Assembly: GCF_026571515.1 (NCBI RefSeq)
Contig: NW_026852705.1
Coordinates: forward strand, 186,001 to 250,000
DNA: 64,000 bases
Direction: 5' to 3'
Origin: Ruditapes philippinarum
Lineage: Eukaryota
How positions within the stretch are numbered: the first letter of the stretch is position 1; the number at the start of each line of letters is the position of its first letter. Of this stretch, positions 1-64,000 are shown piece by piece. The position numbers and the translations under genes are program-made. The notes beneath the pieces are model-generated. The model ran no database searches. It saw only the letters and a program-made list of their open reading frames with translations, and had not been told where the DNA came from.

Positions 1-3000
1 GCAGAAGGTCGTAGATGTTTAGCAGTATGATTGGGCATAATCGTGTGCTTTGTCCATTGGTACACACTTACAATGGACCACACATCACCAACTTCGAGTA
101 CAGATTTTGGAAGAGACAATGTTAGAATGTACAAGTTATTGTCATTTATACTTAGAATGTTAGCTACTCCTGATTTATATTTTGAATTGATCTTATGAGA
201 CAATTTTTTCACTCGTAGTTCCATGTTTTCATCGGAGTCATTTATACAGCTCATACATTCATACTGTTCCACTGATACATTAGTGAGTGCATCTACAAAT
301 CCTTCTGTGTCTTTGTGGCTGAAATTAGAAAGAAAACAATATATATAAAGAGAAACATTTGTATTAATTCTAATAATCTACTTTTCTTCGGTAAAAAGTG
401 ATGTTATACAAAAGAATGTAATAAAATATAGTAAAAATGTTTCTGTTGCCAAAGTCATTTATTTCAAAACATTTTATCACCTTAATTTAAGAATAAAGAT
501 GAAGATTAAGACGAAAAAATAAATAAAATGGTGAAGACAATGAATTTGAAATTGTTAGGTCAATTAAATGATCAGTAACGGACAAATATGTTTGTTTGAA
601 AATCAGACTGCCATGGCCAGATACTGTACAGAATTTAGCTACACACAATTTTGAGACTTTTTCCCTTTAGTCAAGCTCAAATCCTATCATGAATCCTATC
701 ATGACCAATAATTCTAAACTTAGTAAATGACACTTAAATTTCTCTTTGCACTTTCTATAAAGACTTTAGTAATGATTCAATAATGATTTTATTTTTTAAT
801 TTCTAATTACAAATGAAATTATTTACATGAGCCACAAACCCCTATCCAATTTTTTTTCTTCTCTTTTTTTTGAAATGGGTTGATATAGTTTTTCTAAATA
901 CATACCATATGTAATATATATAAATATAAAACCTTTTTTGAACCAAGCATAAGATGTAAGCTAAATGTATCTATATAAAACACATTAAACAGACAAGAGT
1001 TAGCAAGCCAACCCTGCTTATTGCATTGGCCACATAACCCACCTAAGTTTACTGGCTAAATTCCACATAATATAGGGCATGTGTTTATCTTGCAGTCCCT
1101 TCTTATTATAGCCTTTAGGCCAAAGGAGACAAGTTTCTTCCGAATACCCGACTTCTCTGCAAATGGTTTTTAAATCTGCCGCTTCTAATTTGCTGGGAAT
1201 GATAATATGAAACCCTAAAAAGAAGTGAACATAACAATGAACATAAATGCAACAGAAACATATACTGGCCTCAGGGTTATAAAGCTTTTTTCTGAGTTCA
1301 GCCTCAAATCTAAGGATTTTCATTGGTCAGTGTACATTTTGAGCTTGCTTTTGACCCATCAAATACTGGAGATCTGAGTTGGAGCTTAGAAAATTTCTTT
1401 ATAACCTTGGAGCCTGGCGTAAGTTTATAGAACTTCATTCTTAAAGACCAGTGTTACAATCATGCTGTTTGATTGCCTGTTTGAAATAATAATATGTGAA
1501 TTGACACCAACTTCAGTAAATTCATTTAACTCTGATGGTTTTATTATGCGAGGATGCATATAGGTGCCACTTTGTCCATCAATCTGTCTGTTTGTTTTTC
1601 CTGAAATTTTGTCATAATATGTTGTTTTCAAAGAAGTGCTGCTTAGAATTAGACTATACACGTATAGTTTTTCCAAACCAAATCACAAAACATTTGGCAA
1701 GCCATATCATTAAACTTCACACCTAATCTATATCTCTTTAGAGTTAAGAAATTGCTGTTTTTCATAGCCTATAGGGTTTCATATTCCACTCCAATAGAAT
1801 ATCATCAGCTAAACTGTGTCATTTTCCAGGAACTAAATAACACTATGTCAAAGAAAACTTGACAAGTCACAAGAATAACTTCATCTTTTGTGTAACAGTT
1901 TCCAACCTGTGATCTGACATGAAGCCTTTTCTTATTTGAGACTAAGCAATAAATCAAGTTACTTCACAGGGAAGGGCAAAATTTGACACCATGGTGATAA
2001 TTTGAAAATACTTGGTGTAATCTTATTATAAGATAATGCACACCGAATATCTAAGCTTTAGGCCTTGGACAAGATGATTTTTAAGATTTCCTTAAATATG
2101 TGAGCTAAAAATATGACCTTTAGCAAACCAAGTGACCTCTAAGCAGGACCAATTTTGACACTTGGGTCATGACCTAACCAAGATGATTTTCAATGATACA
2201 GAAAGAAAGTTACCACACAAAATAAATGTCATGTTTTTGGACAAATAGAAATCATTTTAATAATCTTGGTAGATTGTCATTCACTCCTGTGAAATAAAAT
2301 AAAAATAAAAAAAAACAAGTTTAAAAAAAGAGTTTAAAAGTTTTCCCTTTGTACACAATAAAATAGAACATCATAAGGCAAATAGACCACACCTACTTGC
2401 AGTTTATCATTTTAAAGAATATATATTTTTTTGAATAATCTACTAGGAAATACTACATGAAAACACCTAAATATCTCAAATGGACTTGTCCATATTTCAA
2501 TGTGGTCAAGACCATCCATCACTTTTGATAAAATAGCAAACAGTGCAGACCTGATCAGGGTCAGTAATTTTATAGTTGACCTTGAATTTGTCAAGAAAAT
2601 GTTTCTGATATCATATTCTAAAATTATGCAAAGTTTCAAGGAATTTTATCATGTAGTTTTCAAGTTTATATGTAAATTTAGCACACGCTTTGAAATAAAG
2701 CTTAATAACTTGACCTTGAGGTCATTTTAGGGTGAAGGTCATATTTGAAAATGTTGGTTCTGTTATAAGTGTAATTTTTTCCAAGTATTTATCAAATCTT
2801 TAAAATAATATCAAAGATATTTCAATCTAAGCAAAATTCAATAATTTGACCTTCAGAGTCAAGGTCATCAAACTGGAAAAATTCAACACGCTGGTTTTGT
2901 CATAAGTGTTGTTTTGTCTAAGTATACATAAATTTATATAAATAATGATGGGAAATATTTTTCTAAGATTTGTGTACCATTTCATGTAAGTCTGGACCAA

Positions 3001-6000
3001 TAACGTGTGTGCAAATTTTCGGATCATTCTACCAGCCTGATTCTCCGGAATAAGCATTTCTATAGTGCAAAATGATTTTATCATGAAAAGCCTTGCAACG
3101 CTTTTTACTCTATTCGGCTAAAAACCGCACAAAAATTTATGTTCAATTTATTAATTCTGAGTATCTTCATAGTTTTTATTTTATTTTAAGGCTTCACTTG
3201 AGCTGTACAAGGATTTCACATTTTATGTTTTAGGCTTTTTGACCTAAGTTTCTGTTTATTATATACTTTTTCTCTTTTTAGACATTAAAATTTGAAAGAC
3301 TTTTGCATTGGTTGAGTTTAGAAGAAAGTAGTTCACCAGTGACAATATGGAAAATATGTTTCACTACAGTAAAAAATAAATGTTTATGGTGAAAATATAT
3401 AAAATGAGAATACACATTTTTTTCATCAATACTTCATTTATAAGTCTATAATAAAAAATATTATCTGTGTGCTGCCAATAGAATAAATTCTACATGAATG
3501 TTAAGCTTGACATACTAGGCTACGTTTATTAGTGAATACATGTATATATTTTATTAGTGAATAAAGAACAATCCTCATGAATCTGTCCTCTTTAAAGATA
3601 CAGAGTTACTTCCCTTTAAAAGAAATTAACTTCATCATAACAGTATTTCCCCATAAAATATGATTTTTATATCATATAAAATTTGTACAGTTAGTTACAT
3701 ACATGTACAAGTCTATAGAAACTAAGTAGCTAAGTATGGTACAGACACAGTATCTGTACAAATTTAGTTAAAATTTCCTAAACAATGCTACATGAAAAGT
3801 AAGACGCCTCTAGGCCTTATGAAGTTTGACAAGAATAATTTTTAAATTTCTTGCTATATATGTATTTATAAAGGTAGTGAGGCCCAGAGTGGGGTGGACT
3901 TCACAATAATCTAAACAAGTTTTATAGATGACCACTTAATGATGTTATATTTCAAATATTAAATCTGTTGGTCTTATGAAGATTTATCATTTGATTTAAT
4001 ACCTTGTATTTTAAGTCACATCAACACTGTAAAGGCTGCAGACTTTTTAGTCTTACTGGGGAGGTAAATCTTGTGTATCCCATAGTGCATTACATCAGGC
4101 AGGAGCCAGCAGAAAGAGTAGAACCACCAGCCTTCTATAACCTAGCTGGATAGCATTATTGTATGGGATTTGAACCTACAGTGATGAAGGGCAAGTGATT
4201 TGAAATAAGCAACTTAACCATTCAGCCAGAAAGGCCACTGAAAGGGCTTCAAGCAAGACAGATTTTTGCCAAGTTTCATCAGGAAGAGATTTTGTTGAAA
4301 GGAAAGTGTCAACAATTGTAAGACGGACATAGTGCAGTCCATATAGCTCCCTCTGCCACTTTGTGCCAGGTGAGCTTACAACACTGAGTGACTGACTTTA
4401 AACAAGAATAATACTGAACATATAAATATAACCTTAAACAAATAACTACATCAATGACCAAACAAAAATAAAACTGAACAATCTCTTTATACATTAAAAA
4501 CTTTACTCCAAAATTCATTTGAAAACAAGAGGCACAAATAAGCCTATATCACTCACCTAAATAATTGAAAAATTGTAAATAAAATTCCAAATCGACCATT
4601 TTTTTCACAAAAGGCCTTGAGATGACATACCTTTTGCAGTGGTTATTAAATATGATATATCAAATAACTTTCCGGTCTTTTTAGTTTAATTTAAGAACAA
4701 TTTCAAAATCTATAATGTTTAAATAATATTGATCCTTGGAGTAGGGTTTATACCATTTTTGTAGGACCACCCAGTCTGAATTATGTATCATAATTAGACA
4801 AAATCTTCTTGTTCACTTGTCATGCTGTGGCACCTTAATATCATTTAACTAAGATTCAGATCTTGAACTTGAAAAAGACCAAACACTAAATTTAAAATTG
4901 GAATTTAAGTTTCACTGTGAAGAATATCTTCAATTGTTCTCATTTTTTCATGTTGTTCTTTTTTTTCCTTGCTAAGTCATTTCTTTGAAACTTCAAAACT
5001 GAATAAGTCAAACGGTAACCTTCAAGTTTTACTAGTAGAAGACATTTGTACATGATATAAGGCACACCACAGCCTTAGGGGCCAGTGATTTGAAGTCGGA
5101 GACCTTAACCACTCAGCCATGGAGGTAAACATGGTGCTCAATAGTGCATGCATAGTTTAATGGATGACAACCATCTATAGCACATATGGATTAAGCACAT
5201 ATGGATATCATATCAATAACTTAAGAATGTTTTAATTAACAGTTTGATCTATAGTCAAAGACATACAATGGCACATGCTTTCATCCGCAAAATGTTGATG
5301 CTCATCTACACTGCTGTTTGGAAGTTGGAGGAGCCATAACATAGGAGTCATAAGTCAGGACATTTTCTTTGAAACAATTTTTTTTCTTAGTTTTGGTCTT
5401 GAAAAAGGACTGTCTATCAAGCACAACTGGGGCTATTGACTTGATATATCCTTAGATAATGGAAAGCCATTAAGATCTTGCTATGGAGGACTGCTTACTG
5501 ATTCCTACATTTTAAGTTATATGTGTGAAAATTACAAATGCATAACACTGTACAGTTTTTCTAATTTTCTGCACAAACATGATAATAAACAGATTTTTTT
5601 TTTATATATATTTCTCCAAGTCACCTGATCAGAATCTACTCAGTGATTTGAAGGATACATGTATATAGTAATGGACAACACTGCTTCAGGACATCAGGAG
5701 ATCACAAGAGCTTTTTAGCAGTTGGCTAAAAAGAAAACAACTGTACTTGTTTATTATTTGTTACCATGTAAAACAATAAAACATAAATTAAAGGAACTCC
5801 TCTTAGGTCTAAATGCCTAAAAGTATTAATTTGAGTGTTTTATTTAGATCTATTGGGCGACCTAAACCAAAAAATATGCAAAAGATGATAAAAAATACAC
5901 ATAAAATAAAAAAAAATCTCACTTTTTAAAATATCGCAATTCTTAGCCAGATTCTAATTAGAAGCTTTAAAACACTTCATTTTTGGGTTATAATGCACAA

Positions 6001-9000
6001 CCAAAATAAACTTTCTGGATAAACAGTGAGCCAATGATCAGAAAGTTTGCATATAAGTAAATGGACCATACCTTTATCAAATGGTATACAAATCTCAAAG
6101 AAATATTTCCAATCCTGTTATGTCAAAAACCTTCAGTGGAGTCCCTTTAAGAGTACCGTATATAAAATAATTTCAAATGATAAGATAGAGCATATCGATT
6201 ACAATAATAATTAGAGTACATCTTATTTTTGTTTGGTTCATTTGAATCAAGAGTTGTAGCAAATAAACTTGGTACCTTCATCAATATTTCTAATCAAATG
6301 ACCATTCTCTGATAACTCTGATTCTATAGGACTATTGCTAGTGTTGAAGTCTTCAGTGACATCACCAAATGAATCGTGGCCGGAAGTCGCTGTTACCAAT
6401 GAATCATTTTGAGAACTTCCTGTCAAAGAATCGTCTTCATTCCCATTTTTTTTCCTGGTAAATAAACTTTGAAATTACAAGAACAACTCGCCACTTTTGT
6501 TCATGTGACTTTTTAAAATACGAGGAGTCAGCTAACATAGCCCATACTGGATAGTAACAGTGAAAAGTACTTGACAGGTGATACAAATACAGTGACAAAA
6601 TAATGTGACAGGCTGAAGAATATTTAATTACAGTGTAACTTCCGAATTCCGGAACTTCTGAAATCCGGAAACTTCTAAAAACCGAACATTTTTTTCGGTC
6701 CCGATTTTTTCCCTTCTATTTTCTATTAATATAATACTTCTGAATTCCGGAACTTCTAAATTCTGAATTCCGGACGATATTTTCATAAAATTAGAGTCAA
6801 ATCAATGCAATTTTACCTCTAAAAACCGGAAATATCCAAAGGTGTGAAATACATTGTAAACCCTGCAGGAAGATTTAATCTCCCTATCGATTGTTTACTA
6901 GTTAGCGGTGGTCGTGTAATTTGACACGCGTTAAAGTCACAAACTGTGAAATGGTATGTTTAAAGTGATGGGGTTAATCAAAGTAATTTACGGCGGTCAG
7001 TTAATTTGAAGTGTTTATTAGCGGATTAAATGACAATTAATTGGACAATGTATGCATCAAACGTCTTTAGGGATTTTATTGCATTTGATGTGATAATTAA
7101 TTAACTTGCAACGGACGATATGTAAGTTTATGCAATTAACAATATTTCTACAAACTGATAGAAATTCAAAAGCATTTGCAGGTAAGATAAAAAAGTATTC
7201 TTTTCATTCACATCTTTATCTTGATTAAAAGACTATTATATATGATATTACAGTAATGGTCACATCTTCCTTAACATTTAGTGATATTAAGTGGCTTACT
7301 CTTGTTCACATTATCATAAACCTCTGAATTCCGGAAACCTCTGAAATCCGAACTTTTTGACAAGTCCCATGGGTGTTCGGTTTTCGGAAGTTACACTGTA
7401 TACTTCTACTTAAATGTTTTGGCGGGAAAAATAAGGCATTGTAGGAATCAATAAACTTTTATTTATACCATTCATGGTTCAAAGATGGCTCAACCCTGGG
7501 ATTAGTATTAGCTCTGCTGTTTCCTAGAGAAAGTCAAGCATTAATGATTGATGGGTTGTCTTAGTCAAAGTCATTATCTTAGAATTTTTGTTAAATTGGT
7601 TATTGAATTTGAAAACAAGACAATCAAAGACAATAAACATATTGTTTGCAAAACATCTGTATGGGATGTGACTAAATGATTAGTGTTTCTAAAGTTATGC
7701 CCCTTTTTCTCATGGAAAATACTTAAACTTCTGTTCAACCACCCAAAAAAGATCCGCTGAAAATTATTAGTTTTTTCACTAACTTGTAAATTGTTTGAAA
7801 TTTGTACTGTTTTATAAAACCAACATAATGGCAATAAAAAAAATCTCCATGTTATGCACACATAAAAATTTTCATACATTACTTACAGGTTATTTTCTGT
7901 TTTATTTCGCTTCTGCAAAATTTTCAATTGTCTCTGAGTCTCGGACACTACTTCCTCCGATGTCATAGCAGGACTTGACATGCCTGACTCCCCCTCCTCC
8001 TTCTTCAATGGTTTGTCCTGGGAAGATGACGACTTGGATTTCTTTTTTGGTGGTTCACTATCAGACCCATTGCTGTCGTCATCATTATCATCATCATCGT
8101 CATCATCTGAATCACCACCATCATCACTTGATTCATTCTTACCAACAATATCATCCGCTGTACAAAAAAAAAAAAAAAAAACAAAGCCAGATAAAAAAAA
8201 TGTCCTGGGTTCATTAATGTGTAAGTTCTATCATACTGATATGAAAATTTAATATTTACTTGTATATTGTTTTCTCTTTTTGAAATTACCGTCTGGTTAC
8301 CAGTAATAGTTTATTTTTCAGTTATTTTATCTTATAAAAATATTCCATTCAGTTTCTTCATTCTTTAACATAGGCAAGAAAGGAAATTTAAACAAGAGAA
8401 CAGAATCTTCATAAATTTCGTACAATTAAAGAAAATCATATTTTAAACAATTTATAATAAAACAATTAGGGGTTACTGCTATACTCTTTAAAATATCTGC
8501 CCCTGAAAGTGATTTTTTTCACTCTTAAATGTCATTTTCATACTCAAATACTTTATTTATTTCATATCAAATTTTAATTTGTAGTCACTTCACAAATTTT
8601 TTAACAAATCTACCTAACAAAAATCTTGATTTGCTTCAATGAGTAAACAAACTGCACTTTTCTACAAAAAAGAGGCATAACTAGAGGAAAATTGTTATCA
8701 AAACTGTTTTACAAAAGAAACTATCATAGAATATTAAATAGGGATTGTCAGTAAATAATATAACAAATGTATTTGTGATCAAATAAAGTGTTGCTTGCCA
8801 CAGTTTTGAGTTATCTGCTCTTGAAAATGACCAAAACACAAGTATACAAATCCTATTCTCCCAAAACATCACACTGTATTAAAAAGAAACTTGAGTAATT
8901 AAAAGTACTAGTAAATGGAAATTACCACTCAAATTTTCTCTGTATCTATTTTCATGATCTTGGCAGCAAAAAACTCTGAAAAAAAAGTATGATTTATTTG

Positions 9001-11837
9001 ATGCATGACGATAAAAACACAAAACAAGAGCACCGCTAGGCGGAGCATTATATGCCCGAAAGTGTTTTTTTTTAGTAAGGATGAAGCATTTGTAAGACAT
9101 GGAATTCGCTGTTCATCCTATAAAATTTTACAGCTGTAGGTTGATTAATACTTAAATTCTTAATAATTACCTTAACCTTTGACCTTGTGACCCCAAAATC
9201 AATAGGGGTCTTCTACCTTATATGGACAATCATCCTAAGAAGTTTGAATATTGTGGGCCAATTGGAACTTTAATTATGCTCTAGAAACTGTTTTCAGTAT
9301 TAAGGTAAAAGTGACTTTGACCTTGTGACCCCAAAATCAATAGGGGTCTTCTACCCAATATGGATAATCATCTTATGAAGTTTGAATATTGTGGGCCAAA
9401 TGGAACTAACGTTATGCTCCGGAAACTATTTTTGGTTTTAAGGTAATTGTGACCTTGACCTTTGACCTAGTGACCCCAAAATCAATGGGGGTCTTTTGCC
9501 CAATATAGACAATCATCCTATGAAGTTTGAATATTGTGGGCCAAATGGAACTTAAGTTATGCTCCAGAAACTGTTTTCAGTTTTAAGAATATAGTGACCT
9601 TGACCCTTGACCTTTTGACCCCAAAATCAATAGGGGTCTTCTACCCAATATGGACAATCATCCTATGAAGTTTGAACACTGTGGGCCAAATGGAACTTAA
9701 GTTATGCTCTGGAAACTGTTTCCAGTATCAAGGTAATAGTGACCTTGACCTTTGACCTTGTGACCCCAAAATCAATAGGGGTCTTCTATCCAATATGGAC
9801 AATCATCCTATGAAGTTTGAACTTGTGGGTCAATTGGAACTTACGTTATGCTCCGGAAACTGTTTTCAGTATCAAAGTAATAGTGACCTTGACCTTTGAC
9901 CTTGTGACCCAAAAATCAATAGGGGTCTTTTACCCAATATGGACAATCATCCTATGAAGTTTGAACATTGTGGGTCGAATGGAACTTAAGTTATGCTCCG
10001 GAAACTGTTTTCAGTTTTAAGGTCATAGTGACCTTGACCTTTGACCTTGTGACCCCAAAATCAATAGGGGTCTTCTACCTAATATGGACAATCATCCTAT
10101 GAAGTTTGAACATTGTGGGTCAATTGGAAGTTAAGTTATGCTCCAGAAACTGTTTTCAGTTTTAAGGTCATAGTGACCTTGACCTTTGACCTTTTGACCC
10201 CAAAATCAATAGGGGTCTTCTACCCAATATGGGCAATCATCCTATGAAGTTTGAACATTGTGGGCCAAATGGAACTTAAGTTATGCTCCGGAAACCAAAT
10301 TGCTAACAGACGGACGGACGGAAGGACAGACAGACGGAAAAGTGGGTCACTTGGTAAAGTTCTACCATTGTTCAAAGGTCATTCCAAAGAAAAAACACTG
10401 CTGTCTACCTTTGAAAGCCACAGCATATGTCAAAATGCTTAAACAGAATCATGCCAACACTTTCAAATAACAATAATTAATTCTTTGACTTTTAGTTAAT
10501 TTTCTGAAACAAACTTACAAGAAAACTTTTTTATTTCACTGTAATACTGCTCTAGAAAATGATCCCTGCTCAGGTGAATGAAAGCAGTGTAAAAACACAC
10601 AATTAGAAACTTTTTATCTAGAAACTGTTATCAAAGAACAGAGGGTGTCTAGCACCAGTTTATGTAGCAATTCAGTCATACATATATGTGGAGACAATTG
10701 AAAATAGCTTTTGTTTTTCTTTACCCTAACCAACTCATTTATTATTATTCTCTCCACATGAATCACTTTATATGCCCAAGAAAAAACTTAGACATTATCA
10801 TTATATCATTCAATTATCTTAATTTGTCAAAGAAAACATCAGTGCCAAAGATTTCATAATCTTGTACTCTCTTTAATGAGTGAAACCTGAACATATTTTA
10901 TGGAAAAATCCTTTCTTTACAGTAAGCATGGACATGAAAACATCAACAAACCTGTATAAGATAACAACTTTGTCTCCAGCAGCTACTCTGTACCGTTTTG
11001 CCACTGTTTTTGGATTCATTGAGACACAAAGATAGTGAAATGTTTTTCGACATGATGCCCACGCACAACCAGATGTAGCTCCTTTCTTGTATTTCTTGTT
11101 TTTATCAACTTTACATAGTGCACATATCTGAATCATAACAAAAAGAATAATATTTCCATGAATTGTTAATACTTAAAATTTTCCTGTTAATTTTCTTACG
11201 ATTTGTGCTTTATTAAAATTTAAATTGCATACAACAAATATGCAATAATTTTCTCCAATGATACACACACCATTTTCTGACCATCACCAAGACCAGATGT
11301 GTTGCCAATTATCACTCTTGCGAATTAAAAAAAAAACTAAAGAAATCTGATACTATCATTCTTCCAACTTTTTTAACTGTTAAATGCAAAATACTTTAAT
11401 TAAGTATAATTTTTTATATTCATACCAGCCTGCTTCCCCTTTTAATTTCTTTGATAACCTCCTGCTTTTTAAATCCACCAAAACTATCTGTCTTATACTG
11501 TACCAAACATGCTGAATATTGCTGCAATATAAACAATATCATTTCAAACAGGAGAAAAGAGAAGTTTGGTCACATTCTATAGCTAAGTGATTTGTAAATT
11601 TTTCAATTTAAATAATCACATCAAACCATTACTTGATTTTTTGCTCAGAAAAGGTAAATATACATACATGTACATGCATGTAGAAAAATTAGCAATTATC
11701 AGCAAAAATAACTAACTTACCATACACTTGTGATGAGCACATACAACTTTCCCATCTGTTTTATCTTTATGTAAGGAACCACACACAGCCTCATTTTCAA
11801 CTCCACTGTGGCAAAAGCCACACTTGTTTTCTTCCAT
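1..11837 (-). CDS. Extended-PHD (C2HC pre-PHD + PHD, zf-HC5HC2H) finger protein, PHF6/PHF11/G2E3-like; multi-exon, 3' end beyond the window
   Basis: Phase-consistent exons 11837-11721 (MEENKCGFCHSGVENEAVCGSLHKDKTDGKVVCAHHKCM), 11521-11426 (QYSACLVQ..GFKKQEVIKEIKRGSRL), 11127-10952 (ICALC..GATSGCAWASCRKTFHYLC), 8975-8926 (VFCCQDH), 8157-7887 (poly-Asp acidic, PPKKKS), 6454-6276, ~1600-1477 (donor uncertain), 1192-1043 and 318-<1 (open to the edge). Cys/His spacing fits the ePHD family. Probable non-coding exon with a GTAAGT donor at ~13144. Confidence 0.85.
1265..1417. mobile_element. Small degenerate MITE
   Basis: Imperfect terminal inverted repeats ctggcctcagggttataaag ... ctttataaccttggagcctg. 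Confidence 0.45.
4005..4240 (-). mobile_element. Degenerate Meta-type SINE
   Basis: gtagaaccacc..ctagctggatagc..ggcaagtgatttgaa..cttaacca matches the intact copy at 57684-57966; another head fragment at ~5070-5125. Confidence 0.65.
5788..6149. mobile_element. Non-autonomous TTAA-flanked DNA transposon (Kolobok-like)
   Basis: ttaaaggaactcctcttaggt ... accttcagtggagtccctttaa inverted ends; same 3' end as the element at 30545-30897. Confidence 0.6.
6631..7398. mobile_element. Tc1/mariner (pogo/Tigger-like) MITE
   Basis: TA|cagtgtaacttccgaa ... ttcggaagttacactg|TA: TIRs with TA target duplication and subterminal ttccggaa repeats. Confidence 0.85.
9021..10345. mobile_element. pearl/HINE-like (non-autonomous Helentron-type) element with an internal ~145-bp satellite (8 units)
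   Basis: aaacaagagcaccgc..gcggagc terminus; ccccaaaatcaat motif at 9191, 9329, 9474, 9619, 9764, 9908, 10053 and 10198; followed by a (GACG/GACA)n microsatellite. Confidence 0.8.
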
Positions 11838-13139
11838 AACGACAACCTGAAATGTTTTACTTTATTTTTAATTATATATAAGTCTTTGTCAATGATCATG
11901 AATTTTCTTCAAAGTTTTACATTTATAAGGTCACAGGAAGTTGTTTTATGTTACAAAAAACTGAAAATCAGATATATAGTTTTAATAACTGTTTATACTA
12001 TGAAGATCTAGCCAAAATTTAGTGGACAAATACTATAACATTAATTTTTTGTTCTTTAACCAAAGAGTTTCATATTTTGATATCTTGCATCACTAAACAG
12101 ATTTTATACATTGTATGATTGGCACTCTGGTAAGCTGTCGCTAATGATACCTGCACAGATCATTAAACTCATTTAAACTTGTAATGTTCCTTTGTTATAA
12201 CAAACATTTGGATTATAAATTTGGCGAAATCTTAACAATAATGACATAATTGTATGATTTCATCAAATATTGTTAAAATGCACAATCTACATTGATGAGT
12301 AAAGATTACGTTTAAACAAATTATGAGAATCATTCCAACAGTTCTTTTGATCAAAAGTCTATATATATACAAGTAAGCTTTAACTCTGGGATCAGAAAAT
12401 AATTGTACATTGTAGAAAACATGTTTCTCTAAAATTCAATAGGAAATGCTTTTTTAATTAATATATATTTTTTACTTTACATTGTTTACAGTCTGTTGTT
12501 GACTTTTCTTTCTTGTTACTTCTTGTTAACAGTTAGTAATTCATGTTAAGAATTATCCTGTATTGTGTATATGTAACATACATGATGATAAGATAAAATT
12601 GAAAATAAATAATTAAATTATTTAAAAATTGGTCACGTTGAAGAGAATTAGAGAAATCTTCTAATCAATATCGAATTATCTAATCAATTGAAAATGACAT
12701 TTTATTGCAAGTTTAACAAAGCCAAAGCCTTTATAAATAATTATGTATTACTTAGGACGATATTGTTGATGCAATGATCACTAACTGCAAACTGGGTACG
12801 ATAATATTCAGTACAAAAGTGTCAGAAATGACAGCTACAATGATCACAATGGTTTAGCCAAAGCTTGTCAATGCATTATGTCTAATAACTATGGTATTTT
12901 CATCAGCGTGATTGGTACACTAGATTCTTTGCGAATCATGTCCATATTTAGCTCATTTCATCTTGATAATACTACTAACTGACACGGCCATTATCAAAGC
13001 TTTGAAGGGAACGAAACAAAACGAAAATTTGAAGACAGACGGCGCGTAATAAATGCATATTATTTGATTTAAAACGAATGCAAAACTAAAATTGATAAAT
13101 TATTCAATGTATTAAATCATGATCAGTCATGACAAATAA

Positions 13140-13250
13140 CTTACAACCGTAAATTAGCTGATTCCAATATGTAATTTTCTGATTTTTAAGACTGCAAATA
13201 AACCGGTGTCGTAAAAATAAACAATCGTGACAAATTGCAAATCAAGATGG
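13140..13250. promoter_or_regulatory. Compact bidirectional promoter (ePHD gene / coilin) with a YY1-like AAGATGGC motif over the coilin ATG
   Basis: Minus-strand donor (acttac) at 13139-13144 lies ~100 bp from the coilin ATG at 13247; sequence caagATGGCag. Confidence 0.55.
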
Positions 13251-16200
13251 CAGCCTCCAGGACGGCAAGAATTGGGTTATCTTTTGACAAATTTGGTTTA
13301 CAAAACTCTTGGTTTCTAGTTGATTTTTCTAAGCATGGAAGGATTGAAGATGTATCAAATGAAATCAAGAAAGACTATTTCAGTTGCAATAAATACAATG
13401 AACATGATATTGTATTGAGCATAAATAATTTTCTTTTGCCACCCTCTGCAAGTTCAGAACTTTTCAGGGAAAATGATGTTGTGTCAGTAAGGTAGGGCTA
13501 TATTAAAATGAAAATTTAAATTTTCTTTGTAAGTAACATAATCTGATAACATACAGTAGTGGATACATGAAACCCGCACTTTTGCTTGGTTGATGCGAAC
13601 CTTTTCTCAATTAAACAAAAGTAGTTTCACCTCAAACAGCAAATCCATGCCAAGAATATTTCCACGATTTTTTGCAACTTTCTTCAGGAGACGCAAATTG
13701 CCAGAAAGTTTAGGGTTTTTATTATTAATGGATTGGTGATCCAAACCATCGTTTAAAATGCTGCTAAAATTGGTTGTTTTTTTCAGCCTGTATATTAAAG
13801 TATCACCTCTGAAGTTCTGAACCTTTGCAAAAACGATTGTTTTCTTTGGGGCATCTGGTGCCTTAGAAATAAGAAAATCCTGAGGTAAAAGTTTGCCGTA
13901 AATTATAGTTACATACCGTGAACTTTGCGGGTTTTGCGTGTCCAGTACTGTTATACTGTCATTTATCATTGTGTTACAGTGCCCAACAAAAACTGATACT
14001 GAAAATTTCACTGATACTGTGATAGGTATAGAATTCTATATTTTTTTATGCCACCGCAGCATCTGCGATGCGGTGGCATATAGCGATTCACCTGTGTGTA
14101 TGTGTGTGTGTGTGTTTGTTTGTTTGTTTGTTTGTGTGTGTGTGTGTTATATAGATTATATAGTGAACTTAAAAAATCTTCTTGTGAAAAACCACCAGTC
14201 CAATTTCAACCAAACTTGGCAGGATTGATCCTTGGGTGAAGGGCTTCCAAAGTTGTTCAAAGAAATTAATTCCATGCAGAAATCTGGTTGCCATGGCAAC
14301 CAAAAGGAATTATAAGAATAAATTTAAAAAATCTTCTTGTAAAGACCCAAAAGGCCTAGAGCTTAGATATTTTGCATAAGGCATTGTCTGGTAGACCTCT
14401 ACCAAGATTGTTCAAATTATAGCCCTGGGGTCAAAATAGGCTCCGCCCCAGGGGTCATTGATTTTCACTATATGTACATATAGTAAAAACTTAAAATACC
14501 TTTTTGTAAAGACCCATAGGCCTAGAGCTTAGATATTTTGCATAAGGCATTGTCTGGTAGACCTCTACCAATATTGTACAAATTATAGCCCTGGGGTCAA
14601 AATCAGCACTGCCCCGGGGGTCATGGATTTGCACTATATGTACATATAGTAAAAATTTAAAATACCTTCTTGTAAAGACCCAAAAGGCCTAGAGTTTAGA
14701 TATTTTGCATAAGGCATTGTCTGATAGACCTCTACCCAGATTGTTCAAATTATAGCCCTATGGACAAAATCGGTCCGGCCCCGGGGGTCATTGATTTTCC
14801 TCATATTTACACAGTAAAAACTTATAGTAAAAACTTTAAAAAAAATTCTTCTAGCAATTGACAAATGCTAGAGGTTAGATACTTTGCATGAAACATTGTG
14901 AAGTGAACCTCTAGCAAGAATGTTCAAATAATAGCCCTGGGGTCAAAATTGCCCCCGCCCCGGGGTCATTGATTTTCAATATATACATATAGTAAAAAAA
15001 TAAAAAATCTTATTTTCTGAAGGTTTAAGGCTTAGAGCTTTAATATTTGTTAAATGATATCATCTATAGGTACTCTACCAAAGTTGTTCAAATTTTGCCT
15101 CTAGTGTCAAAATTAAAAGTGAACTTTGATATCAGCTGACCTAGATTTTGACAAAGTGTATTACATGTTGTCCTTTTATGCAGTCATGAAATTTTAGGCT
15201 GTGTGAAATATGACCTTCACCACCAAATTCACTAGACTCAAGTGCATTGATATATTCCTACTCTGATCTTTTATTGAGTAAACAATAGATTTAACCACTA
15301 ATCTGATAATAAGAATTAGATATGCATTATGACAATCTTCAATTGTATAGAAACAAAAAAATCTGTTCCTACACTACTATTTAGTGTTGTATTATTGCGG
15401 TGGCATAGCATTTTTCTCAAATGCAATCTTGTTTTATATCTTATTTCCTTTCAAATATATATACAATTGTAGTCTATAGCCGGGCAAGCCCAAGCCCGGG
15501 ACCACTTTGAGGCCCCAGACTTTGACTTCCCCATATGAAGAATTAAAAGTTTTCTTTGATAAATTGAATTTTTCAGGAAATTACCATTAAGAATGAAAAT
15601 GAGTTCTCTTAAAACTTAAATTGTCACAGTATAGAATTGTTTACTAGCTAGTGTAGAAAATGTGTAACCACCAGATAGCCTAGTCAGTAGTGCCTGATAT
15701 GGAATTTAGAGGGTCCCATGTTCTTGTCCTTGTCAATCTGCACATCATGCTGTGACATTTGATCCAACCTGGGGCTGTGACTTTATAATGCTCTGAGTCA
15801 ATTCACATTGCTCTCTGTTCTTGTTAGAAATTGAGGACAAATATCAATATATCGATGGAGTATTTCACAGTATAAAACTATTTACAAATTTGGGGAAGAA
15901 ATGTGTATTCATGCTAGTTGATAGAGTTGTGGTATTCCTAGAACCCCAGGTTCCAGTCTTGGTCAGACTGCCATGTCATCAGTTTTACCAATGATCATTC
16001 AATCAAACATAAGTGTACAGTATACTTGAGATGAGAGGCCTGTTTACATTGTAAAGCCTGAAGTGTAATTTCCATAACAACAGGGTTCTATCGAAACATG
16101 CCTGTCAATCAGTGCCAGTTAATTCATCTTAAACAATGTCTGATGTTTTATGCATGACATAATTTTGCTTTTTCAAGGCTGTTACCCTGCCTTCAGTTTA

Positions 16201-19200
16201 GTTTTGGTATTTCCCTTTGAAGTTGATTGATACACAGATTTAAATAAAAAGAATTCAAAGGTTTTTAAAAAGATGCAAAGGAGCATGGAAATCAACTATC
16301 CCCTATTACCAAAAGTTCAAATTTGAATCAAAAGGGATTTTTCAAATAAAACGACTTATGTTCCATTAGGACTGTTAATTTTTCAATTAAAGCAAATAAA
16401 GTGATTGAAAAAATCGCTAAACAGCCTTTAATTATTAAGCTTTCTAAAAGTGAAACTGAAAATCCAACTCAAATAATTATTGATATTTTTGATTCGTTAA
16501 CCCTGACCATGCTAAACCATGTTAAATTTTGAAAATGGACTTGGTAATCTATACAAGACCATTAACCATTTTAGGGGGAAAAGTCAAAATATGGACTAGC
16601 TGAATGTACCAGTTTATCTTTGGTATGCACTGGTTGCACAGGTACATGTATGATTACAGTTAACTCTAGCAACAGTCTTATCAATAAAATGAATACAAAA
16701 TATTACATGAAACTACCAAATAAGATAAATTCATCATCTTCTTTGATAAAATTATAATGTTACTGTAGCATATTACAAATCGGTTCTTAAATTTTCAGGT
16801 TAGAATGTAGGGACAGACATAAATCTTCAAAGCACAAGAAAAAGAAAGAAAAGAAAAGAATAGATGATGAAGAAGATCTTGTGCAGATTCAGACAGAAGC
16901 TTGCCAGTGTAAGATAATTTGAGAATTGATTTACGTTGTATTCCTTGCTAAGTTTTTGCAATACTTTGCATTTTGATCAGTATAACTTCACAGTAAGGGC
17001 ATTGAAATATTTTATAATAGACACTAATAGCCATTTTAAAGGTTGATGATTCTGAGTGCCATGTTCATCCTTGAAATATCACATCAGGGCTCTTGTTGTC
17101 TTCTTTCACAAGTGAAGTATAAAAGAGAGTGGAAATTGAATTAATATAAATTTTATATATCTTCCTTTCAGCTGGCTGATATTTTCCTAAAGTTTTGTTT
17201 TTAAACTTGTAGCTTCTTGAAATATATTTGAGTGTTTTAACTTCAATCAAAACAGGCAGGTATGTACTGTCAAGGGTGTTAATATGAAAATAGAAATAAA
17301 AACATTCTTTCATTCTTTTACAGATAGTACAGAAAGACATGCATCCTCAAAACACAAGAAAAAGAATAAAAAGAAAAAAATTGATGACGAAGAAGAATCT
17401 AGCCAGTGTAAGATTCTTGGTACATTACATTTGACCTGTTTTATTAACTTTATATCAAATTGATATAAGGTTATTAAATTATTTCACTGATAATCATTTT
17501 GAATGTTGGTGACTCTGTCATGATATTGAATATACTGAACTTGAAAATTTATGAGTGGCAAGACTATAGGTACAGTAATTCTTATATCTTTAACAAGAGC
17601 TGACAGGTTTAACAGTACATATATAACACAAATGTCAAATATTACATTTCAGGCAATGAAAAAAAGAAAAAGTTGAAAGGAGAGAATAAATGCTTAGACA
17701 CAACAGAACAATCTCACTACACAACTTCATTATCAAATAATGAAAGGATAACTGATAGAAGATTGAAAATTGATGTACAAAATGATGGCAAAATAAATCT
17801 AAAGCTTGTGAAAAAGTCATCAAAATCAGACTTGAAACATTCTCTGCCAACGAATGAAGATACTGAAGTTGATTTAGACAGTGAAATGAAAGAAGGCACA
17901 GTGGACAATATTGAAGTAAACCATACTGATGGAGCAACACAAGACTCACTGGTTAATGGTACAGATTCGTCACACAGTGATGGGTCTTTAGTCAAATCAT
18001 CAAGAAAAAGGAAACGAAACCGAAAAAGAAAAGGTGGTAAAAGATTTATTCAAGAAAATATGGTGAATATGTATGATAATTCAAGAAAGTTTGATGACAA
18101 TGACAGCTGTCAGACCTATAAAGGAAGGGATGTAGAATTAAATGAGAAAGGATTCTATGGTAACCTTCCTGATAAGCTTGAACCTCCAAAGTACTATCGT
18201 CATGGATACCGGAACCTCAATACTTACGATGTTGAGCCAAATAAACATATAAAGTTTGGTGAGGATACTGAACATAAAGAGACAGATGAAAGCACAAAGC
18301 AGTATAATTTTTTGTGCAAGTCTCGTAAAACTTCTTATGAAACTTTTAGTGACCAAAAAGATTTATCCGCAACTGAATGTGACAATGAAGGTGAAAAACT
18401 GGAAATTAATCCAGCTTTAGCTCAAAATGATTCCGAGGCATTTCAAACTGAAAATGAAACTGTAGATTGTTTTAAACGAAATCAGCAATCATCTGAAAAT
18501 GAAAGTTTTACGGCCATGCCTTTTCATTATAATGGCTCAACACCTGACAGATTTGATACAAACACTGACATTACCAGAAAAGAAAGTGGTTCTCTGGATA
18601 TGTGTCCTGTATCATTAGAAAGAAAGACTCTGTCCAGTGGAGTTTCTGTATTTGTTCGGAAGAGGTCCGGTCAATTTCCCCCAAGGTCTGGTCAATTTTC
18701 CCCTTTGACAGGGTTTTCCAAACAAGAACAGCTAGATACCAATCAGACGAACGTTTCTACTGTCTTTGTAGTAAGGGTTTTAAGTAATATTTGTTGCTTT
18801 TAAAGTAAATTGGTCTATAATGGAATGTCTCTAATACCATACATAATTATGTTGAAATTATTTAGTATCATATGTGATACTGAAGTCATAAATGATAAAT
18901 GCTAGAGGTTAACTGGTAAATATTTGGCATCAGATATCATCTAGTGGGCTATGGTTCTTATTTACTGAATAGAGAAACTTTATCCTCTTGTTCTTCTTTA
19001 CTGAATATGGTTCTCATTTACTGACTGGAATTACATACAATCACATTTAGGTGAATTATACAATTTCTGCATTCTTCTCTCAGTCTTATTAGAAAATCAT
19101 GTTTCTCTTGTTTTAAAGAATTCATCCCATGATGCAGAGTTCAAGGTACCATCAAGTCCAGCACCAAGACTCTTTCCTAAAGTTTCCAGTCCACTAGTGA

Positions 19201-22200
19201 ATGGCTCAGTGACAAGTGCAGTTAACCAAAATGGTTTTGATTTTGATGGAAGTAAACCTCTGGTTGGATTACCAGAAGTTGGAGATAAAATTGCTTATAA
19301 GGTATGGCATCTGATAAGTACAGTTTAAGCCTGGAGAGAAATATGTTGTTTTGCAATTTTTATTATAGGGTTCAGATGTAGTTTGTAATAATCTTTTGAA
19401 ACAGAAGGGGCAAGGAGGGCCATTAAAACATATGTTAATTTGATTCAGAATGTTTATAAACTTTATTCCTAAAATAAAAAAGGATTTTGATGTATTTTAG
19501 GATATATTTATTTTCAGCACAGATCTATATTTAGCTCCATGTTTTCAATTATAAACTTTTATTATATTAACAAATATCTTGCAGACAGTTTAATGTCAGT
19601 CCTCAATCTGACATTAATTACCCCCAATTAATAATGACGTTCATTGAATACTATTTTGAAGTCCACGTGCAATGGTCAATTGCAATGTGTGTAGGGGATG
19701 GAGGTATATTTTCTACTATGTATAACGTTGGCTTTTTTTACTCTATTTAAATGACATTTGATATTATGTAACATAAAATTATATGAAGAACAATTCAATA
19801 TGTGTGAACAGTTGTATAAAGGAAAACTCTAAGCAGGGGTAAGCCTTCTTCATTTTGCCAAATATTTCCATCAAAAATACCACTGCTTTGTAACTTTAAA
19901 AAAAAGTCTAATTGCAGTGCTAAATTCATTTGTGTGAAGAATAACATTCATGTTGCATTTGTTTATCATCTTTAATGCATTTTACTTTTATCAGGTGCTT
20001 GAATTATCTAACAGTTGTACACCTGAAGTATCAGGATATAAGGTAATTTGTTTACATTTGTAGTTGAATAGTGTTAACTGTTATACATCAAGTTGGTTTA
20101 AGTTTAAAGCTCTCATTCTGTACATAACCATTTTCTTTAAGTCACCATCTCCCTGTTAGCAACTTGTTCTTAATGATGAATTTAGGATGATCCAAGCTTG
20201 ATCCGTGGGGTGGATTTTTACAAAAATTGCTGAAATGTTTCCAGTATGAGAATTTTTGTATCACGTGCAGATCCATATTATATGTGTAATTTATTGTATA
20301 TTGCTGTATTTATATTCATGAAAGATTCTGTATTTATTTGACAAAGTTTTTATTCCCGCGTTAACGTCATGTTCTGTTTAGCATATAGTTAAACGGACGT
20401 TGCGTCATTGGTCATTTGTTATTTTATAAACGTCAATTTTTTCTGAAGAAGACTAAACGTCGAAAGCTTAAGAAAAGCGTTTGTTTTTATTGAACTGATT
20501 ATATATTATTTGTTTTTTTTCCCAATCCTAGCAGTTTGCTTGAAATTGTATGTGAATAGACATAAAACAAAATAGTTATTTTAATATGTCCATTTTACTT
20601 CAGGTTGCAGAAGTTTTGAGTGTAGATGACAAACAGATGTTGGAACTGAAAAATTTTTATCAGTCAAATAATGAAGGTAAAACCATTAATCCTTACCTTG
20701 CTGGAACTAAAAGGCATTACCATTTGCCACCAGTTACAGCCAGGACAGCATTCATGTTGGCTGACCCATTTTATATTTTCATCTAGATATCCCATAAATA
20801 TAAAGATAATGGACAGTTTCAAAAATATAAGCTTTGCAAGTCCATTTAAGAAATTCCGCAGGTTAAGATTTAACTTTACGAGTATGGCTTAGTTTATATA
20901 CAATGTTTGACAAGAATAATATGATACTCACAAACAGCAGCACTGATAGACATCAGGTTCATTAGCATAACTGGAGTGTACTTAAGGTAGTCTTACTGTA
21001 ATGCTTTCCAGCCAGAAAAAGTTCTAACATCAGCCAATATCATAATAAATTGGTCATTTCCAGAACATTATTTTTCACAATCTTTTTAACCGTTTATTAC
21101 CGGAATGCCTGATTGATTAACGCCGATTTACCAAAGTAAATATGTTATGATTTATTTGAAATAATGAAATCCTATTTGAACAAAAATAATTTGTTACACT
21201 AAGGAAGGTAAACTAACGTAGAACATTCATGTAAGAGGTAAGTCCTCTTGTTATAATTATATGACTTTAGAATTGGTGCTTAACTTTACAAAAAGTACAG
21301 CCGCCTCAGAACTCCAGATAGCAGAATGTGATACTGATTATTTCATGCAAATCAAATACATTAATGTCATTAGCTCAGAGTAAATATGTCTGAAAGAATC
21401 TGTTTTTTAATTGCTTTCAAAGAATCATAGGTGTTGTTCTAGGCAGAACATTTTTTATCATATTAACAGTTACAATAATTGTAACATTATTATCACATAT
21501 GCCATTAAATGTAGAGATGATATTTATATGTGATTAAATCATAAATATAGTATATACATGTATATTTCAGATAAACAGTTAACTAAGTTACATAACTCAT
21601 AAATATAGTATATACATGTATATTTCAGACAAACAATTAACTAAGTTTCATGTTGAGATAGAAGATGACAATGAGATTCTGACAAACACAGAGAATAATC
21701 CCGATGTTGTAAGTACATGAAATAAGGCTTATTATTTTCAGTTTAAGAGTGAAGAGCAGCACAAGTTTGACTGTTGGAAAGCTAACCAGTTATTATGTAG
21801 GTCAATGCATCAACTTGGATGTAGTTTAGCCTATAGATGAAATGAGTAGGAACAATTTGATATGATTTTGTCTGTCCATCTGCCTGGATGTATATGCCCA
21901 GTAAATATTATTAGGTTTTTTTGTGTTGCCTGCTATAGATAAGTAATGGTGATTAACCCACACCTGCTTATGATAAAATATAAAAACTGCCAACATCAAA
22001 TGGGCACAAAGTGCCATGTCCCTACAAGTTATAAAAAAAACTTCACTGGAGTCCCCGTAACCATCATAGGATGTTAAGCAATTGATGTTTGTAAATACTT
22101 GAAAACCACTTTGTTAGTAAATGGTTGTTTGCTCTAGGCGAATAAAAAAAAAACCACTCAGTTTTTGGCTTTGTAAGTTAAAGGTCAAGGTCACATTTAT

Positions 22201-22557
22201 CTTAAATTTGAGCTTTTAGATATTAATTTGCCCACTTTTGAATATTAAATATATTTTTAACTAATGTTTCTTGTTACATAAACAATGACCACATCATTTC
22301 TGCAGTGCTAAGGTTCTTAATTGTTACCTTGAAAGTTGAACTGGGTGCTTTGAATTGGATTATTGATGCTTTATAATTTGTGCCACATTTAACACATAGC
22401 CTTTAGATTTATAAGAATGGTTGACCTGTTTTTTTCAGTACTTATGTTACTGTTATGTTACTTATGTTATGTTATGTTACTGCAATATGTTTTTATCTTT
22501 CAGGTAACTTTACATTACAGTTCTCTACTGGAGACTAAAAAACTTGCCAGTGATTAA
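13247..22557 (+). CDS. COIL: Coilin (Cajal body scaffold), 9 coding exons, ~664 aa
   Basis: Exons 13247-13491, 16799-16908, 17324-17407, 17653-18770, 19119-19301, 19995-20042, 20604-20676, 21629-21708 and 22504-22557, all GT-AG and in phase. N-terminus MAAS..RIGLSF..WFLVD..LLPPSASSELFRENDVVSVR matches the coilin N-terminal domain; DFDGSKPLVGLPEVGDKIAYKVLELSNSCTPEVSGYK matches the Tudor-like C-terminal domain. Confidence 0.93.
14041..15432. mobile_element. pearl/HINE-like element with a ~167-bp internal satellite, in coilin intron 1
   Basis: T-run then tgccaccgca..tgcggtggca palindrome, (TG/TTTG)n microsatellite, about five ~167-bp units (ggcctagagcttagatattttgc), end tgcggtggcatagc..atcttgttt. 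Confidence 0.8.
20277..20520 (+). mobile_element. Penelope-like element pseudo-LTR fragment
   Basis: T-rich segment carrying a minimal hammerhead, a layout typical of PLE terminal repeats; boundaries approximate. Confidence 0.5.
20437..20476 (+). ncRNA. Minimal type I hammerhead ribozyme
   Basis: UUUUUU-CUGAAGA-A-GAC(UAAAC)GUC-GAAA-GC-UU-AAGAAA: conserved core, 3-bp stem II, palindromic AGCU stem III, U6/AAGAAA stem I. Confidence 0.7.
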
Positions 22558-23196
22558 AATCTTCAATACAAAATCAGACAGGAAGAGAAAAAAAACTAAC
22601 AAACATCGAAGTGTCTGCCAATATGAAACTATAAAAAAAAATTATTTTGACATCAATAAAAGCAATTTTGTAGACAGAGTAGTTTGTTGTCTTGGTTTAA
22701 ACATATTTTATCTAGCAAATTTACAAGCATGTATCATTTTACATCACAATATATATAAAATTTGAAAACAATCATTCAGGTCCATGCAACGAAAGTCAAG
22801 ATCACACATAGAGCTGTACGTAGTGCCCTGCGCATGAACCAGGTCAAAGGTCAAGGTCATACTTAGATCTCTTTGTAAAATGCTTGTCAGCAGCAAAATT
22901 TCTACATGCCTCTAGGGATTTTAATAAAACTTGACATTGTAAAGCGCATCAAATTCAGGTCCCTGGGTATTTATGGGTAATCGATTGATCTCTGACACAT
23001 TCTGACAAGTACTAAATAAAAAGACCATGTTTTTGTATTAATTATATGTATTTATATACTGTATATCTACAATGTAAATAAAACATGATAGACAACAAAC
23101 TCAAGACAATTTGGAAAACGAATAAGTTTAATATACGTTCAACAAAATAAATCATATAATTAAAACACAAAATAGGTACATTATCATTTTCTGATT

Positions 23197-24634
23197 TCAT
23201 TTTCTAACCCCAAAACAAGCGAGAAAAGTGCGATAGGCGCTTGTGAAAAATCCTTCCTTTGTTTTCTTCTTGCCTGTCAACTTGTTTCTTAAATCATCTT
23301 GGAGTAACTTCTCACTGATTTGACGAGTGTTATTAGTATAAGCTTCTGACTTTGGGCAGATATCTGTAATGCTCTTGTCGCCATGTTGAGATGATTTCAT
23401 TGTTTGGCTATCTGACGTCTGCTGTTTGGTGGGGTGGCACTGAAAGTCGTCTGCTTCTCGATTGTCCCTGTTCAACGTAAAATTGCTAATGAAATGATTG
23501 TTATAAAAATACAACGTAAGTGCTTTAACAGCTTAAATTATCGTAATTCATGACATTATTAACTTTTCAGAATTTTTACATATATTTTTGATAAATCAGT
23601 ATCTGTCTGAAAAATTGAAATTTACACTTGAAAATTATTTGTTGATAGTTAAAGCTTATAAAATATCCTTGTACGAATAAAAAACTAATAGGCCCCTACC
23701 TTTTAAAATTTGACTTTCTCAGAGATAAAACATCTGACATTTTTGTATTCTTTTGTTGAGAAGCGAGTTCTTTGGGATTTTCTGCAACATTTCTGTTTAT
23801 ATGTTGCATGTAGTCATAATGATCGTCTAGGTACATCTTCAACTCTGCAAAAAAGTTCAAAAGATCAATTGGGGCTATACAAACGAAAACATGAAAAAGT
23901 ACCAGTCATACCAAAGTCCCCTTATGCCAAGCTTAGACCTGATCAGATAAAATCATAAATATTATCGAATGTCAAACTTTGCGCAACAAACAGGAGTTCA
24001 TCATTCACACGTAAGATGTCGTTGTCATTTTTGTTATGAAAATTACAAATAATCAGACAATAATTAAGTTTTCAATTACTTACCAAACGCAAAGTCATTT
24101 CTTCTTTCAGCTCTAGAACTAATATGTCCAGTTATGCGTCTTTTGCGCTGTCTATCTTGACCATGTTTTTGTGGCATTGACTTCCTCTGACTTTGTGGTG
24201 GTAAAGCGCTCTTACTTCGCCTTTTCTTCTGTGAGGTCTTATCCTCAACTGCAAATATAAGGAAAATGAAGAATATAAATATCTAGTGACCGCCTGATGG
24301 TGCAATGCTTCATTCACAACCCCCTCCTTTCCATCCGCTACCTGTCCCCGATGAAACAAATTATGGTGGAAATCGCCGAAATGATACTATTGACATTTTA
24401 TTACCAGAAAGAGTTTTATAAATATTTTGTCGCTAATTCATTATTCAAATGAAGAAAAAAAAACATTTAAAAGTAATAAAAATCCTTTTAAAACTTACTT
24501 TTTCTGCGATTTGTCAATTTTCTTTGGGAATCGTGTCCTCTATGTGTGCCACATATAGACCTTGCCCTTTTTGATGAACAAATTTTGTCCATTCTTGAGT
24601 GAGCTTTGTAATCGTTTCTTGATAATCTGTTCAT
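23197..24634 (-). CDS. Unrecognised basic (Arg/Lys/Ser-rich) protein, copy 1, 248 aa
   Basis: Exons 24634-24499, 24248-24084, 23874-23700 and 23467-23197 with GT-AG sites and phases 1/1/2; non-coding exon with donor at ~24972; protein MNRLSRNDYKAHSR...GFFTSAYRTFLACFGVRK. Confidence 0.75.
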
Positions 24635-25020
24635 AATTCACTGTAACAAAAATTTTATACTCAGTCATTGTGCTCAGAACAAATTAATTTGTTCAAAACA
24701 TTCGATTCATTTGAAATATTATTAAAAAATGAGTATTAAAAACATATTTTAGTCCTCTATCTAATGGGAAGGACTTTGGAGAGAGTGGGGGTGGGTGGGG
24801 GCGCTTGGTCCGAGTGCAAGCTTTTATCAAGAAGCACCTATAAAGTTGATAAAATTTAATTCTGATTCTTTCCACAAAATTATAAGCTTAATAACATTTT
24901 GAATCTTTTAATTGACCATGAAATTCTATATAATAAGTGTATTTTAAATGAAAAAAATATATGTTTACATACCGTGATGTGTTGATATCTAATGTTGCGG
25001 AACGTCGTTTCTATGACAAG

Positions 25021-25080
25021 TTACGTCAGAAAATCAAATTACGTCACGACGTAAGTGACGTTAGAATGGGTATGACGTAC
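25021..25080 (-). promoter_or_regulatory. CRE/ATF site cluster upstream of orphan gene copy 1
   Basis: TTACGTCA x2, GACGTAA, TGACGTTA and TGACGTAC within 60 bp next to the first exon; conserved in copy 2 (~33820-33880). Confidence 0.6.
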
Positions 25081-25844
25081 ATCTCACTTATCAACAATTG
25101 TTAATAGATAAATGTACAAATGTAATATACATGTATTTTAAACGTCTCTGATTTACATATATGATATAAATTGCGTTAGCGAACAGCATTACGAAATATG
25201 ACGCGAGTTTTATTTATTTGTGTATAAAAGCCATTGTGAGACAACCCGTCATTGATTATTAACCTCCAACTATATACCATTTATCTACAATGTACATGGA
25301 CACCCTTGGATGGCCTTCGTTTACAGGTTTGGCTATAGGTTAAAGAACCAAAAGGGCACTTACGTATAGCCTGAAAAGACTATTAGAGAAATGTTTTTAT
25401 TTCATGCAATTAAAATACATGTTGTACCTGCAGAATACAAAAATGGTAGAAAGTCAGAAACCAACAATGGCCCAACTTTGTGTTATCTATTATAATATTT
25501 GCTACATTTGTTTTGTTTGAAATTCTTGGTTTTATTTGTCTATATCATAATTTATATACATATATATTAATATATATAGTGTGATGGGAAAGGACATAGA
25601 ATTCATTTCTGACTTAGGATAAATGTTTTCTACCATCAAAAACATATTTTGTGAACATTCAATGAGCCGTACCCCTTTGTATTTAGAGACTTAAATGAGA
25701 TTAATTATAGCTCTAATATATTGAATCCGGGACAAAAAATCCCATTTTATTATATATAAAATTTGTTCGTGTTTTAAAGTGATTTTCGTTTACAGTACAT
25801 TGTCATTTCGGGTTAAACACTTTTCCGCATCTTTCTAATGTTTT

Positions 25845-27718
25845 GGGCGCGCTCGATTGGGCTGTCGGAACTGTGCCAGAATCAAATTCCGACTCTTCTA
25901 CAGAATCTGCCAAACGAGTGAAATTGGCTGTCGGAACTGAATCATGAAGTAGTAATGGCGGATAAACTTTTATTATTTGATAAAAATTCTTGACAGTTCT
26001 TCGGATGAGAATTTCGAAGACAATTCATTTGCAGCGGTAATTTTACCTGCTGTTGCAGCCGCTATTAAAGTAATACGTACAGTAAGGTGACAGATCGGTA
26101 TTTCATTGTCTAAAGCATACTGGTATGGTAACTTGCAAGTTCCCTTATCAGAGATTGATAAATTCGGACACTGAACTATAATAGAATAATATCTTCACTG
26201 AATGAAGAGAAAGTAAAGCATGATCGAGTGGTTAACGCTTTGGACTAGTAATTTAGCTAATGATCGTAAGCCGCATGGTTTCAAGCCCTGACAGGGGCTA
26301 GTTGTTGTTTCCTTGAGCAAGAAACTTAAGTTACACTCATTGCTCAGTACTGTTTGGTTCAAGGAACGCATTCGAAAGTGCGTTTATAAGCTTATATATA
26401 GCTTAATTCCTGCACAATCGAACTGAAATAAATTCTGTATAAACCAAAGTAAAAATTATCGTGGTAACTAAGGAATTCAATGAAACCATGCAGTTATTGA
26501 AAGATTCATTGACGTTTGGTGTAATATGAGTATAACTACCATTACATTCAAAACTAGCCTTGATTATACTGGATATGTAAAAATGTATGCAAGGACTGAC
26601 CTAAATGATATCAATTATAAGGGGCTAAGAACTTAATTAATATCTCTCTATCTCTTAAAGTGTAAAATTACTGTTATAAATGTCTTAACAAGCAAAATAT
26701 TCTTTCTTTTCAAATAGGATACGAGAGGAAAAATACGGGTAGAAATATATGTCGAGGATGTTGTCCCGAATTACTCTGACATAAGTTTTCAAAGGCATTT
26801 CCGAATGTCTCGTGATACATTCAACACAGTTCATGATCATTTAAAAGACTGTCCAGAGTTTTTTGTAACAGTTCGCCATGGAGGACGACCAGCAGTTCAA
26901 GTCACTAAATAGTTAATGATCACCTTGTAGTACTTAGGGACACACGATACAATACATCGTCTGTCATATAGGTTTGGGGTTTCAGAAGATACCATCCTGA
27001 ACTCCCGGGACTCTGTTATTACAGCAGTTATATAAGACATTTGAGAACAAAAATTATAAGCTGGCCAACACATCAAGAAAAACAAGTCATTAAAGATCAT
27101 TATGAAAGAAAAAATGGGTTCCCCAATATTATTGGGAGTTTAGATGGCACACGCATTAGAATAAGTGCACCAAGCGAGAACCAAAAATCATACATAAATC
27201 GCAAAGGATTCCATTCTATTCAATTGCAGGCTGTCTGTAGAGAAGATTTAACATTTACTCACTGCTTTACCGGTTTCCCCGGGAGTGTTCATGATTCAAG
27301 AATATTGAAAAATTCTGATTTATGGGATTATGGACAAGAGCTATGCGGGAATGATCATATCTTAGCTGATGGTGGATATCCACTACAGACATGGTTATTA
27401 ACACTACCGGGACAACGGATTTTAACCCCTAACCAGCGACATTTCAACTCCTTGCTGTCTTCAAATCGAGTGTCCATAGAACGAGCCTTTGGGCTTTTAA
27501 AGGGTAGATTTCCACGCCTTACAAGCTTGGTTGTTAATAGGGTAGAGACAGCAGTGGACATAATTATGGCTTGTTGTGTTTTGCATAATGTCTGCATTCA
27601 GCAAGATGTTAAAGTTGAATTAATGCAATGATCCTGTCAGATTAAATGTTGGTCATGGAATTCAACCTCCTGCAGAGGGTATTCTAAAAATGGATAACAT
27701 TGCAGCAAACTTACAGTA
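25845..27718 (+). pseudogene. PIF/Harbinger transposon left end plus disrupted DDE transposase (HARBI1/DDE_Tnp_4 type)
   Basis: GGGCGCGCTCGATTGG terminus; exon from ~25955, intron, then exon from 26719 encoding FQRHFRMSRDTF; in-frame stops near 26909-26930; GSLDGTRIRI, YINRKGFHSIQLQAVC, GFPGSVHDSRIL, ADGGYPL and RVSIERAFGLLKGRF motifs; no right TIR or Myb/SANT ORF seen. Confidence 0.9.
26219..26445 (+). mobile_element. tRNA-derived CORE-type SINE in the transposase intron
   Basis: cgagtggttaacgc..ggtttcaagccctg head, ttgtttccttgagcaagaaactt CORE motif, apparent aaagtaaa TSD. Confidence 0.8.
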
Positions 27719-27854
27719 AAAAGAACAACTGAAATGTGTTGATTTTCTTAACTTTATTTGGTGTTCAAAAAATACTTGTATTTTCAAGTGTAAATAGAAA
27801 TAAATATGAAAAAAAATTGATAAATTTGTATTGCAAATGTTTAAACAAGAAGCA

Positions 27855-28071
27855 GTGGCGGCGTGGCCGAGTGGTTAACGCGTCGGACTAGTAATCTAAG
27901 GATTGCTGACCGCTAGGGTTCAAACCCTGTCAGGGGCAAGCCGTTGTTTCCTTGAGCAAGAAACTTTACATTCATTGCTTAGTACTGGTTGGTTCCAGGA
28001 ACAGATTCGAGAGTGTTTCAATAAGATTATAGCTTCCAACACAATCGAACTAAAATAAATGTGTATAAACC
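27855..28071 (+). mobile_element. tRNA-derived CORE-type SINE, near intact
   Basis: A box (tggccgagtgg), B box (ggttcaaaccc), CORE motif; 12-bp TSD aaacaagaagca on both sides. Confidence 0.88.
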
Positions 28072-28330
28072 AAACAAGAAGCATCACATTATGAATTAAA
28101 TAAGGTAATTAATACTGTTTCCTGAGCCACCCCCAGTCAAGTTTATAACACTAGATAATGACATAATTCTTTGGCCTGGCTTTTGTTTCAAAATTTATGT
28201 AAAATTTTATTACAGATTATGATGCTTACATAAAACAACATGTATTGAATTTAAGACTTAAAACATGTCATATAATTATCACTTGATATGACACTAACTG
28301 GTAATAAAAATCACAAAAATGTACATATTA

Positions 28331-28745
28331 ACATATTTGTGACAATGCAATGCCTTTTATAGTATACCTTTTAACATATTTGTGACAATGCAATGCCTGT
28401 TATAGTATACCTTTTAACATATTTGTGACAATGCAATGCCTGTTTTAGTATACCTTTTTACATATTTGTGACAATGCAATACCTGTTAGAGTATACCTTT
28501 TAACATATTTGTGACAATGCAATGCCTTTTATAGTATACCTTTTAACATATTTGTGACAATGCAATGCCTGTTATAGTATACCTTTTAACATATTTGTGA
28601 CAATGCAATGCCTTTTATAGTATACCTTTTAACATATTTGTGACAATGCAATGCCTGTTATAGTATACCTTTTATCATATTTGTGACAATGCAATACCTG
28701 ATATAGTATATACCTTTTAACATATTTGTGACAATGCAATGCCTG
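28331..28745. repeat. 43-bp minisatellite, about 10 copies
   Basis: acatatttgtgacaatgcaatgcc(t/g)ttatagtatacctttta in tandem. Confidence 0.95.
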
Positions 28746-28901
28746 ATGCAGCATAAAACCTTAAACAATCTAAACAAACAATTGCACTGGTTAAATATAT
28801 ACAATCAACCTAACTGGTTTGACCTAAAACAACTAAAAGGGTAAGACCTAAATAAACAACCACATTGGTTTAACTCAAACAGTTTCATGAGAAAATCTTT
28901 A

Positions 28902-29176
28902 GTTTTCGTCCCGCGACCCCGCCAAGCAAAAAGTCGATAAGTAACAAGTTAAAATGGCGGAGGCGCTAATTAGCGTGTTTTCGCTCTGCTCTCCCGTCGT
29001 TTTATTTCTTAAAATTCGACCTGCGCCCCCGCAGGGCGAAGTTTTTTTAATTATATTTCGCCCCACGCCCCGGCTTATTAGTGTGTTTTCGTCCCACGAC
29101 CCCGCCGTTAACTTTCGACTTTTCGCTTGGCGGGGTCGCGGGGCGAAAACACAAATGGCACAAATCAGCCACCATA
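28902..29176. mobile_element. GC-rich palindromic MITE, left end truncated
   Basis: gttttcgtcccgcgaccccgccaagc ... gcttggcggggtcgcggggcgaaaac inverted pair, ending atggcacaaatcagccaccata. Confidence 0.65.
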
Positions 29177-29224
29177 GATATCTGACACCCTCACTCATGG
29201 AGTGCATAGGATAAGTATAATTAT

Positions 29225-29375
29225 GCAAAAAGCGATTTACAAAACATCCGGAATAATGTATCTGAATAGAACATGCCCTGTGCGTAGGAATGATTTGGTA
29301 AGGTATCTGTTATGAGCGCATTTTTTGCGCGGAGCTTCTCAATTGCTGCATTGCAGCAACATTTGTACTTGTTAT
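29225..29375. repeat. Dispersed repeat with an inverted homolog at ~48685-48850
   Basis: ttttttgcgcggagcttctcaattgctgcattgcagcaacatttgtacttg is the reverse complement of the 48685 region. Confidence 0.8.
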
Positions 29376-30544
29376 TGTCACAGGTTATTGTCCAACAATA
29401 TTGACCTGGCACTTCTTTAACTTTCGTATAGATCACTTGAATAAACACTGACCAATATCTATCGAATATATTATATCGATATATAACATCACTGATCAGT
29501 GAGATGTGGTGTATTGGTATAGATGTCGGACTACCGATCTGAAGGTCTCTAGCTGGTTCGATTCCTTAAATACCAACACCACGTTGTGATTTTTTTTAAT
29601 TTACTTGCAAGAACTAATTTGAAATCGTTTTACTTAACCTTTATTTAGAATACCTTTTTGTAAGTGGTGTTTTCATAGACAATTATATTTTTATTTCATT
29701 ACACTATCTTTTAACGATTCTGTCTGTGACATTATATGCAATCGTATATGCTTTAGCGCATACACGCTATCAAGGCAGTTATTAAAAATACGTAATAGAA
29801 AGAGCATCGAAACACGAGGCTATCTGATTTGTACGAGGGGGCGTAGCCCCCGAGTATAAATCAGATTGCCGAGTGTTTTGATGTTCTTTCTCTTTTGTAT
29901 CATAGTCAAACATAAAAACACGTTCCCTGATACCACAATATGAAACCCCACAAAAAAGTAACCAATGAACGAGCATCTGAATATGACATTTCCATCGCTA
30001 TCCCTTTCTCTGTCGTCACAATATGTAAGCCCCGGACAAAAAGAAACCAATCAATGGGCATGCTCTGGAGTGCAGGTAACTATATATTGCCTGCACTCCA
30101 GTTAACGCACTGTGCATGTATATGTATACGATTTAACTCTGACACATTTTCAACAGAAAGGTCCCAAAACTATATACATACATACATACATACAATACAC
30201 ATATAGTACCCACAACAAAAAGGTTTGTAACAGTTTTAAAAGGATGGCAATTTTAACATTGAAATAAAAAATTCGTTGAAATGGGATTCGAACCTTCCAG
30301 TTTACGTGTACAATCTACAAGTGAAAACACTTTACCAACTGCGCTAACAGGGATTTTTAATTTACATCATTTTAACAATTGGATATCGATTTAAAAGTAT
30401 ATCGTAAAGTTTACAGAATATACCGACTACAGGGTCAAATGCAAGAGTGCCAGCTCAATTTTGTTGGACAATACTTACTGTACGTCCTTACACTCACTGG
30501 CCACTGTACAGTGACCTATATTACGGCTCAAATTCATCTACTTT

Positions 30545-30897
30545 GTTAAAGTGACACCACTGAGGTTTAAAAGCCTTAAAACATAACATTAGAATTTCTT
30601 ACATAAATGAACTTGGGCGCTTTAAACAGAAATATATGCAAAGATAGTTAAGAAATATACTTTAAAATAAATCGAAAATCGTAGTTTTATGTTTTCCTTA
30701 GCCTAATTTGAGTGAAAAGCGTTTAAACGCTTTTCATATTGGGTCATTTATAATTATTATGGAAAAACGAAGTGCGAGAATGATCTGAAAGTTTACACAA
30801 AGATTCGTGGTCTACACATACATGAAATGGTACATTTATCTGGAAAAAAATATTTTCAGTCCCATCATGTCAAAAACCCTCAGTGGAGTCCCTTTAA
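30545..30897. mobile_element. TTAA-flanked Kolobok-like MITE
   Basis: ttaaagtgacaccactgaggttt ... aaaccctcagtggagtccctttaa. Confidence 0.65.
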
Positions 30898-30974
30898 TTA
30901 ATACCTAAATGTAAATTTATGTTTATGTAAATTATCACCACTTTGTGCTTCAAAATTATGTCTTTACGGACATG

Positions 30975-31235
30975 CCTGGTGACAAGTCCAGGGCTAAGGT
31001 CGTTGACTTCGAATCACTCGCTTCTCGCCACTATGGGTTTAGTTTGAATCTCGACAGAGTCTGTGGATTTTTTCCTGTGAGGGAGGCTATTTAGCTAGCT
31101 TACGGAACGACTGTGGTTCTAATCTAAAATAATAATTACACGGAAGGGAACCCAATGTCTTTCTGCAGTGGTATAAAGCTTGAAAGTCGCCATATATGGC
31201 CTATAATAAGTTTGCGCGACGCAAAACTCATCCAA
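30975..31235 (+). mobile_element. Degenerate Meta-type SINE
   Basis: aaggtcgttgacttcgaatcact..gctatttagctagcttacggaacg..gtggttcta..aaagtcgccatat. Confidence 0.7.
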
Positions 31236-31679
31236 AAATGTTATAGTGTCCTACCTTTTAAAAACGACCAGGCTAATTAATTTTATTGCTGGGCTGTCAT
31301 ATCGTTATATTTAGGAAAGTTTTAAAATCAACCAATACTTGAATTCTTTTTGTATCAATAAAAATGTTATTAATTTAAGTATTTTTATACCAAATATATG
31401 ACAATTATTTGAAAAATGAATTAAATAACTTCTAGAGGATGGGGGATGGCGTGGTATTTTCCTTTCAGAAATCAAAAAGAGTAATTTTTCGTATGAGAAC
31501 TTTTGTTACTTCATGAAGAGAGCATAGTCGCCGCCATGTCCGTCCTTCCACATGTCCGTCCTTCTGTGAGAATTTTTACGGGTTTTGTCCAGTAAAAATA
31601 CTAGTATTTCGTTTTGTTTCACAATCGAACGTACAAAGTGAATGTATGTATACATATATCACTGAAACATATAATTACA

Positions 31680-34665
31680 TGTATATCTAAATAAAACATG
31701 ATAGACAACAAACTCAAGACATTTGGAAAACGATTAAGTTTAATATACGTTCAACAAAATAAATCATATAATTCAAACACAAAATAGGTACATTATCATT
31801 TTCTGATTTCATTTTCTAACACCAAAACAAGCGAGAAAAGTGCGATAGGCGCTTGTGAAAAATCCTTTCTTTGTTTTCTTCTTGTCCGTCAACTTGTTTC
31901 TTAAATCATCTTTGGTTAATTTCTCACTGATTTGACGAGTGTTATTAGTATAAGCTTCTGACTTTGGGCAGATATCTGTAATGCTCTTGTCGCCATGTTG
32001 AGATGATTTCATTGTTTGGCTGTCTGACGTCTGCTGTTTGGTGGGGTGGCACTGGATGTCGTCTGCTTCTCGATTGTCCCTGTTCAAGGTAAAATTTCTA
32101 ATGAAATAATTGTTATAAAAAATACAACGTAAGTGCTTTAAGAGCTTAAATTATCGTCATTTATGACATAATTTTTAACTTTTAAGAATTTATACATATG
32201 TTTTTGATAAATCAGTATGTCTGAAAATTTGAAATTTACACTTGAAAATTATTTGTTGATAGTTAAAGCTTTTAAAATATCCTTGTACGAATAAAAAACT
32301 GATACCTTTTAAAATTTGGCTTTCTCAGAGATAAAACATCTGACATTTTTGTATTCTTTTGTTGAGAAGCGAGTTCTTTGGGATTTTCTGCAACATTTCT
32401 GTTTATATGTTGCATGTACTCATAATGATCGTCTAGGTACATCTTCAACTCTGCAAAAAAATTCAAAAGATCAATTGGGGCTATACAAACGAAAACATGA
32501 AAAGTACCAGTCATACCAAAGTCCCCTTATGCCCCTTTACTTTTGTTAAAGCTTAGACCAGGTCAGATAAAATCATAAATATTATCGAATGTCAAACTTT
32601 ACGCAACAAACAGGAGTTCATCATTCACACGTAAGATGTCGTTGTCACCTTATTAAAAAAAAACAGTTTTGCTATGAAAATTACAAATTATCAGACAATA
32701 AATTTTCAATTACTTACCAAACGCAAAGTCATTTCTTCTTTCAGCTCTAGAACTAATATGTCCAGTTATGCGTCTTTTGCGCTGTCTATCTTGGCCATAT
32801 TTTTGTGGCATTGACTTCCTCTGACTTTGTGGTGGTAAAGCGCTCTTACTTCGCCTTTTCTTCTGTGAGGTCTTATCCTCAACTGCATAGTCTAAGGAAA
32901 ATGAAGAATATAAATATCTAGTGACAACTTGATGGTGCAATGCTTCATTCTGAACCCCCCTCCTACCCCTCCGCTCCCTGTCCTCGATGAAACGAATTAT
33001 GGCGGAAATTGCCGAAATGATACGATTGACAATCTTTCAAATTATTACATGGAAAATTTGCAACATGCTTTACTATATACATGTATACCGAAATTTCTTT
33101 CTTAACACAGCGCCCTCCCTTCCAGAGTTTAAAAGCATATGACACATCAAATGTAAACAGACCTTTGTCCAAGTGATAGTTAGACACTAAAATATAGTTA
33201 TCATTTTTACAAATATTTTTTGTGCTTATTCATTATTCAAATGAATAAAAAAACATTTAAAAGTAATAAAAATCATTTCAAAACTTACATTTTCTGCGAT
33301 TTGCCGATTTTCTTTGGGAATCGTGACCTCTATGTGCGACACATATTGACCTTGTCCTTTTTGAGGAACAAACTTTGTCCATTCTCGAGTGAGCTTTGCA
33401 GTCGTTTCTTGATAATCTGTTCATAATACACTGTAACAAGATATTTATACTCAGTTAGTGTGTTTACAACAAATTAATTTGTTTAACACATTCGATTCAT
33501 TAGAAATATTATTTATAAATGAATATTAAAAAAATATTTTTTTCCCTTCTCTATCTAATGGAAAGGACGTTGAAGAGAGTGGGGATGGGTTGGGGATGGG
33601 GGCGCTGTGTCCTAGTGCTAGCTTTTATCAAGAAGCAGCTAAAGTTGATAAGATTTAATTCTGATTATTTTTACAAAATTATAAGCTTAATAACATTTTG
33701 AATCTCTTAATTGACCATGAAATTCTGTGAAATAAGTGTATTTTAAATAAAAAAAATATATGTTTACATACCGTGATGTGTTGATACCTAATGTTGCGGA
33801 ACGTCGTTTCTATGACAAGTTACGTCAGAAAATGAAATTACGTCAAGACGTAAGTGACGTTAGAATGGGTATGACGTAAATGTCATGTACGATGATACTA
33901 CAACGTACATCTCACTTATCAACAATTCTTAATCAGATAAATGTACAAATGTAATGTACATGTATTTTAAACGTCTCTGATATACATATACAATATATTG
34001 CGTTAGCGAAAAGCATTACGAAATATGACGCGAGTTTTATTTATTTGTGTATAAATTTAAGGTCATTGTGAGACAACCCGTCATTGATTATTAACCTCCA
34101 ACTATATACCATTTGTCTACAATGTACATGGGCACCCTCGGATGGCCTTCGTTTACAGGTTTGGCTATAGTTTCAAGAACCAAAAGGGCACAAACGTATA
34201 GCCTGAAAAGACTATTAGAGAAATGTTTTTATTTCATGCAATTAAAATACATGTTGTACCTGCAGAATACAAAAATGGTAGAAAGTCAGAAACCAACAAT
34301 GGCCCAACTTTGTGTTATCTATTATAATATTTGGTACATTTGTTTTGTTTGAAATTCTTGGTTTTATTTGACTATATATCATAATTTATATATTAGTATA
34401 TAGTGTAATGGGAAAGAATTCATTTCTGATTTAAGATAAATGTTTTCTACCATCTACATATTTTGTGAATATTCAATGAGCCGTACCCCTTTGTATCTAG
34501 AGACTTAAATCACATTAATTATAGCTCTGATATATAATGAATCCGGGACAAAAAACCCAGGTTGAATTATATATATATAATCTGTTCGGGTTTTAAAGTA
34601 ATTTTCGTTTACAGTACATTGTCATTTCGGGTTATACACCTTTCCGCATCTTTCTAATGTTTTTG
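31680..34665. repeat. Segmental duplication, copy 2
   Basis: Paralogous to 23060-25845; continues directly into the MXRA7 5' region. Confidence 0.95.
31809..33424 (-). CDS. Unrecognised basic protein, copy 2, 248 aa
   Basis: Exons 33424-33289, 32882-32718, 32480-32306 and 32079-31809; same exon lengths (136/165/175/271) as copy 1, no stops. Confidence 0.75.
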
Positions 34666-34688
34666 TTTTGACGAAAAATCGGGAAAAG

Positions 34689-35566
34689 ATGGAAATGTTC
34701 ACTGAAAATAAAGACTATGTTTTAGCAATTTCAGTTCCATTAACAGTTTTATTTGTAATTGCTTCAATGTTATACACGATTCGTAATATTTCAAGGACAT
34801 CAGGAAAACCCAAAGTTGAAGAGAAAAAAAAATCCAGTAACGAAAGTGAGACAGACGAGAAAGTTTCAGCCTCAGGTGGTGTATGAAATCAATAAAAATA
34901 TTTAATCTTTCATAACCTTATCAGATTAAGCAACTGCAAATTGATTTGATATATATTATGCTGAACTGAACTGGATTCAGTCCTGGAGAGATCAACACAA
35001 GGAACCTTACAGGGGCATCATGAAAGATTTTACAGTTAAAATTATTCGCCCCAATGACGATTCGCCCCACTGTGAAACGTTCTTTTAAGCATGAACATCG
35101 ATCAAATTATTAAATTAAATGCACATTTTGGTTTATGTAAGCACTATAGGGCCATGATAGTTTCTTTTTCATAAAGTTGCATACCCTGAGAATGAATAAA
35201 ATGAAATTTAGGGCAATATTTATTCATGTTGGCATTTAGACTGGGAGTGCAGTCGTTGTATGGATATTAATTGTTATGATAATGAATATCAATAAATCAT
35301 TTTCAGGTGATAACAATGAAAAAGCCCACAGCAAAATTGATCCAGTACAGTATTGCGAACATATCCAAAGTGAAGTGAAGAAAGCACGGCATAAAGTTGC
35401 TACTCAAGAAATACGGCAAAAACTCACTGAAGAAGATCTGAAAAATGAAAAAGAAATTCAACGCAAGCAAATTGAAGACATTTTCAAGCTGATGGCACAA
35501 CATTCTGACAAGTTTGGTGTATCAAGTGAAGATGATGTCGTGCAACAGATGAAACTATATGTTTAG
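34689..35566 (+). CDS. MXRA7: Matrix-remodelling-associated protein 7-like, ~148 aa, 2 exons
   Basis: Exon 34689-34875 (or 34878) with an N-terminal TM segment VLAISVPLTVLFVIASMLYTI; exon 35307-35566 LTEEDLKNEKEIQRKQIEDIFKLM..FGVSSEDDVVQQMKLY matches the MXRA7 C-terminal helical motif. Confidence 0.85.
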
Positions 35567-37161
35567 CAACATTTAAACATTTGTAAAATAATGTTACAGT
35601 AGATTTATAATTACCTCAGTTCTTTGTAAAACAAGTAGTTCATACAAGTAGTTGATAAAGTACATGTTTAAGATGGTTAGACTATAGATCGAAGGGAACT
35701 ATTGGTATTATGGTCTTGTTTGAATATAGATCATTATGTTAGTCACTGGGTCATATCAAGAGAAAATCTTGCTGACACTAGGGACTTCTTAATCAAGTTA
35801 AAATTTGAGTTTAGGGTTTAAAACTTGAACAATATAGCTTAAATCATATGAAAATCTTGATCCTTCTTTTTATCATATGTATATACTATATACATGTATT
35901 TAACTTTACTGAGTGTGAAGAAATGAAGATATGTTTAAAATCCTTTGAAAACTGCAAAACCTTAGGCTTATATATTGGGAAGTAGCTTTTCAGCCCATGG
36001 CCTATTACACCTTTACAAAATAAATATAAATAAAGTAAAAATGGCTCTCCTTCAGGGTCACTTATATAACATTGTCTTTATATGAAAATCTCTCCTCAGA
36101 AATTAATATTGTACAATGTCCATCATTAGACATTTGACATGTAGCATCACCTTGAAATTTTCAAAAAAAGTTACTTTAATGATTTTTAATCATACCTTAC
36201 TGATTTAGGGTCAAAATTGGCCACCTATGGGGTTACATAGTTTACATATAGAAAAACACATTAAAATCTTTTTTTGAAAATATATAGCCTGGAGCTTTAG
36301 GCATGACTTGTAGCATGGCACAGTGAACCTTTTATCTAAGAAAGGTGTTTTTGAATCATGGCCTTATTGACAAAATTACTCCATCTTAGTGTGACCCATT
36401 AGCCTACTTCAACATTGAAGAATAATGTCACTTTCTAGCATTAGATCATATCTTGCGCAATTTAGGGCCACAATGTCATACTTGTTTAGTGTTGTACTTC
36501 GCTTTAATCTAAGATTTTGTGTTATTTTGAGATAGAAATGTTTATTTGTTCTGTGTTTATATAGATATTTATTTCTGCGAGTGTTAAATGTTTATTGTTA
36601 TGTTCTAATGAATGTTTCCTGTTCTTTGGATATTGTTGATGTAATGATTGTGATGATTAAAGATCTCTATATTAGGAATCTTCAGGTAGTCAAAAGTTTT
36701 ATATTGCTTTGATTTTAATACTTAATTTAGTATTAAAGATATCTTGTATTAGTATTAAAGATATCTTGTGTTTGATTGAAATTTTATTTTTCAATTTTTG
36801 AAGAAGAAAAAATGCAACTTTAAAGATCTGTCATTTATAATATGTTTATTTTGCCAAACAGTTAATTATTTAATCTATTGATTATTTGATCTATTAATTT
36901 GGATTTTTAATAAAATCAATTTTACTCCATGACAGTAAAAATCTTTTTTAAACGGTTCTATTGACAGTTATATCCCACCAAATTCACAGAGGGATATATC
37001 ATATAGATTTGGTGTTGTCCATTCCGCCTTCTGTCTGTCTATCTGTCACATATTGACTGGAATGTAACACTAAAACAATTGTAGTTTTATACATGAAAGT
37101 ATTTTAGATAACTATATTTTACCTGAAAGTGTGCATATGTCATATGTATACATTTAGGAGT

Positions 37162-37359
37162 CAGGGCTTTTTTCCACAGGCTGGGGGAGCAGCCCTTCCC
37201 TTAATTTTTGGTGAAAAATAATATGGTATTTTTGTAAAAGGGGGAAAAAAACTTTGTCAATTCAACTTTGGGTGAAAAAAAACAGCATGATTTTGAAGTA
37301 TTTTTCTTTGAGGAAGCTACCTGTAAAAGACCACTGCTAAAGAAGGGAAAAAGGCCCTG
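37162..37359. mobile_element. hAT-like MITE with a 5-bp TSD
   Basis: GGAGT|cagggctttttt ... aaaaaggccctg|GGAGT. Confidence 0.7.
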
Positions 37360-38390
37360 GGAGTGATGCAATGCATAGGAATTGTAACTGTTCTGTTAAT
37401 AAAGTTTGAATTGTTGTTCTTTGTTAAAGGCATTTTTTAATTTTACCAATAAATATTTGGTTAGATTGCAATGGAACTCGGCATAATGATAAGAAGCCTA
37501 CTATCGTGACCGGATATCAGTTTGAAGAATATTGTAATATTACACCATTTGTTCTGAATTAGTTTTAAATAAAGTTGTTGTAAATTTCTCCTTTATCTTC
37601 TACAAACCATGATTTCTTTCAATAAATGCTCCTTGTCCAGCTTTATGTTATAACTTATTGAATTAAAAACAACTAAGAAATGTCAAAATGACATTATGCC
37701 CCCTCCACCTTACTTATAATTGGTAGTTAGAAAAAGTTACCGTTATGTAAGTCACAATGAAACTGATTATGTAATGGCATGTGTCAATAAATAAGTAAAA
37801 CAAAAATAATACAGCATAGCATTGGGAAATTGTAAAATGGTGAAGAAACACAGAGTTAACAATGATAGTTTAGTAAGCATGAATTGAACAAGGAAATATG
37901 CACAGAACCTTGAACATGAAAACTGTTTGACATAAAAGGTCACAATTACTTTGACCTTATACCCATGACCCCAGAAGCAAAAGCGGTCAACCGAAGACAA
38001 ATGCACATATAAAGCGAGAGCGGGGGGGGGGGGGCTTTGAGTTGTCAATTTATTTTGCATACATTGTCAATTTGACCTTGACCTTTGGGCCCGTGACCCA
38101 AAAATAAAAATGGTCGCCTACTACCAAAGACGAATGCTCCTATGAAGTTTGAGGGTACATGGGTTGTTGAGCTACTGGTCGGAAACAGTTTTGGTGTGAC
38201 CTTGACTTTTGAGCCAAGAACTCAAAGGTGTACCTTATGGTTACATAATGTCCTATAGAAACATTTCAGTCTTGGTCGTATACAACAAATTTTCATGAAA
38301 TTGGTCATAAGTATATGTGTTCTTTTTAAAAGAAAACAGGCCAAATTTTAAGTAAAGAAGAAAAATAAATAAATAAAACCATACTCATAC

Positions 38391-39448
38391 TATGTCGTGG
38401 CCACGATTTACTAAGTCGTGGCCACGAGTTACTAAGTCGTGGTCACGAGTTACTAAGTCGTGGCCACGGGATAGTTAAAGTCGTGGCCACGAGATAGTTA
38501 AGTCTGGGAACGAGATACTACATGTATGCCGTGGCCACGAGATAGTTAAGTCGTGGCCACGAGATCTATGTCGTGGCCACGAGTTACTAATTATGTCGTG
38601 GTCACGAGATAGTTAAGTCGTGCGCACGAGATAACCAATCAGATTACACTATTTATATGAGTTTTCCTAATTAACTGGACATGTGCTATAGTACAAGGAT
38701 ATGCCCTGTAAAATAGTCATTTACAAATACAAGTTATTGATTGGTCAATGATTTTACATTTAGCGTCATTGTGACCCTGATTTTTGACCCAATGACCTCA
38801 AAATTATTAGGTGTCATCTACTGATCAGGTGCAATGATCTTTCTAGGTTATATAAACCATGGCTTATTCCTTCTAAATCATTCATCAGACAAGGATTTTA
38901 CATGAAGTGTCATGTTTACCTTGACCCTTGACCTCAAACATCCTTATAGGCTATCTACTGTCCATGGGCATTGTCCCTACCAAATAAAATAAACCAGGAC
39001 TAATTCCTTCTCAAGTTATCGTATAAACAAGGTTAACAGGCCGTTGTATGTACAAACTGACCAATTCTATAATAGAATTGTCCCCACAAAGGGCGATAAC
39101 TTAGTCAAAATTAATGTCTGATATATGGGCCTTAGAAGATGACTTTCTAACATAATCTATAAAGACATGGAACACTACAGTATTTTCAAAGATTAATGTT
39201 GCATATAAAACTTTAAACAGATTATTTCTTAGTTTAAAAAAAATCATATATATATAGTGTTATCTAATTGGTTAATTATCTCGTGCGCACGACTTAGTTA
39301 ACTCGTGGCCACGACTTAGTAACTCATGGTCACGACATAGTATATCGTGGCTACGACATAGTATCTTGTTCCCACGACTTAACTATCTCGTAGCCACGAC
39401 TAATTAAGTAACTCGTGGCCACGACATAGTATCTCGTGCGCACGAGAT
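38391..39448. mobile_element. Foldback-like element with inverted arrays of ~20-bp palindromic units
   Basis: Left array of (ctaagtcgtggccacgag..)n at 38391-38635 mirrored at ~39280-39445; the inverted homology continues into unique sequence (cagattacactat / atagtgttatct). Confidence 0.7.
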
Positions 39449-39459
39449 AAATACACACG

Positions 39460-39498
<39 letters not shown>

Positions 39499-41364
39499 CA
39501 CCTTTGTGCCACCGTAGTAATCTACATACGAAATATCGAAAAAAATAAGTATTTCTAGCCTTGATTGCGTATAATATAACATATTGAAATACGCAAAAAG
39601 TCTTCAAATTCATGGGCAGATATATAATTCGAAAATGAGGGCGGTGACACACAGTGTTTTTGCTTAAAATGTATTCTGTGAACGTGCATAGTTTACATAA
39701 CTTTCAATCTGCCCTAGCAGACGGCTTTAAACATCGTGCTCCATTGTTCTTTCTAGTATAATACAAAGTATTTATTTTATTATTTCTTATAATAAAAAGA
39801 ACCAAAAATGCAAGCATGTAGAATTTATAGACTATATATTATGTCAATTTAAATGGTGTCTGAGATATACATACATAATAAAGAATAAAAAATACATGTA
39901 ATTATATTCTATATACACGACAAAATATACCCACAAAAACCCCGAAAAGACAAAACGTTTATTTTTACAATTTTAATTAACCAATAGTATAAAGGAACAA
40001 TATCAGTTATATAATTATAGTATAATCATTCACTGATCTCACATAATATAAATAAACTCTTATCGATTTGACACTTCAAATTCTATAACCTATTTAAAAC
40101 ATGCTGATACGTAATGTTTTAAACTACCAATCAGAATTTAGGGAAATACCCGAACCGAAGTTTTAATACCTATACATAAATACCCTTAACTGATAACTTG
40201 AATCATATGCACAGGCACCCGTGAACTACCGGCAAGGTAAGACCTATTTTTGCTCTTTATTCATATTTTTACCTAAATATTATCATGCTTAAAGTGTCTT
40301 AGATGCGACATGTTAGAAATTTAAGATTAGGAATTTAGATGTATCAGAGGGAAATTTTTTAACGTTTTCATGCATGTGTTATGTAATGAGTGATTAAAGC
40401 GCGCAGACTTAATCTCAACATATTAATTAAGTGCGATGGCACAAAGGTGATGCACATGCATTTTTAAACTCAAGTGTATACGAGGTACATATATATTAAC
40501 TAAAAGAAATGTATGTGTCAAAGTGCAAACTATATAGTTTAGTTGTATTCCGATGTAAACAGTAAGAGTACGCGTAAGCTTACGCTTTTTTTGTTGGAAA
40601 AAATGCATGAATTTCGTGGTTTTGTCACAAAAACATTTCCGTGGGTTTCTAAATTCGTTGACTGTTTATTTTTCCAAAAGGTAAAATGTAAATAATGTGA
40701 TGCAAAATAATCTTACAGCAGACGAAAATAAAATTTCGTTGGATCTTGAATCCGTGGTTTGACCTATCCACGAAAACCACGATAATTAGTTTCCCACGAA
40801 TAATAATGATTTTGCAGTATACAATGTATTACATATTTAGGAAAGAGATAATTAATGATAACCCGAGAGAAAAAAGAGTGCAGTTAAAAGTATTGCAAAT
40901 CACATGCATGCGTGTCATCGTAAATAAAACATTATGCGTAAGTTTGATTTGTAGGTCACATTTTAATTAAACGTTTCCAGAATTCTTGTCAATTTCATAG
41001 CAATTTTTTTTGTTGCTTTAATTCATTTATAATCTGGGTGGCTCATTTTTGTTACACATACACTATATTATAATAAAGATAGAAATATACCATAACTGAT
41101 GTTTTTACTGTAATGTAGTATGTTCGCCATTCTTTTCATGAAATGACATTTTGCCTATGGAGAATTTTGATATTCATTAAAACTTTTTAAAAGTGATTTT
41201 TTTTAAACAAAACTTGATAAAGAGGCGCAAAATAAAATTTAATGTGAAATCCTTGTCCAATGGAGCCTTGAATATCATCAGTACACTAAATTGTGCACTG
41301 AAAAACAGCGTCATAGCAATTTACTTGTATTGATTAGCAGTCACATTCATACACTAATTTTAAC

Positions 41365-41660
41365 AGCCAGTCCGCATAGCTCAATCGGTTAGAGCGCGAG
41401 ACTTGTAATCTCGACATTGTGGGTTCGATTCCCGGGCTGGCCAACTAAAATTACTAATCAGTCTTTCGGACGAGACTTTAAATCGAGGTCCCGTGTATGG
41501 GTGCTTAAATACTTGGCACGCTAAAGAACCAGAAGCTTCTGGAATTGGGGCATCTTTCTGTATCTGTAATTGCACTATCCTCCAAAAATCTAAAATGACT
41601 AACAGTCTTCTGGAGGACTCGCCCATATGGGCAACCGGTGGCGAGCATAAATAAACGCAA

Positions 41661-41702
<42 letters not shown>
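41365..41702 (+). mobile_element. tRNA-derived V-type SINE with a (CA)n tail
   Basis: tagctcaatcggttagagc / ggttcgattccc head; ctttcggacgagactttaaatcgaggtcccgtg V-domain-like motif; TSD acactaatttt. Confidence 0.8.
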
Positions 41703-41709
<7 letters not shown>

Positions 41710-42659
41710 TTTTGACTTGTAAACTATCATATAAATCCGTTGCTAAATTAGAATACGTTATCTATATAAATCACTCTTTCTTTATCACTTTGACAAGTTA
41801 AAGAACCAGGAAGAACTGTGGATACAAAAACAACTAACCAATCGATAGACAATAAATTATTGATAAGTTGACGGACTTTTTGTCGGTAATTTAGAGAATT
41901 TATCTCGCAATGATATCTTTACATTTAACTTTCAAGAGCGCTTTTAGGAAATGAATGTATTGGTAATAATAACATGTTCAACCATTATGTTATTTATTAT
42001 GTTATTACGCCACATTTTTTTTAAATCGTTCACCACGTTTTCAAATGAATATCTAAAGAAAATGTGTTGAAATCGGATCAAAAACAAATAAACAAATTTT
42101 TCGATATAATTAAACTAGAAATACAAACCAATAAAAAATGTGACGATTTTATAAACGAATTTACATAATTATGCTAAATATATTATACAATTTTATATAT
42201 CGTGCTTAGTTTACAGAATTTATTTCAGATCGATTGTGTAGGAAGCTATAAGTAAACGCTAATATACACCCTTGGACCTGTTCAGTACTGAGCATTGAGT
42301 GTTAAAACAACGATCGAACAACTTAATTAACATGAAGAATGATTTTATTCAGATTAAAAAGTGAACTTCTTATGGTCAAGTCTCTAATTTTGAATGACTT
42401 ACATGGTTAATAATTAAAAGATTTATGTCTATATTAAAAAAGACATTGTTTAAACGAGCAATCTGGGGATCTGATTCTTCTCTATGGAGACTACTGATGA
42501 CGGACGTAACATTCCTTTCTGATATGAAGACATTTGAATCAGTTTTAAAATTAAATTGGTGAAATATATAGATTTAATTGGAAATCGATCAATTAAGGTT
42601 CGCTTAGTTGTCTTTTGAACAATATGCATGATTAAGTCCTGTATACAGAATACATATTC

Positions 42660-43115
42660 AATGCGTCACTTACTTAATAACACAATCAAGGCGTCACTTG
42701 CTTTATATTACAATCACGGCAATACTTACTAAATAACACAATCAGGGCAACACTTATTTAATAACACAATCAAGGCGGTACTTATTAAAAACACAAGACA
42801 GCACTTACTTAATAACACAATCAGGGCAACACTTATTTAATAACACAATCAAGGCGGCACTTCTTAAAAAACACAAGACAGCACTTACTTAATGCGACAA
42901 TTATCAATGCAGCACTTACTTGATAACACAATCAATGCGGTACTTATTAAATAACACAATGCAGCACTTACTTAATAACACAATCAAGGCAGCACTTACT
43001 AAATAACACAATCAACCTGCAGCACTTTTTAAATATTACAATCAAGAAGCAGCACTTACATTATAACACAACCTAGGCAGCACTATATGTTACCATAAAA
43101 ATCAATGCAGCACTT
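42660..43115. repeat. Degenerate ~24-28-bp minisatellite upstream of the TLR coding exon
   Basis: gcacttacttaataacacaatcaag-type units in tandem. Confidence 0.9.
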
Positions 43116-43338
43116 CAATGATTATAAGGCAAAGAATATTAATTTGATGAAAAGTTTTGTATAACTTTGTTGTTGTTGTTGTTGTTCTTCTTCTTCTTCT
43201 TCTTCTTATAATTTATTTTGCCGGTGTTCTTGAATATACTTGATGTTTTAAATGAGGTTAGGTTTAATGTCAATATAATGGTGAATTGAAAAGATTTATT
43301 TTGAATGTTCATTTTTTCAGACTGATTGGCGATTACAT

Positions 43339-45650
43339 ATGAAAAAGATAATGGAAAAGGCAATTATATCCGGATTAACATTTTTCTTCATCGTAATTTT
43401 ATATATCGATGGCGGCCTTTGTGTGTGTTTGAATAGCACACACTTCAAAATGACAGGTACTTCCAACACCATTATCAACAATAATTGGTTCTTCAATTGC
43501 ACCGGTGCCAAATTCTTGGACATGTCCAACAACCAATTTATTAAAGTGGGGAATGAATCATTCGACACATTGTGGAGAATTCAAGAGCTAAATCTCGGCT
43601 ATAACAACATTTCTGTGATAGAGCCGGAAGCTTTAGCTATTATGCGTAGCCTGGAACATCTCTACATTGATCATAATGAACTAGTTGAGCTTCCATTGGA
43701 CTTCTTTATCAACAAAAACAACTTGATCTCTGTTGATCTCTCATACAATAACATTACACATATTCCTCTGGCAGTGTTTAACTACAGTATGATAAAACTT
43801 GATAGAGTATTACTTCACCACAATCAGATTACAGCATGTGAACCCTGGGCTTACGTTAAACAAGCTATACGACTTGTAGACGTAAGGTATAACCAAGTGT
43901 CAACATTCACCAATGACGCTAATTGGACATACACGTCCAGAACGGTTTATGACGAGGTAAATTTTACATATTTTATCATTAGGATAGTGTTAGATTGTTC
44001 TGTAAACCAAGCAAATTTAACTCAACTGAATTCACAAACTGCAATTTTCATCACAATTTCAAATAAAATAATAAACAACTGTGATATAATGTTTTTAACC
44101 AGGACAGCAAATTGTAAAAGGGAGTGTACAGTTTAATTGTTTCCAATGATTATTTTTGTCATTGTTATGCATTCGTTATTTTTTCTTATTTTAAGGCATC
44201 AACAGACCTGCGATATAACTTAATCACCGACTGGCGAGACTCGTATTTACAACAGTACAAATCACCTTCTGTAGAAAGTTCTGGAATTGAAACATTACTG
44301 GTTGAGCTATTACCAGACATTCGTGAAAATCCATTTAAGTGCGACTGTTATACTCATCATTTGGTAAAACGTGTCCGGGCGTCATTTTTCAGGTGGTCAA
44401 ACAGCGAGTATCTTGACATAACATGTTATAATCCTCCAAACTTACGAGGGAAACGTGCTTTCTATGACGTGGCCCTCACTGAACTTGTTTGTAACATAAC
44501 GAATGATTGTCCTGCAGGGTGTCTATGCCAAGACAGACCAGAAGATGGCATACTGAATGTTGACTGCGGCGATTTAAATATGACTGTTATGCCAACAGTT
44601 TTACCAGTAAGTCCATACAATGACATCCATGTGCAATTGGGAAACAATGAAATCAATCAACTATCGAACGTAACTTACTTACAGTACGTTACAAATTTGT
44701 CAATGCCTAGTAATTTCCTTACCGAAATCCCTGACTTTGTCATGGACGAATTGGCAAGAAAGAAAAATGCTATGGTTGACTTCCGAAACAACTCGCTCAC
44801 AGTGATCCCAAAAGGAGCGCAAAATATAAAGTTCGAAAACACCCAGTTTCAAGGAAATAATCTTGAGTGTTCATGTGAAATGCTCTGGATGGTAGAATGG
44901 ATCAATCTGGCACCTAGATACGCCGATAAAAGTCTAAGCTGTAAACTTGATGGAAAAGTGTACAAAATAACCGATCTTAATGAAGATATTTTGGAATGCA
45001 ATGAAATTGACAGTGTCATTCTCATTGTCATACTATCCCTCGTTCTTGTTGTTGTTATTGCATTGTTGATTACCGCTAAACGATGTCCCTACGAGACGAA
45101 AGTGCTTATATTCAAAATATTTCGTATTCACCCATCTGATAAGTACGAAGTGGACAATAACGCCGACAAATCATATGACATGTATGTGTCGTTTGATGAT
45201 GACGATCCCTACGTCACGCAATGGGTCAAAAAGGTTCTGTTCAAACAACTGGAGGAAAAGAAGCCTAGATATAAGTTAAGTGTTTACCAAAGAAATGGTC
45301 CACCTGGCCCAGAAGCTGATTCCAGATTACAACTTATTGATGAAAGCAAACGTCTTTTAATAATTCTAAGTGAAAACTATGAGAATCATACGTGGTGTGA
45401 GTACGAGCTTTGCCATTCTGAAACATTAGAGCAAAACGAAGGACGAATCATATATTTACTGTATGATAAGGTGGCAGAGGAAATTTCGAAGAAAGAGCCA
45501 TGGTTATCTAAAATGAAAGACAGAAAAGTTTTCAAGTTGCATGAGAAAATGTTTTGGTCAAAAATTCGATACGAGCTTCCTATGAAACGTATTTCTAATA
45601 ATAAGCCCAAACCAGTGCGACAACCAGAATATGCAAACATAAACGTATAA
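43339..45650 (+). CDS. Toll-like receptor, multi-cysteine-cluster (protostome) type, ~690 aa, 2 coding exons
   Basis: Exons 43339-43956 and 44196-45650 (phase 0): signal peptide, LRRs, LRRCT (NPFKCDC), LRRNT (CPAGCLC..VDC), LRRs, LRRCT (NNLECSC), TM helix, TIR domain (YDMYVSF, RNGPPG, WCEYEL, FWSKIRYELP). Confidence 0.93.
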
Positions 45651-47421
45651 ACTAACTATGGCATTCTTGCAAACAGCTTATTGGTTAATCGTTTGTCGCT
45701 GTTTTCCTGTCGCTGCTTGAGTCTTAATTAGATACACGTATTTTGCAAAAGATTAAAACTGGTTTGTAAATTCATGTAGTTTTTACTTTGGTTAAGATTT
45801 AAGAATCGATCATAGGATGAAAACCATTACTTATTTCAATTCATTATTATATGTGACTGTCCGTAAAAAAGCAATATTATATGTGTTGCATGCTATACCA
45901 ACAAACTGTAGGATACGTTTGAAACACTCAATAAATATATCATTGTGCTTTATAACCTTTTCCCCTTTAATTATGTTTCTGAATTGATATGATTTATGAA
46001 TAGATTGTCGTCCATAAAACAGTTGTCATTGACATGGTTTACAGTTTTAGATGTTTCACATTAGCTTTAGTTATTGCCATTTTTGTGTGTGGAATGAGTA
46101 TTGCTCCTAAATATATACCCTTAATTTTATTTTTTTAGATATACATAGATAATATATTCATTTATAGTTACATTAGGGAAGGAATTACTAAGCTTTCTAC
46201 ACAAAAAAAAAAACACAAAAAACAATCGGCAGAACGAGTCGCTAGTATACGGGTTCTCCTTGATGCACTGCAAATGCGCATGCTTATGTTTTCATTATTA
46301 TTATTTCATTTTTGTTTGTTTGTAATATTAATGTATTCCTTTCCTGTCCTATTATTATTATGTATATAATGTGTAGCAAACTAGAATGTATGTATGTTAC
46401 CTAAGTATAAATGTACATAGTGTATATAGATTGTGTTTTCTTACTTTCCCAGATGAGCGTTATGACCAATATCGCTTCATCTAGGCGAAGAAGATAATTT
46501 ATACGAGGGTGACTCAATATGTAGTCAATATGTAATGCAATATGATCAATAAATATAACAGAAGAGTAAATATTTTACAGTTTTCTATTTCAACCCTTCG
46601 AAATAATCTGCTCTGTTTCAGACGTTAAATTCAACTTTTAAATGGTTCAGGTATATCTTTCAATGCTTACTAGGAAAGAGCAAACAATCAGGAGAGAAAA
46701 CGGTGGATGTTTAAAAACAGTCACTCTTTTTTTTCTTCGAAAAAAAGTCAATTTCGTACAGTAGTACATTTGAAGGAGCGCTGGCATGCATAAAATACAG
46801 GCCTTTTATGCCAGTCTAGAACGAACTTTATTGAAGTGTTTTTTTTTCTTCAATTTTTCTTAACAGAACATCTCTATTATATTTGGATGTGACAAAACGG
46901 TCTCTAGAAACGGCCTCTAGGACTTTGGACCGCAGTTCCACGGGTGTTGAAAAAAACTTACTTTGGTGACACTTATATTCGTGTCATTTCTTTTTAATTT
47001 AAACATTCACTTCGAAACAGTTGCATTTGATACTTCATTGTTGCCATAAATATTACAAATGTCATTTTAAACATTTATAGCAGATGTTCCTAGTTTTACT
47101 CGAGATTTTATGAAAGCCGTATGTCAGCACTTTTAACCGAGTATGACCACCCATTTTTAATGAAGTTACTCGTGCAAGGTATTCTTTAATGAAAACAAAA
47201 TTCTTAAAATCGGTTGACTTCACATATGATTTTGGTATCATTTGAAAGCAGATGCTTTAACCCATAACCGCATGAGCATATTGTAAAAAATTGCCGTTTT
47301 CATTGAAAAGTTCAAATTGTTATGAAACTATAAAGGATGCTTCCATACCGATTAAATTTAACTTGGCACAAATGTTGACTAGACAATGGCCTTTGTAACG
47401 GCATGCTCAATCTAAAATTTC

Positions 47422-47620
47422 CTATAGTCCCGTTATCCTATCATTTTATTCCTATAGTAACATGTACTAACCGTTTATAAGTGTTTATACAAAGTGATAT
47501 TTACAGTGACAGAATGCAATGATGCATTACCGTACCCGTAAATATCACTTTGTATAAACACTTATAAGCGGTTAGTACATATGTTACTATAGGAATATAA
47601 TAATAGGATAACGGAACTAT
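47422..47620. mobile_element. ~200-bp near-perfect palindrome (MITE)
   Basis: ctatagtcccgttatcctat..cctatagtaacatgtactaaccg..tatacaaagtgatattt mirrored around a short loop. Confidence 0.8.
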
Positions 47621-50605
47621 AAGTTATTGAATGATTGACGTAGAGAAGAGAAACATGTTTGACTTAATATGAGACCCAATTTGCGTTTAAAAAAGGATTA
47701 AAGATTGAAAACAACAACTAGTATTAACTATTTATTCATATTTTATTTATTAATGATCTACCCTATGACGCCATGTCAACGAGGGGATATCTCAAAAATC
47801 CCAAAAATAACTATTTTGCGTTGATATTTTTCTCAGTGCTGCAACTTTTCAATGGACTGAGATAGAGCCAAAGGCTTTTTAGTGTTGGTTTCACGTTACC
47901 TTAAGATTGACCTGAGGCCTTTTTAGCCTCTCACAAGTCCAAACTTTTCTTGGTGTTGAAGGGGGCTACAAGCAGAAAAGTGTACCCCCTGATGTGTATT
48001 TTTGATAGTGGCGGCGCCGAAAAAGTGATCCCTTTTTAAACAACATTTCGCAATCGAAAACAAGAGTTTGGGGCCTTTATAGTGCATTATTTGATGCCTC
48101 ACTTAAAGGGGTGGGTTGAAAAGGCGTGAAAGCACGTCCCCTATATGAGCTAGGTAATGGGTTAAAGCATGCCAGGGTTTACACAAACACAAAATGATAT
48201 ACTTCATACTGCATTACATTTGATCCACCATGGTATTCGCTTTTAGAATTTCCTTAGGGATGCAGTTTAATTATTAATATCACAGCGAGAACAACACATT
48301 TTCCAAAGAAAACAATGACTTGTGTCTTTAACAAAATGTACGACGCGGTTGAAAATACTCATCCCTTAAACTGAAAACAGATTCTAAAATGGAGATAAAG
48401 ATATTTATTAAATGAAAGTTTGGTGACATCCATTCATGTACCAATTGCTGTGTCCACGACCCCCATAAAAGATGGAGTGCAGGGGACAACAGAAAAAAAC
48501 TTGGATTTTTCTTTCTGCCTGTCTCAACACTGCCGGCTGAATTCTAAAAATGGCCGGAAAATGGCCAAATTAATGTTTTACGGAGTTGGAGGCCATTTTA
48601 ATAAATTGACTAGTACATAAGATAATCTGCATGAGAAAATGCACGAACTAGTGTTCATCAAACCATACTTATTACATAGGTTTACAAGTACAAATGTTGC
48701 TGCAATGCAGCAATTGAGAAGCTCCGCGCAAAAAAAATGCACTCATTACAGATGCCTTACCAAATTACAATGTATTCCTACGCACAGGTCATGTTATATT
48801 CAGATTAAGTACTATTGTAGATTTTTTCCGAATGTTTTTTGTAAACCATTTTTTGGATAATTATACTTAGCTTATGCACTGTCCGTAATGAGAAAGAGGG
48901 GAAAGATATTTAATATAAAAAAATGTTGTCACTGATGCCTACCTGGTAAGGAAAGTAATTCCATTGAATACAAACAAGACTTACAAGACTTGTAAATGTT
49001 ATGTGACATGACTGTACTGTGTTCTGTTTGTGTCACTACTGTAGTCAGTAACATAAGATGATAAAAATATCAAAGTCTGTTTTTTTATTATTATAATTGT
49101 AACAAATATACAAATAGTAACAAAAGGGACTAATATTATAATATAGTAATATTACATGCATTTTTTCATGTCAAATTAAAAAAAAATGGTTTCTTTCAAT
49201 ACTGAAAGTAGAACACACTCTGGAATGAAAAAATGGGATGAATTTCAAAAAGACCAAATTCAGGAATTTTTTGTTTGTTATACACGCGTTACATGGTGAT
49301 ACAGTATTTATCAATATAATAGAAGACTGTTACCTGAATTTTAGGCAGGTATGAGGAAATTCACTAACATCATGTTCGTGCGAGTCAAAGATATAAAAGC
49401 TATTTGACATTGGTGATATATAAAAAAAACTATTGTTAATTGATTTATTTGGGAGATCAATATACATTTTTGTTGCATTGCTTTAAAACCATTCATAGAA
49501 AACATTATACTTCATGTTCAAACTGCAACTCAAAGTTTCTGTTGTTATCAATGATGCTATCTACCTATAGCCTATGCTTAACGAGGGTCCATCCGCTCGT
49601 AAGGCCACATAATGCAGCTTTCGCTGTCGAGTACGGACCCCCGGTCATGTCACCAGTCATACCCTTACAGAGTTTATTTTGAAGAACAAATTGATATGCT
49701 AATGAAATGAAACCTTATATACTAAAGTTTAATTATTTCAAAACAACCAATATATCAACATGTTATTATTTAACATTTAATTTCATAAATATAAATTAAG
49801 AATAATTATCAAAAGCAAAATTATTAAAGTCTTATGTACATTGGCTATACATATGCCAGGTTTGAAGACTTCATATATAACTTGACAGGACCTGATGTAA
49901 GCACATTGGCCACTTTTGATGGGTGTTGCAGGTATATCACTACAAATGCATATTGTCAGGTTCAAAACTAATATATTAATACTTAAATAGTCTAGGATGC
50001 TGTTTCGGTTAACTTTTCGACTTTGTTAAGGGGCGGCAATTTCTTCGCTCGGCACTAATTTTTTTCTATTTTGCTAAAATATTTACATAGAATGTCGCAA
50101 ATAAATTGCTTCTATGTCTGTTTCCCATATAAGAAAGTTATGTGTTTCATTTACAGGCATAGATAGCATACAAGCTTCAAATAAATAGCATTTTAAGGAT
50201 TCTGTCTTAAAATTGACTTAGTTTCAGGGCATGAATATCAACACATACTTAGAGATTGAAATATATTGAAAAAATGTAGCATAATTCAGTTATCTGCCTC
50301 TGAATAGCCTCTTATTTGTAGTTAAGATGCAAAATAGTGATAAGAATTTATTGTTTTCTATTTGGCAATACATATTTAAACATTCACATTGTATAATGCC
50401 ATAGTTTTTAGACTTTATGTCTGTTTAATGCATATTTGAATGAGCATCATAATGGGCAAGAGTATAATTATTTTGTAGAAAAAGATTTTTTAATCAGTAA
50501 AAGTTGATTAACTTTTTCACAATCATATTATGCACTACTGTAACACAGTTTTAGTGTCTCTGATGTGTCTATAAACAGAAAAAGAGCTTATTCAGGTAGA
50601 TAAGA

Positions 50606-51738
50606 CACGGGGGTGGAACCCCATATGTATCTCAAAAATGAGCATCGGTAAAAATTATATGTGAATTTCCGCTGCACCAGATGTGAAGCATAACACCAGA
50701 TGTGACTGTAAAAAATAGGTCAATCGCCGGGTAAGTGTTCATCTTTTTAAACATTTATATAAATTGAATCCTTTTTTAAGAAAATCGAAATGTGATTCGA
50801 CCCTCCTGACTCTCCTCTATTTTACCCATTTTTGTTTTGGATTTCTATGCAGTCTTCATCGAGATATTCTTTCCGTCGTGGGTTCTGGTGTGTCAAAAAC
50901 ATGCAATGTGAAAGACGAAAATGTCACAAAACGGACTCAAAAAACAGATTTTACGAAATTTCACTACAGACCGATGCTTAACATTCAGACAAATCCTGAT
51001 TTAAACATTTATTGAGATTTGGCTGCAAACGAAGGGAATCGCTGCTCAAAATTGCATTTGAGCTCCATATGTGCTGAAGAGATCCATATGTGCATAATAT
51101 GAAAATTTAGCAACATAATTACGCATCTCTTTCATAAAGCAATCTATACGTTATTCTTTTGTGTATCATTCTGAAATAAAAAGTATTATCCGAAACAGAC
51201 ACATTTTCACGAGACGAGCTTGAATAACCGAAAGAGATAAAAGACGTTCTGCATACGAAAGGTTTTGGAAATACGTAGATATAGTGGGAAGGCCTTGCTT
51301 ATTTTCATTTTTTGGCGTCATATGTACTGCAATCATTCCCTTTTTATGCCGTGATGCATTAATTTATTAACTAATTATTCACTCGACTGCACTGTCTGCT
51401 TAATAGGGGAGTAATGTGAAGCGTGTTTGAATTGGTACCATTTTCATTTAAAATATTCATTTGATTTTGCGTTGTTTACGCGAACTGGAGTAGAATAATT
51501 CTTATGGGACAGTTCTTTTGAGGAGGTTTACTTGTATATCACTGCATGGTAACCAGTAAGCAAATATTTGTGTTTGTGAGTGAACATCTATTTAATACAG
51601 GTATCGCGTGGTGCGGTGATTTTTCTTTGATACTCCTCGACTGCTATACGCCAGTAGCATGCTCTATTGATAATAACGCACAGTGCACATGGGTCATTGG
51701 ACTGTACCAAAATTTAGGATGAACCTACACCCCCAACC

Positions 51739-51774
<36 letters not shown>

Positions 51775-53337
51775 GAATTTATTAATTTATTCAGATTGGG
51801 GATAGGTAATGTGGTAATGGGTTTGTATAAAGTTTTGTCTGGTGCATGGACGTACTTGTTTATAAACATTTTAATTTTTTTCTTCATGCTATTTTGAGCT
51901 AGGAGACACTGCCTCTATGAATCTTTTCATGAGTAGCATTACTTGCAATATTATCCATTTCAAGTCCCCTAAAAAATAACAATAATCGTTAATTATCGAC
52001 TTATTGATATAAATTTGAAAATTCATCTTTTGGCATGCCATTAAAAATGTTGATGAAACGGCGGTTAGCGTAATACTGGCGCGTCCCAATTATTTACAGC
52101 TATGTTTTTCGGTGTCTTTGGTCATGCAACCAATCAGGAACACCAAACATACTTCTGATTGGCTTTTATGGTGTGGGGTTTACAATATCGGTCATTGACA
52201 CGTTACATAAAAAGTAACCGAGGTTCCGAGTGGGGAACTTAATTATGAAGAGAAGCCAATTATAAATTGAAATTTCATGTTTATTAAAATTTTCATATCT
52301 GTTTATCATGCGATAAAACAGTTGTAATATATCGAACTCGACTTTTATGTAGAAATATCATAAACCTGGGGCGGCATCTCGGTTTTTCCTTACAGACAAT
52401 GTTCTCGGCCCATATCCTGTAAAGAAAAACCTTCGATGTCGCACCAGGCCATGATATTTCCACATAACAGTCTGTCGCTATTACTATAACTTGTGGAATC
52501 TTAAAGTGATAGATAGTTTTATGAATGTAAGTGTCATATCATAGAAACATATTATATGACACATAGCTTTACAAAGTTCAATACTTTTAGTTTGGTTTGT
52601 CCAAGTAACATATCCTTTATTAGTGAATTGTTTATCATACGAGTATTATCCGCTCTGCGTCAACATTTTCATGTACTCGTGCCTTTTAGTATTTCTAATG
52701 CTAGCATAAGCTAGTGAGTCCTGTCATTGTGGTGATCAAACACACTAATGTTACAATTGAACTTTCAGCCAAAGCTACGAAACCTAAATTGTTTCTAGAC
52801 ATTGGCTATTAATGATGATATTGAAGTGGTCCGTAGTTTCGTAGATGGTTTTTGACATCACTTATGGATCTCTTCAGCACATATGGTGCTCAAATGCAAT
52901 TTTGAGCAGCGATTCCCTTCGTTTGCAGTCAAATCTAAATAAATGTTTAAATCAGGATTTGTCTGAATGTTAAGCATCGGTCTGTAGTGAAATTTCGTAA
53001 AATCTGTGTTTTTTGAGTCCGTTTTGTCACATATATTGCATGTTTTTGACACACCAGAACCTCACGACGCAAAAACATCTCGATGGAGACTGCATAGAAA
53101 TCCAAAACAAAAATGGGTAATATGTAGAGGTGTCAGGAGGGTAGAATCACATTTCGATTTTCTTAAAAAAAGGATTTAATTTTATATAAATGTTTAAAAA
53201 GATGAACACTTACCATGCGATTGACCCATTTTTACAGTCATATCTGGTGTTATGCTTCACATCTGGTGCAGCGGAAATTCACATATAATTTTTACCGATG
53301 CTCATTTTTGAGATACATATGGGGTTCCACCCCCGTG
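50606..53337. mobile_element. Non-autonomous DNA transposon with ~470-bp TIRs and CAC...GTG ends (CMC/Transib-like), copy 1
   Basis: CACGGGGGTGGAACCCCATATG ... CATATGGGGTTCCACCCCCGTG; nested hairpin MITE at ~52350-52465; no transposase ORF. Confidence 0.85.
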
Positions 53338-54619
53338 TCTTATCACGTAGTTCATGGAAAACATTAATCAAATTTGTGCGAATTCATATTGACATTATAA
53401 AACCGAACGAATGCACTAAATGTTTCTGGTATACTGTTTGTCAACTTAAGTTTCCTTTGAAATGTTAACGCTGAATTTACAGCAACTACATCGTTCTTGT
53501 GAAGAGAAATATATAAGGCAGTATTGCTTCGCATAATAGACATATCGTTATTATGATGATAACTTAAATAATTTTGTCACGTAGGTAACTGTCATTTTTT
53601 TTTCAGGATTCGGCTGTCGGAAAACACCAAGTCTTTTATAAATAGATTGAACATGAAACTGCTTTGGTGTACAGTCTACAAAGGATAGGCAGGTGATAGG
53701 CGATCTTCAGGAAAACCTGAATCAGCGGTCACCTGTATTCAGCAGTAACATGGCTTAAACCGCCAAGCAAAAATTGTTAAAAACTTACTTTCTTTTCTCG
53801 GTTACATGCTAGAACTACTGTCAACTGCATTGAAACTGAGGGGCACGGGTTCAAGCCCTAGAAGAGGCAACTTTTTTTTCTTCCTTTTTTTTTCTTTGAA
53901 CATTATTTGTGTCTCTCAGATCACACTTGATAAGAAAAAAGTATTTCATTTTAATTATAAAATTATTATTGGTATTTATTGGCTAAATTGTGCCGAATTT
54001 ATTATCAAATATGGTACCTGATATTTTCAAAGTCTTTTAAAATAAAAAAACTAGACGGTAAACGTATTTCATATTTGACAAGCACAACCAATATACGTTT
54101 AAAAAATATATGCAAACTTTGAAAACAGCCCCTGATTTGAGATAATTTTAAGGATATTTGGAATATAAGGCCCTCCAAGTAGAAAAATGATGAAACAACT
54201 ACTTAAAATGGGTGGGGTAGGGTAACACTTATATACATATTTCAAACATTTTGCGTAGAAACAATAATTTTGCTGGGTCATTTGTTAGCTGAATGCTATT
54301 ACATGTATTTGTTTCTTAAAAATGTTCTATAGGAAAACATTTTTTCATAATGATTAAATAATAGAATATTTAGAGTTACTCATTTCTGAAAAAGAGTCCT
54401 TCTAATAGCCAAGCCTTCCTTAAGAAAAATCTCCATCACTCGTAAACCATACGGGTAAACTTTGTTTAAATTTTGCATTCTTGTGTCTTTTAAGGTATTT
54501 TACTGACCTATGTTGTCAATTTTATAGTTCCTTATAGTGTCCATTAGGGGGCTCATACCGATTCTTTATAAAACATGCATGGTTGTTTGATTTGATTTTT
54601 ATCAATCTACTAAGCTGCC

Positions 54620-54651
54620 TGACGTTAGTGACGTCACAGATTATGACGTCA
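54620..54651 (+). promoter_or_regulatory. CRE cluster upstream of the orphan gene
   Basis: TGACGTTA plus two perfect TGACGTCA (54629, 54644), ~100 bp before the first ATG. Confidence 0.65.
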
Positions 54652-54750
54652 AAAATTAACGTTATCGCTATAGACACAAAAAGCGACATTAAAGAGAGAC
54701 AAGCAAGCTTAATCATACAGTGAGAAAAGAGAGATATATCATCTTTATTA

Positions 54751-57238
54751 ATGGATAAAGGTAAACATTATTTAATACCAGTCCTAATTAATGGTGTTTC
54801 ATTTCATATTCATCTTTTGATAAGTTAGATGACAATTTATGCAGGTAGAAATAACAGATAAAGGTGCAGTCATCTTTGTTATTACTAGGGCTTATCACTA
54901 GTACTTTATTTTTTATATTTCCTGACAGAAAGCCCCCCAATTATGGTCAAAATTGGTTGATCGGGAGTAGATCTATTGTTATTTTGCGATATTTCTAAAT
55001 AAAGATTTTTTTTAAGATTAGAAAATCTAGATAGACTTATTCTGTCATTTATCTAGCTAAAATACAGCGATAATTATTTTCTTACACACTATTTTGAAGA
55101 AATGTCATCATTTCACACAGTCTGCTTATTAAATACATTTTATAAATATTTTACTTGACATCTAACTTTAAATTATTATTTTTTATATATAATTTGATAT
55201 TTATTTATCACTATTCAGTTGAATAAATAGATGAATGAATGAATTTATTAATTAACTAACTGATCTATGCTTTTATTATTATAATTCAAGAATTTCAAGG
55301 GTGATAAAGATGCCAATTAATGTAATTCGAATTCATATAATCTTCTACAGTATGTATTGTATTTCAACATAGATAATATAGGTATTGTTTCATTATATTT
55401 TAATAGATACTTCAAACATGGATACAGAAATAAAGACAGAATCAGAGTCACCCCATAAATTTACTAGCGTTCTTGAACGGAGAAGGATCAAGAGAAAAGA
55501 AGAAGACGAGGCGAATATTGAATGGAGTCCGTTAGAGAAGCCAGATAATTCTGCGATAGAAAGTCGGATGGACAACATCATTGAGAATTTAAAAAAGCAG
55601 TTTAAGCAAGAAAAGTTTGCAAGAAGACAAGCCCCCAAGGTTAGCACTTCCTATAAAGTTTTTTGTAATAGTGTTGACGCTTTCCTTCGTCATCTAGAGA
55701 ACCCAAAAGTCAAATATCAAGAATCTAACAGAGAGTTACCTGGAAATGCTGTGAAACCAGACAAAATAACAAGCACTAAACAAATGTCAGTGGACACACC
55801 AGCTCAAGACAGTCCAGTTCATGATGAAAGTCTTGATGATGATGATGCTAATGCTGCTGTTGATGATGGTGATGATGTTCAACAAGTGAAACATAAAGAA
55901 TGTGAACATTTAATTTCTCAGATGCTTAATAACGTTATTTTGCGCGATTCAAAAACCATCAATTGCAGCGAAGTCTCTTCCTTATCAATGCCTCACTTCT
56001 TTGGTGAGCCAACAGTCAAGAAACTGGTAACACAAACAAAAGCAGACGACATAAAGCCCATGCCAAGTTTATTCCAAAAGAGACATACGAGCAATGCCTA
56101 TTTCTTTTCTTTGAAACAAAAGAAGTTGATCAATGGCTGTTTGCTACCATATTTACTTGCGCCTTCTCCATTTATTGGTTTGAACAGGAAGCAAAAGTAC
56201 ATGGAGTTCTATGAAGTTAAGTTCAAACCTGCAGAAGTGTCTCTTCTCATGAGCAATCCAAAATATAAAGTTGGCGATCACATTAGTAAATGTGAGCATC
56301 TTCCTGTAAACAAGTGTATTGCAACTACTCAAAAGTCCGATATGCCTAATGGCTTTATTAAATATCAGCAGGTTCAAACAGAGAATAAAAATAAATCGAT
56401 AACACAAGACATCGGAAAATCCAAGGTTCCTGACTTTAAAAGAATATTCAGCCTCGCTTTGCGTTACAATAAGGTTCCATGCCCAAGAACACTGTCTATA
56501 TTTGGTTTATATTTTACACCTATACTCTATTTTGGCAGAGAAGCTGAAATGCCACGTTTACCTCACTCTCTAGCAAACTTTACAGATGAACGCAAATCTA
56601 AAAGTCATTACCATATAAGAACGTTGCTAACCCTGACAGCTACGACTTCAGTGAAATATGAATTTTTAACAATGGAAATGGACATAATTACAACATCATC
56701 GTATTTGAACACAAAACATCCTGCCGTAACAGATTTGGACAGTTATAAATTAAAGCCAGTCAAACACATTGATTCATTCGAAAACGTCTTCTTTGATAAT
56801 GTGGCGATCACATCATCGCATTTGAACACCGAGTATCCTGCCGTAAAAGATTTGGACAGTGACAAATTGAAGCCAGCCAAACATGATGATACATCGGGAA
56901 AAGTCTTCTTTGATAATTTTGAGACAATGGAGAAGAACGACAGTAAACAAGTTGAGGTTCAACCTGAAGAACTTGAAGTAATCATTGATGACGATGACGA
57001 TGATTCGCCATTTGGGATACTGTCTGTCTATTGCAGAAGTGGAATTCATTCAAGGTAACTACTAAATACTATCTTAAAACAAAACTTTATACTTTATGAG
57101 AGATTATGTATACATGTATAACTATTTGCTATTTGATGAAATATTTCTTACTGGAAACCTTATGACTCATTTTATTTATGTGTGAACAACAATCACACAC
57201 TTCTTACGATTTATTAATTTATTTTTTGTTTCAGATGA
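54751..57238 (+). CDS. Unrecognised ~553-aa protein
   Basis: Micro-exon 54751-54760 (ATGGATAAAG|gtaaac), large exon 55407-57054 within the 557-codon ORF, last exon from 57235; internal 40-aa tandem repeat. Confidence 0.7.
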
Positions 57239-57683
57239 TTCCACAGATGAAGGCCAATAGATGAACAGAGATAGAAGAATTTTTATTTTTTGGAATTTAA
57301 ATATTTTTACATTATGATTAAAATATTATAATCAAACGTAATTTGCGTTGTTTTCTTTATTTTTAGCTTATAAATGATGGACATTGTATGTTGTGTCTAT
57401 CAATATTTACAGGGTTTTCAGTTATCAAAATACTAAAATTGAATGATTACCGTGTTGAGTCTGGCTATGAAAATGAGAAATATTTCAATATCTTTGAAAT
57501 ATAAATCAGATGATGTTTATCAGAGTTATTGCATAACGTATTTACTTTGTCAGACAAATAGTTTGCAAACTAGTGTCAAATAGTTTCAAATGGAAATCAG
57601 ACATATTGTGCTGTTGATTCAATGGCCTGTTCTTTAAAATATAATATTCTGTTATTAAGTCCCACATATTAAAATTGTTATGT

Positions 57684-57966
57684 TTGTTTGTTTTGTTTTT
57701 GTTTTTGAGTTTTACGTCACATCGACACAGTATAGGTCATATCGCGACGTTCCAGCTTTACTGGTGGAGGAAGACCTCAGGTGCCCTTCCGTGCATTATT
57801 TCAGGCACGAACGGGCATCTGAGTAGAACCACCGACGTTCTGTAAGCTAGCTGGATAGCTTCCTCACATGAAAGAATCCAAAGTCCCTGTCGGGATTCGA
57901 ATCCACAGTGGTGAGGGGCAAGTGGTTTGAAGTCAACGACCTTAACCACTCGGCCACGGACGCCCC
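57684..57966 (-). mobile_element. Intact tRNA-derived Meta-type SINE
   Basis: tggccgagtggttaagg / ttcgaatccc head; gaagctatccagctagcttac..gtggttcta body; (CAAAA)n tail; 13-bp TSD aaaattgttatgt. Confidence 0.9.
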
Positions 57967-59228
57967 AAAATTGTTATGTAAGTAACGTACAATTTCGAAA
58001 AAAAAAACTAGATGAAGGATGCTCCCTCACAAAGTGTTGAAATCAATGATTCCGAAGGACCAGAAAATCTAACAACACTGAAGTGAAGTACGGGCCAACT
58101 TTTTACAGCTGCCGCACGACACTTGAGAAGTAAAGAAATCTTGAAGAAGGGTGATCCCTCGGAAGCATTAATCACAACAAAATAACATGAACATTGCACA
58201 CTTGGTTTGATTGAGTTTGTACATGAGGGATATTGAAAAAGTACAACATCCCTCACACCCCTAACACCGGCTTGAGCGGTTCTTATTCTTGCCTGCGTAC
58301 TTTCTCCCCTAAGATTATGTCATTCAAGAATTCACGTACTTTAAAAAAAATAAACACAATAAATTGTAGTATTGGGGTGTTTCTTGGTAGTTTTGGGGTG
58401 TATTGGGATAATAAGACCGACTTCATTTTGTATACGTCATTAGATAATTACAAAACATTTAAATACAGATATGGTAAAGTTCAATAACGTGATGTAATTT
58501 TTTGAATCTGTATCTAACCAGGGTCTTTCAAATAGAAAAACCCTGATCTAACAAAAATCATGAATAGTGTTTTATTTAAACGAACATACAGTTGACGATA
58601 AGAATTACATGTAGACCATTTTGCAATAAACCTAAATAAGAAATGCTTCTAAAAAAGACTTTGATATACAAAACTGAAGAGAAATTTAGCCAACATGCAT
58701 ATTCTAGAATATTTAGGGATTTGATTTTGCGGCCACCTTTGACGCCATCATTGATATCTCAGCTTCATTTCCATGTTGAGCCAAATGATTCATATTCATT
58801 CTAGTAGCATAAATCTTGGTATATGAAACTTGCTATTGGTTGACATCGACAAGTTACCTTGTAAGTTAGGCTGGTGTATAGCACTTATGAATCGTCACCC
58901 TAAATGACCTCACGATCAATACACCACCGTCAATTATATAAAAGTCGATTAGTTACTTAAGAGTAATTAAAAACAACAACAACAAACAAACAAACATTTA
59001 TTTAGCAATTCAGCATAAAAATGCTTTTAGTCACAATATACAAATGGCAAAAATAAAAAAAATGACATGAAATATCACCCGTTATCGAATAATTAAATGT
59101 ATTTGACTAAGGTAAGTTTAAATTGTAATTCAAATAGAGTGTCAAAGTTGAGAACTATTACATAATTCATTTGAAGGAACTGTTACACGAAGGATGGAGT
59201 TCTTATGGTAACTTGTTTGGAGTTCTTA

Positions 59229-61161
59229 CACGGGGGTGGAACCCCATATGTATCTCAAAAATGAGCATCGGTAAAAATTATATGTGAATTTCCGCTGCAC
59301 CAGATGTGAAGCATAACACCAGATGTGACTGTAAAAAATAGGTCAATCGCCGGGTAAGTGTTCATCTTTTTAAACATTTATATAAATTAAATCCTTTTTT
59401 TAAGAAAATCGAAATGTGATTCGACCCTCCTGACTCTCCTCTATTTTACCCATTTTTGTTTTCTATGCAGTCTTCATCGAGATATTCTTTCCGTCGTGGG
59501 TTCTGGTGTGTCAAAAACATGCAATGTGAAAGACGAAAATGTCACAAAACGGACTCAAAAAACAGATTTTACAAAATTTCACTACAGACCGATGCTTAAC
59601 ATTCAGACAAATCCTGATTTAAACATTTATTGAGATTTGGCTGCAAACGAAGGGAATCGCTGCTCAAAATTGCATTTGAGCTCCATATGTGCTGAAGAGA
59701 TCCATATGTGCATAATATGAAAAATTAGCAACATAATTACGCATCACTTTCATAAAGCAATCTATAAGTTATTCTTTCCCCGAGAAAATAACAATAATCG
59801 TTAATTATCGACTTATTGATATAAATTTGAAAATTCATCTTTTGGCATGCCATTAAAAATGTTGATGAAACGGCGGTTAGCGTAATACTGGCGCGTCCCA
59901 ATTATTTACAGCAATGTTTTTCGGTGTCTTTGGTCATGCAACCAATCAGGAACACCAAACATACTTCTGATTGGCTTTTATGGTGTGGGGTTTACAATAT
60001 CGGTCATTGGCACGTTACATAAAAAGTAACCGAGGTTCCGAGTGGGGAATTTAATTTATGAAGATAAGCCAATTATAAATTGAAATTTCATGTTTATTAA
60101 AATTTTCATATCTGTTTATCATGCGATAAAACAGTTGTAATATATCGAACTCGACTTTTATGTAGAAATATCATAAACCTGGGGCGGCATCTCGGTTTTT
60201 CCTTACAGACAATGTTCTCGGCCCATATCCTGTAAAGAAAAACCTTCGATGTCGCACCAGGCCATGATATTTCCACATAACAGTCTGTCGCTATTACTAT
60301 AACTTGTGGAATCTTAAAGTGATAGATAGTTTTATGAATGTAAGTGTCATATCATAGAAACATATTATATGACACATAGCTTTACAAAGTTCAATACTTT
60401 CAGTTTGGTTTGTCCAAGTTACATATCCTTTATTAGTGAATTGTTTATCATACGAGTATTATCCGCTCTGCGTCAACATTTTCATGTACTCGGGCCTTTT
60501 AGTATTTCTAATGCTAGCATAAGCTAGTGAGTCATGTCATTGTGGTGATCAAACACACTAATGTTACAATTGAACTTTCTGCCAAAGCTACGAAACCTAA
60601 ATTGTTTCTAGACATTGGCTATTAATGATGATATTAAAGTGGTCCGTAGTTTCGTAGAAGGTTTTTGACATCACTTGTGGATCACTTCAGCACATATGGT
60701 GCTCAAATGCAATTTTGAGCAGCGATTCCCTTCGTTTGCAGTCAAATCTCAATAAATATTTAAATCAGGATTTGTCTGAATGTTAAGCATCGGTCTGTAG
60801 TGAAATTTCGTAAAATCTGTGTTTTTTGAGTCCGTTTTGTGACATTTTCTTCATTCACATTGCATGTTTTTGACACACCAGAACCTCACGACGGAAAGAA
60901 CATCTCGATGAAGACTGCATAGAAATCCAAAACAAAAATGGGTAATATAGAGGAGTCAGGAGGGTAGAATCACATTTCGATTTTCTTAAAAAAAAGGATT
61001 GAATTTTATATCAATGTTTAAAAAGATGAACACTTACCCGGCGAATGACCTATTTTTACAGTCATATCTGGTGTTATGCTTCACATCTGGTGCAGCGGAA
61101 ATTCACATATAATTTTTACCGATGCTCATTTTTGAGATACATATGGGGTTCCACCCACGTG
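59229..61161. mobile_element. Same long-TIR element, copy 2 (internal ~800-bp deletion)
   Basis: Same orientation and near identical to 50606-53337, lacking ~51160-51965. Confidence 0.88.
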
Positions 61162-62839
61162 ATAAATGTGCACAAAGGGGTTGATTCTGCACAACTTCAG
61201 TGAATTACCTCCCTTTATTTATTTAGAAACTGAGATAAGTGCATAAATTCTAGTTTTTGGCTACCTAATTGTGAAGAAAATACACAAATACTCTCATTCC
61301 AAGTACATTTTGGTCTGAAGAGGTGATTTACATGGTAAAACACATGAAAGAAGGTTTCAATTGTCATATTTGGTTCCTAATGAATGCAAAAGTGGCCAAA
61401 AAATGGGTGTAGAAGTCAAATTTTAGGCTATCACTCTGCTGTTAAGTCCAGAGGAACTTGGTTTTTCCATATATTGCATTTTTTATATCCATGAAAGAGA
61501 GAAACAAAATATATATAAGTAAATTTTGGCATTTTATTAACATTTAGGCTTGTATTTAAGAGTATATTAGCATATATTTTGAGTAGAAAAATATAGCAGG
61601 TGCAGTTTTAAAATACCTAGTTACACCCAAAATGTTGCTATGTGTGTACAAATAGTGTGTAATCCATGATCAGGTCACTTTACAGTTGTTATTAAGTATG
61701 TTTGCTAAGCTAAATCTTCATTCAGGAAGTCTATTGGTAATAAAATGTTAAATTTGGGTGAAAAATCACTTATTTTGTTATGGGTTGGGTGATAAAATTG
61801 CTCACTGCTACATCCTTTTGTTACAAAATTAGTATTTTGAAGCACTTTTGTAATGAGAACAGTGTAGTTTTGCTATCTGAGTGATTTTATAGAAGTTGTT
61901 ACAAAATTGGCTTCAGAATAATGAATTATGTATGAAACTCACATGCTTACATTCATTTTCAGAATATCCGAAATGCGGCATAATGGCGCTTGTTAGAAAA
62001 AAGGGAACTTCAAAGTTTTAAATGACTTAAGAGTGGTGAAAATGCATCCATATAATTGGTAATTGTATATGCAACTTCATTTATTATTATACATTAGAAT
62101 ACTAAACATTTAATATTGCCTTAAGGTCAGGGTATCGCATTGTAACATGGCCAGCGATTGGCTGAAAAAAGTGCAGGGAAAACCGTATGATTCAATTTAT
62201 ACATGAGGTGATTGGATGAAGATGGGGTATTTTTAAGTATAAAAACTAATTTTGAAAGTAACACTACATTGTTTTCTGAAGAAAATGAAATATTTCAGGA
62301 GTCTCTATGATAATTTTGACTTGGATATTTGCATTTATAGAAAGTGTATGTCAGTGCTGTGATCAGCAGAAAATTTCTATGAAATGGGGGGTAATCCTCT
62401 TTGAAGTCATTTTGCAAAAAATTTAGTTGGCTACCCCTATATAACAGGAACATTTTTATGTGTCAGGCATTTCATTCTGCTAGAAAAATCACCTCTTTAG
62501 CATGAAAACTCAATTTAAAGGTATGATAAGGGACCATTTCTTATAATTAAGTCTATGGAAATATCAATATGAGTGTCTGACCACAGCAGGTGTACTAGTC
62601 CGTAATTTCAGGGGAGAGAACTCCAGGCATTCCGTATGATTACGGTACGTGAAAGATACGAGAAAAAGCGTCTACATCCTGGAGATAATAAACAACTGTT
62701 GTCGTTTTTTAATGGTTAACTTAAAAGGTAATTATAATTTTAGACATACAGGTACGAAAATATTTTCCTTAGTTTATGGTGATTTAAAAGGCGGTCACTG
62801 TTCACGTGACATTTCTTATCAACTTCTTGTAAATAACTC

Positions 62840-63062
62840 TGAGTGTGTACGTACAGATTACATTGACCAGTGGAATAACCTAGATGAAAACATTGTTCTC
62901 AGTGAAAGTGTTTTGACATTTAAAACTTTACTCGACCGGAGCTGGCAAAGTCAAAGATTTAATACAAGTGACATTTACTGAAGTTAACTTGATAATACTG
63001 TATAGGAGGAGCTTACAAGCCATCTTGGCTTAAATGCTCAGAAGAAGAAGAAGGTAAAGGTA
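62840..63062 (+). mobile_element. 3' fragment of a CR1/L2-type LINE
   Basis: DQWNNLDENIVLSESVLTFKTLLDRSW matches the WNxLP..V...S...FK..LD C-terminal ORF2 motif; gaagaagaagaaggtaaaggtaa tail. Confidence 0.7.
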
Positions 63063-63327
63063 ATGTAAGTTTAAATCTCGGTGGAACATCGATATGATTA
63101 TCTACTGTATGTATTTATTCCAGTTAAACAAAACAAATTCTTTGAATAGTCAAAAACAGGCAGCCAAAATACTACGAAGTAATATATTTTGGTATAAATA
63201 TGTATTTATTTTGTTTAAACAATAAAGTTACAATGTCATTTTGAAATTCTTTGCTGAAATGTTTTGCTCGTTGTTTTCAGATATGTTGATTTGTTTGAGA
63301 TAACTGAATGATTTGTTTGAGATAATA

Positions 63328-63998
63328 ATGGGTCAGTATGCCAGTGTGTTTATTGTTCCAGCTGGAAAAGCAATAAATAAAGTTACCAATCCTAGCAAGC
63401 CTAACTGGATTACTGCACATGCCATTGCTTCTGAGTGTAAGAGCTTTAAGTTAATTCTTTTCTATACATGTACTGTATGTCACATATAATGTAAGAATTT
63501 GACGCTGCTCTTTAAGTGACACCCTTGACCTGTCTTATTTTGTAAAAACAAGACTTTATAGAAAAAAAACTAAATCATTTTCAAAAAGATTACTTTTTCA
63601 TTTAACCTGATATTACAATGTATATATCATCATTACAAAATCTAATGCCCATTTGTTATTTAGCTATAATAGCCTTCAGAATATAACCTGACCTATATAT
63701 ACAGTAATGTATGCAGACTTAAACCTATGACATTGAATGATGACATCAACTTTACCCATGCTTGACCTATTCTTGAATTCTTAAGCCTTAAAATTTGGAA
63801 CTTGTCTAACAAAAGTTTTTTGGGTGACCGTGTGCGTAATTTAAAGGTCATTATAATGTCCCTCTTGTTTCAGTAAGTATTGCAGAGGTGGAGAGATTGT
63901 GGATACGGTTTCAGCAACTAGGCTGTAATAAAGATGGTGAGTTGACAGACGAAGCCATCAGAAAGTCAGAATATAACCAGGATGTGTTCATGAGAAAT
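63328..63998 (+). CDS. N-myristoylated EF-hand protein, CHP/calcineurin B/tescalcin-like; 5' part only
   Basis: Exons 63328-63436 (MGQYAS...) and 63874-63998 (LSIAEVERLWIRFQQLGCNKDGELT..) in phase, with GT at 63999; resembles the CHP motif ITRLYSRFTSLDKGENGTLS. Confidence 0.7.
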
Positions 63999-64000
63999 GT

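What the first reader, a model, noticed from the sequence alone, without database searches (positions are those of the whole stretch)
50600..61167. Two direct-repeat long-TIR transposons with swapped 5-bp flanks enclose a whole gene: cointegrate or integrated-circle signature
Seen: copy 1 is ataaga|CAC..GTG|tctta and copy 2 is tctta|CAC..GTG|ataaa. Neither copy has its own direct TSD. The inner flanks match each other exactly (TCTTA/TCTTA) and the outer flanks nearly (ATAAGA/ATAAA). The 5.9-kb segment between them carries a complete CRE-promoter gene. Known: CAC termini with 5-bp TSDs characterise Transib-related elements, and A-[TE]-T-X-T-[TE]-B is the product of cointegrate formation or of a single crossover between a TE-bearing circle and a chromosomal copy. 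Inference: a gene-bearing circular DNA may have been integrated through this element, i.e. a eukaryotic gene-moving composite unit. Caveats: a 5-bp match in AT-rich DNA can be chance, and copy 1 flanks are also a 7-bp inverted pair (gataaga/tcttatc), which could instead reflect target preference or an inversion.
Basis: partly seen in the sequence, partly recalled or inferred. Interest (0 to 1): 0.78.

Follow-up and report, generated by a model that had tools for sequence, protein, structure and literature searches.

The report
Gene-carrying composite transposon inserted twice
Two copies of a small cut-and-paste transposon and the clam gene lying between them behave as one 10.6-kb mobile unit that has landed in at least two places in this genome, a route for moving host genes that is known from maize and flies but is rarely caught in an animal genome.

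Summary
TE1 (50606-53337) and TE2 (59229-61161) are direct-orientation copies of a non-autonomous long-TIR family with CAC..GTG ends. The flanks read ATAAGA|TE1|TCTTA ... TCTTA|TE2|ATAAA. The family TSD is 5 bp, perfect in 9 of 15 paired copies.

The outer flanks are a real TSD. The DNA left of TE1 and right of TE2 is one copy of a 3.3-kb repeat. All 10 uninterrupted copies I fetched read GGTAGATAAATGT across the site. So 50606-61161 (10,556 bp) is a single insertion at ATAAA, with one extra G in the left copy.

A second copy of the composite lies on contig C10677. It has the same gene|TCTTA|TE junction, different flanks and a perfect outer GGGGG TSD. All TE arms of both composites form one clade apart from 30 other arms.

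My reading: this is a composite (macro)transposon that the transposase moved as a unit by its outermost ends. TE1 and TE2 descend from one ancestral insertion at TCTTA beside the gene.

It is not needed either, and I found no permuted donor junction. Short-read contigs could not test the assembly. This is a known kind of element (maize Ac macrotransposons) in a new setting.

The parts
48685..50605 (+). Left part of the host repeat R: block A (48685-49836) and block D (49835-50603), ending in the left copy of the target site (ATAAGA, 50600-50605)
   Evidence: many copies at 89-95% identity. In 22 places listed in both, D is followed directly by B with a 4-base overlap.
50606..53337 (+). TE1: complete non-autonomous long-TIR element (2,732 bp, CACGGGGG...CCCCCGTG, about 490-bp TIRs), forming the left arm of the composite
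   Evidence: No stop-free stretch longer than 98 codons.
53338..53807 (+). Inner left flank: TCTTA (53338-53342), 22 more unique bases, then an old dispersed repeat 'repC' (53365-53807)
   Evidence: bases 1-27 match only the window itself, while 28-470 match many copies at 71-81% for near-full-length hits and up to 92% for short partial hits.
53808..54559 (+). 752-bp repeat 'M', SINE-like with a tRNA-type head (my reading of the sequence). It sits exactly where homology to the native upstream DNA of the gene family stops, and I saw no TSD.
   Evidence: about 30 copies at 90-93%, all spanning 471-1222 of the query; sequence.
54560..59228 (+). Passenger gene segment 'geneX': two TGACGTCA motifs (about 54630-54651), an intact ORF (55385-57058), 3' flank, ending in the inner right TCTTA (59224-59228)
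   Evidence: Paralogues in tandem arrays on C6800 and C12706 (83-88%, one at 94-96%). Only 2 protein hits, both uncharacterized proteins named for one clam species.
59229..61161 (+). TE2: internally deleted sister copy of TE1 (1,933 bp), forming the right arm of the composite
61162..62582 (+). Right part of the host repeat R (block B), beginning with the right copy of the target site (ATAAA, 61162-61166)
   Evidence: 40 copies at 91-94%, 39 of them starting at query base 1 and one at base 3; 10 of 10 uninterrupted copies read ...GGTAGATAAATGT....

Best explanation
Window 50606-61161 is one 10,556-bp composite transposon. Two sister copies of a non-autonomous element (5-bp TSD, CAC..GTG ends, Transib-like) bracket a 5.9-kb piece of host DNA that carries an intact lineage-specific gene.

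Shown:
- The whole unit is a single insertion into a 3.3-kb dispersed/tandem repeat at the site ATAAA. The duplicated site sits at the two outer ends, and the left copy has gained one G.
- A second, older and decayed copy of the same composite sits on another contig with its own perfect outer TSD (GGGGG) and the same inner gene|TCTTA|TE junction.
- All TE arms of the two composites form one small subfamily found nowhere else in the assembly.

Inferred:
- A transposase supplied in trans synapsed the outermost left and right ends and pasted the whole unit. This is macrotransposition, or a maize-type composite insertion.
- TE1 and TE2 are two copies of one ancestral insertion (T0) that made the TCTTA duplication beside the gene. 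That is why both inner flanks read TCTTA.

How T0 plus its flanks became doubled is open. I split the options as follows:
- About 45%: a composite formed once and then moved, with TE1 and TE2 later homogenised by gene conversion. Formation would be by unequal crossing-over in the tandem gene array or by alternative transposition.
- About 30%: the two loci are independent composite insertions made from one donor by sister-chromatid or reversed-end transposition with re-replication, as described for maize Ac.
For: - Empty sites: the left flank (repeat D) and right flank (repeat B) are contiguous, with a 4-base overlap, in 22 places listed in both. All 10 of 10 fetched copies read GGTAGATAAATGT where the window has ggtagATAAgA|TE1...TE2|ATAAAtgt.
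- Family TSD of 5 bp: 9 of 15 paired copies are perfect.
- Second copy on C10677: GGGGG|TE left part (TE1 positions 1-1043, 95.0%), then 485 bp, then the gene segment (88-95%), then ggagtTCTTA|CACGGGGG, then a 165-bp mini element, then |GGGGG.
- The flanks of that copy are unrelated to the window's flanks.
- The 485 bp is native upstream DNA of the gene family: 91% to C6800 and about 70% to four other paralogues.
- Tree of 35 arms: the five composite arms form a clade with 97/98 support, apart from 30 arms of 15 other copies.
- No other member of this subfamily exists. For the TIR, the best hits outside the composites are 95% or lower. For the TE1-specific interior, the best hit elsewhere is 89%.
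- Macrotransposons and composite insertions flanked by a TSD are documented for maize Ac (passages read in PMC9910405 and PMC4270019).
Against: - The window's outer TSD is not perfect (ATAAGA versus ATAAA).
- The outer TSD on C10677 rests on a 5-base match only; no empty site was found for it.
- TE1 and TE2 are closer to each other (1.8% substitutions; sister arms at 97/93) than the two composites are to each other (5-11%). A single origin therefore needs gene conversion, and independent origins need a donor that is absent from the assembly.
- The two composites differ at the inner left. The window has a complete TE1, TCTTA, repC and M. C10677 has TE position 1043 abutting native upstream DNA. 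So the TE1|TCTTA junction exists only in the window.
- The transposase is unidentified: 17 copies are non-coding, and the one RAG1-like locus I examined shares no sequence with the element.
- Public read contigs were too short to confirm the assembly across TE1.
- The 7-bp inverted match of TE1's flanks (chance about 1e-4 from base composition, my estimate) is explained only loosely, by AT-rich target choice plus the one-base insertion.
Confidence: 0.75

Rival explanations
1. A circular DNA carrying one element (TSD TCTTA) plus the gene segment recombined with a resident solo element that had inserted earlier at ATAAA in the repeat. Alternatively, it formed a replicative cointegrate there.
For: The anatomy fits exactly: outer flanks are the TSD of one insertion and the inner flanks are identical. 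The gene belongs to a tandem array. Tandem arrays are a known source of one-unit circles (recalled). TE1 and TE2 are sister copies.
Against: The second composite has a different outer TSD, so the same two-step history would have to happen twice, or a later composite transposition is needed anyway. No other member of this subfamily exists as a solo resident copy. No contig joins the end of the segment to its start. On C10677 the left element is cut at position 1043 and abuts native upstream DNA, which a clean crossover does not predict. Replicative transposition is not known for this kind of transposase (recalled).
Confidence: 0.1
2. An ordinary macrotransposon made from two independent insertions on either side of the gene. 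In this case the identity of the inner flanks (TCTTA/TCTTA) is chance, helped by the family's AT-rich target choice.
For: Target 5-mers recur among unrelated copies: ATAAA twice, and ATTAT/ATAAT several times. My rough estimate is that two insertions share a 5-mer 1-2% of the time. The inner segment would then be colinear host DNA and no permuted donor is expected, as observed.
Against: The chance is about 1-2%. The two elements are each other's closest relatives within a subfamily that has no other members. The DNA next to TE1's inner end (27 bp plus repC) is unrelated to the native upstream DNA seen in C10677 and five paralogues.
Confidence: 0.07
3. Assembly artefact: a repeat-induced mis-join threaded an unrelated gene segment between two collapsed copies of a family with more than 1,000 copies.
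For: The family is very abundant (1,246 first-look candidates). The assembly holds duplicate contigs of single loci: C9620, C6560 and C4461 carry the same insertion. Read contigs did not bridge the TE1 junctions.
Against: TE1 and TE2 are distinct sequences, with an 806-nt indel and 34 substitutions. The gene|TCTTA|TE junction is seen independently on C10677, where the right element is only 165 bp. The outer flanks fit one empty site to the base. The TE1-specific interior and the gene are present at single-copy-like depth in 4 runs from 4 studies.
Confidence: 0.03

Closest known systems
Maize Ac/Ds macrotransposons and composite insertions (Huang & Dooner 2008; Zhang et al. 2014; Wang et al. 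2022). I read passages of PMC9910405 and PMC4270019; the other papers are known to me only from their reference lists.
   Same: Two linked copies or termini of a cut-and-paste element in direct orientation, with host DNA between them. The unit is bounded by a left and a right terminus, flanked by a TSD of the family's length, and found at more than one site. The inner DNA is a duplicated piece of the donor's flanks. The gene or enhancer is copied along with it.
   Different: The superfamily differs: 5-bp TSD with CAC ends, not hAT with an 8-bp TSD. The host is an animal (bivalve) germline. These are old natural events inferred from one assembly, not observed transpositions. Both arms are non-autonomous with about 490-bp TIRs. 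No donor locus or reciprocal product is available.
Bacterial composite transposons and IS26-type translocatable units or cointegrates (recalled; titles only seen)
   Same: Direct repeats of one element bracket a passenger gene.
   Different: This is a eukaryotic nuclear element. There is no evidence of a circular intermediate or of replicative transposition. A second copy has its own TSD, as expected for movement by the outer ends.
Transib / RAG-like (RAGL) transposons, including non-autonomous copies in molluscs (PMC1131882 section 8 read; PMC7204232 passages read)
   Same: 5-bp TSD. Termini begin CAC and end GTG. Non-autonomous copies flanked by TSDs are reported in an oyster. RAG1-core-like coding sequence is present in this genome.
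   Different: Beyond CAC the terminus (CACGGGGGTGG...) does not match the protostome RAGL consensus CACTWMCAAACKTYKBB quoted in PMC7204232. The TIRs are about 490 bp long. Target sites are AT-rich, whereas Transib and RAG prefer GC-rich targets (PMC1131882 section 8). No transposase has been linked to the family.
Drosophila foldback (FB)-flanked 'TE' composite elements of Ising (recalled, not checked in any call)
   Same: A large host segment is moved between two copies of a long-inverted-repeat element in an animal.
   Different: The element family and TSD differ. Those cases span tens to hundreds of kb and were found genetically.

Membership tests
Composite (macro)transposon | Two copies of one element bracket host DNA, with a left end and a right end facing outward | tested here: met
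   direct orientation, with intact CACGGGGG and CCC(A/C)CGTG outer ends.
Composite (macro)transposon | A TSD of the family's length flanks the whole unit, and an empty site is known | tested here: met
   Window: ATAA(G)A / ATAAA, with 10 of 10 uninterrupted repeat copies reading GATAAATG. C10677: GGGGG / GGGGG, but no empty site was found for it.
Composite (macro)transposon | The same unit is present at two or more loci with unrelated flanks | tested here: met
   The window and C10677 share the TE left arm, the gene segment and the TCTTA|TE junction, while their flanks are unrelated.
Composite (macro)transposon | Excision or insertion of the unit observed, or a presence/absence polymorphism | not testable with these tools
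   The host site is a repeat with many copies. The one read-laying run gave only short contigs.
   X bases 1-27 occur only in the window. The end of X occurs only in the window and on C10677. Paralogues on C2128 and C9111 do not continue into the start of X. Only 40 candidates were scored per search, and only one assembly was searched.
   No second haplotype of this site was found. C2389 covers only the far left flank.
Maize-type composite insertion (alternative transposition plus re-replication) | TE termini flank duplicated donor-flank DNA, with an internal junction of two segments | tested here: inconclusive
   There are candidate junctions. In the window it is 53807/54560, with repeat M between them and no TSD. 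On C10677 it is TE position 1043 abutting native upstream DNA. Both can also be later deletions.
Maize-type composite insertion (alternative transposition plus re-replication) | A donor locus still holds the element with both flanks | tested here: not met
   No copy of the gene above 96% and no solo subfamily member is present in the assembly.
Transib / RAG-like superfamily (for the element itself) | 5-bp TSD | tested here: met
   9 of 15 perfect, 2 of 15 matching at 4 of 5, 3 of 15 offset by one base, 1 of 15 with none.
Transib / RAG-like superfamily (for the element itself) | TIR begins with an RSS-heptamer-like CAC... | tested here: inconclusive
   CAC/GTG is present in nearly all copies. 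The rest of the terminus does not match the consensus quoted in PMC7204232; I compared it by eye.
Transib / RAG-like superfamily (for the element itself) | An autonomous member encodes a RAG1-core-like DDE transposase between the same TIRs | tested here: inconclusive
   17 copies are non-coding. There are 12 PF12940 matches in the genome. The one locus I fetched shares nothing with TE1 and has no flanking TIR within 6.5 kb. The other loci were not examined.
Transib / RAG-like superfamily (for the element itself) | Preference for GC-rich targets (typical of the superfamily, not defining) | tested here: not met
   The TSDs are mostly AT-rich: AGTAA, ATAAT, ATTAT, TAAAA, ATAAA, GTAAT and others. 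The contrast is with PMC1131882 section 8.

The most novel reading that the evidence does not exclude
The two loci are independent 'composite insertions'. The left end of one sister copy and the right end of the other copy of a single donor element were pasted into a new site during S phase. The element and its flanks were then re-replicated, and the broken forks were joined. This gives TSD|TE|TCTTA-downstream flank-junction-upstream gene-TCTTA|TE|TSD. It would be the first natural evidence outside maize Ac/Ds, in an animal and with a RAG/Transib-like element, that alternative transposition coupled to re-replication duplicates and disperses host genes.
Probability: 0.3. Interest if true: 0.7.

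Novelty: new member of a known kind. Interest (0 to 1): 0.5.

Why it matters
This is a natural case in an animal genome where a cut-and-paste element with a 5-bp TSD has carried an intact host gene, with its promoter region, to new chromosomal sites as part of a 10-kb composite. Both insertion sites are readable to the base. Gene movement by macrotransposition is well documented experimentally only for a few systems such as maize Ac. If the element is truly RAG/Transib-like, the case also bears on what that transposase family can do with paired ends that lie far apart. In practical terms, it explains a puzzling 'swapped TSD' pattern without invoking a circle. It also gives a clear genotyping test (empty site, solo element or full composite) to decide between the mechanisms.

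Tried and rejected
- **Inversion between the long TIRs of TE1 and TE2.** This predicts TE1's right flank to be the reverse complement of TE2's right flank (TTTAT). The observed flank is TCTTA, so I rejected it from the sequence.
- **Reversed-ends insertion into the element's own excised circle.** This predicts an ATAAA...TAAGA footprint inside X. The four loose pattern matches (54999, 58626, 57072, 57202) have 3-9 filler bases and no support from any other result. Once the outer flanks proved to be one TSD, the footprint was no longer needed.
- **X as a transposon inserted at TCTTA between two abutting elements.** The ends of X are not inverted repeats, and X is a mosaic of repC, M and gene DNA. 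Rejected.
- **Search for a permuted donor.** X start, X end and paralogues on C2128 and C9111 gave nothing. Each genome search scored only 40 candidates.
- **Search for a solo donor element.** One search found none above 89% apart from C10677.
- **Empty site for the C10677 copy.** Searches found none. The flanks there are a young repeat starting about 60-66 bp out on one side and a short-TIR repeat starting 4 bp out on the other.
- **Transposase.** Pfam found nothing in the passenger ORF. The elements have no long open frames. The RAG1-like locus L072 has no link to the family.
- **Read check.** One search used 4 runs from 4 studies on 50300-56299. The contigs are short: the longest listed piece on the stretch is 701 letters. 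None of the 32 listed pieces bridges 50605/50606 or 53337/53338. A loose end at 50603 in X7 is the sequence of another copy of the repeat (identical to L063), not an empty allele. The assembly therefore stays unconfirmed by reads.
- **Earlier notes of the scan** had nothing on this place.
- **Supplementary files** of PMC7204232, which list the TIRs and TSDs of mollusc RAGL and non-autonomous elements, were not opened. They might hold a related terminus.
- **Literature on novelty.** I found no paper linking Transib to macrotransposition or composite insertions. The searches were macrotransposon / composite transposon / direct orientation; Transib / bivalve / target site duplication; Transib / macrotransposon / alternative transposition / composite insertion: 19 papers hold at least 2 of the terms, 12 were listed, and none makes the link by title or abstract start.

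Full report
**1. What is there**

The window is G000:C1192:186001-250000. Two copies of one repeat lie in direct orientation: TE1 at 50606-53337 (2,732 bp) and TE2 at 59229-61161 (1,933 bp). Both begin CACGGGGGTGG; TE1 ends CCACCCCCGTG and TE2 ends CCACCCACGTG. Both have terminal inverted repeats of about 490 bp. TE2 lacks 806 nt of TE1's interior. It differs from TE1 by 34 substitutions over about 1,926 aligned positions, 12 in the left ~1,190 nt and 22 in the right ~732 nt.

The segment between the copies (X, 53338-59228, 5,891 bp) holds an intact 557-codon ORF (55385-57058). Two TGACGTCA motifs lie about 750 bp upstream of it.

**2. The family**

The 495-bp arm gave 1,246 first-look candidates in the 1.4-Gb genome. 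The 40 that were scored were 92-100% identical. I obtained both ends for 15 copies:
- 9 have a perfect 5-bp TSD (AGTAA, ATAAT, ATTAT, TAAAA, ATAAA, GTAAT, AAGAC, TATCA, CTCAT).
- 2 match at 4 of 5 positions.
- 3 are offset by one base; two of these read as 6-bp repeats.
- 1 has no TSD.

L036 and L039 are the same insertion on two contigs in opposite orientation. That leaves 14 independent loci, 8 of them perfect. So the family TSD is 5 bp and one-base irregularities are not rare. All 17 copies examined (1.8-3.6 kb) are non-coding; the longest stop-free stretch is 121 codons.

**3. The outer flanks are one target site**

The 769 bp left of TE1 (49835-50603, 'D') and the 1,421 bp right of TE2 (61162-62582, 'B') are each repeated many times at 90-94%. 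In 22 places listed in both calls, D is followed directly by B, and the two alignments overlap by 4 bases.

I fetched ten such places. All ten read ...TTATTC(T/A)GGTAGATAAATGTA... without interruption. The window reads ...ttattcaggtagATAAgA|TE1 ... TE2|ATAAAtgtgcac. So the whole 10,556 bp from 50606 to 61161 is one insertion into a copy of this repeat at ATAAA, with the usual 5-bp duplication. The left copy carries one extra G. In the window the repeat runs A (48685-49836), D, then B. Elsewhere it also forms tandem arrays.

**4. A second copy of the composite**

Contig C10677, read in reverse, has the following layout:
- ...agcGGGGG|CACGGGGG, starting an element left part that equals TE1 positions 1-1043 at 95.0%. 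This includes the interior that TE2 lacks.
- 485 bp.
- The gene segment, matching window 54560-59228 at 94.8, 93.4, 93.0, 88.7 and 88.5% in successive blocks.
- The same junction ...ttggagtTCTTA|CACGGGGG....
- A 165-bp mini element made of the two terminal ~90 bp.
- ...CCCCCTTG|GGGGGagt.

The five bases outside the two outer ends are both GGGGG. From base composition I estimate the chance of this at about 1e-4.

The DNA beyond those ends is unrelated to the window's flanks. The 485 bp is the native upstream DNA of the gene family: 91% to a paralogue on C6800 and about 70% to four others. The gene on C10677 is broken by repeat insertions of 645 and 356 bp. That copy is therefore older and decayed, while the window's ORF is intact. 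I found no empty site for C10677.

**5. Kinship of the arms**

In a maximum-likelihood tree of 35 arms, the four arms of TE1 and TE2 plus the left arm on C10677 form one clade (support 97/98) apart from 30 arms of 15 other copies. Within that clade the two left arms of the window are sisters (97/93), with C10677 next. The two right arms are also sisters.

No other member of this subfamily turned up. For the arm, the best hits outside the composites are 95% or lower. For TE1's specific interior, the best hit is 89%, against 95% on C10677.

**6. The passenger**

The gene segment belongs to a family in tandem arrays on C6800 and C12706, at 83-88% identity with one copy at 94-96%. The protein has no Pfam match. 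It has only two database relatives, at 100% and 73% identity. Their sources name both as uncharacterized proteins of the clam Ruditapes philippinarum.

X is a mosaic, in this order:
- TCTTA plus 22 unique bases.
- An old dispersed repeat (53365-53807; 71-81% to near-full-length copies, up to 92% for short partial hits).
- A 752-bp SINE-like repeat with no visible TSD (53808-54559).
- The gene-family DNA, from 54560.

Homology to C10677 and to the paralogues starts exactly at 54560.

**7. Reading**

Two things are established. The unit is bounded by a left and a right element end and is flanked by a family-length TSD at a site whose empty form is known. The same unit also sits at a second locus with another TSD. 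That is the signature of a composite transposon pasted by its outermost ends. Maize Ac macrotransposons and composite insertions are the documented parallel (passages in PMC9910405 and PMC4270019).

The identical inner flanks are best explained if TE1 and TE2 are copies of one ancestral insertion that made the TCTTA duplication next to the gene. Three points support this: the two elements are sister copies, the subfamily has no other members, and I roughly estimate a chance match of two target 5-mers at 1-2%.

How that insertion and its flanks were doubled is not settled.
- **(a) Formed once, then moved.** Unequal crossing-over in the tandem gene array, or an alternative-transposition event, made a composite that then moved by cut-and-paste. 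This explains why no donor is left. It needs gene conversion to make TE1 and TE2 (1.8% apart) younger-looking than the two composites (5-11% apart), plus one deletion in each locus.
- **(b) Two independent composite insertions from one donor.** This explains the tree and the different inner left junctions directly (a complete TE1 plus downstream flank in the window; an element cut at position 1043 on C10677). It needs a donor at about 98% identity, which the assembly lacks.
This gives the same anatomy. It needs a resident solo copy of a subfamily that has none, needs it twice, and has no permuted junction in its support.

I put (a) plus (b) at 0.75, (c) at 0.10, two independent insertions with a chance TCTTA match at 0.07, and an assembly artefact at 0.03.

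**8. What stays unexplained**

- TE1's two flanks form a perfect 7-bp inverted pair (GATAAGA/TCTTATC). The left one is the host repeat's GATAAA with one inserted G. Part of the match therefore reflects AT-rich target choice. The inserted base might come from a short conversion tract running out of the inverted arms; this is speculation.
- The right third of TE1 is more diverged than the rest (long branch).
- The SINE-like repeat sits without a TSD exactly at the edge of gene-family homology.

**9. Superfamily**

A 5-bp TSD with CAC...GTG ends is the Transib/RAG-like hallmark (PMC1131882 section 8; PMC7204232 passages). The genome holds 12 matches to the RAG1 core model over its cut-off. Several features do not fit:
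- Only CAC matches the published protostome TIR consensus.
- The TIRs are very long.
- The targets are AT-rich rather than GC-rich.
- The one RAG1-like locus I examined shares nothing with the element.

I therefore call it Transib-like by its ends and leave membership open.

**10. Assembly**

Twenty runs from 9 studies hold 39-69% of the sampled words of the gene segment. I laid four runs on 50300-56299. They show the gene and TE1's specific interior (51452-51662, with 0-1 differences in three runs) at low, single-copy-like depth. Their contigs are too short to bridge either end of TE1. The assembly is thus supported indirectly: by the second locus, by the base-exact empty site and by the differences between TE1 and TE2. 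It is not confirmed by reads.

**11. Verdict**

This is a gene-carrying composite transposon, a known kind of thing in a new element family and host. It was caught with two insertions and a legible history.

Noticed in passing
window 48685-50603 and 61162-62582; also C5191:495321-528668 and C5529:20780-33024: The host repeat has blocks A (about 1,150 bp), D (769 bp) and B (1,421 bp). It occurs both as single dispersed units and as tandem arrays, with periods of about 2,541 and 3,429 bp on C5191 and C5529. On C3279 the order is D-B-A.
   Followed up: partly
window 53808-54559: A 752-bp repeat (about 30 copies at 90-93% among those scored) with a tRNA-like head (GGGTTCAAGCCC box). It is probably a long SINE. 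Here it has no visible TSD and sits exactly at the edge of gene-family homology.
   Followed up: partly
window 56693-56924: A 117-bp tandem duplication (82% identity) lies inside the passenger ORF. It is also present in the paralogues on C10677, C12706 and C6800.
   Followed up: no
C9620, C6560, C4461 (L036, L039, L032): The same element insertion (TSD ATAAT, identical 12-bp flanks) appears on three contigs. Two are in opposite orientation, and the element lengths differ (2,698 versus 3,555 bp). These are likely uncollapsed haplotypes or recent duplicates in the assembly.
   Followed up: no
C2389:115-3268: A short contig matches window 47600-49857 at 95-97%, with an extra stretch of about 890 bp, and ends near the start of repeat block D. 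It may be the other haplotype of the far left flank.
   Followed up: no
G000: C11460:28679-30058, C11980:49236-51088, C7606:258998-260858 and others: There are 12 matches to the RAG1 core model (PF12940) over its cut-off. One is a 544-codon open frame on C11460. Most of the others carry in-frame stops. No TIR was seen within 6.5 kb at C11460.
   Followed up: partly
window 51735-51775 (inside TE1): A run of about 14 C followed by about 16 A, then more A-rich sequence, in the TE1-specific interior. Read contigs appear to be cut there (one search reports 51722-51780 as a skipped repeat).
   Followed up: no
C10677:54600-55151: A unit of about 550 bp with 50-bp terminal repeats that recur elsewhere in the genome (MITE-like). 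It ends 4 bp from the right end of the second composite.
   Followed up: no
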